A stretch of 60,039 nt of DNA, filler included, from Hausera hauseri (Eukaryota), in assembly GCA_046269625.1 (NCBI GenBank). It is 12 parts of 12 records of this genome, joined end to end, with 100 filler letters (N's around TTAATTAATTAA, not from the genome) between each part and the next. Parts side by side here need not be neighbours in the genome. Positions count along the whole stretch, not along the records: positions 43,317 to 50,659 come from JBJURY010020786.1; 11 more parts are not named here. The stretch is one strand, 5' to 3'. Below are positions 1 to 60,039 of the stretch, in pieces. Position 1 is the first letter of the stretch. Each line of letters opens with the position of its first letter. The translations under genes were made by a program, and so were the position numbers. The notes under the pieces are model-generated. The model was not told where the DNA came from. It ran no database searches and worked only from the letters and a program-made list of their open reading frames with translations.

Positions 1-3000
1 TAGAATTCTCAATAATTAATTAGTGTAATGCATTAATTAAATGCATGAGTTTTACATATTACTTAATGTGATAATGTCATTTAATTTGCAGCATCGATTT
101 AATGATTGCTAATCAAAGATTAAAAAATTTAGAACACTGTTTGTTACATGAAGAGGAAGTGGTAAATTAAGTTATTGAATTGTGAATGATTTTCTTTTTA
201 TTATACAAAATTCAAGTATTAAGAAATTCATTCTATTTGCCTTGCTGCTGCCTATAAATGAATGAATCGTGATAAAATTTATCAATGGCCAGTGATGATA
301 CAACTTAAAATTAGTACCATTCTGAACGCTTTTGATCAAGCATATCGATCGATTCAACACAAATTTATGTAACTGTTAGGGTTCGTTAATAAATAAATGG
401 TCTATACACACTAATATTCAATCAATAATTCTAAATTCAATACTCAACATACCCACAATCGAACAACTCGAATTCAGAATACTCAATCTGAACAAACAAA
501 TGACACTGACATTCAATGAAGTTTCGAAAACAATGACATTGATAACTACATTGTCTGGTTAATGAATTAAAAGTACAGACAAGCCAGTTAACTAATTGCC
601 CGTCAATATCTAATTCTAATTTTAACAGTTAGCTTCATATACATCCCGGAGACTTAATCCAAAAGTCAGATTAAATGCACATGTAACCTGTGCAATTTGT
701 TAATTTCCAATAATCAAATTAACAAATCGCGTCCTGTACTAAACCTGATCCAAGAAAGCAAACATTCCTCACGACATTTCCCACTCAACGTACGGCACAT
801 TGACGACTTGAAACTCGCCCAGCCGGACAATTAAGCGGCTTAACTGCCAACAACATTTCCCTACGGTGACAGAAAAACCAACTTCGTCAAAAAGCACCCA
901 TAGATCTCCAACCGCCAATTACTAAGTACACACTGAAGTACGCGGCGGATTTCAAAAATCAAATATTAAATCAATATTTTATTTTTATACCCCGAGACGT
1001 TCAAGTACAAAAATGAATTTAAAAAGTTAAATAAAAAAAAATTGCAGCCTAAAAATTCTTTAATATTCACTGGCAGTATATAAACCGCTTTTGTTATTAC
1101 TCAAGTTCAGTGCATGTCATCACAAAGCAGTCATAATCCGAATTATTCATCCGAAGATTTATTCGAATCCAACAGTGTTTGTCCGTATTCTTATCAACAA
1201 CTATTATTCGGACCATTTTTCTCACCAATAGTTAGAGGTAACCTAGGAAACAACTAACCACAATATCCACTGATAATCCCATGGACCGAATGAACGAAAC
1301 TCTTGCATATGGAGACGAAAATACAGCTGGTATTTGTTATGAAATAAATCCTCAAAAGTAAAAATTGATGGGCTGATTTGTGTTTATCCCACGTGGAATT
1401 TCAGGATAGGTTATTGACGTGGAAATGACGATATTCACAAATCCGAACGAATGAAGACAGCAATGACAGACCCTTTTGATGACGGAGATGCCTCGAATCT
1501 ATCTGAATAATTCGAATGAGATAGTGGGCTGTAGCTGGATTATGTATATTGTGTCTCGTTCTAACCATGCCCCAAGATGTAACCTTGCTGATAATTGTAT
1601 GGCGAACGATGAAAATAATTATAAAGAGTTCCCAATGATTTGGTTTTTATTTAATATTTATGAGAATCTTACGTATAGACTACAAGTGTAGACGAATAAT
1701 TACATGGATAAATCATCACACTAAGCCACATAAACTAAATTCACTATGAAGTTAACCAACTCTCGACGACAGGTAGATCATATTACCAACGTCACTAAGT
1801 TAAAGGTATAATATTGAGATAGGATTTATTCGGAAACCTAAATTGAACTGCCTTTTACGAGGATCGATGGGAGGTCTACATCAATCAAATAATTCGACGA
1901 CTCAGAAATCATCTAATCAATATCATGGCTGAAAATTCGAATTATGCCCCACGATTGGAAGACAATATTGGTATTTATATATTTGTGTTTTAATTCCCGA
2001 ACAGAGGTTTTTATCGTTTGCCTTATAGTTATAATTCAGCATTTGAAGTTGATTATGGTTTGATATCGCTGTCTTAGCATTTGGGTTGCGGTTGTCGTCG
2101 AAATGTTACTGTTTAGTGTATATTTTGTCGTGAAATAAAAGTTTACTAAATTAAATGAAAGATCTGCCATTTATTTTGCGATTTTAGATTGGATATAAAT
2201 GGAGTAATCGCGCAATGACAAGTGCCTAAAAATGGGAAATTTACTAAAAAGGGACACTAATAATCCCAGTTTTATTCAAGGGGCATCGTGGAAATATTTT
2301 GGCATTGTCATCGAGATCTAACCATTGGCCTTATATATCCGCATTGAGCAGTCGTACGATGACGTAAGATGATACATACATGCTCCGAAATGAGAAAGGA
2401 AAAGAAGATCATAATGAATTGAGGGAAGATATTTGACTGATGAGTATATTATGCCTGGTCCGATATTCGAATCATAGTATATCGTGATTTAATACAGCAA
2501 GTGGGAAACAATGGAGTAGGCTATCGCTGCTGAATTATAAATTATCGGTGTTCTAAATTATTAATATTCGATTAAGTGTTGAGTGTATCTATTGGGGTAA
2601 TTGAGTGTTGCTTCAGAAGAAGTGAGACCCTGTTGTTGCAAATAGAATAGGCGAACGAACATTCTGGTGGAGATGTATATTAACAATTATGCCGGTTGAT
2701 GCCTGATCACAAGAGTCATATTTTATTTTGTGATGTTTCCAGTTATAAACAAAATGAGATAAATGTAGTTTGTTAAAGATTATATGGCAAATAATAGATA
2801 TGATCTTTGAGTAGTTCGGTCACAATTTAATATTTTATTTTAAAAGGTTTTGGAAACAGAGAGTCGTACATATATCATTAAATAATTATATAAATACCTT
2901 ATCATATCCCCAATGAATTTCATCATATATGCGAGCGTAACGACGTGTTTATGATTCTTATGTTAATAGGTACATGTACACGTTTCGAAAAAGAGAGTAA

Positions 3001-3739
3001 ATGATGGATCAGAGTGAGAAGAGAATCAGCAGTTCAACAATGGGAGATACCAGATTAACGGAGTAAAGCGAATGATCTGGCACATGAGAGGTAGATGGCG
3101 GAATACGCGAATGATATGATCCAGTAGTAAATACAACAATTATAGGATATAAGCTAGAACGACTCCTTTATCGAAAGAGTAAATTTCCTTTCTCAGATAA
3201 AAATGTCTTTGCTGACCATGGCGAATCTCAACGACATTGAAATATTTGAACGTGAAGATAGTCCGATTAGGTAGCCCATAGAGTACAATGCGAATTTCAT
3301 CGGAGAGTTTGTGTGATGCTAAATCGGCTGCGAAACTGAATAAATGGTTTGTAAGTATACACGTCGATAAATATAATATTTAATAAGATAAATAGTTCAC
3401 TTTCGTACGACGTCAAACCGGACGAAGTTGGAATATCGTCGAGTGTGCATAATTCAATAAATCTTCAAAATTATATTCAAATAGGTAAATGTTAATATAA
3501 TAAATAAACTTATATGTGTACGTATGAGACATACGCTAACGATACAGGAAGGTCGAGATATTTATGAAATTTAATGCACAGTCGAGTGTTGAGAGATAAA
3601 AAATTATATTCTTGGTTGGCCCGCAGATCTGGAATAGGAAGCATGTTTGGCGTTAATTCGGAAAAGTCTGGGTAGTTGTGAACAACCGGAGTGTAATTTG
3701 TACTGGAACCTATTCTCTGTTGTAATGTTTGGGAAAGCA

Positions 3740-4390
3740 ATAAACGCAATGCCACTTTATAGTTCCGAGAAAAACAAAATTTAAGAGAAACAAAATCTAA
3801 CGAATTGTGTATTGATCTAGAACGATGAAATTGCTTATGAATATTTAATGCATAATTACGTGTCAGGAAGTGAGAATTGTTCATTAATGGTCCACGAATT
3901 TGAATTAAAAACATGTTCCTACTGATCTGGAAGAATTTAAGCAATTACGAATATTCGGAATATAACCGCACTGGAACTGGTTTGAATTGTGGTCCATGGA
4001 AAGTTATAAACGTATTATGAACGTAACATCATCATATTATTTATGATAGGAATCGAATTAAACGTCTAGGTTTTTGGGATGCAACTTGATATATATACAT
4101 GTTTTGAAATATACACCATACGTTGGATACGTGTTTTTGGTTAGAAGTGAAATATACACCATACATTATTCTCTTGGTTAAAATTGAAATATATACTATA
4201 CATTATTCGGAAATTATCGCATATTTGAATTAAAGAAAAGGCAAAACATATATAAATTGAGGAAATCCACGCCATCAAAGCCATTTAGCTTCTTATTGAA
4301 ATTCCAACAACCAAAGGCGCAGGTATCTTGTATACCGAACCGCCCCCGGACTCCCCCTTCAGGTTTTTTAGGAACATTTATATGTTGTTA
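3740..4390 (-). repeat. Unclassified degenerate repeat family shared with contig 3 (about 11100-11345)
   Basis: CAAAGGCGCAGGTAT..GAACCGCCC.CGGACT..CCCTTCAGGTT..ATTTATATGTT at about 4312-4386 and 11272-11346; GTTCCGAGAAAA(A)CAAAATTT at about 3762 and 11129. Confidence 0.65.
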
Positions 4391-4521
4391 GAAATATCAA
4401 ATTATTCAGATACACGAGGGAAAGCAAATTCAATTCTACAGAACTAGCAACATATAAACTGGTGCCCCGAGTGAGGACACCATATTGCTAAAACAATCAA
4501 TAACTTCAAGGCAAAAGTCTT

Positions 4522-4621
4522 NNNNNNNNNNNNNNNNNNNNNNNNNNNNNNNNNNNNNNNNNNNNTTAATTAATTAANNNNNNNNNNNNNNNNNNNNNNN
4601 NNNNNNNNNNNNNNNNNNNNN
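4522..4621. other. Artificial contig spacer (44 N + TTAATTAATTAA + 44 N); also at 8750-8849, 12790-12889, 16875-16974, 21133-21232, 25942-26041, 30335-30434, 35567-35666, 43217-43316, 50660-50759, 55226-55325
   Basis: Identical 100-nt block with a six-frame stop linker occurs 11 times; gene content changes abruptly across each. Confidence 0.99.
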
Positions 4622-7600
4622 CTTTCTCAAAGTCGTTCTTGGCATTAGTCTGCAGCTTCGTATTGAGATATATGTATGACTGCAGCCACATGGACTGGTT
4701 GAACTGCAGGGCCCTGTAGATCTTAGTAATATGAAGTCCATGTCTAACTGCCTGTTGAAGATTGATGTAGTTGAGTACATACGTCCAGATGGTAAAGCAG
4801 CTTTCTCTGCTTTCCATGGGGCGGAGGCTTGCTCTCAGGGAGAAAAGGCAGATGTTGATGCCTTGAGTGGATGGAAGCCGGATATTCTATATCCATCTCC
4901 ACTATGTATCCCGTATCTTCGGTAGGATCCAGGTCCAATGTAGGGATGTTTTCAGGCTTCTCGACCCATTTGAAGTTATCATATGGCAATGGAACGCTTA
5001 TTGACCATCCATACTAGTTGTTGGCATTTAGGTATGATAGATATGAGGATTCCTTGGACGGATAATACTGGGTCATATAATTTTTGTTGGCCTCGCTATA
5101 CCGGTGAATGTCCTGGTATATTCCTCCTCTAATGACTCTTTCAATCATAAGGATCAAATCGTAATCCTTAATGATCTGCAGCCTTATGCTGGTATATCCC
5201 TGAATAGCTGCCTAGCTCATCTCCGGAGCCGCAAAGAAATAAGCCGAATCCAAAGCATGACTCTTCATTGTAAGATCCATGAAACTCTCAAAGACATCAG
5301 TCAGCAGCAGCACGTCCGTCGTGAGGTAATTATCATTGTATTCCCCTAATGTTCGGCATTGAAATGCTGCCATACATTTCGGGCATGCTGGTAGTCATCA
5401 TTACTGATATCGCAATCAGAGAGGGTATTGTAAAAGTCCTCCTTGGCCGGAAGTGAGGTCTCATCCAGTGTTTCACATGAAGTTATACAGTCATAGAGAA
5501 ACATTCCTTTCTTCTTGACTAGGTCAAATGAAATCTAAAATAATCGCTTCTTCTCCTTGAGTTCTTCTGCAGGGAGGGTCTTCACTAAACTATCCAGTGA
5601 AGACGACATGAAACGGAAACTGCTATAAACCGAATTTTGATTTTTTCAACATGCTTAGTAAAGGTGATGTACTTCTCCTCACTATTAGGGATTACATCAA
5701 TGTTTCCTTCAATGTTTCCCAGTTTCCGAACAATGAAGTAGAAATCATAGCCACTGAGATTATGGAACATTACAGGCACATATGTGCATGTTTTACAACG
5801 AAGATTGCAGTTGTTGCATGCTGCCTCTCGATATGCACCTGTAAAATGGCAGTGATCCTTGACTTTCCCATTTTCCTTGGTGAAGGACTTGTCGCACAAG
5901 TAACATGTTGTTGCCTTGCGCCATTCATCTTCTTGTTTCCACGACATGCTTATTGTATCCTTATGCTGCTGAAGCATGTTTTCAAGTCGTTTCATGAAAC
6001 GTGCTACTGCACCTGGACCTCTAAATAGAAATGGTTCACTGTCCAATCCTTTGACATACATGTAATATGATGAGAGTTTATGATATTGGTATGCTGTTGT
6101 GCTGCTATATTGGGGATTGGGAGTGCAACTCTGTACTGGTCTGAGAATAGCTTCAAAGTCTCAATAGGCGACAATTGGGACCTTGAGCTTCTTCTCGAAC
6201 TCCTTGAATTCAGTATAGTTTGCCTTGGGGAATTCTGGCCTGATACAGTAATTGTTGCTGCAGTACATTTTGCATTCTGCAAGCCTGTCCACTGCTGGAT
6301 CACCACTGAAATGGGACAAGCATCGTTTACATATTTCTATTTGTCCATGATGTTTCGTAATTTGGGATCTCACTAGACGTTCGAAGTTCTTGATGCAAAC
6401 ATAATGTGTCTTTTCCTCATCATCTAGTAGGAGCAGATCCATATGATCTTCCAATTCAGTATCGCATATCTGCAGGGGATATAATTTGTCCTCATTAGCG
6501 AATCCAATGATGTTGATGGATATATCGTTGATTCGACTGAACTTCTTGACTTCATCTATGGATGGTGGGAACTTAATACATTGGAAGTCATAGTTGTGAT
6601 GCACATCCTTATAACCAAACTCGTGAAGCATTATTTTGATCCCGTACGAGGTTTGATAGAATGGCATACATGAAACACTTGTTGTCGTTATTATGGACAT
6701 TTATGCCTACCTTTTTCCTTACGATCCAATCAGGGAGCCGGATATATGAACTACCCCACATGGGAGGGTACTTGTGAACATACACAAGCAATTTCTTGAT
6801 GGTTGCCAGAGTCCATCCACTCTTCTTATCTTGTCTCTCGTCGGCTTCACGGATCAGCTTCTCGTGCGCCTCTTGCAGTCATTCTGGTATATTAGTGTTT
6901 TCCTATATGGACCTGTTTTTGTTCTTGAAGGCCCTATTGGATTCTTCGCCGTAAACATTGATGTATGTGGCCTCCAGTTTCATATTAACCTAAGGGCCTT
7001 GAGCTCAGCTATGTTGTCCTGGAGAATTCCTTCTGTTTCTTCCTCTATGTACTCCAGGAACTCCTTGATGGTTGTTTGATCAGCTGCATCAATGACATAT
7101 TTGCGAACTTTTCTCTTTAATGCTGCCACATCAACTGGCCGCTCTTTTTGGGTTTTTGATGGAGCCGGTGCGTCTGATGTGGCCATGCCTGATGCTGCTG
7201 CGCATGATGCGGCTGCACGTTTCAATTCTCTAATATTCCTTCGCAGCTGCTGCATCAGATCCAGCAGCATAATGCGAGGCAGAATACTGCGAAGCGGATG
7301 CATCAATATTATGTTGCTCATTGTAGATGGCCTTCGTGGACTTTGATTCGAAGTGACTCAAATGATGTTTGTGATCATAATAGAGCTGTCTGTAATCTGC
7401 ACCGCATACAATCTCGCATTCCGAACATTTACAATATTGGATACTTTTGGATTTGTGTCCATAATACCGCTGCATCGTTTCATGTCACTGTTGCGGATTG
7501 TGCTTTGGATGTGCAATAAGCATAGGAACCTGACATTTGATTTGCTTTTGGGACACTTGTTGTCATTGGCATATTATTGTTGAATATTTCTTTCTTCGAT

Positions 7601-7770
7601 TTTGTGAACGAATCCAGATGCTGTTTATGTTGGTTGTAAAATTCCTCGTAACCGGTCCGGCACACTACCTCACATACAGGACATACATAGTATTGAGTCC
7701 TATTGTGCTGGTATCCAAAATAATTCTGCATCACACTGTGGCAATCCTGTTCCTCGTGTGTCTGCGCCAT
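4622..7770 (-). pseudogene. Maverick/Polinton protein-primed DNA polymerase B, frameshifted, 3'-truncated by contig end
   Basis: Colinear fragments: GSSYIRLPDWI..INVHNNDNKCF; HYVCIKNFERL; CYLC..KVKDHCHFTGAYREAACNNCNL (endonuclease VII-like Zn module); FHNLSGYD; YLNANN*YGWS (degenerate Pol motif A); [11 protein letters not shown]; [19 protein letters not shown]. Many stops and frameshifts. Confidence 0.92.
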
Positions 7771-8849
7771 ACAAAATTTGTAGAAGTTGCAAATTTAAAC
7801 AAATCAATTATTTGAGGAGCACAAATAACTAAACTCACCATTCTTGGAAGTAAATTTGGAAATAATGAAATATGTAGCCATGTCAACGCATACTACCTCG
7901 TTTATGGATTTTTTCGAACATTATAGAACACTTTGTCTTAATGCATTATTTACATGAACTTGTTTACATGATGCACTCGACTTGTCAATGTCATGCATAG
8001 ATGTACCAAAATTTGTTTTAATGCATCAAATACATCAATTTCTCCGCGCAAATTTAAAATTTCATCAAGGTTTTCATATATGGGAAATTTATTGTGCTCG
8101 TCAGGTTCTTCGAATAACGTACACTTTATCGATTTTTTTGAGTTTGGATCGATAATTATTCGATTTCGAATAATGTATTCGAATATGTAACACTAGATTC
8201 AGATTCACCATATATTGTTTCCTATCTACGTGCACCATTAGATTTATTGATTTCAGTGTGCTTCACCTCCAATTTCACTGTCAATTGTGCAATCAAAATA
8301 AGCACCGTTTAATTACTTAGTATTTTTGTCTACTTTTTACTTGTTATTAAACCTTGTTTCAATACACCGCGGTGCGCTGCACCGCGCTGATATTGATTGC
8401 TCTATAGGTTTCCACGCATGGGGAATCGTCATTAGATTCTTCAAATAATGCCTGCTTAACCAAATATTCGAGTTCGAATAGCTAAATGCTCGATTTGGTA
8501 ACTTGAATTCGAATATATAACATCATATTCCAATTCAACATGCATGACTTCCTATCCAGTCCCGCCATTAGATTTATTGATTTCTGCTTGACGGGGCTTT
8601 AAATGCACATTTTGCTTAATTCGAAATAATGATTTTTTATCTATATAGATTTCGGACGTGTGGCTCTCGGGAACTCCATCAGGAACCTCAGGGAATTCTA
8701 CGACTGAAAAGAAAAGGACAGCTGTGAAACCTGGCGAACCTCTACCTCGNNNNNNNNNNNNNNNNNNNNNNNNNNNNNNNNNNNNNNNNNNNNTTAATTA
8801 ATTAANNNNNNNNNNNNNNNNNNNNNNNNNNNNNNNNNNNNNNNNNNNN

Positions 8850-8965
8850 AGTGTCGTATTATCTAATTTCGGAAATTCCGAACGACGTTACAGTGGCGAA
8901 TTTTCTTAATAGAAAACGGCGAAACAGTGTCGTATCACCTAATTTCGGAAATCCCGAACGACGTA
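8850..8965. repeat. Two copies of a ~39-bp unit (76-bp period) with internal hairpin TTCGGA-AAT-TCCGAA, at contig edge
   Basis: AGTGTCGTATTATCTAATTTCGGAAATTCCGAACGACGT at 8850 and AGTGTCGTATCACCTAATTTCGGAAATCCCGAACGACGT at 8926. Confidence 0.8.
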
Positions 8966-10189
8966 TAAATACGTCATTGAATGAATAGGAATAACATTAT
9001 TAGCTCAATACAATTACTTGGCAAATACGAAGTACACGAAGAAACCAGACGTTAATTTCTGGTAAAAGATTGCATTACATCTTACAATACTTAATCAAAT
9101 GTAGATTCGAATACGATAAATTCCTCGAAGAAATTGACAAGGATTCTCTTGAACCGATATTCTGTGACCAATATTGAATTGATTACTTACTATAAATTCG
9201 AACTCTTTCATAAATGTTGACGTGATTGAAAATGATGAACCACAAGCGGTGGAGTCGAATGCCAATATTCAAAATAATGATAATCGAAGATATGACACGA
9301 GGCCAGCCTACCAAACAGAAACGACAAATGGTAAAGTGTTGCTTTGTTTTGTAATGTCGACCTATTATCCCTTACCAACTATTTAATAGAACAAGTATTG
9401 TATGTTTTTGTATTATAATAAAAATTTAAAGAAATAAATCAAATTGATGGATATGGATTTTAACGATTAGTAAAGAATCAGGCCCAATGGGTCAAACGAT
9501 AACGTCGGAAGAATGGAAAATAAATATGAACCGAGATAGATGAAAGTAAGTTCGTGGAACCCGATCACCCTGAGCGATGTATGGGTTATAAGAATGATAA
9601 TGTCTAAAAATAAAAACCCATTCCAAATCTAGTCTATTTGCTTCCGCAGTTAAAATTGCTTATAATTTGAGAAATTTTTAAAAATTAAATTTGAATTTTG
9701 ATAAACACACGAAGAGCTGAATCCAATGGAACTTACGGTGGAGAAACGAATTCGCGGACGCCTTGAGAGTAATCAGAAGCAAACTAAGTGGAACTTGGAA
9801 GCAACAAATCTGAAATAATGTTCGGACGATCGTGGACGTTCCATGAATACTATCCACTCTGCCAAGACTGGGCAAGTTGTCTTGATTTAATGATTTTGTG
9901 ATCTCAATTTCAAATGATATTGTTCTTAAAATACTTGGTCATTAGTCCTTTAAATTTATCCGAATTTTTATGATTGATACGAGGTTTGTGGTAAACGATT
10001 TTGTCGGTAATAAATTATGATGAACCAGAATTAAATTTGTAAATAATTACATATACGAAATGTCATCATTCAACCAATAGACTAAAATTCTGATGGATAT
10101 ATGCATGATTGGGTGAACCCCAAGAGTGGATTGGAGTTGGTGTATATGGTTTAGTTGGAGAACAATGGGTATACTGATACACGGATGTG

Positions 10190-10211
10190 TATATATATAT
10201 ATATATATATA
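10190..10211. repeat. (TA)n microsatellite
   Basis: About 11 TA units. Confidence 0.9.
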
Positions 10212-11424
10212 GATCTTGTGTTAATAATAATATGTGAGAGTCCTGTTCAGTGTTGACCCAGAGAGATTGGAGTAGTTGCTGGTGCCCGGTGTATATATAT
10301 AATCAAATGAAGAAAAACAGGTTCGACCATGACAGATTTTTCGATACAATTTAATACATGATTTTGACTAGAATTGGAGTGGATATTATGTACTGTTTTG
10401 GGGTTATCGCATATTTGATTTCTTTTAATAAATATGTAAATACATGCAATATGATGCGATCAATTTCGATTGTTTAGATTGGTGATCATAAAATCGATTA
10501 TAGACAGTTTAATGTAGTACGTCATTCCGGAAACCTTTGTTTATTTATATCATTGTCATAAAATATTATTGCAAGCCTATGAATGTATACGAAAGTCTGT
10601 GTAAATATAGTATCATCGTCATTAAATATTATTTAAAAATGATTAAGATAAGCCTCGTGATCTGGAAATTGTCACCATTGAGATGTTTGAGATAATGGGT
10701 AACGATGCAGTGCGTTCGTGGTTCTGTATAGCGTAATCCAAAAGGTTATCTAACTAAAGGATCTGAATTGAGTGGATCCACGAAGTACATTGGTACTGTA
10801 GAAAGGGATCATTGTAGGTTTAGTTTGAGTAATGCCATCACTTCTTATATCATAATCAGGCTATAAGGAGAATGGTGAATATAGACTGCTGGATCAAATG
10901 AGAAAGGAGAGACACTGTAAATTATATTTATATCTAGAACTCTGAGGATAACGGCATCGCATCCCTATGTTAAGTGTTGAAGCTCCAATATGCGAAATAT
11001 GAAGAATGTAGAAGAATCTAAATGATTATGAATGTTGAGAGGGTAGCCGTATTAAGACTCGTACTTATTGCAGACCGCAGAAAAACCCAAACATATTCCT
11101 TGAACTATAGATGCATTGCCATCATATTGTTCCGAGAAAACAAAATTTTATACACGTAAAGTCCTATCCCTGATTGGAATCGAAATACATGCCATACGTT
11201 GTCCAAAGACTATTGTATATATATTAAAAATATGAAATTACAGGACATGTACCATCGTCGAGACCATATAACAAAGGCGCAGGTATTTTACATACTGAAC
11301 CGCCCTCGGACTTACCCTTCAGGTTCTCCAAGAATATTTATATGTTACTACAAATAATGGAACGTTTGAATAAGCAGGATTCTATTTTATTCCCAACCCA
11401 GAATAGTAACATCATTTATTCAGT

Positions 11425-12789
11425 CATGAATGCTCTCCAAAGCATTGTGAGAGTTTACGAAGTTGGGCAGAGTTGGGAGTAAGGTTAAATCGAGGAATAA
11501 CTATTGACAAGCAAAATCAGAAAATAATGATTGCTGAAACTGTACATTGGCGCAATGTGTTTGAAAGATTACTCGCTATCATTCAGTTTTTAGCTGAACA
11601 CAACCTGCCTTTTCGAGGATCATCAGAAGTGGTTGGACAGAGAGATAACGGAAACTTTCTTGCCTTAGTAGAACTTATAGGAAAGTTCGATTCAGTCTTA
11701 CAAGAACACTTAAGACGAATCACTTCGGATGAAATCCATGATCATTACCTTGGAAAAAGAATCCAAAATGAATTGCTGGCGTTAATGGCGGACAAAGTTA
11801 AACGAACAATTTTAGATTCTGTTCGACAGGCCAAGTATTTCTCTATTATTCTTGACTGTACTCCAGACCAAAGCCATAAAGAGCAAATGTCTATCATAAT
11901 ACGCTTTGTAAATATGAATGGAGATGTTACTATCAACGAGCATTTCGTTGGATTTATTGTAGTCGACGATTCAACAGGTCAGGGCCTTACCAATGCTTTT
12001 CTGGATGAAATGAAGAAATGCGATCTTTCCATTACCAACTGCAGAGGGCAAGGATACGACAATGGAGCCAACATGAAAGCTAAAAACTCTGGCGTACAAC
12101 GAAGAATTCTGGATATGAATTCATTGGCTTTCTTTGTTCCTTGTGGTTGCCACAGTTTAAACCTTGCTGTTGCTGATGCAGCCAAATCCACAATTGCAGC
12201 AGCTTCTTTTTTCAGCTTACTTCAACAGATTTATGTTTTCTTCTCTGGATCCACCGCTCGTTGGCAAGTACTGAAGCAATATGTTCCTAGGCTAACAGTT
12301 AAACCTTTATCTGCAACTCGTTGGGAATCCAGAATTGACAGTATTGTACCAATACGGTATCAACTCGGCGAAGTTTATGATGCTCTGTTTGAAATTTCAG
12401 AAAAAGCGAACGACCCTTTAGCACGACATGAGGCTGCGACAATTGCCAACGCTCTGAAGGACTTCAAGTTTATCTTTTCGGTGGTTGTTTGGCATGATAT
12501 TCTTGGCCGAATAAACATTATCAGCAAGCTTATGCAGAATCCTACATTTGAATTATCCACTGTTGTAAGACTTATGGAAGAAATGCTATTCTTTTTGAAA
12601 TGCTACAGAGAAACAGGATTCGAAGAAGCTAAAAGAAAAGCTACAGAGCTTGCAGAAAGTGTAGACGCTGAAGCAGTTTTTCCAGTAGCAACACAAATTA
12701 GAGTTCGTCGGAAGAAGAGAATATTTAATTATGAATCAAGAGATGTTCCTATTGAGGATCCTGAAACTTGCTATCGCATCGAAAATTTT
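11425..12789 (+). mobile_element. hAT-family transposase (ZMYM1/DUF4371-like), open frame, truncated at both ends
   Basis: HECSPKH (end of TTF-type Zn finger), LPFRG, GNFLAL, IQNELL, FSIILDCTPDQSHKEQMSIIIRFV, GQGYDNGANM, CGCHSLNL, TRWESR; no stops across about 450 codons. Confidence 0.93.
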
Positions 12790-12889
12790 NNNNNNNNNNN
12801 NNNNNNNNNNNNNNNNNNNNNNNNNNNNNNNNNTTAATTAATTAANNNNNNNNNNNNNNNNNNNNNNNNNNNNNNNNNNNNNNNNNNNN

Positions 12890-13990
12890 TTATCGATGTT
12901 AACGACGCCGAAAATGTAGCATAAAATGTATCTTGGCCTCCGAACAGAAATTTAATGGGTTTTTAAAATTCGTCTACCGTATACACGGAAATACTGTGCA
13001 CAACATTGTGAGACAACGACAAATACATGGGCCGGATGATATCTACATGAGCAGTTCCGCCTCGTGTTTTGTATGTGTCCGAGTCCAGTGCATTATAAGC
13101 CAGTAATTTTTTGCGGTCTCCGCCAACATATACACGTTCGGTTAGATCCGTTAAAATACTGATTTGATGAAATGCTTCGTAGAGACGTGGTTTGTGTTTA
13201 GCAATAATGGGCCGTCCGCCACCGCAGCCGCCGGCTTGACCGAATTCTCGTTTCTTGAAACTCAGATTCCTTGCCAATAGTTTATCAAAGACCAAATATG
13301 TAACTCTATCGTGTAGTGTAATCAAAATACGATCATCAGAGTTTAATTCAAATGTCTTGAGAGCCAATTTAGCTACTGCCTTTATGGTTGCACACAATTC
13401 TGTTTCAGTTTCTGTAAGAAAATCAATTCCTTTTGTATGAGAGTAAAAGAATGATTGAGTTTTTGCCAGTTCACTGTAATATCGGTGGTTTTCGCAGTTG
13501 AAAAGTTCAATTTTTCACTAATTATACTTTGTTCAACGAGCTGTACACCTTTTGAGCGCACAGTGGCAGATGATTGAAAACCACATGCATGAGCGTCCGC
13601 TACTGATTTAAATTGCAATTTAATCGGACGTATGCGTTTTAGCCCCAATCGATTGTTTAAATGAAAAATATAAATTGGGAAATATTGCAGTTGGTAATTG
13701 CAAACGTGAAATGATCCATTAGAGTTTCGGACTAACTAAAAACGACTAGATGCAGGAGATTGTCTTACTAGGGTTAAGTATATTCCACTCTTTTCAGGTA
13801 TTGTTATTGGTGAATATGTAAACGTGAATTCCACCAAAGCCAATTCTCAACGTCCCTGCCGTAAGTCGAGCTGCTGGTCCGACGCCATGGTAAACCGATC
13901 AGCGGTATTGTTGTTGTCATGTTCCGATAATCTGTTACTATCAAGTATCAAATAAATGATTATCACTCCATCTGCGATGGAAATATCCAA
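12890..13990 (-). pseudogene. Maverick/Polinton minor capsid (penton) protein, disrupted
   Basis: N-terminal SN..NNNTADRFT..LDL..G*ELALVEF and C-terminal ILTDL..VYVGGD..LL..PMYLSL..HSISVYTVDEF.KPIKF..LHFRRR patterns typical of Polinton pentons; lies directly downstream of the integrase. Confidence 0.7.
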
Positions 13991-14084
13991 ATCGATGTAG
14001 TGTATCTGTGCTACTTGACGAGATATTGCTTATTCGAACTTTTGCCGAGTGAACGTAGAATTTCCTGAATTCGATACACATCAC

Positions 14085-14974
14085 GATTTTCGGTAGTATT
14101 TGAAGTTTTGTTCGTAGAATTTACCGCGTATTTCCTCACAGTTTTCATCCTCTAAAACGTACATTACAGGTGTTTGTTTTGTGTTGATTGCCGAAATGCG
14201 AAAAACCTCGTCGCTCCAGTTCTGATTGAAATTCTTAATGAATGGCGTCGTACTTATTTTCGAAATACGTACATAAGCACCAATTTTATATTTTGGGCAT
14301 TTAATTGATCGTTGTCGGTTTTAATAGAGCAACATTTCCAAATCATCAATTACGTCAACCGGCCGTAATCCAGTGATGCCATGATGTGTCGAATGATTGT
14401 ATGCATGAATAATATCCGGCAGTACATCTACCCAACATTTGTTGCTTGCTTCGTAAAGAATTTGTTTAGGCGACCGCGCAATATTTTATTAAATCGTTCA
14501 ATGAGTGAAGCCTTGTATTGGGAAAACACCGAGTAGTGGTTTACGCCAAACCGTTTCAAGACCACTGCAACGTGGGCGTTGTAGAATTCCTTACCCAAAT
14601 CCGTTTGTAGATGCTTCGGTTGTTGTTGTTGTCTGGACAACGTCGGCAATCTCTTTGCCGGATTTAGATTTCACAGCAATTGCACGTGCAAAACCACTAA
14701 ACACATCAACACATATTAGCACGTACCGATACCCATCGTTAATGCTGGCGTAAGAAATCACTGCCATCAGATCCATTTGCCACACATTATTTACACCGGC
14801 AGCACGATATGCACAAGTTGAAAACCGCCTTTTTACCGGTTTGTATAGGCTGTATGCTAACTGTTTTCCGAGCCAACGTTGGGTCTGTTGTCGAGTCTGT
14901 TTGACAGTCTTTGCCAGATTGTCGACGCCAGCATAGCCGACGGGGTTACGCGAGTTGAACCACACATCGCCCAT
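14085..14974 (-). pseudogene. Maverick/Polinton retroviral-like (rve) integrase, frameshifted
   Basis: WQMDL, YRYVLICVDVFSGFA, PKHLQTDLGKEFYN, KASLIERFN (DDE), then KYKIGAYVRISK..NWSDEVF..YVLED..EEIRGKFYE. Confidence 0.92.
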
Positions 14975-15118
14975 TGTTGCCGTCGATGTTGTCGGTTTTG
15001 CTTGCGTTACAATAATTAAAACAAAATGTAAATGAAAGTTTTGGTAAACTGGAACAGAAAAATAAAAACCATGCACCCATATCGCCGAATAATCATGTGC
15101 TTATCGTCATTGTTTATA

Positions 15119-15450
15119 CTAAGCTGTTCCGCCAATGAGCCCACGCAGTAATGACGTGACAATCGGTAGAATTGCACCAAGGAATCCGCCACCTTGCTGG
15201 TGCATAACCTCTCGTTTCAGTCGTTTACTACGGGCGTTCGCAAGGCCAATAAGTCGTTTTCGATACTTTAGTAAATTCTGCTTTGCACTACCAATGTCAA
15301 CGTGATCCACAACGATATTGTATAAAATTTCCATCAAATCGTCTACTACAAACTGTGGGAATGATCGCAGCATGCTTCGCTTATGTCTCGTAGGCGCCTT
15401 GATCAAAGCAATAAAATACGGCTGACTACGTTTAAATCTCCTGCTTTTTT
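15119..15450 (-). CDS. Small basic Maverick/adintovirus core-type protein with C-terminal GG + amphipathic helix (PM/cupiennin-like)
   Basis: ..EILYNIV..KRLKREVMHQQGGGFLGAILPIVTSLL; positioned between ATPase and integrase as in Mavericks; start uncertain. Confidence 0.65.
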
Positions 15451-15689
15451 GTGGATGTATTGATGTTGATGAGACATAGTTGTTTATAACCGTTAATCAC
15501 CGCATCGTAATTTACGTCTGGCTGCTGATGTTGTTGTTCGACGAAGCACAGAATTGATTAATCACTTGACTGTAACGGTGGTTCGTTTTGATACACGTTT
15601 TTTGCCACCGGACACCCGATTGATAGTATGTTTACATTTAACAATTGTTTTTTTGGAAATTCTTCATTTTTTTTATCATAATCATGTCG

Positions 15690-16335
15690 TCAATTTTCGA
15701 ATTTGTTTATAGACACATACACCACCTTTCTGATTGAAAATGTCTGTTTGTACACGCATGTCGTCGAAACATTGTTGCGTAAAGTCGATGAACAAATATC
15801 CGTGTGTTTCGATCGTAGCATCATATATGCATGTATCAAGTAGGCTCGATTGTGAGGAAATGCTTGTCGTGCAACATAATCAATGATAGTTTGATCACGG
15901 GGATTTTTGAACAACACCAAATAGTGTACGTTTAGATTTCTTGTTAGATGCTATCCACCCTGATGAAACATGTTTTACGTAATGAAAATAACCGTCACAC
16001 CACTGCGCTGTGCAATCTTCGTGAACAGGTTGTTGAAGTCCGATTGTATCGCGACTTCCTGAAATAAATCGTCAATAAAGAATAACATCACCATTGCGTA
16101 ACCTCTCTGACCAGTTCTCATCAAAACCATCAATTCCCGTTATGGATTTCAGTTTACAAAATTCCCCATGTGTCAAACCAGGCTCACCATCATCATCAAC
16201 ACTTTGCTGCCAATAAATGTGATTGTACCGCGGTGAATGGAACATGTCACGGTAGTTCTGCAATAGTTTACTCACAGAGAGTGTTTTGCCACTTCCACTA
16301 AGGCCTACAATCTGAAAAATTGCGTCATTTTGCAG
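15690..16335 (-). pseudogene. Maverick A32/FtsK-like packaging ATPase, frameshifted
   Basis: Walker A IVGLSGSGKT near 16290-16310; frameshifted Walker B (VILxDDL); VTVIFIT*NMF; NVHYLVLFKNPRD; ARQAFP; HGYLFIDF. Confidence 0.9.
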
Positions 16336-16447
16336 CTGAATCTAATAATAATAGTAATAATACAACCTTTCCTCACAATCACATGATTTGTTTATAATCA
16401 TGTTACACACGCATATAAATAGCTATAGTATAAAAACTATTTCTATA

Positions 16448-16874
16448 ATGTTAGATTATATCAACTATCGCGGACATGTTGCCGACTGGTATGACATTAA
16501 AACACTACATTTTAATCAATGGAAGCCGAGGCAGTGTGTCCTCAAGTGTCCACCGGATTTTATATGCATTATATTTCAATCGGGAAGGTGTCGTATTATG
16601 GGTTGTCGCAAAAATTCACAGCTGATAGCCTACTACCATTTGGAATTTTCATTGACCAAATCCAATCAATGACGTTAACGACTCAGTTAGACTACCACCA
16701 AATAATCAATATGTACAAATTAGCAATAACCATTGCTGAATGTACGTATGAACCCGAACTGTTTCCTGCACTGAGATTAACATCGTTTCGCCTACATTGT
16801 GTCAATGTGTTTAGCAGTGGAAAAATTGTTGTACTCGGTATTCGGACAGTAGACTATGAACCGATTATTAATCA
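16448..16874 (+). pseudogene. TATA-binding-protein (TBP)-like gene, one frameshift, truncated at contig end
   Basis: Repeat 1: ICIIFQSGRCRIMGCR. Repeat 2: QSMT..INMYKLA..YEPELFPALR..CVNVFSSGKIVVLGIR, matching the TBP core YEPELFPGL..LIFxSGKxVxTG. Confidence 0.85.
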
Positions 16875-16974
16875 NNNNNNNNNNNNNNNNNNNNNNNNNN
16901 NNNNNNNNNNNNNNNNNNTTAATTAATTAANNNNNNNNNNNNNNNNNNNNNNNNNNNNNNNNNNNNNNNNNNNN

Positions 16975-19900
16975 ACTTGCTCAGGTCCAATACCACTTGT
17001 CCGATGTAGCTTGGCCGGTCCAGTACGACTTCTTCTTTGTTTAGAAGCACGGCGACCAATCCATCGGCAATGTGCATTGACCGCCTGAAATGAGCCTCGT
17101 TGGTGTTTGTAACCAGTCGTTTTTCGTTGTTGCACAGGCGCACATTGAGCCGCTTCTTTAGATTTTCCACTGTTTTCCTGTATAATGAATTGTTTCTGAG
17201 CTTGTAATAGTCCTTTTCGAACTTTGTACAATCTGCGGCTCTTTGCCCGGAATTTACGTCAATATACTCCTTGAATATCGGCGCCTGATTGATGCGGATT
17301 GCACGATGAATCTATGTGACGCGTACACCGAGCTGCATGTAAAACTGTAGTACACACCAATGAACCATGTAATTCGATTTGGGTTCATGTGTTATGAGCA
17401 GCTTCTTTACTTTTGAGCCGCCGGGTGGACATTGGCTGATTGCCGCCACGGGTAATTCGTCCAGAGCGTCATGCAGCTTATACGACACCACGAGACCAAC
17501 TTCAATTAGGTAGCCGACTGTTCTGCTTTCTGTCGTGTTTGCTGCTGCTGCTGCTGGCAGACTGTCCAAAAATGCATCCAGTTTTTGTTTGTCCATTATC
17601 CATTTAAATTAACTGTACGTCAAGGGTTGCGAAAGCGCCCAGCCGTACAAGTTATTAATATCGATGTACAACATTGATGTTGTATCATCATCGTCATCAT
17701 TGGTTACGTGATGCATGTTGACAAAAGTCATACCGCCACGAATACCGACGTCGAATAGTCGGTACATTTCCGGGTCTTGTAGCAGGTCAATATCCATATT
17801 CATTGACATTAGTGCCGATGCCCAACTCATTCCCGGTATTGAATAAAAGTTGAGCGGTTCCAACCTATCTTCCTCCAACGCTTTAGCCCGAAATGTCTGA
17901 AACACATCGGCTAATAGGTACACATCGCGCTTTAGGTACTGAAGCATGTAGTCCAATATGTTTCTACAACCGAACTCTGTCCAAGATTCCTGTACTCTGT
18001 GATATTCATCTTCTGTGATACCTGTCCATCGCGGCGGTAATTCCTCTGTTGTCCGGAGTCGCTGATATGACACGGCAAAGTTATAGGGGAATATACCTTT
18101 GCTGCGTGCCATATGTGTGCAGAACTGCGTCAATGTTATCGGCACATCCAGCAAGGCATTTACCAGCTTCTCCAGCGATTCATTGAGAAATTGCAATGAA
18201 TCGATGAAGCGCACCTGGAAAAATTTTATGAGTGCCAATAGGGACAGGGATTATGGATAACTCCTAGTGCGGAAATCCATTTATGGCCAATTTTAGAATA
18301 TGGTGACAGTCATAACCCCTGAAGTTATGAAATAACACAAGCAGGAATGGCCGTACCCGTCTTGCCAAATTGCATGCGTTGTATGCTGCTCCCAAGTATT
18401 GAACAATGAAATAATCGTGATCCGGTACGAGCCATTCCATTACGTCAAACGGTAATATTTTGTGGCACAGGTAACATTCATCTGTCACAGCGAACATCAG
18501 CGGTTCATATTCATCTGTCCAAATACATGGTTTGGTGGAATTATTGCGACACCACGGCTCTATTTCCGTTTCCACTATCGTTTCTAAACGCTGCAGGAAA
18601 TCACGTACATAGTTCCAGCCTTGAAAGGCGTAATACTGCGGCTGACCGACCGCTTTAATTAAGGCATCCAACATACCAACGGCAATTGGAACGTGTTTTT
18701 GATCATACTCGTTGTGCCGTGGTAGAATTGCCTCAATATCGGCATACACCACATATGCCGGACTGTCCGTTTTCGACCAATCACTGAATTGAAGCTCCTT
18801 TTTCAGTGGCATAACGTACATGGCTGTTTCCGTGGAATTCTGCTTGCACAGCGCCACATGTCTCCCCCTTGTTGTTTTTGACTTGAAACTGTGCAGACAT
18901 ACAGGACACCATTTACATTGTATACTCTTTTGGACAAACTGATGGTGATCCATTTTCAACAGTCGGTCCAAACTGGTTACTGCCATCTAATAGAACTTTT
19001 CTGTTTGTTCCAGCAGTAACAAATATATTGGGCATCCACTTGCGTTCCGACTTCGATATATTATGTTCCCATGGTGGTTCTTATATATCTCTTCGTTTGT
19101 CGGTATTTCTACGATTGTATTGAACCGCAACACATTTATTGCCAATGTTGGATTACGCCGTTCCAAAGGCGGAATGGCTTTTAGTTTTATCGGCATCCAG
19201 CATTCATCGAAATCCAGTTCGGAAAAGTACTGCCGATACTGATTTGGACGATTTGTAGTATGTTTGTCCACTTGGTCACATTTTATTATCGCCAGAATAC
19301 TGTAAATAAAACAGCATTTTTTATATTCACTATTGCATGTGAATGCTGCAGGGCTGTAGGCGACGGTATGAATGATCGCCCGGACAGGTAAATTATGTCA
19401 CTCGACTTTGTTACGATAAAGCCGAGAGTAACTATTTTTATAATTCACCAGCCACTACCTTTTTCCGTGTATTTGGCGATTTTCTCCTTGAGCTTTTCGC
19501 CTACATCAGCAATAAAATTGTAGGAATACGGTTCGGCTCGATGTCACAGATACCACTGTTTACTGTCACCTTGCACGTTTTCATATTCTGCAAGTACATA
19601 ATATTGCACTTTTCAGTAGTGTTGATGTTGTTTGATTTTCTCCACTTCGGATTCCAACTGGTTGCGAACATTATGAGGAACATGTCTCAATTGCGTTGTT
19701 GTTGTCGCCGATATGATCGCTTTTATGTCCACGTACGATATGTTTAGGTCGTACTTGACAGTAATGGGCGGTTCCTGCTGCTGTTGCTGCTGATGCCCTG
19801 TATTGCTGCTTTGCAGGTATTCGTCAAAACTTGTTGATGCTTGACATTTCCTGCTTGTTGAGAGAATACTGCTGTTCTTTTCTGCCTCCATTAATATATT

Positions 19901-20296
19901 CTTTTTGGACCTCTGAAACTGGTTCAAGTGGTCCTGGTGCTCATTGTCAAATTGTTCATAGTTGATTTTATCATCAACTATAGAACAACCGGGACAAATA
20001 TAGGTCCGTTTACAGTGCACCGTTGTGGCGCCATAGTATTGTTCCATTGCACTATGGCAACCATCAACGTCGTGCACTGTACTTGAACAGCATCGTAGGT
20101 ACATGTGGTAATGCACTAGCATCATCTTCTTCGACCGTGTTGTAAACGGTTCGAGATGATGCTTGTGTATTTCATAAAAGTCGACGTATGGGCATTGCGT
20201 TGAAATACTGCATGTTGGACAAACATACGTGTCCCTATCTACTTTGTAATATTTCGCCATCTGTTGATGACGCAATACATAGAATATTGCTTGCAT
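16975..20296 (-). pseudogene. Second, divergent Maverick/Polinton pPolB, disrupted
   Basis: VVYADIEA (Exo I), CYLC..DHDY..YLGAAYNACNL, FHNFRGYD, FIDSLQFLNESLEKLV, KGIFPY, YLKRDVYLLADVFQTFR, GIRGG, YIDINNLYGWALSQPL, YKLRNNSLYRKTVENLKKR, LDRPSYIGQVVLDLSK. Confidence 0.93.
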
Positions 20297-20526
20297 TTTT
20301 CAATGGGAAACAAATCAAAGTAAATGTTAAACGTCATACAAATAAATATGTATAAACTCATTTATAATTTAAATTAAAATTCACTTAATTCGACGCTCCT
20401 TATACCGCTCCTTCTATAATGGTGGTGGTGGTTGTTGTTGTTTTTGTGGTAATGGTGGTGATCTGAGGGGTTAACTTACTCAGCTATAAACATTTACCAT
20501 TTTAGCACTTAATTTGTATAAATCAA

Positions 20527-20778
20527 ATGGAACAATATATTGAAAGTGAAATTCACAGATTGACCGATGGCATTTTGACCGGACATGTGTTTGATGTACA
20601 GTTTTTATGTGAGCTGACAGAAATGAGAATAATGAGCAGGCGAGAGTATATTGAATTCATAGTCAGATCTCTCTTTGCAAAATGTATCGAGGATGAAATG
20701 AGACAAAAACGACAACAACAACAACAACGACGACGATGNNNNNNNNNNGTAATGAAAAAGTTGATGGACCGTATATAA
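20527..20778 (+). CDS. Hypothetical small ORF divergent from polB (spans a 10-N scaffold gap at 20739-20748)
   Basis: ATG about 40 nt after a TATAAA; no family recognised. Confidence 0.3.
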   Translation: MEQYIESEIHRLTDGILTGHVFDVQFLCELTEMRIMSRREYIEFIVRSLFAKCIEDEMRQKRQQQQQRRRXXXXVMKKLMDRI

Positions 20779-23596
20779 TCACATATATTATAATTCTATG
20801 TTTGTTTTTATGAATCAATATAATTTATTTGCTACATTTCAATATAAATACATGGGCTTTGTTACGGTATGACATTGCGACATGTCTTATTTAACAGAAA
20901 TCATTCGTTTATATTACTCGTTCGACGGTCTCCGGAGTCACCTTTACAATCTTGATCGATCTTTACATGATGCACGATGCTGTTCGCCCGAAGAGATACT
21001 TCTACTTGCTTAGGAGAATTGGAGGGCACGAAAACCCTACTTACGCCATACAGAGCAGGTTGTTGGCGATATGGAATTTTTATTCCGTAAGATTTTTTGC
21101 ACATTTGGAAAAATGACGACGTTGGACGATAANNNNNNNNNNNNNNNNNNNNNNNNNNNNNNNNNNNNNNNNNNNNTTAATTAATTAANNNNNNNNNNNN
21201 NNNNNNNNNNNNNNNNNNNNNNNNNNNNNNNNTTGCCCATACAAATTAGGGCCTTACTTACTGTCGTCGAAGAATCGACAACACTTGATAAATTGGCCGA
21301 ACTGGCGGACAAAACATACGAGGTTTTGAATGTACAACATCACTGATCCGCTAACCGAGGCTCATAACCTACTTTGCCTTTTTCCAACAACTGTAAATAC
21401 GTCCATTCATGATTTGCTAGACATCTTCCCGCAACCAGATCCATACATCCATCTTTACAATGCTGTTTTAAAGCTTACTGAAACAGTCATTTCTGCAGCC
21501 GTTACTACCAACAATGTTACATTCGAACAGCAGTCAAATCAACTACGAGCCGAAAATGCGGCCCTACAAACAACAATAAATAATATCAACAATAAACTGA
21601 ACGATATTTCATTGACTCGACGAGAGGGTTTAATACGTGACCGTAATCTTTCAATATCTCGCGGTCGTTCACCTTCACCTGGACGATGACTGAATTGCTA
21701 TTACCACAGTAAGTTTGATAGTAACGCACAAAAATGCCATTTAGGATGCAAATTTTATGATTCGAGATACCATACAGACAACACCATTTGCATGTACCAT
21801 GCAAAATTCCGACATAACGCACACAGGTGCATTCCCGGTTGTACTTTCAAAAACAAAACTTATCATGCAAATGACAAACGCACAAATTCCCCTTCTAACA
21901 GCCGCTCTGTTTCTCATTTTTCAAAAAACCAATTCCGCCGCCAGTACTCACGGCAGAGTCTGACAAAGGCAACTTTTCTAATACTACCTGCCGACACTCT
22001 TCTTTTGCAGTCTTTACACTAAAGGCTTCGATAACCACACCAACAACTCAATCCATAGATTTCCTTATCGACACAGGCTCTGCGGTTTCTCTGCTACCAC
22101 TCACTTTTCCTGTACAAAATTTACCATTCAAAGCCAAATCATTATTTAAGGCTTTAGGCGAACCGCTAGACATTTCGGGTACATCTAAATTGTCGTTTAC
22201 CTTACCAAACTTCCAGTCCACATTTCATTGGACGTTTACCGTCGCTAAGGTCCGCACAGCAATCCTAGGTTCGGATTTCTTATCACACTAAAATCTTTTA
22301 GTTGATTGCAACAAGCATTTTGCATTTTGTAAATTTTTTAATAATAATATTGATATTCAATCGAGATTTGGTTCTGATAATTACGATTGTGTTGGTTCAG
22401 TACATTCGCTAGTGAAAATTACTTCTTCGAACACTATTTTTAATACCACTATCCTACACCAAATTTTTCTTGGTTTCAATAACTCGCAAGCATCATTCGT
22501 CACAGCACACATCGACTCAACACCACAACCAACACACAATCTCTTGCAATTATCTGAAAGTCTTCGGCAATACATACACAATTCTTGCCCCCGCTTAATT
22601 CAGAAAGATCGAACCTTCACACCTACAAACAGCACGTTTCACCACATTATAACGCAACACCAAAAATTTATTCGTCAGAAGGTACGTCATGTGTCACCTC
22701 GTCGTAGGCAATCTGTCGAAGCGGGATTTCTAGACCTTGAACGCTCCGGAATTGTACGCAGATCTAAATCGCCGTGGTCTTCGCCTTTACACGTTGTCCA
22801 AAAAAGGATGGATCTTTCAGACAGTGCGGCGATTACCGTCAGCTGAACACTTTAACTGTTATGGACGCATATCCTTTATCCTAATTAAGAATATCCTGCA
22901 TCGGCTTAATTACACTACAGTATATTCAACCATAGATTTAGCCAAGGCATATTATCAAATCCCTGTAGCACCCGAGGACATCGAGAAAACTGCCGTTACG
23001 ACACCTTTCGGCCTATAAGAATACATTTATATGCCTTTTGGTTTACGCAACGCTGCGCAGACTTTCCAGCATCACATCGATTCCATCCTCTCGTATTTCA
23101 CTTTCGCGCACCCATATATCGACAGTATCTTGATTGCTTCATCTTCAACCAAACAGCATGAGGAACACCTTCGTTCCGTTTTCGAACGACTTAACCACCA
23201 TAATTTACAAATTAATTTTACAAAATGTCACTTCTTTCAAAAGAGTATTAACTTTCTCTGACACATCATTTCATCAAATGGTCATTCTCCTCAGCCAGAA
23301 CGTGTTGAAGCTCTCAAAAGTATCCAACTACTTCGAACAACATCAGAAATGAGGAGATTTTTGGGAACTTTGCACTTCGCTCACAAGTATGTGCCGTACC
23401 GCTCTGAACTTACCGCACCATTTGCCCACCTAAGCAGCGGCAGAAAAATCATCAGCCAATCCAGTGGACACCTGATCTGGTCGATAAGTTTGACAAGTTT
23501 CGTGAAGGAATTAAGACCGTCGACATTCTCACTTTCCCTAAGCCTGACGCGGAACTCATTCTTACTACAGACGCTTCAACCACTGCGGTAGGTGCT

Positions 23597-24874
23597 GTGC
23601 TTCATCAAATATACAAGGGAGAAAATCAGCCACTAGAATTTTTCTCTCGTAAGCTGACATCCCCTGAAACTCGATATTTAACGTTCGATCGAGAATTATT
23701 GGCCATTGTACTCGCTTTGAAGCATTTCGCTCACCTACTGGTCGCTCGCCGTTTTACCATACAGACCGATCACAAGCCCTTGCTATACATCATGGCTATG
23801 AAACATCCTTCCTCACGCCAAGAACGACAAATATTATATCTGTCGACATTCACCTTTGACATAAAGCACATTAACGGCGTCAATAATTTGGTTGCCGATT
23901 TCCTATCCAGGACGGTTAATTCCATTAATTTTTCACCAATCTTATCTCGAGTACAACTTCAACAGAACCAGCCACCTCAGGACGTGCTTAATTCTTTTAA
24001 GTCTTACACATTTGTTGACGGCGCGACTTTAGACACTTCCAAAGCAGGTCATTCCGTAATAATTCTCGCACCACCTTTACAACGGCAAGCGTTTAACATT
24101 GTACATTCACTACACCATCCTGGTGCTAAGGCAACTTTCCACTTACTCCACCGGCAAGTAATATGGCCCACTATGCGTTCTGATGTGCAAGCGTGGGTTA
24201 AGGAGTGCGTGGCTTGCCAGAAATTTAAAATCACCAAACATTTGAAGCCACCACTATACCATTTCCCTTGCACATCACGTTTCGAGTCTGTTCATATTTA
24301 CATCGTTGGCCCTCTTTTTCTTGACAATGGCCATCAGTTCATTTTGACCATGTTGGATCGTTCATCACGTTGGCCAGAAGCCGTTCCACTACGGGGCACA
24401 AATACGGACACGATAGCCGACATCTTCATGCGCACGTGGATCAGCAGATTTGGATCCCTTAGATTCATTATTACAGATCAGGGTACTCAGTTTGAGTCCA
24501 ATTTGTTTAAATCTCTCGTTAACCAACTAGGAATTAGCCATATCCACACATCACCGTATCATCCTCAATCGAATGGCTTTCTAGAGAGATTTCACAGAAC
24601 ACTAAAAACGTCATTGAGAATCCTCGCAGAATCCAATGGCAGTTGGACTACTCTACTTCCACTAGTTCTTCTGGGTTGGTGTAACACCCCTTCTACTTCT
24701 ACAGGTTGTTCACATACAGAAGCCCTTTTTGAAACATTTGTACGTTCACTGTTTGAGTTAACGGCCTTAGAAGATACGCCGACAGACGAAGCTATTCGAT
24801 CGGCACAAGACCATTTTATTTCCGTCAGCAAAGATTCCTTCTGTAAGATCTTGAATAACAATAGAACATACTAA
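23597..24874 (+). pseudogene. Gypsy RNase H-integrase portion of pol
   Basis: ORF 23597..24874 carries RNase H, HHCC and rve motifs; the first catalytic Asp is mutated (HIYIVGP). Confidence 0.92.
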
Positions 24875-25577
24875 CAGGAGGATCTTTATTCTGCAAAATT
24901 TGTCTGGTTGAGAAACCAAATGCCATGCGGTTTTCAACCACGGTATTATGAACCTTACAAACTCGTGCAATTGCATTCCCATAATGCCATTATTTTTAAA
25001 GACGGCAAGGAGTTAGCAGTACACATCAACAATGTAAAACCGGCCTTTTACGTCGATGATGCACCTCAAACTGAACCTTCTACGTCTTCTCTGACGCCAC
25101 CGCCTTTTCCAATTTCTATTTCTCCAAACCCTACACCTACCCCGCTACTAGAACCTACTCCGCAAATTCCTTACATTAATCTTACCACTTTTCTCCAAGT
25201 TTTTCCTACATTTTCCCTTCCAGCCCATTCCTTGCCTCTGAACAATATACCAACTTTAACTACGACATCCGACATAGTTTTATATCTCCACCAACTTGTC
25301 AACCAGATTCAATGACACTAAAAAATTCAAATCGGTCACCTTCACTATCTACGGTAGAGTTCTAAATACTAAAGGTATACAACGCCTTGTACATACGAAG
25401 ACCACATAGTTAGCTGACATTATTTCGTTTCGGGTTCGTTTCGTATTTCCTTTCACCTTTGCAGTTCATTAATCGACACTAATTCATCTAATGAAAGACC
25501 ACATAGTTGTTCCAGACTGTTCCGTTTCTGTGTTCATTTAGTATTTCCTCTTATCTGTATAGTTCACAACTTCCCAC

Positions 25578-25757
25578 GGAGGGGGGGTAATGTTGTGCCC
25601 AACAAGTGTCGTGCTTCCTTATTTATTTTATTTTCTGTTATCTGTAAATACAATGTTATCGTTTCCTTTTCCACTGTTATTTGTTTTGCAATTGCCGACG
25701 AATTGATGCGTGTTGGTTCTATCTCACCGTGCCGGAATACTTCATTAGAACTACAAC
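25578..25757 (+). repeat. Polypurine tract and short putative 3' LTR
   Basis: GGAGGGGGGGTAA immediately followed by TGTTGTG at 25591; LTR end approximate. Confidence 0.7.
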
Positions 25758-26180
25758 AACCCAACCAATCAATAGGTACAGTTCGTCCAAAGATATGCAA
25801 TTAACCAATTATCCCAATGCTTGGACTCATCAATGCTCCCGTCAATTGGCATTCAAAACAGCAGGAGAATGTTACTTCAATTGGAAAATTCTATGGTCTT
25901 ATAGAAACTATTTTAAAACTATCCCCAGTAAAAAATTAGAANNNNNNNNNNNNNNNNNNNNNNNNNNNNNNNNNNNNNNNNNNNNTTAATTAATTAANNN
26001 NNNNNNNNNNNNNNNNNNNNNNNNNNNNNNNNNNNNNNNNNAGGCTCGTGTTTCGATTTTTACTTTTTGGGATTTTGTTTATTGGGGAAATGATTGTTTC
26101 TCTCAAAGGTTTAAAATTAAAAAAGGTCAATTTGGAATTCTGATTGATTTTTTGATTTTTTGATTCAGATTTTTGAGTAA

Positions 26181-26789
26181 TTAAGAGATCCTAACAGTTG
26201 CATGCTTTAGTGACGGCATCGGTAACGTTATTGGCTTGTAGCCACAGTTGGTGGAATTGCAACCACGTTTTGCTGGAGCCTTGGTTGTCAATGAAGAATT
26301 CAGTGCAGTGAAGGAAAGGAGCGGAGGAGGTAGTAAGTGAAGGGTTACTAGTGGAAGCAGGAGTGGGGTTTTGAAGAAGTATGAAAGATTTTGGTTTCGT
26401 GGTGGTTTCATTCGTGGTGTCTATGGTGGGCGATGAATTCATGCCACCACGGATGCGGAAGTGTATATGGAGGTGGATATAAGTTGAAGAAGGTTGCACA
26501 GTCCCAACGAGAGGTACCATGCAGCAGTGATGTGTGATGTAAAAGTCAGGTGAGCGAAGAAAGTGGAGATGATATTGTAGATAGCCGCAGTGTTTAAGTG
26601 TGTTAATTCATTTGTGCAAATATGTTTATTATTTAAAAAAAGAAGAGGAAATACGGAGAGGTCGTGTAGCCGGGGACGTGTCGTGGGGCGTCAGCGAACG
26701 GTGCCGTCTGACCCAATGGCATAGGGTTGGCGGCTGGGACTTCAGCCTCGCTGCGGCGGATCGCAACTGGGGTAGCCGAGTTCCTTGTA

Positions 26790-26790
<1 letters not shown>
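26181..26790 (-). mobile_element. 5' fragment of Gypsy element (GC-rich leader, Ubl-like leader, gag N-terminus), same family as 36500-41900
   Basis: HFRIRGGMNSSPTI..CTEFFIDNQGSSKTWLQFH is near-identical to ORF 40979..41569; leader GCTGAAGTCCC..CAACCCT..GACGGC is shared with 41800-41890. Confidence 0.85.
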
Positions 26791-27665
<875 letters not shown>

Positions 27666-27689
27666 CTCGACACTTTACTGGGCTCAGTA

Positions 27690-28560
27690 GAATTGATACC
27701 GCTTTTCTTCAAAGTACTCAGAAGTGGGATTAGCTTTCTTGACTTGCATACTCGCATAAATTTATGTGATACAGTAGGAATCAAATGATGCATATTTTCG
27801 CTTTTAACAATGAAAAGTGTATCCATAGGAACAATATCACCATCTGCTTCGGTGACCTGTTCGGGAATCATTGCATTGCACATATTTAACTGTCTGACAA
27901 TCGGTTCCTTACTAACTGGACGAGATGTCTGTATAGATGTTTTAGATCAAATGTCTGATACAACACCCCTAAATGATTCATCCCACAGCATATCAGCCTT
28001 GTTGAATACAACACTTTGCAAGCTCATCAATTTTATATCACCTAATGGTGTGACTTTTAATACAACAGACGAAGACGATACTATAAGATCAGATGGAACA
28101 TGATCTTTCGGGCTATTTAATACAACGCTGTTCAAATTCAAACTACTGCCGAAACTATTTACGACATTATTCGGTTGGTTGTAAAGATTTCACGTTGGCG
28201 CAATAACAGTAGGCTTTGGAGTAATTTCGTTCGTGGGTAAAGACGACTCGTTACGCATTTTATTCATCAGCGGTAAAGTAAATGCTAATATTTTGTCGCC
28301 ACCTGTTTCACCGCTGATAACCGTGTTCTATCCGTGCAAAATGACAGGAATACTTAAGATCTGAATATTCACAGGTTTAGCATACCTATTGGTAGTAAGT
28401 GCCTTTCCCACTTTCATTGACAGCTCCAAATAAGAAAACCTTTTTTTTTCGGTTGCCACGCTGATGATTTATTTGTTGTGTTAATAGCGAAATGTCACCG
28501 TCGGACTCAACAGCCAAGCAGAATGGTGTGTTGTTATGTGCGAAAACGGTGTAAGGTTCC
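27690..28560 (-). pseudogene. DEAD-box RNA helicase pseudogene fragment (DDX28-like)
   Basis: Q motif FSYLEL..KPVNIQILSIPVILHG; degenerate Walker A SGETGGDKILAFTLP; motif Ia VIAPT; degenerate motif II VVFNKADMLWDESF; stops and frameshifts. Confidence 0.8.
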
Positions 28561-28966
28561 ACCTTACAAAAAAATACTAAATTAAAACCTAAAATTAATA
28601 TCATGGAGTCAATCAAATAAAATATAAAAACTACAAATTTAAAAAATTCCCTGTGAAATTTGATCAAAAACAGAATCGCAAATAAAAATTTAAATTTCTG
28701 GCCAAAAAATAAAATCAAAATAAATCACGGATTCATCCAAAACAAATAATCCGCCTACGAAACAAAAAATTAAAAAATAAAAACTGGGAGTGCTGAAGTG
28801 ATCAGCACTTATAACAATTATAAAAAATTTACAATTAAAATCTGTAGATTCAAAGTCATTTGTTTGAATCCACAGTTTTGCCAAGAACATAATATTTCAA
28901 AAAAAGAAAGAAAAAAGCAAGATATCCAAACCATCAGCAGCACTGAAAGAATGCAAAAATGGCCAG

Positions 28967-29710
28967 ATGTTGGAAACCAAAGTAAAACCTGGGGAACCCA
29001 TCTCCACGAAAGCTTCGAAGGCCACACTAATTGACGTCGCCGTTTTTGAAAGGAATATGCGGCTTGCCCCGAACTACCGGATCCCTAAGCGAACCCAACC
29101 AGATTCGACAACGATGCGAGACCCGGACACCATCAAACCCGGTGAGCCAATCACCCACGAGGCCGCCAAGGTACACCAACCAACTCACACCGACGAGGTG
29201 GACAAACTCGACGAGCGTACCGCCTGGACGAGACCAGCCCGGTCCGAAGATCGGAGCCACACAACACGGCGAGCCAATCGTCAGAGAAGCCTCCAAGCTC
29301 CGTGCCGTTCATATTCTGATTATATGACGGTGCGAGAGCTCCTGCAACGAAGCCGATTCGTGCGGCACCTCACTTAATTGTTCGCGAACGATCCGTATTG
29401 CCTCCCTCACGGACATCTCCGAAGATTCTATGCCGACGGAGACAGCCGACGGCTGTTCGACTCCTCCGCCTTTGTACCAGTCTTCATAAGACTGATGGCG
29501 GCGGCAGACCGGATGTTCGAATCACTGGTTCACTCTGAGAGCCAGCTAATTCCGAATCAAAGAATCTCCGAATCACGGCGCGTCATGGCGTATAGCTCCG
29601 GCTCTGACGATCAACCGGTTCCACTTCGTCGACTCATCAGAACGGAACCGTCCTTATGCAGTACGGACGAATCATACGCTTCGATGAACGAGTTTGACAT
29701 GAAACAGAAT
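28967..29710 (+). pseudogene. Unknown ORF upstream of a Ubl-gag element (read across the stop at 29375-29377)
   Basis: ORFs 28967..29377 and 29378..29839 are in one frame; internal repeat VKPGEPIS / IKPGEPIT; similar VKPGEPLP at the end of contig 2 (about 8724-8749). Confidence 0.35.
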
Positions 29711-29913
29711 AAATATTCTGAATTTTATTTATTCTTTATTTTGTTTGTTTTACATTATATGTTTTTGTTCAATAACTTTTTGAAAAACAAACTCATTAAA
29801 ATGGTGGTAGGGTTACCGCATTCACGCCCTATAATATAAACGCAGCCGCTAAAATAAATCCGGCTAAAACACTTCACACAGCCATTGATAGCAGTCAGGC
29901 AACAAGCGAAAAT

Positions 29914-30334
29914 TTGCTACTTAACAATTCATCCAATCGTCAGTCGATTAACATAGACAACAAAATTTACCATTGTGAAACAACATCGACCGATTTTACG
30001 CCAAACGAAGTACAACTTATTGTGCAAAACTGGCGTCAGACGAAAGCTTATCGCTTCCCATTGACCGAAACTATGTCAGGAATGCTGGGCGTTTTACACC
30101 AACAGTATCCCGAGCATACATTTTTCTATAATGGAAAATTATTAGGCAAGAATAATTGCGCAATCACTACAATTTTGGTAGACAATACCACCATACTGGC
30201 GACTTCAAAACTAAAAGGAGGCGTTGACGACCACACGCCTGACAAAAAAGCAGAAACTGCTTCAGCAACACAGGCCAAACCTCCCAAATTAGCATATCCC
30301 ACCTTCTTCATAGGTTCGGACGGAACGCCATTGA
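29914..30334 (+). CDS. Ubiquitin-like leader + start of Gypsy gag, truncated by contig end
   Basis: FFYNGKLL..ILVDNTTILATSKLKGG, then linker and PKLAYPTFFIGSDGTPL resembling the Gag N-terminal (L)PxFW/F motif. Confidence 0.6.
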
Positions 30335-30434
30335 NNNNNNNNNNNNNNNNNNNNNNNNNNNNNNNNNNNNNNNNNNNNTTAATTAATTAANNNNNNNNNN
30401 NNNNNNNNNNNNNNNNNNNNNNNNNNNNNNNNNN

Positions 30435-33400
30435 AGCACATGAGTTATCAAAGCCAATCGAAAAGAAAAGTAGTGCTGCAATGTATAAAGACAGAACGTA
30501 TGATATTTTAGATGATTTTTTGAGATGAATCGCTGAACTGACCCTTAATGAAAGAAACCGAACAGCAGACGTTCTAAGAAATATGAATGTCGACGTTGAT
30601 CGAATTTTAGACAATATAATGTCGATACAGGTTAAAATTTACCTCAGTACCAAGGAATTTTGATGAGTTAAACGAAAAGGAGCCAGTAGCGGAACCAGTT
30701 CAGGCTAAACGTATTACTGAATCGGTGATCATAGAAGCTCGAACCGAAGCAAATAATAGACTTTTACTTGGTGAAGCGCTTTCCAAAGCAGACGAATATA
30801 TATTAGAATTCTTTCCGGTACATTTGCAAGTTGCAGTATGTACCCGAGCCAAAAGAAACTCTGACATGAAAAAAATCAATATGCCTAAGCAAGAAAACCC
30901 TATTGTAGGTTATAAAATACCAAAGAAAAAACAAGAAGAAACTCATAAGTCAACTATCACAAATTGAGATATTGAATACGAACACATATATCGAAAACCA
31001 GAAGTAATGGATGATACTGTTGCATCTACGTCTAAGCAATCAGCACTATGTCTAGCAAGTCTGGAGGTTCAGATTATCGAAAGAGATAATGTCTTCGAAG
31101 TTGCGGATAAAGATTTAGCGAAAAATCTCCAGACAAGAATAAAAGAACAGATACAAAGAGATTTGAAGAAAATAAATGAAGGAAAAATACCCCGTGAAAT
31201 AAAAATATCAAAATTGATAAATACCTATACTGAAAAAGATTGTTTGAATAAATTAAATGAGGTGGATAAGGACAAGCTGATTAAGGAAATCTGTGGAATC
31301 GGAAAAAAAGAACTGGTTACCTCGCAGAAGGAACCAAGATATCTAATGGACAAAGAAAGACAGAAAAAGATAAACAAATAAATTGACAATATCATCGAGA
31401 AAGTCATTGGTCCCAAATTCGAACCGTATCCAATTTTAGTTAATAGCGATAGTAGTAGAAGAGAAACCCCTTCTGGAATAGATGAAACAAAATTAATTAA
31501 AGAAAGTGAAGAAGTTAATATTAAAAAGTTTATTGAAGAAGGTCAAAATTTGCTCACTGCTGATAGCAATGCAACTGCCAAAAATGAATACCTAGACAGA
31601 TTATTTCTTTTACAGTTAAAAGCAAAAGGAATGAAACCAGAATATATAAAACATTTAAAGGAAATTCGAACTGACATGGAATTATGGTTAAATCAGACAT
31701 ACGAATTCCACGCAAAAATTGAATTAAAAAAAATTATTGATATCTTAGATCAGAACTTAAGTGATAAAGACAAATCATTCCGGACTGAATACAAGAGAAT
31801 TATGGAAATCGTAATAAACCCACCAATTACTTTAGAAAAGAAGGAAGCCATTAATAAAATAAGAATTAAAATAAATCAATTGATGGTTACTTATTTGTTC
31901 ACAATATTAGAATCAAAGTCATCATGTAAAAGATTACAAGGATATTCAGTTGTGAATCAATCACCACAAGTAAAAACAATAATTGGCATTCTCATCCATG
32001 ATCTACAAGCCTTAGGTATCAAAAGTACCGAAGAAAACAAAAAGAAATTAACGGAAATTCTTAAGGAAATAAATGAGTTGCACCAGTGCCTATCTGACAG
32101 CATAGATCTTGATGAAGATCCAAACGAGTTGATAGAAAACTAATCTCAATTTCAAAGAAATACATAAATGAAGATGATTGCCCTCCTATGACACCTCCAA
32201 TGACTATTGAAGAATTAATCAAATGACTAACCATTATAGATGAGTTCTAAAACGAGTGATCGGAATTAAGTTATCACCTGAACTCCAAAAGTTTGTAGAA
32301 AAGAAAAGAAAAGAAGAAGACTCTCCAGAACCCGGGTTAATTATTGATGAAGACCTACCAGTGCCTCCACCATTTATCGACAGAGAAATAGATCTTAGAG
32401 AACGGTTGAAAAAATTGAAAAGACCGAAAACAAAACATCGAGACCTTGTCAAAAGCGGTAAAGTTGAAACTGCAGACGAAACAATACCATTAGTCATTAG
32501 AAAACCGACTATAAGGAGATTACGGCTATACAGATCATGAGAGATCAAGACAAGAAAAGAGACCACTAGAACACCCATTGAAGTGGTACAAGGTAACATT
32601 AAAAGTACAATGGATTTTGAAGTATAAGACAGTTTTGGAGACGATGAAAATCTTTCTGATTGTTATGAATCTGATTTAGATCATATAAATCTTGACGAAT
32701 TTAAAGACGAAATTAATGTTATAAAAGAAAAACCAACTCTGTTTAAAAGAATAAAGGCTTTGCAGGAATTTCAGGAAACACTAGATGATTTGTTAGTGTC
32801 TTACATTAATAGATAAAATAATATTCCAGAGATTAAAGATGCAGTAGAAGAATTGTCAAAAATGGCTGCCGATAAATGGAGATACAACGGAACCCCTCGA
32901 ACTCTACTGAAATTGCTAGGAAAATATTATTTAAGTGAAGATAGATTCTTAAATCAGAAGATAATAATTCGACCATGGTTAATCACGAACCTTTTACTAA
33001 CCTGAAAATAAATCTAGATAGTCGAGTAGCAGATCTCGAACAAACAATTAAGCCTCAAACTACGAAACCAATGAAGCATCTCAGGATTACATATTACGAT
33101 CGAATCCTAGATCCTGCCGAATTACTAATAAATGTTGGAATGATACCAGGAATAATACATTTTGTCTCAATGGAATCGACAAACGAACTAACCCAAGAAG
33201 AGGCCAAACAAAGAATAATAAATGGAGAAACCATATCCGAGGGGAAACTATTATGGGAATCAGATATAAACGAGAATACTTACATCTTCGAGATTCGTTA
33301 ACCGAAAATTTGGACCAGCCGAACATCGATACCGATGACCAAGAAGTCGTGCAACCAATAGTAAAAAAAACTACTCGATCTAAATAGACGCAGTAAGCAC

Positions 33401-33955
33401 AACAAGATCATAACAATTGCAAAGAACTTTGCTACCCAAATAATGGATTACGAAATCTCAAAACTTTATAAGGAATACAAAGAAGTTAAGAAATTAGCAA
33501 GAGACCTATATTACATCGATATAGACAAAGATCCAATAATTAGTCGTTCTCCAAAATGGAAGAAACGTGTTAAGGAACAATTAAAATTTATGAAGAAACT
33601 TAAGAAAAACTCACAATGGAAAAATTTTACAATCGACGATATTACACAGCTCGTCTTAGAAAAACCTTGTACAAATTTTGATGTGATACTTTTACTGATC
33701 TCCGAAACACCGAGTGAGATTGACTTAAAAGCTACAACTGGAAAGATAATCCAAGTTGGTAAATCGATTATTCCCCATCAGTGTAAATGGAAAGAATTAT
33801 TTTCACGAAATGAAGACGAATATCAATCAGAAGAAGAATCAACTAATCTAGAGAAAGCCATCATTCAAATTATGCAGAATGTTCCCCAAGAAGAAATTGT
33901 ACCCATAGTCATGGAGAAAATGACAAAACAAATTCAGGAGGAAATGCAGAGATAA
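30435..33955 (+). pseudogene. Large degenerate charged accessory ORF of a retroelement, with internal ubiquitin-like domain (about 32975-33180)
   Basis: Chain of co-oriented K/E-rich ORFs; SRVADLEQTI..HLRITYYDRILDPAELLINVGMIPG; homologous to 50760-51491. Confidence 0.6.
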
Positions 33956-33984
33956 CGGAACAAAATCTAACGGATTTTTCATAC

Positions 33985-35566
33985 AGATTCTTTTATTTAT
34001 ACTGATCTTATTCTTAACTTTCAAGAAGACCGGAAGCATATGATTGTGATAAAATTTATGAAGGCAGCTATTACTCCTTAATGGACTTTCAATCCAGCCC
34101 GGATGCACTTCGGAGGAAATTAGAAACTACGACGCAAAATCTATATATTTACTATGATAAAACCACACTATTTGAAAGGATTAGAATGCTCACTACGAGT
34201 ATCCCGTACTATTAGTCATTGCGGTCATCTACATCATGATTCCATTATTCAGCCAACTACAATGCCGAAGTATGCCCAAATCAATCTTACATACTGCCGA
34301 GACGCAAGTGAGACTCAACAACTGAAATACAGAGACATTTTGTTTTTAGCAATAAATGGACAAATAACAACAAGAAAAATGAATCGCCGGATACAAAGAT
34401 AAAAAAAGAAACTGCAAAGGAGGAAATTTTGACACCGGTAAAGGAATCGTTTCCAGCTTGGTTGTACATGACCAATACGAAGTTGAAATCAAAGAAAACA
34501 CTTTCATTTTTGAAACAAGCACGAACACAATAATGGATGCACCTTTTTGCAAATTAGAAATTTGACATTGTCACACAGTCATCTATGATAGTATAGGTAG
34601 CACCAAAAAGTTATGATTGTTCATTGGTACAGATTCAAAAAGGCGAATTCAATGTAACGACAGGAAAACGTTATGTCCGACATTATGAAACAAATTTTGA
34701 AAATGCAAACGCCCAAGCAATTCCTAAGGTGAGACCTCCTAAAATTATAATATCAAAGGATATCAACGGAGGCGTCAAATTCATACAAGACGTGACTATT
34801 AAATGTGGTCAGCAAGTGTTCAGCACAAATTATGAAAATTATTTTATATCGAGAAGAGATCGTACAGGCAGATAATTCGCCAGTCAATAAGGCCCAATTA
34901 GTTAACATTGCTGATTATATCTCAAATAGAGACGATTTCTTATTTTATCTCACCCACAAAACGATAGAAGTGTATATCAAAACAATACAAAATTTTTGTA
35001 AGGTAAATTTTGCGACATTAAGGAATCGATTGGCTATTTATGCTTCAAACCCGGAAATGATAACGGTAACATTACCATTTGGTGAAGGAATACAGGGCAG
35101 TCCTAGGAGAAGTGTTATTTACTTACAAATGTAAGAGATTGGAGTTACCCTTTAGTCACTGACACTCCATGCTATTCAGAAATACCGGTTAAGTATAAAG
35201 ATGAAATTCGGTATGTTCAGCCAATAACTAGTGTTATTGGCACCACATACAATACCAACATAAATCCAAAACTGTACGGCATTAAACAAACCATTTATCA
35301 AATAGGATAATCAAGTCTTATGGATTAGATTACCTGATCGAGACAGAGTAAAGGAAAGACCCCAGAAATTAACAACGACTAACCTCAGACATGCCATCGA
35401 AACGAATATGTTCACTGATGTATCAAAGTCAGCGTTGTATAGTAAGAAAGAAATTGACTCATTTGTAAAATTTCTGCATAACCAAGACAATGAGAACAGG
35501 TGATAAATAGGGGAATGCATAGAGTAATTGATGATTCTACTGAAGAAGGGAAATGGGATCGATTAT
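33985..35566 (+). pseudogene. Envelope glycoprotein relic, class III (herpes gB / chuvirus G-like)
   Basis: Hydrophobic signal ILLFILILFL, then AYDC..YSL.D, CSLRVSRTISHCG, CRD, CGQQVFSTNY, FCKVNF..RNRLAI..NPE..GEG..VIY, CYSEIPVKY..YVQPITSVI. The Cys spacing is recalled from chuvirus-G-like env genes of invertebrate retroelements. Confidence 0.7.
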
Positions 35567-36754
35567 NNNNNNNNNNNNNNNNNNNNNNNNNNNNNNNNNN
35601 NNNNNNNNNNTTAATTAATTAANNNNNNNNNNNNNNNNNNNNNNNNNNNNNNNNNNNNNNNNNNNNCTCGACTTATCTTCAACATGAAATATAGTTATAA
35701 CAATTTGGTCAAAATGAAAATCGAATCGCGACATTTGAATAGCCGTGGTGGGGTTCCGTGAGCAGGGCCTGGACTCCGAGTTTTGTGATTTCGTGTATTA
35801 AACAGATGATACAAAATTACAAGGGTAGGTGGTTGGTGCACTGGGAAGTAAAGGATGGAATTTCCGTGCACCAACGAAATGTGGTTAATTATTTTGTCGT
35901 TTATATCGAGGATAAATTTTACCCAGTTTAGATACTGGATAGACAAAGACCGGCAGAAGTAAAAACCCACAGTCTCCATCTAAATTTTGTTTAGAAACAC
36001 CTTTAGAAGACTTAATATTTGATAATTCATTAGAAATTTCAGTCATTAAACCTGATTAAATATAATTACTTTCTAGAAAATTTGTAAGAAAAATTCAATA
36101 TAAACATAGAGTCAAAATTTTCAGCCTTTACTACGAAGAGATTGGACGTAAATGTTGGAATATTCATCAACAAAATCAGAAATTTCAGAAAAAAATGCGT
36201 AACTGAACTGTATCTTGATTTATATATGTCACAAGCTCTGAATATATCATCCAGGAGACAAAAACTGGGATCTTTGGTTCTCTTACAGAAACCGTCAAAA
36301 TCAAGTATTTTCTAAGGTGTTATTATCGGACCATTGTTTACTAAAAGAAGATACAGCGCAGTTGACTGTGAATGAATATCTTTATTTAACACAAACCAAT
36401 CTTGTTTAAGGGGTTTTACACCCATGAGAAAAAGATGGTAAACATTAAATTTGTGTTCACACAAATGGTGAAAAATGTACCGAATTTTAAAAATCTACCG
36501 TAACACTTCGCCAATTTGAATAATGTTATGTTGATCAATTATTTTTGATTCATCAAGCCATTGCCGCTTTGAGGCGGAAAACCGGGGCCTGCTTATGTGC
36601 CTGACGTGTTTGCGGCGGAAGCCCGGCCGAGCCCAACCGAATGGGCCAAAAGGCGACGGTCGACGCGGACACCACATCACCTCCCTCCGTGGCAAAGTTG
36701 AAACTATGAAGAATAAAAAATAGAGAGTAAACCGCAAAACGAAAAGTGGCTGTG

Positions 36755-38017
36755 TTAGTTGAGCTTAGTGTGAATAAGACGTTGTATACATTGGATTGAT
36801 TTTTCCCTACAATACTTGCTGAATGTGATTGTGCGTGTTGTGTGTTTGTGCGATGTGTTTGTTTGCAGAGATTGAGGTTGAAAAAAATTGTTAGATTTTG
36901 GTGTAGGTGTTGTGTCGTGAGAAGATGAATCGGAATAAAGAAAAGAAGAAAACGAAGAAGGAAGAGTGATTATTGGAGAAGGATGGTTAAAGGCATTGAA
37001 AAGAGTGTTAGAAGACGAAGGAGCTATGAAAGGTGTAGAGGCGGATAAAGGAAGAGAGGAAAAAGTTGGAGTAGAGATTGGAGTTGTGTTCAGTGAAAGA
37101 ATGGAAGAGGAATATGATACAGAGGTAGTGGTAGAGATAGTAAGAGTTGTAGGAATAGAAGTAGAAAGTGTAGGAAATGATGGAGGAGGACTAGGCGCAG
37201 AAGAGGAAGGTGGAAATGGTGTAGCAATAGATGTAGTGATAGCAGGGAGTGGAGGAGTAAGAAAAGAGGTTGACGTGTCGGTTGGTAAGGTGTTGTCAAC
37301 AAAGAAAGTGGGCTTTAAGTTGGTAATGTGTACTGTGAAGTCTTTGCCATCTTTAGAAATAATGGCGTTGTGCCAGTGTAGCTGCCCCAGGTACCGTGGC
37401 TGGAAACCGCAAGGAGCTTGATTCTTCAGCCATACGAATTTAGCCGTATACAAATCTTCGGGTAAGTACATTTTGTCTTTGTGAAGTATCCTGCAGAACG
37501 AATCTTTGCCGACTTCGACGAAGTGGTTTTGCGCCGCCCGTATCGTCTCATCCGTGGGAGTGTCGTCCAGGGCGGTTAATTCGAATAATGATCGGACAGA
37601 AGCTTCGAATAAGGCTTCAGGAGGTGAGAATCCTGTAGAAGTGGACGGAGTGAACCGCCAGCCGAGCAGAACAAACGGAAGAAGATTCGTCCAGCTAGTG
37701 TTGGACTCTGCAAGAATTCTTAGTGACGTTTCCAATGTTCGGTGGAAACGTTTTAGAAGGCCATTCGATTGGGGGTGATAAGGCGTAGTATGTATATGAT
37801 GGATCCCCAATCGGTTAACAAGAAATTTGAACAGGTTGGATTCGAACTGTGGACCCTGATCCGTGATGATGAAGCGAGGTGATGCAAACCTGCTAATCCA
37901 TGTGCGAATGAAAACGTCACGGATGGCTTCTGACCATCGCGAGGAACGGTCCATCATAGTGAGGATGAATTGATGACCGTTGTATGGAGGAAGAGGGCCA
38001 ACGATGTCGATATGCAC
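36755..38017 (-). pseudogene. Gypsy integrase core with long Pro/Ser/Thr-rich C-terminal extension
   Basis: rve motifs followed by about 150 aa of low-complexity P/S/T; third catalytic Glu appears replaced (LLKRFHR). Confidence 0.88.
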
Positions 38018-40978
38018 GCACTCGAAACGCGATGTTTAAGGAAAGTGGAATAGTGGTGGCTTTAAATGCTTAGCTGTTTTGTATTTTTGGCAAGCCACAC
38101 AACCCTTAACCCATGCCTGCACATCAGAACGCATTGACGGCCATATTACTTGTCGATTGAGTAGACGAAAGGTGGCTTTAGCACCAGGATGGAGTAGTGA
38201 ATGCACGCTGTGAAATGCTTGCCTTTGCAACGATGGTGCTAGAATTATTACGGAATGGCCTGGTTTGGAGGTGTCTAAAGCCACGCCGTCAACAATTGTG
38301 CAAAACTTAAAAGACTTAAGCATGCCTTGAGGTGGCTGGTTCTGTTGAAGTTGGTCTTGCGTAAAGATCGGTGAAAAGTTAATCGAACTTACCGACCTAG
38401 ATAAAAAATAAGCAACCAAATTGTTAACCCCGTTAATATGTTTAGTATCGAAGTTAAATGTCGATAAGTATGATATTTGTCGTTCTTGGCGTGTGGAAGG
38501 GTGTTTCATAGCCACGATGTTAAGTAAAGGTTTGTGATCAGTTCGTAGAGTGAAATGACGAGCGACGAGTAGGTGTGAGAAATGCTTTAAGGCGAGAACG
38601 ATGGCTAACAATGCTTGGTCAAACGTGGAATATCTGGTTTCAGGTTCTGTCGGCTTGCGAAAGAAAAATTCCAATGGCTGATTTTCTCCCTTGTAGATCT
38701 GGTGGAGTACAGCGGCTACACAGTGGTTGACGCGTCTGTAGTAAGGATGAGTTCTGCATCAGGCTTGGGAAAAGCTAGAATATCGACGGTTTTGATGCCT
38801 TCGCGTAGCTTATCGAATTTGTCAACCAGTTCAGATGTCCACTGGATTGGCTGATGTTCTTTGCCGCCGCTTAGGTGTGCGAATGGTGCTGTCAATTCGG
38901 AGCAATATGGTACATATTTATGTACAAAGTGTAGTGTGCCAAGGAAGCTGCGCATTTCGGTAGTTGTACATGGCAACTGGATGTTTTTAAGAGCTTCGAC
39001 TCGGTCTGATTGGGGAGAATGACCTTCTGGTGTGATAACGTGGCCTAAAAAGTTAATGCGCTTTTTGAAAAAGTGACATTTGTCAAAATTGACTTGGAGA
39101 TTATGGTGGTTAAGACGTTGGAATATTGCGCGAGAATGTTAGTGGTGTTGTATGGCCGAAGATGAAATGACTAGAATATCATCGATATAAGGGTGTGCAA
39201 ACGGGAAATCTGCAAGAATTGAATCAATGTGGCGCTGAAAAGTTTGTGCGGCATTTCGCAAACCGAATGGTATAAAGAGGTATTCATAAAGACCAAAAGT
39301 AGTTACAGCAGTTTTTTTTATATCTTCGGGTGCTACCGGTACTTGATGGTATGCTTTAGCTAAATCAATGGTTGAATAGATGGTGGTTGAATTAAGACGA
39401 TGCAGGATATCCTTGGTGAGTGGTAAAGGGTACGCGTCCATGACATTCAAGTTGTTCAGCTGTCGGTAGTCACCGCATAATCTAAAGGTACCGTCCTTTT
39501 TTGTACGACGTGTAACGGTGATGACCACGGAGATTTGGAACGGCGTACTATGCCGGAACGTTCTAGCTCAAGAAATTCGGCTTCTACGGCCTGCCTACGA
39601 CTAGGTGACAGAGGCCGTACCTTTTGGCGTATCGGACGTTGGTGCTGTGTTACTATGTGGTGTAAAGTGCTGTTTGCTGTAGTAAACGTACGATCCTTTT
39701 TAATTTCGCGTGGACATGATGTGTTGAAGAATTGCTGTAAAGTTGTAGGTAACTGTGAGAGATTTGGTGAAAGTGGTGAAACAGCTTGAGTAGTAGCGAA
39801 TGCAATTTGCGAGTTGTTTGGTGATGTGCAGTCAAGTGGTATTTGGTGTAAAGTGGTTGAATATAAAATGGTGTTGGATGAAATATTTTTGTCGAATGAG
39901 TTAACGTCGGACGTAGTACCACAATTATTGACATCGAACCTCGATCGTATATCAATATTATTTAAAAATTTACGAATGGAATTATTGTTATAAAAAATCA
40001 AGTTATTCATTGACTTTTTAAAGATTGACTTTCGCATTCCGGTCGACTACGCGGTAGTCAAAATGCTATTTACATGTCCAGCAATATCGCCAGTGGTGCC
40101 GTTCCTCAAACATCGTTGACTTCAGTCAACCAGTAAATTATAGTGTGAGAGAAAGTCTGACTATAGAATTGCCGTCTGGACGTTAGCAACTGTGAACGTC
40201 TAGTGGAATAGTGAAGGAAAGTTTGGTAAAGTGAAAGACAATTTAGTTATGCCAGAAATGTGCAGCGGTTGGCCTGAAGCAGTGTCTAAGGGCTTAAGTT
40301 TCAATGGAGAATTTTGTACAGGAAAGGTTTGCGGTAATAGAGAAATCGCTGCACCTGTATCGATGAGGAAGTCAACAGATTGTGTTGTAGGAGCAGTGAT
40401 TGCAGCCTTTAGAGTAAAGACAGCAAAAGACGTGTCGGCGTTCAGACAGTGAAGTAGTGCCTTTGCCAGTGTTCGCGGTGACTTCTGGCGGCGAACTTAG
40501 TTTTTTTGGAAAGGTGAACTAGGACGACTATTAGAAGGAAAGGCAGTACGTCGGTCGTTCATATTGGATTTGAAAGTGCAGCCTGGAATACATTTACGAG
40601 CTTGGCTTTGAACCTTGAATGGTAAATGCAAACAACGGTGTCCGAGGAAAAATTCTTGTTATAAAATTTGCACACTAGGTAGCACTTCTAAGCAATAGCC
40701 TTAAATCTGCTGTAGTAGTAGCAGATCGACGAACGCGCAGGCGATGGTGAGCGGTTTCTAGACACAGAACGGGCGCGATCAGTGGCCAAACCCCCTCGGC
40801 GGGACAGAGACAATTCGTTTAATTTATTATTGATATTGTTGATTGTTGCATATAGTGCAATGTTTTCAGCACGTAGCTGATTAAGTTGTTGTTCTATAAA
40901 TATGTTATCGTTAACGGCAACTGCTGCTGAAACACCTGGCGGAGAATTTTGGTTTAGGACATCGTGTATCCTATCGGC

Positions 40979-41785
40979 TTATTCGACTAATTTCTCAAGC
41001 GGTGTGGAGTCCCCAACCACGGTAAGTAAGACCCGGATTTGGATAGGTAGTACATTGAGGAAATAGTGGCGCAGTAGTTCTGGGTTGTGCTCCTTGGTGA
41101 CGCCGAGAGCATGTAGATGCGCTAAGGATGTACGAAAGAATTCTGACGACCGTTGGGTTCCTATCACGTTGTCATGGAATAAACGATGTATAATCGTGTC
41201 CATGGAAGGTTTTGTGATATTTAGGACTGCGTTAGAAAGTTGGAAATATGGGTCTGGAAGTTGAAAGATTTCGATGATGTTGTGAATGCGGGTCTTGATG
41301 TTATTAGGCAGTAGGAAAAGAAGATTATGTGCTATAGTTAAAGAGTCAGTGATGATATTTGCTTGTAGCCAAAGCAGATGGAATTGCAACCAAGTTTTGC
41401 TAGAGCCTTGGTTGTCAATGAAAAACTCGGTGCAGTTAGGGAAAGGAGCGGAATAGATAATGGATGGGAGGTTGCTAGCAGGGTTAGGAGTTGGTTTTTG
41501 GAGCAATATAACAGGTATCGGTTTCGTGGTGGTTTTATCCGTCTTGCCAATGGTTGGCGAAGAGTTCATGCCACCACGGATACGGATATGTATGTGGAGG
41601 CAAATGTGGTTTGATAAAAATGGTAGGGTTCCGGTGAGATGTATGATAGCGCCGTTATGGGTGAAATAAAAATCGGAAGAATTGAGTAAAAAAGAAATGG
41701 AGGTATGAAGGATTGGAATGTGTGGATGTGATGTACTGAGGGTGTAAATATGTGTATTGTTGAAAAAAAGAAAATAGAAGGGTAA
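40979..41785 (-). pseudogene. Gypsy gag with in-frame Ubl-like leader (41570-41785)
   Basis: Frame is open upstream of MNSSP: PFYFLFFNNTHIYTL..DFYFTHNGAIIHLTGTLPFLSNHICLHIHIRIRGG-M. Confidence 0.7.
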
Positions 41786-42339
41786 AAAGTGGTGCGCCTA
41801 GGGGCGTGGTGTTGGGCCGACGCGAAAGGCGCCGTCCGACCGACCGGCGCAGGGTTGACGGTCGGGACTTCAGCCCGGCGGGGAGGACACCAAAATGCAG
41901 GGTGGCTGAAAAATCGTATTGACATGCGATCAAGTGGGTTAGATGCAGAAAAAAATTTTCTATCGACTTCAATTAAAATTGTCTACTTACACCTTAAAAT
42001 AAAATTCGATTTTCAGTGCTTAAAATATTCGAAACGCAATATCTCAACCCCCAGAGGTCGTATTGAGCTGCGATCAAGTTTGTCGGAATCAGGAAAATGT
42101 TCTCTATCAAATAAAATCAAAATTATCGATTTTCAATTTTTTCGAAAAAACTCGATTTTCGAATATTTTTTCATTTTGTCATGTACCCCTAGTCAATAGC
42201 TATTATTTAAACCCAAATCTACCAAAAATGTTGTTTACATGCAGAGATATTCATGATTGTATGTAATAACGTAAAAAATACAATAAACTTTTATTTATAT
42301 GACATATACAAATAAATCAAAAATATGTAAAAAGTGAAT

Positions 42340-43216
42340 GTTTACACATTTGTACAATAATGTCCATATGCGACACTTTTGTACTTTGTTATCTACAGAC
42401 GTTTGTCATCAAATAGGTCCAACGCCTTTTTTCTCGATTAGATTGTCATCATCTGGTGATTTTTGGTCCAAATTCGTTCCTGATCCACCATGGTACTGAA
42501 ATTGGTTTCGTATGCTTGCAATTCGTTGCTGAACTGCAAATAGGACTATTTGATATTGATGCCCTTGCACTTGAGCATAGGTTTGGTTTGTGTTTTGAGG
42601 GCATAGGATTTCGGCGGTAGGAAAATTGCCTCTTGATACTGAATGCAGCCCTTAATTTCGTCTTTAAATTTACCAATTACAGAAGCGAAGCGAGTCGAGT
42701 ACAGTGTATCACACTTGTCATAGTTCGAAGTGTCCAATTGTTCATTAGCTATCATTGCCGGTAAGAGTTGAGACCGCAGATCAACACCGCGACACTCAAA
42801 AAAGAAATTGTCAGTGTCACCGGTAACAACATTAAGTTCACACTGGAACTGGTGCCTATATGACTCCAACCCTATGTACTTCAGTTCATACATTCGTAAT
42901 TTGGATAGATACATAAGGTGACCATGTCTTTATCGAGGAGAACGGCAACCAGATCATCAGCTATGGTAATGCTCTCTTTAAACTGAGCCTTACTAGCATA
43001 TGTAACTAACTTTTTAACATTATTAAACAGTATCAAATTTGACCTTTTCAACAGGTTTTCGACTGTTTTCCAATACAAGCTGTTGTTCTTAAGCTTAAAA
43101 AGTCTTTTTCAAAAGGATTATTTGCAGCAGCTTTCTTAGCAGTATTTAAGTCGATGTAATCCTTAAATACATAACCCTGGTCAAACTCAACAGCCCGATG
43201 AACTTTTTCAACTACA
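42340..43216 (-). pseudogene. C-terminal fragment of a third Maverick/Polinton pPolB
   Basis: KLKNNSLYWKTVENL, LSKLRMYE, GDTDNFF, LDTSNY, GKFKDE, PKSYAL, KCKG, LFDDKR..CRIWT/YG. Confidence 0.9.
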
Positions 43217-43316
43217 NNNNNNNNNNNNNNNNNNNNNNNNNNNNNNNNNNNNNNNNNNNNTTAATTAATTAANNNNNNNNNNNNNNNNNNNNNNNNNNNN
43301 NNNNNNNNNNNNNNNN

Positions 43317-44067
43317 GATCTTTCGCAAAAAAAAGTGGTTCACGGAGCATATTCTCGGATGTTTTAAGAGCGAAGAATTCACGGTTACGAAGATCGGCGT
43401 TCACTACCACATTCATTTATTTGCGCACACGAAATACATCGACTACAAACTCTTTCGTCGTTGTTGGACGGAAAGTTTGCATTCTGCTATTCGTGATTCA
43501 GATTTAGAGTTTCAATTCAATACGTCCGACCAATTAGCAATGGCGAATTGCCGCCACGTCGTTAGCGTTGAATCGGCGATAAAAGAAGTCGCTAAATACA
43601 TCACTAAGTCCGACTCCTGGTCGAAGATTCCGACGAGCCAATTAATCGAGATCGCTCGCATTCGCCGGTTTCCGCGAATGACCGAATTCTGCGGAACTTT
43701 TCGGATTAATAATGAGATCGAGGACGAGCCAATCGAGGAGCAGGATACACAAGAGACTATCCTAGATACAAAGAGTTTATCTGACGGCGAAAAACTTCGC
43801 TCTTGGCGCGACGAGGTTCAAAAGATCGGCGCGTGGCAATATTCAAAACTTCTCCTGCATCAATTCGAGCAGTGTCGCGAATTTCGACGCTTCCAGTTGC
43901 GAAAACACTATCCTTACGCGCGCTTTTGGATGGTTTCTGTAGCCAAAGTGCGCTTTGGCGACGAGGTTCTAAACCGCTTCCGTGATTTCTTTGTGGCGTA
44001 TGAAACGAGTAAAGAAGGTCAGATAAAGACGGTTGAGCGAATTGCACAGTTTGCAAATCCCGCTTAA
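43317..44067 (+). CDS. rep: Rolling-circle Rep, 3' part
   Basis: Motif II VHYHIHLF near 43400, RRCW, motif III KEVAKYITK, R.F..CGTF; in frame with 50164 via the 77-nt overlap. Confidence 0.92.
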
Positions 44068-44070
44068 ACT
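44042..44070 (+). promoter_or_regulatory. Sigma70-like promoter for the nuclease-ZnF-parB unit
   Basis: TTGCAC-17 nt-TAAACT; ATG at 44080 follows without an SD (near-leaderless). Confidence 0.5.
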
Positions 44071-44079
44071 GTTACACGT

Positions 44080-44523
44080 ATGAACGGCTCTGAGTTAGTT
44101 CAACATTACGAGCGAGAGTTTGGGCCGTTCGTGCATATGGCTCCAAACGACAAGGCGATCTGGCTTAGATTCCTGATGCTCGGCGGCGTGAAGTATGCGC
44201 CGTTTGAATACGACGTTCGCGTCGGCAATGGCGTCGAAATGCCCGTCGGCACTACCCTAATGGGAAAAAAGGCCGCATATGCTCTTACAACGAAAAGAAT
44301 CGACTGTCTGGCCGTGCTCGATAATGTCCACTACATCATCGAGGTAAAACAGCGCGCAGGATTGTCGGCGGTCGGCCAGCTAATTGGTTACGAGTCGCTC
44401 TATCGGGCTGGATTTTCTGCTCCGGTTACGATTCAGAAAGTTTTGGTCACCGATGAGTTACAACCCGATATGATCGGCATGCTCATCGAGTATTCAATTC
44501 AATATTTCGAGGTAGGTTTTTAA
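44080..44523 (+). CDS. PD-(D/E)XK restriction-endonuclease-like nuclease (NucS/Mrr-like catalytic domain), 147 aa
   Basis: KRIDCL..YIIEVK..AVGQLIGY = D..ExK..QxxxY signature. Confidence 0.85.
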   Translation: MNGSELVQHYEREFGPFVHMAPNDKAIWLRFLMLGGVKYAPFEYDVRVGNGVEMPVGTTLMGKKAAYALTTKRIDCLAVLDNVHYIIEVKQRAGLSAVGQLIGYESLYRAGFSAPVTIQKVLVTDELQPDMIGMLIEYSIQYFEVGF

Positions 44524-44738
44524 TGATGAAGAAAAAAGCTCGCCGCGCGCAACCACGCGTTCCTGATGTATTTTCCGAATTCCCCCGCGACTGTCACTGC
44601 GGTTGTGGTCGAAGGGTGAGAGGTCGCGTTATCTACTTTAACGGCGCGTGTCGGGTCCGTCACCATCGCAACTTAAATTACGCCGACGATTTCAAAACGT
44701 CCGTTCGTCGCTACAAAGCGCGCTACGAAAAGAGGTAG
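44523..44738 (+). CDS. Small basic Zn-finger-like protein, 71 aa
   Basis: CHCGCG..YFNGACRVRHHR; TAATG overlap with the nuclease stop. Confidence 0.7.
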   Translation: MMKKKARRAQPRVPDVFSEFPRDCHCGCGRRVRGRVIYFNGACRVRHHRNLNYADDFKTSVRRYKARYEKR

Positions 44739-44739
44739 G

Positions 44740-45528
44740 ATGAAAATAAAATTATCAGAACTGGACTTGCCCGAACGTGATCTACGCGCATCAGTCGACG
44801 AAGAATCACTCGATGAGTTAGCCGACTCGATGCGCGACCACGGCCAGCTTCAACCAATCGGCGTATTCCAAAAACCGAACGGACGATACGAAGTCGAATT
44901 CGGTGCTCGCCGGACACGCGCTGCCATTCTTCTTGGTTGGGAAGAGATCGATGCCGCCGAAGTCCGTCTGTCTGAGAACGGCCATTCATCCGCGCGAAAA
45001 CTCATCGAGAACGTGCAACGCGAAAACCTTACCGCGATGGAAGAAGCCTACGGCTTAATTGAGCTTGTCGGCGACGGCGAAATCGACGTTCGCGCATTGC
45101 GCCGATCGACTGGCAAGTCTCTAAGCTGGATAAAATCGCGTTTGGAACTTCTTGAGATGCCCGACGACGCGCAGGCCGTCGTGCAAAAGGGTCTCGTCTC
45201 GCCGAGCGTCGCCAAGATTCTTTCGCAGATCGAAAACCACGAAGTGCGCGAGACCTACTTCAACTTCGCAATTGAAAACGGCTGCACGATAGACACGGCG
45301 AAGTATTGGTTAAGCCAAGCAAAATTTGCCGAAAATGGTGAACTGTCGATGCAGGAATTCGAGGCGAAGAAGTTTGATAAACCTGAAATTACAGATGTTG
45401 TCGAGCGTCATTGGTCGTGCTTTACTTGCGGTCTTCAACACACCGCGAAAAACTGCTCGACTATCGTAATGTGCGGAACGTGCATCGCTGAAATTGTCGC
45501 CCACCGTAACACTTCTGCGGCTTCTTAA
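44740..45528 (+). CDS. parB: ParB/Spo0J-family protein with C-terminal CxxC..CxxC Zn ribbon, 262 aa
   Basis: LDELADSM..GQLQPI, GARRTRA (GxxRxxA CTP motif), LIENVQRENLTAMEEA, HTH region GKSLSWIKSRLELL, then CFTC..MCGTC. Confidence 0.92.
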   Translation: MKIKLSELDLPERDLRASVDEESLDELADSMRDHGQLQPIGVFQKPNGRYEVEFGARRTRAAILLGWEEIDAAEVRLSENGHSSARKLIENVQRENLTAMEEAYGLIELVGDGEIDVRALRRSTGKSLSWIKSRLELLEMPDDAQAVVQKGLVSPSVAKILSQIENHEVRETYFNFAIENGCTIDTAKYWLSQAKFAENGELSMQEFEAKKFDKPEITDVVERHWSCFTCGLQHTAKNCSTIVMCGTCIAEIVAHRNTSAAS

Positions 45529-45540
45529 CCACTACCCCTA

Positions 45541-45569
45541 TTGACTTAAAACACGCCGCGCGCTACATT
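45541..45569 (+). promoter_or_regulatory. Sigma70-like promoter of putative structural operon
   Basis: TTGACT-17 nt-TACATT, then GAGG SD and ATG at 45589. Confidence 0.7.
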
Positions 45570-45588
45570 TTGTGGCGAGGGCAAAACT

Positions 45589-46020
45589 ATGGCAATCAAG
45601 GTTAAAGACCTAAACCGGACAGCCGCGAAGTGGGCTGAACGAGCGGGTGGAGCATCTGGCGCTTATGCAGAGGGCGTTCAAAACCCAAAACGGGATTGGG
45701 CAGACGCAACAATCGGCGCGGCTGACAACTACAAAACGGCCGTCACAAAAGCCGCGAACGAAAACCGGTTCGCTGGCGGTGTTCGACGGGCTGGCAGCGA
45801 CAAACAGCAACGCAATGCAATGGCAAAAGGCGTAAACCGTTACAGCGACGGCGTGGCTCAGGGACAACCCGACTACGCCACCGGAATGGAACCGGTTCTA
45901 GCGACGTTGGCGAATGTGAATCTGCCGCCACGCGGCCCGAAAGGTTCTCCGCAAAATTTGAAGCGCGTCGAGGCGGTCGACGTTGCTCAACACGCGGCAA
46001 AATTACAGCGACAGCGCTAA
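45589..46020 (+). CDS. Ala/Gly-rich basic helical protein, 143 aa (putative internal or DNA-binding virion protein)
   Basis: Recurrent (Y/F)xxGV units (AYAEGV, RFAGGV, RYSDGV) and C-terminal LPPRGPKGSPQN; first gene after the promoter. Function is inferred. Confidence 0.75.
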   Translation: MAIKVKDLNRTAAKWAERAGGASGAYAEGVQNPKRDWADATIGAADNYKTAVTKAANENRFAGGVRRAGSDKQQRNAMAKGVNRYSDGVAQGQPDYATGMEPVLATLANVNLPPRGPKGSPQNLKRVEAVDVAQHAAKLQRQR

Positions 46021-46029
46021 GAGGTTTGT

Positions 46030-46824
46030 ATGGGTAAAGCAGTTGAAATCATCGGCGGTTCCGCGACCGCTCCAAGCACTACCGCGACGGCGTTGACGAT
46101 GTTCACGGGCAACTCGAATGTCGTTCGCAATTGCGAAGAATCTGCGGAAGTGAAACTCTTGCAGGCCTGGGCGGACAATCAAGGCGCTGGCTTTTTGAGA
46201 ATTCGCTCGCCAAAACTTCACGACAACGTTCAAGGCATCAGAATGCAGTCGGTCGTGAGCGAACCCTGGCCATTGATGCCCTACAATATTCCGCAAAAAT
46301 TATTCCCTCAGGACACTTTAACTTTGGAGATCACGGGAAGCGCAACTGCCGGTGATATCGAATCTGCCGCTTTTCTAATCCATTATGCCGATCTTCCTGG
46401 CATCGAGGGACGGTTCATCGACGAAGCAGAACTGATGAACCGAATGGTCAATTTGATGGGGCAGGAAAACACGATTGCGACCGGCACGGCTGGCGGTTGG
46501 TCTGGCGAAGAAGCGATTAACGCCGAGTTCGACAATTTTAAAGCCAATACAGACTACGCATTGCTCGGCTATCTCGTTTCCGCCGAGTGTCTGGCCGTTC
46601 GTTGGCGCGGATCGGACACAGGCAACCTCGGCGTGGGCGGGCCGGGAAATATCTCGCCGCAGTTTGGCACGAATAACTGGTTCGTGAATTTGAGCAACCG
46701 CTACGGAATGCCTCTTATTCCGGTGTTTAACTCGGCGAACAAATCCGCGATTTTGATCGACGCCGCGCAAGATGAGAACGGAGCCGATGTAACGGTTACA
46801 TCGCTTTTCGCCCAGCTAAATTGA
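46030..46824 (+). CDS. Putative major capsid protein (double jelly-roll-like), 264 aa
   Basis: Gene call solid (GAGG SD). Beta-strand periodicity in two ~130-aa halves, G/A/T/N-rich, no TM segment, size close to PM2 P2. The fold is inferred, not shown. Confidence 0.55.
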   Translation: MGKAVEIIGGSATAPSTTATALTMFTGNSNVVRNCEESAEVKLLQAWADNQGAGFLRIRSPKLHDNVQGIRMQSVVSEPWPLMPYNIPQKLFPQDTLTLEITGSATAGDIESAAFLIHYADLPGIEGRFIDEAELMNRMVNLMGQENTIATGTAGGWSGEEAINAEFDNFKANTDYALLGYLVSAECLAVRWRGSDTGNLGVGGPGNISPQFGTNNWFVNLSNRYGMPLIPVFNSANKSAILIDAAQDENGADVTVTSLFAQLN

Positions 46825-47633
46825 TGACCGAAAACGGCCTCATAAGTTCAACCTCTATTCCAGTAAGCCCGAATGATTTTATTCGGGCTGTGTTTTGGAA
46901 CAACAATTCCGGCACATCGTTTACAGTTTTTCTTCGCTACTCGCTTCTATTAAAAGACGGTTCGATTGTCGACGGCAACGAACAAATTTCCGTCGCCGCC
47001 GGCGCATCGGCTCAAGTGAATAGATTCGCTTTGACCGACGGCTGGCTGCTCTCGGCGTCGATCTCTGCATCCGGCGCTCCGACGCAGGCCGGTTTGGTTT
47101 ATTGCTCACTCGGCATTCAGCAAGGAGCTCCGAACGACCCTGCGAATGTCCTCACGCTCATCTCGAATTACATTGCAGGTTTTGGGCCGCTTCAATATCC
47201 GCTCGGCGGCACGACTGCTCCGAACGAAATTTACGGCGCGTCGATAGCCGAGCAAATCCCCAACCCTGGCGGCGGGACTGAATACAACGCAAACCTTCTT
47301 TTCGCCGGCTTCGTGAAGATAATTTCCGTTTCGGTAAATTTTAGTTCGAGCGCGGCTGTCGGTGATCGCATCCCGTCGATCAAAATAAGCGACATAACCG
47401 GCAATGTTGCTCACTTTGGCATAAGCTCAAAAATCCCCGCTTCCAGTAACGTTCAAATCTACTCAATGGCGACGCCGTTGCCCTCAAACATAGTCGCGAA
47501 CGTATTCTATTTTCAGTTTACCTTCTTGCCATTCATCCAAAACCCGATCATCCAAACCGTAACCCAAAATATACAAGGCGGCGATTCATACGACTCGATG
47601 ATTGTCCGTTACCGCGCGAAAACCGCGCTCTAA
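46821..47633 (+). CDS. Second beta-rich putative virion protein (penton/spike or second jelly-roll), about 270 aa
   Basis: Overlaps the preceding stop (TTGATG); S/T/N/G/I-rich beta pattern in two halves joined by a YPLGG..PNPGGG linker. Confidence 0.5.
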   Translation: MMTENGLISSTSIPVSPNDFIRAVFWNNNSGTSFTVFLRYSLLLKDGSIVDGNEQISVAAGASAQVNRFALTDGWLLSASISASGAPTQAGLVYCSLGIQQGAPNDPANVLTLISNYIAGFGPLQYPLGGTTAPNEIYGASIAEQIPNPGGGTEYNANLLFAGFVKIISVSVNFSSSAAVGDRIPSIKISDITGNVAHFGISSKIPASSNVQIYSMATPLPSNIVANVFYFQFTFLPFIQNPIIQTVTQNIQGGDSYDSMIVRYRAKTAL

Positions 47634-47639
47634 AAAACT

Positions 47640-47912
47640 ATGCCAGACTGCGACGACGTATTTGAAGGCGCGGGCATTCCATTTGAGGAAGAGTATCAGG
47701 ATAGAGCTGTCCATTATGCTTGGTCTGTGTTCGGTTCAGATCCGCACTATTCAAAATTCCTGATTCAATGCTGGTTCGATACGACCTACGGGCTTTGGTC
47801 TGGCAGCCGTTTCGATAATCGAAATTCGCGCGAGAAAATGTCGGCTTGGCTCAAGCGCAACAATTATGTTACATTCGAGGAGTTTATTAAACTCGGTCCG
47901 AGAGAGGAGTAG
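47640..47912 (+). CDS. Hypothetical protein, 90 aa (aromatic-rich)
   Basis: ATG 6 nt after the previous stop; co-oriented. Confidence 0.65.
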   Translation: MPDCDDVFEGAGIPFEEEYQDRAVHYAWSVFGSDPHYSKFLIQCWFDTTYGLWSGSRFDNRNSREKMSAWLKRNNYVTFEEFIKLGPREE

Positions 47913-47916
47913 CACA

Positions 47917-48108
47917 ATGAAAGATTCAAAAGTTCAACACGTGGCATTGAGGATTCGATCGGCACACAAATTTCACCAAGCCGCGCTCGCCGACGCTCTA
48001 AAACAGACCGACGACGACGAAAAGCAAGCCGAAGCTCTACACGTCCTTCTCGCCGCCTTCAACGAGCTAAAAGCCGCGATAGAGTCGATCAATACGTTAA
48101 CCAGATGA
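47917..48108 (+). CDS. Hypothetical helical protein, 63 aa (MKDSKVQH..)
   Basis: GAGGAG SD at 47904-47909 before ATG 47917; ATGA overlap with next gene. Confidence 0.7.
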   Translation: MKDSKVQHVALRIRSAHKFHQAALADALKQTDDDEKQAEALHVLLAAFNELKAAIESINTLTR

Positions 48109-48374
48109 CCGACCCGAAATGCAATCCTGTCCATCCCCAACTCGAAAAGGTCTTTATGACTTTAAGCGTCTCTGGCTCAGGAAATCAGATTGCAATCACC
48201 GTGATCTACCAAGCTTGCAAGGAGTCGCGTAGCCGCACATACCGCGTCACCGCCGAAGACGACGAGACGTTTATACTGCCCGACGACCTGCACCGCGCCA
48301 CGCTCCGAATGCTCGACGGCGTTTCCGCCGCGATAATGCGCCTAGCCCGCCACGGTTACGACCGAGAACCTTGA
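48105..48374 (+). CDS. Hypothetical protein, 89 aa
   Basis: ATGA coupling upstream and TTGA overlap downstream. Confidence 0.65.
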   Translation: MTDPKCNPVHPQLEKVFMTLSVSGSGNQIAITVIYQACKESRSRTYRVTAEDDETFILPDDLHRATLRMLDGVSAAIMRLARHGYDREP

Positions 48375-48574
48375 GAAAGCATTGTCTAAACTGCAATTCA
48401 ATAATTAACGAAAACCAACTTCGTTCGCTTCAATACATTCGTAAGCGAGACCGCAAAATAATGGCTACGCTAAAGCCGCTGCTCTGCCCGCATCCGTGTT
48501 TCGATGCCTACGAGGCTAGGCTTAGAAATTCACACAACGACCCTAAATATTTCCATAAGACAGTAAACGCTTAA
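48371..48574 (+). CDS. Hypothetical Cys-containing protein, 67 aa
   Basis: CLNC..CPHPC; TTG start overlapping the previous stop. Confidence 0.5.
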   Translation: MRKHCLNCNSIINENQLRSLQYIRKRDRKIMATLKPLLCPHPCFDAYEARLRNSHNDPKYFHKTVNA

Positions 48575-48649
48575 AAAAAACACGATCACGATTTTCTTTC
48601 TCCTTAGATCGATGTAACGCTTTTTTGTCTGACAATTCAAAATCTCCAA

Positions 48650-49330
48650 AGCGCGCGCATCATTCATTCTTGCGCGCGATTATCATTACAAAACGAAACA
48701 TTCATTGCGCGCGCATCGATCATTCACCGTGCGCGCAAGCATTCAAACGCGATAAAAACATCCAATTATGCGCGATCACGATGCGCGCGCGCGCATCCAT
48801 CAGCCGTTCGCCGCGCGCGCGCCCATCCAAAGGGCATCGAATCCATTCATTTCACGTGATCACGGCAAAAGAAACGACGAATTACAACCAAAAGCAGATC
48901 GAAGCGCGCGCGATAGCGCGATAGCGCCGAAAGCGCGCCCATCCATCGACCGTTCGCCGCGCGCGCGCCCATCCATCGCCAAGCGCGCATCCATCCATCG
49001 CCAAGCGCGCGCCCTTCCAATGAGCGCGCGCAGGCATCCAAAGGCTTTCTTCTTCCTTTCCTGAGCCGTGTTGCTGGTTAGAGACGACTTTTAACCGAAC
49101 CAAAGGCCGCGCGCATCCATATCTTTCCGAGTTGTCTCTTGAAATGTTTGCCCGCTTCGCGAAATCCACGCGCGCTTCCGTTCCTTTCGCCCGCGAAAGC
49201 CCCGCGTCGAGGCGACGCGCTGCTTCGCGACCTGCGCCATTCCTTGAAATGTCTTTCCGCTTCGCGAATTCATAGCTCTTGGCCGGCTGTGCCGACCGCC
49301 GCGAAATCGCGGCGACCGTCACGCGGCAAT
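48650..49330. repeat. Non-coding GCGCGC/CATCCAT repeat cluster with direct repeats
   Basis: More than a dozen (GC)3-6 runs; CCGTTCGCCGCGCGCGCGCCCATCCA at about 48804 and 48950; CTTGAAATGT.T..CCGCTTCGCGAA at about 49138 and 49243. Confidence 0.85.
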
Positions 49331-49598
49331 CCAAACTCGTCTCTCGCCAAACGAAATGCGTGTGTCCTACTACTCTTATTACCTATCTACACACTTCGGC
49401 CATTCACCTGCTCGCCTAACGCTCAGTGGTTACTACTGCTATTCCTGTTATTTATAAATTAGGGAAATGTCATTGACCCAAATCAAGTTGAGTGAAGCGT
49501 GGTAGGTTAGCTCCGACTCTTAATTTTTATGTTGATGATCGCCTTGCCGTCGTGCCGTTTCGCGTTATCAAATAACGCCAGAAAAAAAAAACGCGAAA

Positions 49599-49744
49599 GC
49601 CGGAATCGGCAGCCGGATCGCCCAATTGTCTTTTTTTGCGTCGGCGGCGTCAAGGGTCAGGCTGGGCGGCGGAAACCGCCGCCCTTGACCCCGCCGCCGC
49701 AAAAAAATCCATATGGCGATTAATCCGGCTGCCGGCTGTCCGGC
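49599..49744. promoter_or_regulatory. Large nested inverted repeat (candidate single-strand origin or packaging signal)
   Basis: 49607-49618 pairs with 49723-49734; 49631-49656 pairs with 49682-49707 (2 mismatches); inner GGGCGGCGG-AAA-CCGCCGCCC. Confidence 0.7.
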
Positions 49745-49767
49745 CTTCCGGTTTGAGGAGAATGAAT

Positions 49768-49998
49768 ATGTCAACACAACTACCTTTGATATTTACATCA
49801 CCGGATGAGGTCGCGAGCGACCTCGCCATTATTCGTGTTTCCGCCATTGACGTGTGCAACACTGCGCATGATTTGGCTTACCGCGAGTGTCGTGGTCGCC
49901 AGCGTGAGCGGGTTTTGCGCGAGACCAGTTTGCGGCGACAGCGCATTCTTGATGCCATTCGGCGTCTCAATCGCGGCTATGTGCGGTTTCGCGACTGA
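49768..49998 (+). CDS. Hypothetical Arg-rich protein, 76 aa, upstream of rep
   Basis: GAGGAG SD at 49755-49760, 7 nt before the ATG. Confidence 0.7.
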   Translation: MSTQLPLIFTSPDEVASDLAIIRVSAIDVCNTAHDLAYRECRGRQRERVLRETSLRRQRILDAIRRLNRGYVRFRD

Positions 49999-50072
49999 CC
50001 GTTTCCGGCTTGACTCTCACTTTTACTTTGTGTAACACTTCTCTCGTCAGTCGAAAGACCGGCAACACGGCT

Positions 50073-50118
50073 GGTTAGGGCCGCGCTTGAAGCAAAAGCT
50101 TTGCGGCCCTAACCTTTT
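50073..50118 (+). terminator. Intrinsic-terminator-like hairpin in the rep leader
   Basis: GGTTAGGGCCGC (50073-50084) and GCGGCCCTAACC (50103-50114) form a perfect 12-bp stem followed by TTTT. Confidence 0.6.
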
Positions 50119-50163
50119 GCAGAATCGTGGAACAGTGACGCACGTCGTTTTTCATCCATTATT

Positions 50164-50659
50164 GTGAAGCCGCCTCTGTATCACAAGGCTCAGGCTTTAG
50201 AGTCAGCCGAGTTTGGTCGGTCTATTTCTTCGACGATTGAATCCGCAATTCTTACAAATTCTCCGAAAGATCACGCCGAGATCGGTTCACTAGCGCTTCG
50301 GATCAAGTTGTGCAATTCTGAGGAAAATATTTGGTTCGGCGAGGACTTGCATACTCCTGACGGCGAATGTTATTCGGCTCACGGTCGGTTCTGGGCTTGC
50401 GGGTCGCGTTTGTGCCCGTCTTGCTGTTCGGCTCAGAGCCGCCGAGCCCGCCGAGAGCTTCGAAAGATCGTCGCCGGGCAAAAACTGCTGCTCGGCCAGC
50501 ACTACAAATTTCTAACCTTGACAATGCCGAACAAAGGCATCGGTTTGCTAGCTTCACGCGAGGTTATAAATAAGGCGTGGTCGATCTTTCGCAAAAAAAA
50601 GTGGTTCACGGAGCATATTCTCGGATGTTTTAAGAGCGAAGAATTCACGGTTACGAAGA
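50164..50659 (+). CDS. rep: Rolling-circle Rep (HUH, pC194/Rep_1-like), 5' part; continues across the circular junction (about 389 aa in total)
   Basis: CGSRLCPSC Zn motif, motif I FLTLT, EFTVTK running into IGVHYHIH after the join. Confidence 0.92.
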
Positions 50660-50759
50660 NNNNNNNNNNNNNNNNNNNNNNNNNNNNNNNNNNNNNNNNN
50701 NNNTTAATTAATTAANNNNNNNNNNNNNNNNNNNNNNNNNNNNNNNNNNNNNNNNNNNN

Positions 50760-53146
50760 TTCTCGGGGCTTTCTAGGTCTGCCGACTGGGCGTTTTGGTC
50801 TCGGAGCATTGGCTGGCATTCCACTTAGCGGTATTGGGTTCTTGTCGTATTGTTCCTTGTTTTCATCTGTCTGTAAGTATTCGAAGTACAGTGCTGCATC
50901 TCGTACTCCCATGATTTGTCCTACGCATTGTTCCGTTTTCGCCTTTCGCGTGGCTTTTTCTTTCGTCTGTTCATTAGCTATTGTTTCTACTATCCGATTT
51001 GTTTCGTTGGGAATAATTCCGACATTTATTAACTGTTCTGAATCATCGAGTATTCTTCCTCTAAAGTAAAATCTGTAATTTTGTTCGTTTGTTCTGCCAT
51101 TGTTTAGTAACCATTCTGTTACGTCCTTTACGTTGGAATGATTAGTTAACTCACATTCTTTTTCTTTCATCCACTTGGATGATATAATTATTTTTATCAT
51201 TACTTCGGGTTTAGTCTTCAAGATGTCTGCGTATTTTTTTATCAAAAGTTTTGGCACCGTACTGTAAATTGTATTTTCGCCAGATAATCTAGTCAAAGTC
51301 GGAATAAGTTGTCTAAGCTTATTTTCAGTTATATTTACATTAATTGATTCCATCAAGTCTTTCTCGGTTAACACTGAGTCTAGGAGCATCTCTACATTGA
51401 ATTTCCTATTCTGCGGATACATTTGTATTTCATCTAGATGTACTGGAGTTACCGGATTTTGGCCGCTATTTCGTCTAAATAAACATCCCATTTTGGTTCA
51501 TTTTCAATATCTCGAAGTCCATAGTCTACTATGGCTGTGTTCGTTTTTTGCACATTTTCGCGAATTTCTTTCAGTCTTGGTTGCATTTCATCTGCGTAGT
51601 TCGGAAACCAATTTTGTTCTCACACGCATACTGAATCTTTTTCAGTAATTCGCTTAATTCATTAGAATCGATGAATCCCTTTTGGTGATAATCAGTTAGT
51701 TCAATAATTACATCTCTGCCATCTTTGCACAAATTCTCGTTTATTTTTGATCTCTGACTCAATAAAAGCATATTTGTTCCGATAAGCTTCAAGCTCTTAC
51801 GTTAGTTCGTCCAACCTTGTTGCTCTTTGTTCTGTTTTAATACATGTTTCTTCTACTTTCTGTATCTTGGGCATCAATTGTCTCATCCTCTCATCACTAA
51901 TCTCCGCCATTTCTACCAATAAGTACATCTCATAGTTTTTGAGTCGGGGTCCATTGCATCCGACAATTTCTTCACAAACTTGTGTTCCTGAATGCTAAAG
52001 TGTGGTTCGTCTCTTATTTTTTTCAACTTGGTATGAAAATTCTGATCTGATCCGGTTATCCATTCTTGTGGTCTATGCAAGTATTTTATTGCATCTGTTA
52101 ACGTATCTCGATATCCGGGACAGGTGTCTAAGATTTCAATGTCTTGGGCAGAGATCTTGTCGATTGGTTTATTTGTTAAGTGTTGTATTCCTTCTAGTCG
52201 AACAACTTTTAACTTTGAGTTTACATCATAAATCATGTTTCGCTTTTTCGTGAAATTTGTCTCTTCGATCAATTTATAGATCTTCTTCAATATCGACATT
52301 TATTCTTTTTTCATAAATTTTAGTCCTCGTAATGCTTTGAATTGAGTACGAATGTCTATTTCTGTTCGTATTGTGCCTAGGTCATGTGTACTTTCTGCTA
52401 GCTGCTTCTTTATCATTGGCTCGCTTTGCGGAAATTCTTTTTTGCTGTCTTCTACTAATTTGCTTAGTCGGTTTACTAATTCGGACTATTCCGACAATTG
52501 GTTCGCGATTACTGGTTTTGCCATTATAGCTTTATCTAACATATTATATGCATCTTCTAACCAATCGTCCGGCCCTCTTAGGAAGTTCATAATTCGACCG
52601 ACATAACAAACTTGTCCTTATATGCGTCAAATTCTATAATACAAGCCTTCATTATATATTTAGTTTCTTCATTATTTATAAACATAATTCGATTTTTTAA
52701 ACTGTTGATCTGTGATCTTTTTTGTTTTCAATTTTGATGCGGCTCTCTAAGTCCGCACATCGTCTGTTTTCGACAAAGGCAATTTTTATTATCTCCATTA
52801 AAGGAGGAATATTTATCAGATCTACACCCAATATTTCTACATCGATACTACTTCGATTGCTAACCGGTTTTTCCCTAAGCCGATTAATCATTGTATAACG
52901 TATTCCGTCCATCTAACGTTCCAATTTACGGGCTGCTCTCTTCAACTTGGGATTAGCTTCTAAGGTAGAGAGCAGTGATTGCGCTTCAGCGACTTTTGTA
53001 CCTATACTATCTTTATCGTTACTCCAGTCTTCGGAAAATTCTACTCCGCTTTTAATCCACAATCCTAATTCGTGGTTCCATTTTATCAAAGTATCTCGTG
53101 GCACCTGCTCCGGTTGTTTATTTCAATTGTTCCTTCATCGAGTTTC
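50760..53146 (-). pseudogene. Degenerate accessory ORF with internal ubiquitin-like domain (about 50990-51200) and AT-hook-like KRPVGRPRK
   Basis: SNVKDVTEWL..NYRFYFRGRILDDSEQLINVGIIPNET resembles ubiquitin QRLIFAGKQLEDGRTL; homologous to 32975-33301. Confidence 0.65.
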
Positions 53147-55225
53147 CCTTCATTCCACAATTTTAAAGTCTTGTATATGTACTCTACAAATTGTTGTTTC
53201 TTACCAGATATGCTTGTTTGTTTACTGATCTGTTTCAGCCTCTCTAAATTTTGTCAGAGTATTTCTGGATTGTGACATTTAGTTCTCACTTTTTTAATTC
53301 ATCGGCATTTTCCATAAACGTCGAACTTCCCATTTTCTCGCATCAGAATCACTATTATCGTCCGTTTCTTCCTCTCTGGCGGGAAGCGGACAAACTTTGT
53401 TTATTTCGTTATTAACATTTATCATCTATGGCATTTCTAACACTTTCCGCATTTAAATCTACATTTTGAGATGTTGTTGGTTTCTCGAACTGCTTTATTT
53501 CTTGCGGAACAGACTTTTTGCGTGCCATATTCGTGTTGTTCGGTGCCAATGCCCATTCTTCTTCAATTTGTGGTTCTCTTAATCAATGATAAACTTTCAT
53601 TAGTCGTAATTTCTTTTCATATTCGTTTCTAGCTTTCATTATCTGAGGATTTGTAGTTTCGCCTAGATTCCTTACAGATCTGCGTAAATCTTGCATTTCA
53701 ATAATCAAGCTTATATCACTTCGTTTGCCATAGATGGCTTCTAAAGTATTCTTAATCATACTTGTTTTGTTCGGTTCAGTAAATGTAACACTTCTTGGAT
53801 TTGGGCATGACCTAGCGATGTGTCCTTCTTTTCCGCATGTAAAGCAAATTATATTTTCATTTCCACCAATCCTTTGTCTGCTATCCTTATTTACAGGTGA
53901 TTTTGATCTGTTTGTATTCTTATTCTGGTTCTGTAACATTTGTCTATTATCTGCATCATACCTATTATCATTATTTCGATTATCCGTGTATTTGACATTA
54001 GGTCGGTAACTACCTTGATTTCTATCTGAATTGTAACTCGATTTATTATGTGAGTTGTTTTGATTATTACTAAAATTTCTGTCATTTCTTTGACTCCTAT
54101 TGTGAGCATTGTGTTATCTTGGTTATCATTTCTATTCCGATTATTTCCGTCATTATTCCTTTTATACTTGTCACATTTCTGGGCATATCTATCTAATGCC
54201 ATTTCTAAGTCTTGAGCTAATTGTATTGTCCGTTCAAAATTATCGAGTCTAGCCAGAATTAACTGTTTAACTAAATCTCTTGACCATATACCATTTATTA
54301 ATTGAGTTGTCATCATGACGTCTAAATCTGGCGGTGTTGCCTTTTCTGAGGCCTCACGCTCTGCTTCTGTCTTAGCTTTTGCTACATTAGCTATTCTCAA
54401 AGTAGAAGTTTCTTTAATGCACATGCAAACTGGGTTACTGATTCACCCTTTTGTTGTACTCTATTCTAAAATGCCATGAGTTTCTGTTGCGGCACTACTG
54501 TTGACAATAAGTTGTGGTTTAATGCTCCTACCAGGGAGGATCAAGATTTTTTTTGTCGTTAGTAAGCTCACTATAGGCATCAGCAGCTAAATTTTTAAGA
54601 TATAGTGATAACCGTTTTATTGTTACTTCAGGAGTAAGACTAGCACCTTCCGCGTGCAACTTATAAGTTCTCAGAAAATCGTTTAATCCGTCCGGATCAC
54701 CATCGTATGCCGGAAAATTCAAAGAATCAAATGAAAAAATGTCGAGCTTTTGTGCTATGGCTGGATTATCCGCTGCCATCTCTATCTTATTCTTAGAAGG
54801 TTTATCCTTAAGTCGAGGAAGTTTAAACTTACCGTTTGGCTCTGTATTAATTCTTGTTTCAGAATTTGTTCTGTATATAACTCTGCGTGTCTCTTGTATA
54901 GGCGATTTATTTCTACCGTTTATTTGGTTATCAACGTCCGTAACCTTCATTCCACAATTTTAAAGTCTTGTATAGTTTCTCTGCAAATTGTTGTTTCTTA
55001 CCAGATATGCCTGTTTGTTTACTGATCTGTTTAAGCCTCTCTAAATTTTGTCAGAGTATTTCTGGATTGTGACATTTAGTTATCATTTTTTAATTCATCG
55101 GCATTTTCCATGAATGTCGAACTTCCCATTTTCTCGCATCAAAATCATTATTATCGTCCGTTTCTTCCTCTCTGGCGGGAAGCGGACAAACTTTGTTTAT
55201 TTCGTTATTAACATTTATCATCTAT
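53147..55225. repeat. ~282-bp direct repeat (53147-53429 and 54944-55225) flanking a gag copy
   Basis: Near-identical copies about 1796 bp apart; the last 77 nt of the contig match the internal copy exactly. Confidence 0.92.
53583..54800 (-). pseudogene. Retrotransposon gag with CCHC zinc knuckle, frameshifted
   Basis: FPAYDGDP..FL..Y, LSLYLKNLAADAY, RVQQKGESVT (major homology region), QLINGI, Asn/Arg-rich linker, CFTCGKEGHIARSC. Confidence 0.88.
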
Positions 55226-56199
55226 NNNNNNNNNNNNNNNNNNNNNNNNNNNNNNNNNNNNNNNNNNNNTTAATTAATTAANNNNNNNNNNNNNNNNNNN
55301 NNNNNNNNNNNNNNNNNNNNNNNNNAACTAGAAGATTCCATATCAATTTATATTTCTATATATAATTGACATTATTCAAACAAATTATCTCATATTTTCT
55401 AATTTTAACAAATGAGTTTCACAAATATTTTCGTTTTGTGATAATAAATTATGGTACTTATTCTGTACCCTTCTACATTGCCATACTTCTTCATTATTCC
55501 CATATAAAAATGCATGTTTATTTGGCAAAAATACACTAATATTACGTTGAAAAATTTTATTTATACTGACGAGCAAAGGTATATACAATATTGGTCGAGT
55601 AACAGAAAAATACGGAAAATAGGTGGAAATCTGTCACAAGTTTCTAAAGTTTCTTATGTGTATTGTTAAATTGGTAGGATATTAAAGAAGTACCTCGAAG
55701 TAGAGATGATAACACAGAAGTGCCTAAATGTGGTAGAGTTAAAATTGAAGCTTACAAATGAAAAATTGAAATCCATTCGAAAAATTTCTTGTTATTCCTA
55801 TCAAAACACGTCGAGTTTGGTTTTTACGGTCTTAAAGAAATGGAAGAAACTTCATTTACTAACGTTTGATGTTTTTGTTCTTCGTAAAACGTTGTGCTGT
55901 AGTGGCCTCTGTGACTATTTCAATGTTACACATCAAGTAGAACATTAATGATCACATCTAACGCAATCAATCGAACGAAATTGTAACTCTAACTTATTTC
56001 AGTCATTTCTATTACTCTTCGAATAAAAACTTACCCTTGAAACGCAACTCAAAGGTAAATAATATGCATTTAATTATAAACTACAGTAAAAGAATGAAAT
56101 ACGAAGAATTTTATTGACTGAACCAAAATTATGTGTTGCTGGTGCCATTTAATTTAGAGTAGCGCAGTTAATACAGGATGTCCGAAAATTAATGCCCGC

Positions 56200-59100
56200 G
56201 GCAAAATCAGAAATCTAAACTTCACCGTATGTCGTTGGGAAGTGATTTAACGGTGGTTTAATGAGCGGCAAAGTTTTGAATTTTTGACATGGGATACTAA
56301 TGGATACAATGGCCAGATTACTTTGGTGTGAAGAAGACGGTAAGTGTTTAACTACCAGGATAGAGAAGATTATGGATGTGATCAAAGGCTTGTTTGCCGA
56401 AATCCTCTGACAATATAGGTCGTAAAGTTCCCGACAATGTGGTATCGAAGATGGTACCTTCTATGGTTTCGATATTCTTGAAATGTGCGATATCGGATGG
56501 GACGATGGGTTTCGACGAGGAGTCTCCCGAAAGAATACCCGGAGAAAATCGATTGACAACACAGAACGTGACATAAAATCGGCTACAACGTTTTAAAATT
56601 GAATTGAGATAAACGAAATTTTCCTCTCTTGGCGTAGGGAAGGTGTGAATTTCTGTCATTTCGTTTTTGATTTCAGTTAATTCGGTAATATTCTTTTAGA
56701 CAGAATTTGACTGGAGATTGAATAAATTTATAATTAAATTCGGAATTAATAATTTGATCGAGATCCAGAAAATTAGAATTCATAAAAGTTTTATTTGATT
56801 CTCACATATGTATGCTGAATATTCAAACAACGAAAATCATGATAATTTACAAATATTTCCTGTCATTTTTAGGTGGGCCAATGAGGGCACCACAGAAGGG
56901 TTGCGCATTTGTTGCCTATATTCCAATGGTTTATAATCAGTTTGGACTGTGAAAGAATTTCCTGTCACCATGTGCTGAAAATGCTTGATGGCAAGAAAAA
57001 TTGAAAGTAGCTCTCTATCAAAAGTCAAGTAATGCGTTTCGGTTTTATAGAATTTGTAGCTCCAGAATTTTAATGGCTCATGTGTTTCGTTGTTCAGTTG
57101 ATGTAGGACTGCGCCTGCCAATATTATAGATGCGTCAGTTGACAAATACTATGGTGCACCCTTTTTTGGGTGAGCGAGAATTTTAAGATCCCGTAGCTGT
57201 GGCTTTAGCGTGTTAAAATCAGTCGTTAAGGAATCTGTCCACTGAACTTTACATCGTTTTAGACCAGAAACTAGGGCAGAAAGGTTCGCGGTGAAAAGTG
57301 AACAGTTAGAGATGTACTTGTGGCAAAAGTTTACCATTCCTAGGAAGTTGCGCAGTTCTGTCACGGTCGATGGACAAGCAATGTTGCGAATAGAATGTAA
57401 TCGCTCAGGCAGTGGCGTGTGTCTTTGCGCTGAAATGAAATGGCCCAAGAATGTGACGGAGTGAACACAGAAACGAAATTTACTCCAATTTACTTGGAGG
57501 ATGTGGTATTGGGGGAGCTTAAGAAGAGTGCGCATGTGTTCCGTGTGTTGGCCTTCGTCTCCGGAAGCGATCAATATATCGTTTACGTATGGGAATGCGA
57601 AAGGCAGATATGGTAGCACAGAGTCTATATGCCGCTGGAATGTTTGGGCAGCGTTGCAGAGTCCAAACGGCATGTAGAGATATTCAAAGAGGCCAAATGG
57701 CGTTGTTATTGAGGTCTTCTGAATATCTTCCGGAGCGACTGGAATTTGATGGTAAACTTTCTGCAGGTTCACAGTTGACAATATGTTGCTACCATCTATT
57801 CTACTGGTACCACGTGAAATGGTAAAGCCCAACGGGCGGTAGAACGTCGGATTGTGTCTTCTCGTTCGAGTTGTAAGAATTTAGCTTTGACTATGTTGCA
57901 ACGTTCTGTTTGGCGTTCGCGACGGTGTTGTGCTACTGAGCGTGTGAAATCGTGTGAATATTGTGGAATGTTGAAGTTGAAGGCTTAAATGTTTTGGACT
58001 TTTGCAGTGTATTCGTGCAATTTGTGAGGATAAAGGATTGTAAAGCAGAAGGAACGGTGAAAAGTTCAGTGGTACGACTGATATTGACACTTTTTGCCTT
58101 CTTCGTTCGTTTGTGCCACTATGGGTCTTTGCCATGAAACATGTTTCCTATTTCTATTGCCTTCAACTAATTTAAGGATTGTGTTAATAGGCGATTTTAA
58201 ATTAGTTGTCAGCCTATCATAAGTTTCGCGGCCAACAGCATTCTGCGTTCGCAATCAACGAGCAAGTCAAAGGCTTGAAGAAAGTTTGAATTGGTTACTG
58301 AACGTCGGCAACAATGAACTGTCACAAGAAAATGTTGTTTACAGAGTGAAGCTTAAATGATAATTTTCGCTCTCCATCAGTTTTGATGGGTGTGCAGTTG
58401 GCAGCGTTTAGGTTTTGACAAACGATATTATTGGTTGGCGCTCTGTAAGAAAGAAGAAGAGCAGAAATTGCCAAACGGGTGTTAAGAAGAAAGGAAATGT
58501 GTGCTTCAGACTGTCCGGTGTTGATGGTTGCTTGCGTAAAGAAAACGGCGTTTACGGCTGTTTCAGCTTGGTGTATAAATATGAACGGCAAAGATTTATG
58601 TAGGCTCATACCAGAGGTTGCCGAGCGCTTTGACAGCCTTATAAGTTTAAAGCTAATGATGGAGACTTGTTGTGATTGCAACCGGGAAATAATGTTTTGC
58701 ATTGTCGCCATATGCTGTATGGAAGACGTACATTTTGGAAAATATGGCTGCACCTTTGTTGCGAAAATTGCACTCTATATGAGACTTATTTGCTCTTTCA
58801 CTGAAGTGTTTATAATAGAAGCAAATCAGTCCTCGACTGCGAGACTTACATCTGCGACGGGATGTGGATTTGTTACGTGATAGGACAATTGGATTAAATG
58901 TGTTTAATCTTTGGAATGACTGGTGTACGCTGTTGTTTTGTATTGCTTGCACCATCATAAAAGAGTTTAACGTTTCAGTTAATTTATCTGTGTAGTCCAT
59001 GAGTTTAGCAGAGGCCTCTGGCTCCTTCACGGACATGGCCGCTACTGTGGGTGAGGTAGTTAATGTGCACATCGCTTGTTGTAGGGGCTATAGAGCTCCT

Positions 59101-59865
59101 AACGACTCCAAAGATTTTTCCGCCGTTACTATGAAATCGTCAAGACTTACTGCTGGTGAGACAAATGGGAAGAATATTTGTAGCTCGCGGGAGACAACTT
59201 TGTACAAACAGTCGTTTCAACAAGTTCTCGTTATCGCCAACGTTTATTTTATGCCGCAAAAAGTCGTCTTTTAGGAGACGTAAATACTCGGTGGGGGTTT
59301 TGGAACCTATCGGATTTGTGGTGAATTATTTTTAATTAGGTCCAGTATCAGCGTTTCTGACAACTTTATCATGACCTGACATAAAGCATCGTAAGGGTGA
59401 TCGAATGCGAGTAACGCCGGTATTTCAGAAATTTTTGATGGAATTTGATTGGCAGTTGCGAAAGGAGGCAGTAAGCCTGTGCTTTTGCCTGGGATTAGTA
59501 TCTACTAACCATTGTCAGTGAAGACCAAGACATTGGCTAGCAAATCCTTTTACCTTAAAGAAAGGTGGGCATAGGAACGTATTGGTGGTTGAAAGTGACT
59601 GCTTAATCTCTTCTTGAGCATCTTCCGTCGGTGAGCCGCCTCTCAACCTGATAGAAATTTCCAATCTTATTGACTCTCTAGGTTTGAAAGAATTTGAAAG
59701 CAAGGCTGAAGATTCGTAAATGAGTTGGAACGCATGTCTAATGGCGAGTCTTATATGTGAGGGGCAAGAAATAGCTTTTATCACTTTAATTAAATCGCTA
59801 TGAGTTGCGTTGTTATGAAGTTGAAGATTATAATTTTTATTATGACATGCAAAATAAAAATTCAA
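56200..59865 (-). mobile_element. Ty3/Gypsy retrotransposon, degenerate, with N-terminal Ubl leader
   Basis: gag RSRGLICFYYKHF..C; protease INTGQSE; [45 protein letters not shown]; TDAS, FDRELL, TDYKPL; start of IN Zn domain. Confidence 0.93.
59635..59865 (-). CDS. 77-aa ubiquitin-like leader fused to gag
   Basis: Frame start to ..IRLEISIRLRGG is 77 codons (ubiquitin is 76 aa ending LRLRGG); followed in frame by SPTEDAQEE..CPPFF (gag). Confidence 0.7.
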
Positions 59866-60039
59866 ATTAAGGGGTTAAAGGAGCAGGCTGAATTATTGAT
59901 CCGTTATTAGTTCCCAAAAAATTATAGAATTGCAAAAAATTTAGAATCGCAGACAATATCAAAGTACAATATGCTATAGAATCGCGAAAAACAAAATTGA
60001 CGTACCAGGATTATCCTGTTCCTGACACCATTTATTATG

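What the first reader, a model, noticed from the sequence alone, without database searches (positions are those of the whole stretch)
43317..50659. Complete 7.27-kb circular rolling-circle element combining Rep_1, nuclease, orphan ParB and a putative jelly-roll virion module, without packaging ATPase
Seen: 77-nt terminal identity with rep reading through it; about 12 intact co-oriented genes in three blocks (rep; nuclease-ZnF-parB; 143-aa + 264-aa + 270-aa + small ORFs). I find no Walker-A ATPase, integrase, holin or TM coat protein. Known: pC194-type HUH Reps drive rolling-circle replication via ssDNA, and small ATPase-less double-jelly-roll viruses exist (FLiP-like; as I recall also the metagenomic 'Odin' group). 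Inference: a small, probably ssDNA, tailless prokaryotic virus that persists as a plasmid and carries its own ParB clamp. It fits neither Microviridae nor Inoviridae gene sets. It is the only prokaryotic contig here, so it probably comes from an associated microbe or contaminant.
Basis: partly seen in the sequence, partly recalled or inferred. Interest (0 to 1): 0.9.

Follow-up and report, generated by a model that had tools for sequence, protein, structure and literature searches.

The report
Tiny virus with unusual twin-barrel capsid
This is a complete 7.3-kb DNA circle, likely the genome of a small tailless bacterial virus from a large family absent from the protein-family libraries searched, whose probable capsid protein is predicted to join two jelly-roll barrels at an angle unlike that of solved double-jelly-roll viruses.

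The parts
43317..50659 (.). whole contig; circle of 7266 nt after removing the 77-nt overlap
50164..50659 (+). Rep, N-terminal part (Zn-binding-like CPSC, Rep_1 motif I); continues through the junction
43394..44067 (+). Rep, C-terminal part (HUH motif HYHIH, YITK); 389 aa in all
   Evidence: relatives L002, L027
44080..44523 (+). 147-aa NucS-like PD-(D/E)XK nuclease; homologues in 43 of 93 loci
44523..44738 (+). 71-aa basic Cys/His-rich ORF (net charge +15), no family, no homologue among the loci
44740..45528 (+). 262-aa ParB (ParB_N + HTH_ParB, GxRR motif, C-terminal CxxC-CxxC); no ParA; homologues in 45 of 93 loci
45541..45569 (+). sigma70-like promoter (TTGACT-17-TACATT) before the structural module; read by eye, not tested against chance
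45589..46020 (+). 143-aa basic, all-helical protein with an internal repeat; candidate genome-coating nucleoprotein; homologues in 80 of 93 loci
46030..46824 (+). 264-aa candidate major capsid protein: two jelly-roll domains (about 1-124, 132-264) in a non-canonical arrangement
46821..47633 (+). 270-aa variable protein, family often duplicated (105 ORFs in 77 of 93 loci); candidate vertex/spike; not folded
47640..47912 (+). 90-aa ORF shared with the nearest circles L027 and L028
47917..48574 (+). three small ORFs (63, 89, 67 aa), no family above cut-off
48575..49760 (.). non-coding stretch with GC-rich short repeats and a 35-nt-arm hairpin (49622-49716); candidate replication origins, untested
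49762..49998 (+). 78-aa ORF with a good ribosome-binding site upstream of rep, no family

Best explanation
This circle is likely the genome of a small tailless bacterial virus whose capsid is predicted to be built from the 264-aa tandem jelly-roll protein and would assemble around DNA coated by the basic 143-aa helical protein, so that no packaging ATPase is needed. Shown: circularity, the gene set, a HUH Rep, ParB without ParA, the conserved 143-264-270 module, integration of relatives at dif-like sites. Predicted: two jelly rolls in a non-canonical arrangement; all-helical 143-aa protein. Inferred: Rep nicks an origin in the 48575-49760 stretch and replicates the circle by rolling circle; ParB, a CTP clamp by its intact GxRR motif, helps keep the circle in the cell in a carrier state; the 264-aa protein forms the facets (most conserved gene, the one kept in the 3-kb relative), the variable 270-aa protein the vertices; relatives use host XerCD to integrate. 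Packaged strand unknown (ssDNA about 40%). Host likely a bacterium; the family's best-supported hosts are Acidobacteriota.
Confidence: 0.75

Rival explanations
1. It is an Odin-group virus in the strict sense, and the 264-aa protein is a far-diverged canonical double jelly-roll capsid protein whose domain angle the model gets wrong or that differs only in the monomer.
For: Same inventory as Yutin et al. 2018: small conserved gene before the capsid gene, ParB, PD-(D/E)XK nuclease, AbrB, beta-sandwich, no ATPase, 7-11 kb (AbrB-like c12). Odin ParB and nuclease stretches printed in the supplement resemble ours by eye. Helices follow a strand in both halves of the model, and Foldseek aligns STIV, PRD1, PR772 and PBCV-1 capsid proteins over the whole length.
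Against: Those fits have TM 0.19-0.26 and rmsd 17-21 A; PNGase F and Orf virus scaffold, both double jelly rolls, align to one domain only; model pTM 0.91 with five models at pLDDT 92.7-94.5. The Odin capsid query is 395 aa and matches STIV/PM2 at 99.9-100% by HHpred; ours has no sequence hit to them, and four of its conserved motifs are absent from the text supplements.
Confidence: 0.12
2. It is a non-viral plasmid or Xer-integrating element; the two beta-rich proteins are carbohydrate-binding or oligomeric cargo, not a capsid.
For: Rep_1 and ParB are plasmid-type genes; jelly rolls are common in non-viral proteins; only 1 IMG/VR locus; no lysis gene here.
Against: The beta-module, not the replicon, is the conserved core (Rep in 4 of 93 loci; three different initiator states: Rep_1, G2P-type Rep, HTH_36); none in PLSDB; a 3-kb record filed as a virus holds little else.
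Confidence: 0.08
3. It is a virus or satellite in which the helical 143-aa protein is the real coat (filament) and the jelly-roll proteins are end or receptor-binding structures.
For: 143-aa protein is basic, all-helical, internally repeated, present in 23 of 23 loci of 11-15 kb; genome size varies from 3 to 15 kb with one 264-aa family, easy for a filament.
Against: The 264-aa protein is more conserved (58% mean column identity in A1 against 38% in A2; sets not matched) and is kept in the 3-kb genome that lacks the 143-aa gene.
Confidence: 0.05

Closest known systems
Odin group of putative DJR viruses (Yutin et al. 2018, PMC5894146; Huginn virus, PMC9246712)
   Same: 7-11 kb, no packaging ATPase, small conserved gene before the capsid gene, ParB, NucS-like nuclease, AbrB, a second beta protein.
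   Different: Odin capsid is a 395-aa STIV-like canonical DJR; ours is 264 aa with no sequence or whole-chain structural match to it. No Rep is listed for Odin in the text or figure legend read; PolB is sporadic there and was not found here (69 ORFs scanned).
Portogloboviridae (SPV1; PMC8459092)
   Same: Best structural match of the N-terminal barrel; no ATPase; nucleoprotein core; carrier-like life without lysis.
   Different: SPV1 VP4 is a single jelly roll forming hexamers, 20-kb dsDNA, lipid membrane, archaeal host, no Rep. Homology of the 143-aa protein to VP1 was not testable.
FLiP / Finnlakeviridae-like ssDNA DJR phages
   Same: Small circle, rolling-circle Rep, no ATPase.
   Different: FLiP capsid resembles PM2 P2 and is not among the listed fold matches; its Rep is of another family; no ParB; no membrane protein here.
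NO16-like vibriophages and CTXphi (XerCD/dif integration; PMC9966536)
   Same: Integrase-free insertion at dif-like sites, seen in two relatives.
   Different: NO16 has a canonical DJR and an ATPase; this window's circle has no dif-like site above chance.
pC194-family rolling-circle plasmids (Rep_1)
   Same: Rep with HUH and YxxK motifs.
   Different: Carries ParB and the structural module; capsid candidate absent from PLSDB.

Membership tests
Odin group | Capsid protein with strong profile similarity to STIV B345 and PM2 P2 | tested here: not met
   No HMM hit to PDB chains at E below 0.3; whole-chain fit to STIV MCP TM 0.22, rmsd 17.8. HHpred itself not available.
Odin group | No packaging ATPase | tested here: met
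   No Walker A in this circle; no ATPase family hit
Odin group | Small conserved gene (cons1) directly before the capsid gene | tested here: inconclusive
   Position met in 80 of 93 loci; homology to cons1 not checkable, no cons1 sequence found in the text supplements
Odin group | ParB and PD-(D/E)XK nucleases | tested here: met
   resemblance to the Odin queries is by eye only
Canonical DJR viruses (PRD1/PM2/STIV type) | Two jelly-roll domains in one chain | tested here: met
   (both halves match jelly rolls)
Canonical DJR viruses (PRD1/PM2/STIV type) | Conserved relative orientation of the two barrels | tested here: not met
   On a predicted monomer: TM 0.19-0.26, rmsd 17-21 A to listed DJR capsid proteins; single-domain alignments only
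Canonical DJR viruses (PRD1/PM2/STIV type) | Trimeric pseudo-hexameric capsomers | not tested
Portogloboviridae | Single jelly-roll major capsid protein | tested here: not met
   Two domains in one chain
Portogloboviridae | VP1-like nucleocapsid protein | tested here: inconclusive
   Basic helical candidate; no fold comparison obtained
FLiP-like ssDNA DJR phages | ssDNA in the virion | not testable with these tools
   Only contigs are held for the one run
FLiP-like ssDNA DJR phages | FLiP-type capsid protein | tested here: inconclusive
   Not among listed rows; no sequence hit
Inoviridae | Zot-like ATPase and small membrane-spanning coat protein | tested here: not met
Xer-exploiting integrative elements | dif-like attachment site on the element | tested here: not met
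   This circle: best 8.3 bits, reached by 45 of 60 shuffles; met in relatives G001 and G148

The most novel reading that the evidence does not exclude
A widespread lineage of 3-15 kb bacterial viruses with a second, independently evolved double-barrel capsid protein (two SPV1-like jelly rolls fused at a new angle), which has replaced or been replaced by the canonical double jelly roll inside one Odin-type genome plan, swaps its replication initiators freely, hijacks XerCD/dif in Acidobacteriota, and is largely missed by virus databases.
Probability: 0.45. Interest if true: 0.9.

Novelty: new variant of a known kind. Interest (0 to 1): 0.76.

Why it matters
Capsid folds define the top ranks of virus classification, and PMC8812541 argues that double-jelly-roll capsids did not arise by fusion of SPV1-like single barrels and treats ATPase-less viruses as ancestral states. 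A family of at least 737 clusters with two barrels in another geometry would be a direct test case, and the dif-integrated copies name a host phylum (Acidobacteriota) in which particles can be sought. It also shows a blind spot: no Pfam or PHROG model, 1 IMG/VR locus against 386 metagenome matches in a capped scan, and the one GenBank phage record is filed as Inoviridae.

Full report
Observation. The contig 43317-50659 lies between N-linkers in a window of concatenated contigs. It ends in an exact 77-nt repeat, the only terminal repeat among 13 segments, and is richer in GC than the rest. Removing the overlap gives a 7266-nt circle in which Rep runs through the join as 389 codons with HUH and YxxK motifs. 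One public run holds 98% of its sampled words, and one of that run's contigs crosses the junction; this may be the source sample. Pfam supports Rep_1 (just under cut-off for the half tested), a NucS-like nuclease and ParB with both domains. The 143-, 264- and 270-aa proteins have no Pfam or PHROG match. No Walker A, no membrane-like segment, no Rfam hit.

The family. The 264-aa protein has 2523 relatives among 3449 candidates and 737 clusters at 50% identity. It gave 1 IMG/VR locus, 386 confirmed of 603 metagenome matches, 80 kept, 11 genome loci, 7 of them titled as Acidobacteriota, no plasmid and 1 of 50,697 phage records. Among 93 loci (many are fragments), the 143-aa gene is found in 80, the 270-aa family in 77, ParB in 45, the nuclease in 43 and the Rep cluster in 4. 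Of 23 loci of 11-15 kb, 0 have Rep_1, 23 the 143-aa gene, 22 ParB and 22 a long helical-repeat protein; a Pfam scan of 69 chosen ORFs found no polymerase and one ATPase (L082). In a tree of 51 capsid candidates from loci of 4.8 kb or more plus L093, this element groups with L002, L027 and L028 (support 0.89); L002 and L027 have Rep_1, while the closed circle L028 has an HTH_36 protein in that place. The replicon is thus exchangeable and the structural module is the core.

Signs of a virus. MW202783.1 is a 3063-nt circle filed as Inoviridae from Manatee Spring; it encodes the homologue, a G2P-type HUH Rep in a frame its annotation misses, a hydrophobic ORF and a weak match to the 270-aa family, but no 143-aa protein, ParB or nuclease. 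The Manatee Springs study used chloroform- and DNase-treated particles (PMC8388828, passages), but its main text does not name the accession and its Table S2 was not read, so the link is by source label only. A profile of the 143-aa family hit 2 of 401 genomes of the phylum of G001. In both, the element lies between miaB-like/BFN genes and truB, has no integrase hit, and is bounded by half-duplicated sites: a 16-nt direct repeat in G148 and a near-repeat in G001, each with a full 11-6-11 site on the truB side. The right arm resembles the XerD arm printed in PMC9966536 (passages); the dif consensus beyond that is recalled. This circle has no such site above shuffles.

Mechanism. Most likely (0.75) a tailless virus: rolling-circle replication as a plasmid-like carrier, ParB as a retention clamp (GxRR in 39 of 39 family members; no ParA, no parS tested), a sigma70-like promoter before the structural genes (by eye), DNA coated by the 143-aa protein and enclosed by the 264-aa protein without an ATPase, as SPV1 does with VP1 (PMC8459092, whole text). 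Coating, assembly, vertex role and strandedness are inferred. Rep does not decide strandedness, since dsDNA PM2 and ssDNA FLiP both use one (PMC8812541, passages), and the large relatives lack Rep and have genes on both strands.

Relation to known groups. The inventory matches the Odin group (PMC5894146, passages; supplement 1 parts 1, 6, 31 and term searches; its slide files with genome maps could not be read and bear on whether Odin members have Rep or the same small gene). But the Odin capsid query is a 395-aa STIV-like protein, so the defining feature is not met. It works like Odin/SPV1/FLiP (ATPase-less jelly-roll viruses) without being a shown member of any. PMC9246712 and the Asgard virus preprint were read as passages and describe canonical DJR viruses. 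Eight searches of the open library found no description of this family; subscription papers were not searched. An earlier first-stage note on the same three genes agrees but is not independent.

Verdict. Real, complete, and a new variant of small ATPase-less jelly-roll viruses, with a 45% chance that the capsid protein is an independent double-barrel design. Interest 0.76.

Noticed in passing
L093 (MW202783.1) 1-1026: Record filed as Inoviridae encodes a HUH Rep in a frame the annotation misses and the tandem jelly-roll protein; at 3063 nt it may be the smallest genome of this family and is likely misfiled.
   Followed up: partly
L097 10595 to L098 4457 (G148) and L099 3820-18959 (G001): Integrase-free copies at the same chromosomal place (between miaB-like/BFN and truB) with dif-like ends; this also points to the likely dif site of these Acidobacteriota.
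   Followed up: yes
L083 8761: dif-like site between host genes (P-type ATPase, squalene-hopene cyclase) and the module in a Terriglobia bin: probably a third integrated copy.
   Followed up: partly
L091 10064-12850 and 25 other loci: 460-960-aa helical-repeat protein with no Pfam match, preceded by a hydrophobic 270-470-aa protein and a 70-aa protein, found only in the larger relatives; possibly a DNA-delivery or internal virion module.
   Followed up: no
L082 549-1130, 3609-4118: A 7-kb, 30% GC contig in a Chitinophagaceae bin has the capsid candidate with a P-loop ATPase and a lytic transglycosylase but no 143-aa gene: a possible ATPase-using variant.
   Followed up: partly
L036, L061, L071 contig ends: 5-6 kb low-GC relatives end in inverted repeats (123, 55, 123 nt), suggesting linear or hairpin-ended forms, or an assembly effect.
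   Followed up: no
L067, L071, L077: Cargo in single relatives: amidase, PAPS reductase domain, adenine methyltransferase.
   Followed up: no
window 48575-49760: GC-rich short repeats (7 copies of 21 nt) and a long hairpin at 49622-49716, where the public contigs break; candidate origin or ParB-binding region.
   Followed up: no
L085: A relative with the same module sits in a Korarchaeum bin (46% GC, 10 kb contig); archaeal host or mis-binning not resolved.
   Followed up: no
window 1-43216 and 50760-60039: The other contigs are AT-rich (GC 0.34-0.42) and joined by N-linkers; the circle is compositionally foreign to them. They were not examined.
   Followed up: no

Follow-up and report, generated by a model that had tools for sequence, protein, structure and literature searches.

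The window analyzed here, meaning the whole 60,039-nucleotide (nt) stretch of DNA from the Hausera hauseri assembly, is a string of contigs, and the circle that we describe derives from the contig at 43317-50659 alone. An exact repeat of 77 nt at its two ends (43317-43393 = 50583-50659) closes this contig to a circle of 7,266 nt. The circle junction is spanned by a public contig without a host-like loose end. Note that the spanning contig is not independent support, since its run is possibly the source sample. Every gene of the circle lies on the + strand, and the circle is probably a virus, and a bacterial one. Its features, together with one class of sites on related circles, are as follows.

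50164..50659, + strand: 5' part of a Rep_1-family rolling-circle initiator (Pfam Rep_1), which runs on across the circle junction
43394..44067, + strand: 3' part of the rolling-circle initiator, with motifs II and III (motifs)
44080..44523, + strand: PD-(D/E)XK nuclease, NucS_C-like, with D, ExK and QLxxY kept (profile match, motifs)
44523..44738, + strand: ORF71, small, basic and Cys-rich (CxCGCG), between nuclease and parB
44740..45528, + strand: ParB-C4 protein P0001, 262 amino acids (aa) (ORF, Pfam, TIGR00180, structure model)
44740..45051, + strand: ParB CTP-fold domain of P0001, from Met1, without the ParA-binding arm (alignment)
45052..45330, + strand: DNA-binding domain of P0001, of helix-turn-helix (HTH) type (Pfam, alignment)
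45331..45411, + strand: linker of P0001, weakly conserved and of fixed length, presumed wall of a DNA-holding compartment (alignment)
45412..45489, + strand: C4 zinc motif of P0001 (C227, C230, C245, C248), predicted homodimer interface (alignment, dimer model)
45541..45569, + strand: sigma70-type promoter TTGACT-17-TACATT before the structural genes (position and -35 box kept in relatives)
45589..46020, + strand: basic 143-aa protein (ORF143), candidate nucleoprotein (conserved, 51-64% identity in relatives)
46030..46824, + strand: 264-aa two-jelly-roll protein, probable major capsid protein (model; 2,523 homologs)
46821..47633, + strand: 270-aa protein, weakly conserved, probable minor virion protein (judged by position)
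48630..49044, no strand: GCGCGC/CATCCAT repeat array directly 3' of the structural genes, candidate loading or nucleation site
L028:690 and 1223; L030:5058; L033:186 and 231; L034:5852: dif-like sites on related circles

Several further short ORFs are present on the circle, and Rfam gave no match. Nick-site words of a double-strand origin were not found in the window; a long hairpin upstream of rep (49622-49716, with a 35-nt inverted repeat that is 83% complementary) is a candidate for such an origin. Beyond the circle, a stretch of ~280 nt at the end of the adjoining AT-rich contig is imperfectly duplicated (53147-53429 and 54944-55225), and an ORF on the neighboring contig (42546-42914, - strand) resembles what we take to be a fragment of a polinton-type family B DNA polymerase.

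P0001 carries the motifs GARRTRA (55-61) and ENVQRENL (90-97), an HTH, and CFTC-x14-CGTC (227-248). Pfam places ParB_N at residues 3-93 (E = 1.4e-14) and HTH_ParB at 95-190 (E = 3.8e-10; PF17762), and TIGR00180 matches with 106 bits (cut-off 58). The structure model (mean pLDDT 83.5) aligns with Spo0J (1vz0) at Z 13.9 and an rmsd of 3.4 Å over 168 residues, and also matches Noc, ParB and KorB. Boxes I, II (GxxR) and III (ENxxR) of the ParB-CTPase fold are all found, and the CTP-binding residues R16, S30, G35, R57, R58, E90, N91 and R94 are kept.

A single search returned 68 full-length relatives of P0001, all on contigs of at most 8.1 kb; these and P0001 are the 69 aligned proteins that we call the core. 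Among the best 150 matches of a profile search against 1.84 billion representatives, 138 have the pattern CxxC-xn-CxxC (n = 14 in 137, 17 in one). Of the 12 without a full C4, one is a fragment, one an unrelated protein, and most are His/Asp variants. The ParB-C4 family thus comprises at least 138 clusters at 50% identity. A wider search placed 119 of the 120 matches listed on contigs of at most 13.2 kb and one on a contig of 23 kb. Fourteen family members were found among 77 metagenome loci, and these 14 include six closed contigs that represent five distinct circles. Four other loci (L002, L003, L010 and L011) were rejected as unrelated phage fragments with similarity in the N-domain only. 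IMG/VR scans with the ParB alignment and with two distant ParB-C4 proteins gave no family member, only weak matches without the C4 motif; annotated phages and plasmids gave no family match among the matches listed. A genome scan yielded weak N-domain matches only and no host, and the Atlas holds unnamed clusters only.

The features of the CTP pocket extend across this family. In Caulobacter ParB, the seven binding-class (class I) residues are R60, S74, G79, R103, R104, N136 and R139 (PMC8367383, in part; here and below, 'in part' denotes the accessible portion of a source). Their equivalents are kept in 68-69 of the 69 core proteins and in 132-149 of the 150 distant ones, and P0001 also keeps the equivalent of E135. 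Within the HTH, K126, W130 and R134 are invariant in the core (69/69). Position 128 is R in 63 of the 69 but L in P0001, whose DNA specificity may therefore differ.

What this family lacks is any sign of ParA. None of the genes of the 7,266-nt circle contains a Walker A motif and, with the terminal repeat closing the circle, the absence of parA noted in the initial annotation is borne out. The ParA-binding motif, [LFI]G[KR]G[LFI] as defined in PMC12704722 (in part), was found in 0 of 69 core and 0 of 150 distant proteins, versus 39 of 52 canonical-type controls. Moreover, merely 15 residues precede the first CTP-contacting Arg in 68 of the 69 core proteins, and it is the N-terminal peptide that serves as the ParA-binding element (PMC12462528, in part). 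With the motif absent and the N-terminus this short, recruitment of a host ParA, as the initial annotation had proposed, is unlikely. A ParA-type motif occurs at none of the 14 family loci, compared with 41 of 91 other parB loci; for loci of at least 6 kb the counts are 0 of 6 and 28 of 59. The initial annotation had also called for a phylogeny, and a quick tree (N and HTH domains only; 17 of the 69 core proteins, 45 sampled distant and 52 canonical-type proteins, with rows chosen by similarity) nests P0001 among C4 proteins, with all 52 canonical-type matches on the other side of a branch with SH-aLRT 97. The initial annotation had envisaged that relatives might routinely carry parA, which would make the present copy a deletion derivative. 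That reading fails, given the loci without a ParA motif, the arm missing family-wide, and the tree placement. As far as the sequences tell, the ParA-less state is a stable family trait and not a deletion relic. Ordinary partition through a host ParA, or descent from a parAB cassette minus its parA, would be in keeping with Noc and Spo0J/ParB being the closest solved relatives of P0001; set against the missing ParA-binding peptide and the tree, we regard it as barely credible. P0001 belongs to the ParB-CTPase fold, not to the canonical ParABS partition systems.

The catalytic side of the pocket differs from the binding side. The putative catalytic residues Q58 and E102 of Caulobacter ParB, mapped through the Spo0J and Noc alignments, correspond to D14 and A56 in P0001. 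Equivalents of Q58 and E102 are found in 0 and 0 of the 69 core proteins and in 8 and 3 of the 150 distant ones, respectively, and in 41 and 51 of the 52 canonical-type proteins. The intact CTP motif and HTH of the initial annotation therefore hold for the HTH and the binding residues, but both putative catalytic residues are replaced. The Caulobacter E102A protein is a clamp-locked mutant (PMC8367383, in part), and VirB, in which one of the two hydrolysis residues is missing, is a very weak CTPase (PMC10770331, in part). With both residues replaced, CTP hydrolysis by ParB-C4 could well be slow, although we place this slightly short of an even call. Slow hydrolysis is not assured, because KorB has the same GARR motif and yet hydrolyzes 60-90 CTP per dimer per hour (PMC11790492, in part).

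Nucleotide preference in the ParB fold is not reliably predictable from sequence, and orphan ParB folds that bind ATP, GTP or CTP are indistinguishable in this way (PMC12704722, in part). P0001 might thus use another nucleotide or none, or it might serve as a trans-acting decoy and interfere with the ParB of the host or with chromosome segregation. CTP is favored by the canonical domain order (TIGR00180 above its cut-off), by Box III, which is kept in 149 of the 150 distant proteins, and by the GQLQP loop of P0001, which is like those of CTP binders (compared with PMC12704722, in part). As for the decoy, the different C-terminal module should make mixed dimers with a host ParB unlikely. We consider both versions very improbable.

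Dimerization of ParB is textbook knowledge, and the initial annotation had placed a Zn ribbon where the C-terminal dimerization domain usually lies. The four Cys of the C4 motif are invariant in all 69 aligned proteins, so they are not there by chance, and PF23552, the usual C-terminal domain, is found in many of the 52 canonical-type matches and in none of 68 family matches. The substitution thus stands, but the ribbon is doubtful, because the second CxxC lies at the start of a helix (residues 246-261 of the model) rather than on a beta-hairpin knuckle; the motif reads more like a treble-clef type finger. Zinc-family matches to the C4 region are weak (at most 7 of 113 members), the alignment of the fold search stopped short of it, and a sequence search with this region gave non-significant matches only. 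Distant members such as P0429, P0437, P0438, P0440 and others have other residues in place of the third Cys, the fourth Cys or both, with His frequent at the third position.

A dimer model run with zinc points to the C4 motif as the interface. The homodimer scored 0.48 (runs 0.11, 0.51 and 0.48) and the best control 0.00, with one of three runs thus at 0.11 and with zinc and its own alignment included, unlike the calibration of the method. Of solved homodimers, 20 of 30 attain the mark for this score, as does 1 of 23 monomers; the contacts agree to at least 53%, with a pLDDT of at least 62. Confident contacts fall at residues 200-249 only and include C227-C245', C227-C248' and C230-C248', and the modeled interface differs from the N-domain interface of solved ParB structures. 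In the model, the C4 motif itself seems to be the dimer interface, doing the job of the usual C-terminal domain, so dimerization is seemingly performed and not abolished. It may form a zinc-built dimer module, possibly a chain-swapped one. The linker that leads to it, from W190 to C227, is 37 aa long in all 66 scorable core proteins, and in the wider alignment the linker is 34 aa in 110 of 144.

Comparison with characterized ParB-fold proteins suggests how such a protein may act. Chromosomal ParB/Spo0J and Noc share with P0001 the CTP-fold, the HTH and the binding residues (identity of ~27-34% across the N and HTH domains). Unlike them, P0001 has no ParA arm, parA or N-terminal extension, its Q/E pair is replaced, a C4 motif stands in for the C-terminal domain, and the recognition-helix residues (W130, R134) differ. 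KorB of plasmid RK2 has the GARR phosphate motif in common and is a CTP sliding clamp on promoters, but it has a peptide that binds IncC (ParA), also partitions, and locks with KorA, whereas P0001 has neither arm nor ParA (PMC11790492, in part). VirB of Shigella (PMC10770331, in part) and BisD of ICEclc (PMC12409273, in part) are ParB-derived CTP clamps reused for transcription control. What sets them apart from P0001 is that they activate transcription or counter silencing, from loading sites that are known. The C-terminal domain of VirB is P1-ParB-like, BisD carries an activator domain, and the accessible portions of these sources mention no C4 motif for either. By analogy, P0001 would work like a KorB/VirB-type CTP clamp.

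We therefore favor a ParA-independent, CTP-gated sliding clamp that acts on its own circle, which we hold to be likely for the first three steps that follow. All CTP-binding residues and the HTH are kept and the ParA arm is missing, which would give a clamp that operates without ParA. Two chains are modeled as joining through the C4 zinc motif, which would close the bottom of a ring, with the fixed-length linker forming a DNA compartment. By analogy with ParB, KorB and VirB, the HTH would bind a viral loading site, CTP would shut the N-terminal gate, and the clamp would slide. In the fourth step, a nearly even call, the replaced catalytic residues would slow release, so that clamps would pile up on an endless 7-kb circle. 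In the last and least sure step, the coated circle would be quiet and plasmid-like, with the sigma70 promoter of the virion genes damped, until clamps were lost or outnumbered by replicated copies and the promoter was freed. Taken as a whole, the chain in which the clamp gates the structural promoter and holds a quiet genome state, drawn by comparison with KorB, VirB and BisD, is plausible, although we lean somewhat against it.

Observations that support the quiet-state chain are that parB is kept while the replication module is swapped, that a conserved -35 box lies downstream of parB, and that most related circles carry the dif-like sites described below. A sigma70-type -35 box (TTGAC) follows parB and precedes the structural genes in 8 of 11 loci, and in several of these the -10 is followed by a GC-rich stretch. 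Note that the promoter scan alone is at chance (7 found versus 5.9 expected), and the support is conservation only. At L027 and L029, another gene and a terminator-like hairpin occupy the promoter position. With the promoter at 45541 conserved, the initial annotation's CTP-dependent sliding repressor in front of the structural promoter is plausible as a regulator, but no operator was found. Against the chain, promoter adjacency is weak evidence, no loading site was found that all circles share, the window circle has no dif-like site, and we identified no conserved clamp-locking partner of the kind that KorB requires for strong long-range repression (PMC11790492, in part). ORF71 is a possible clamp partner. 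ORFs that resemble it, by eye only, occur in L028 and L030, 3' of the structural genes.

The search for a loading site gave one candidate on the window circle. The array at 48630-49044 reaches 25 GCGCGC per 500 nt, where the highest of 40 shuffles has 7. GCGC-rich arrays directly after the structural genes also occur in L033, L034, L030 and L028 (~3.6-4.2 kb downstream of the parB start), whatever the replication module, and these could be clamp-loading, packaging or origin signals. We found no loading site common to all circles, and parS, Noc and KorB motifs have no window match closer than 4 mismatches. A palindrome, YGCGC-AWNNWT-GCGCR, was considered as the ParB site and rejected, as it was post hoc, is absent from L027 and is at chance level in the window.

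Four of the five related closed circles carry dif-like (XerC/XerD) sites with an ATAA-N6-TTATG core in a non-coding control region, where 0.02-0.03 per contig would be expected by chance. None was found in the window circle, and L027 has one further core match, inside a gene. These sites were also rejected as a ParB site, because they match published dif sites and are missing from the window; they fit a plasmid-like or integrating life-style. Their left arm resembles published acidobacterial dif sites, although the word concerned is common, with 87 occurrences in the table of PMC3025954 (in part), and one capsid-like homolog is labeled Terriglobales (MAG). An acidobacterial host is thus a weak lead.

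The carrier state bears on a rather unlikely alternative, in which the clamp maintains the circle without ParA: its CTP domain would draw in host SMC, or the clamp would tether the circle to the host nucleoid, and carrier copies would thereby be passed on. A parallel exists in the ParB of Streptococcus pneumoniae, which is armless like P0001 (bioRxiv 10.1101/2021.12.15.472096, in part), although that protein is chromosomal, loads Smc at parS, and is not described with a C4 motif in the accessible portion. A 7-kb circle would give loop extrusion little scope; furthermore, the carrier state is putative and the window circle is without a dif-like site.

The sliding clamp that we prefer must also be seen against the viruses that carry it. 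The Odin-group double-jelly-roll viruses (Yutin et al. 2018, PMC5894146) are, like the circles here, 7-11 kb long with terminal repeats and no packaging ATPase and, as on the window circle, conserve a ParB and a PD-(D/E)XK protein (PMC5894146). In their 282-aa ParB example, the recognition helix closely resembles that of P0001 and CxxC-x14-CxxC lies at 242-263 (HHpred output in the supplement, compared by eye), so this gene type is already in print on such circles. The paper names it a 'ParB-like nuclease', and its Odin section is silent on CTP, the missing arm and the zinc motif. The 143-aa gene before the capsid gene has the same position as Odin-group 'cons1', a likeness of position alone. 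The Odin-group capsid example is a 395-aa STIV-like protein, whereas the 264-aa protein here has no whole-chain double-jelly-roll match. This 2018 record, the linked nuclease and the catalytic Q/E loss had been overlooked by the initial annotation. In the literature searched, outside which most subscription papers lie, we found neither the reading as a clamp nor the absent arm, the lost Q/E pair or the zinc dimer; in the accessible portion of a 2025 survey of the ParB fold (PMC12704722), 'zinc' occurs in the main text once, in the references. Charybdis elements, considered as a home group, do not appear to match (source available in part).

Two jelly rolls are predicted in the 264-aa protein. 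Its best match is to a single domain (Z 5.1, rmsd 3.1 Å, 115 aligned), and the match to the STIV coat has E = 1.4e-4 but a TM of 0.24. Pfam, PHROG and two IMG/VR scans gave it no match, and fold comparison gave none along the whole chain; the protein is possibly an uncatalogued capsid lineage. A 3,063-nt circle labeled Inoviridae sp. (L107, MW202783.1) carries a 33% identical two-jelly-roll homolog and no ParB; its label looks wrong. By a proxy that pairs contigs of equal size among the best 120 matches listed, a ParB-C4 match is paired with 11 of 36 capsid-match contigs of 6-9 kb and with 0 of 23 above 9 kb, where 0.8 would be expected by chance. From L107 and this proxy, ParB-C4 looks accessory within a wider capsid-like family. 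A weak match to an M15 peptidase was seen in L027.

These data weigh on the alternative that the clamp condenses or pre-organizes the circle for capsid assembly in a virus without a packaging ATPase. None of the six closed circles carries a P-loop ATPase, and the Odin-group viruses likewise lack one yet keep ParB. Nevertheless, parB lies upstream of the structural promoter and outside the structural unit, L107 has the capsid-like gene without parB, pairing fails above 9 kb, and ORF143 is a better-placed nucleoprotein candidate. We judge condensation to be decidedly improbable.

If the sliding clamp has a constant companion, it is not the replication protein. Rep crosses the circle junction and has 389 aa, HUH motifs I-III and a Pfam Rep_1 match, and the rolling-circle replicon of the initial annotation is confirmed to that extent, but not as an oddity. 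Rep_1 occurs in two of the six closed circles (the window circle and L033), and no Rep_1 homolog was found in the other four, which have an HTH_36 protein (L030 and L034) or ORFs of no assigned family (L027 and L028). Because parB stays while the replication module swaps, rolling-circle replication is incidental. The constant partner of parB is the upstream PD-(D/E)XK nuclease, present in all 12 loci that have upstream sequence, in a sample that is one clade and includes the near-duplicates L027/L029 and L031/L032. Its gene overlaps parB by a 4-nt stop/start in five loci and is separated from it by a gap or an inserted gene in seven, and the active-site motifs are kept in 9 of the 9 sequences shown. 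After parB, some relatives have a Holliday-junction-resolvase-like nuclease (L027:1690-1986 and 5083-5382; L031:2526-2822).

ParB-C4 and the nuclease may therefore be read as a two-gene module, in which the clamp would label or protect the circle and direct or hold back a nuclease that cleaves the DNA of the host or of competitors or acts on replication multimers. The linkage, the overlaps, the kept active site and the naming of both genes as conserved in the Odin-group viruses (PMC5894146) speak for this module. As the loci include near-duplicates from a single clade, the linkage may reflect shared descent, and most of them do not have the overlap. We consider the module unlikely as the explanation of P0001. 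A similarly small chance attaches to a larger picture that joins it to the sliding clamp: a virus-borne family of naturally clamp-locked rings, closed at one end by CTP and at the other by a two-zinc C4 dimer with swapped chains, which would coat a 7-kb genome and, with the nuclease, switch an ATPase-less, uncatalogued two-jelly-roll virus between carrier and virion states.

ParB-C4 is a minimal natural test of how a ParB clamp acts when ParA is missing, and of whether a clamp on a closed 7-kb circle can do without CTP hydrolysis, a question that laboratory clamp-locked mutants could not settle in the native host (PMC8367383, in part). If our reading is true, zinc-built ring closure would join the ParB repertoire, and the 'ParB-like nuclease' of ATPase-less jelly-roll viruses would be recast as a CTP switch. 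It would also provide a handle on how these viruses regulate or pack their genomes.
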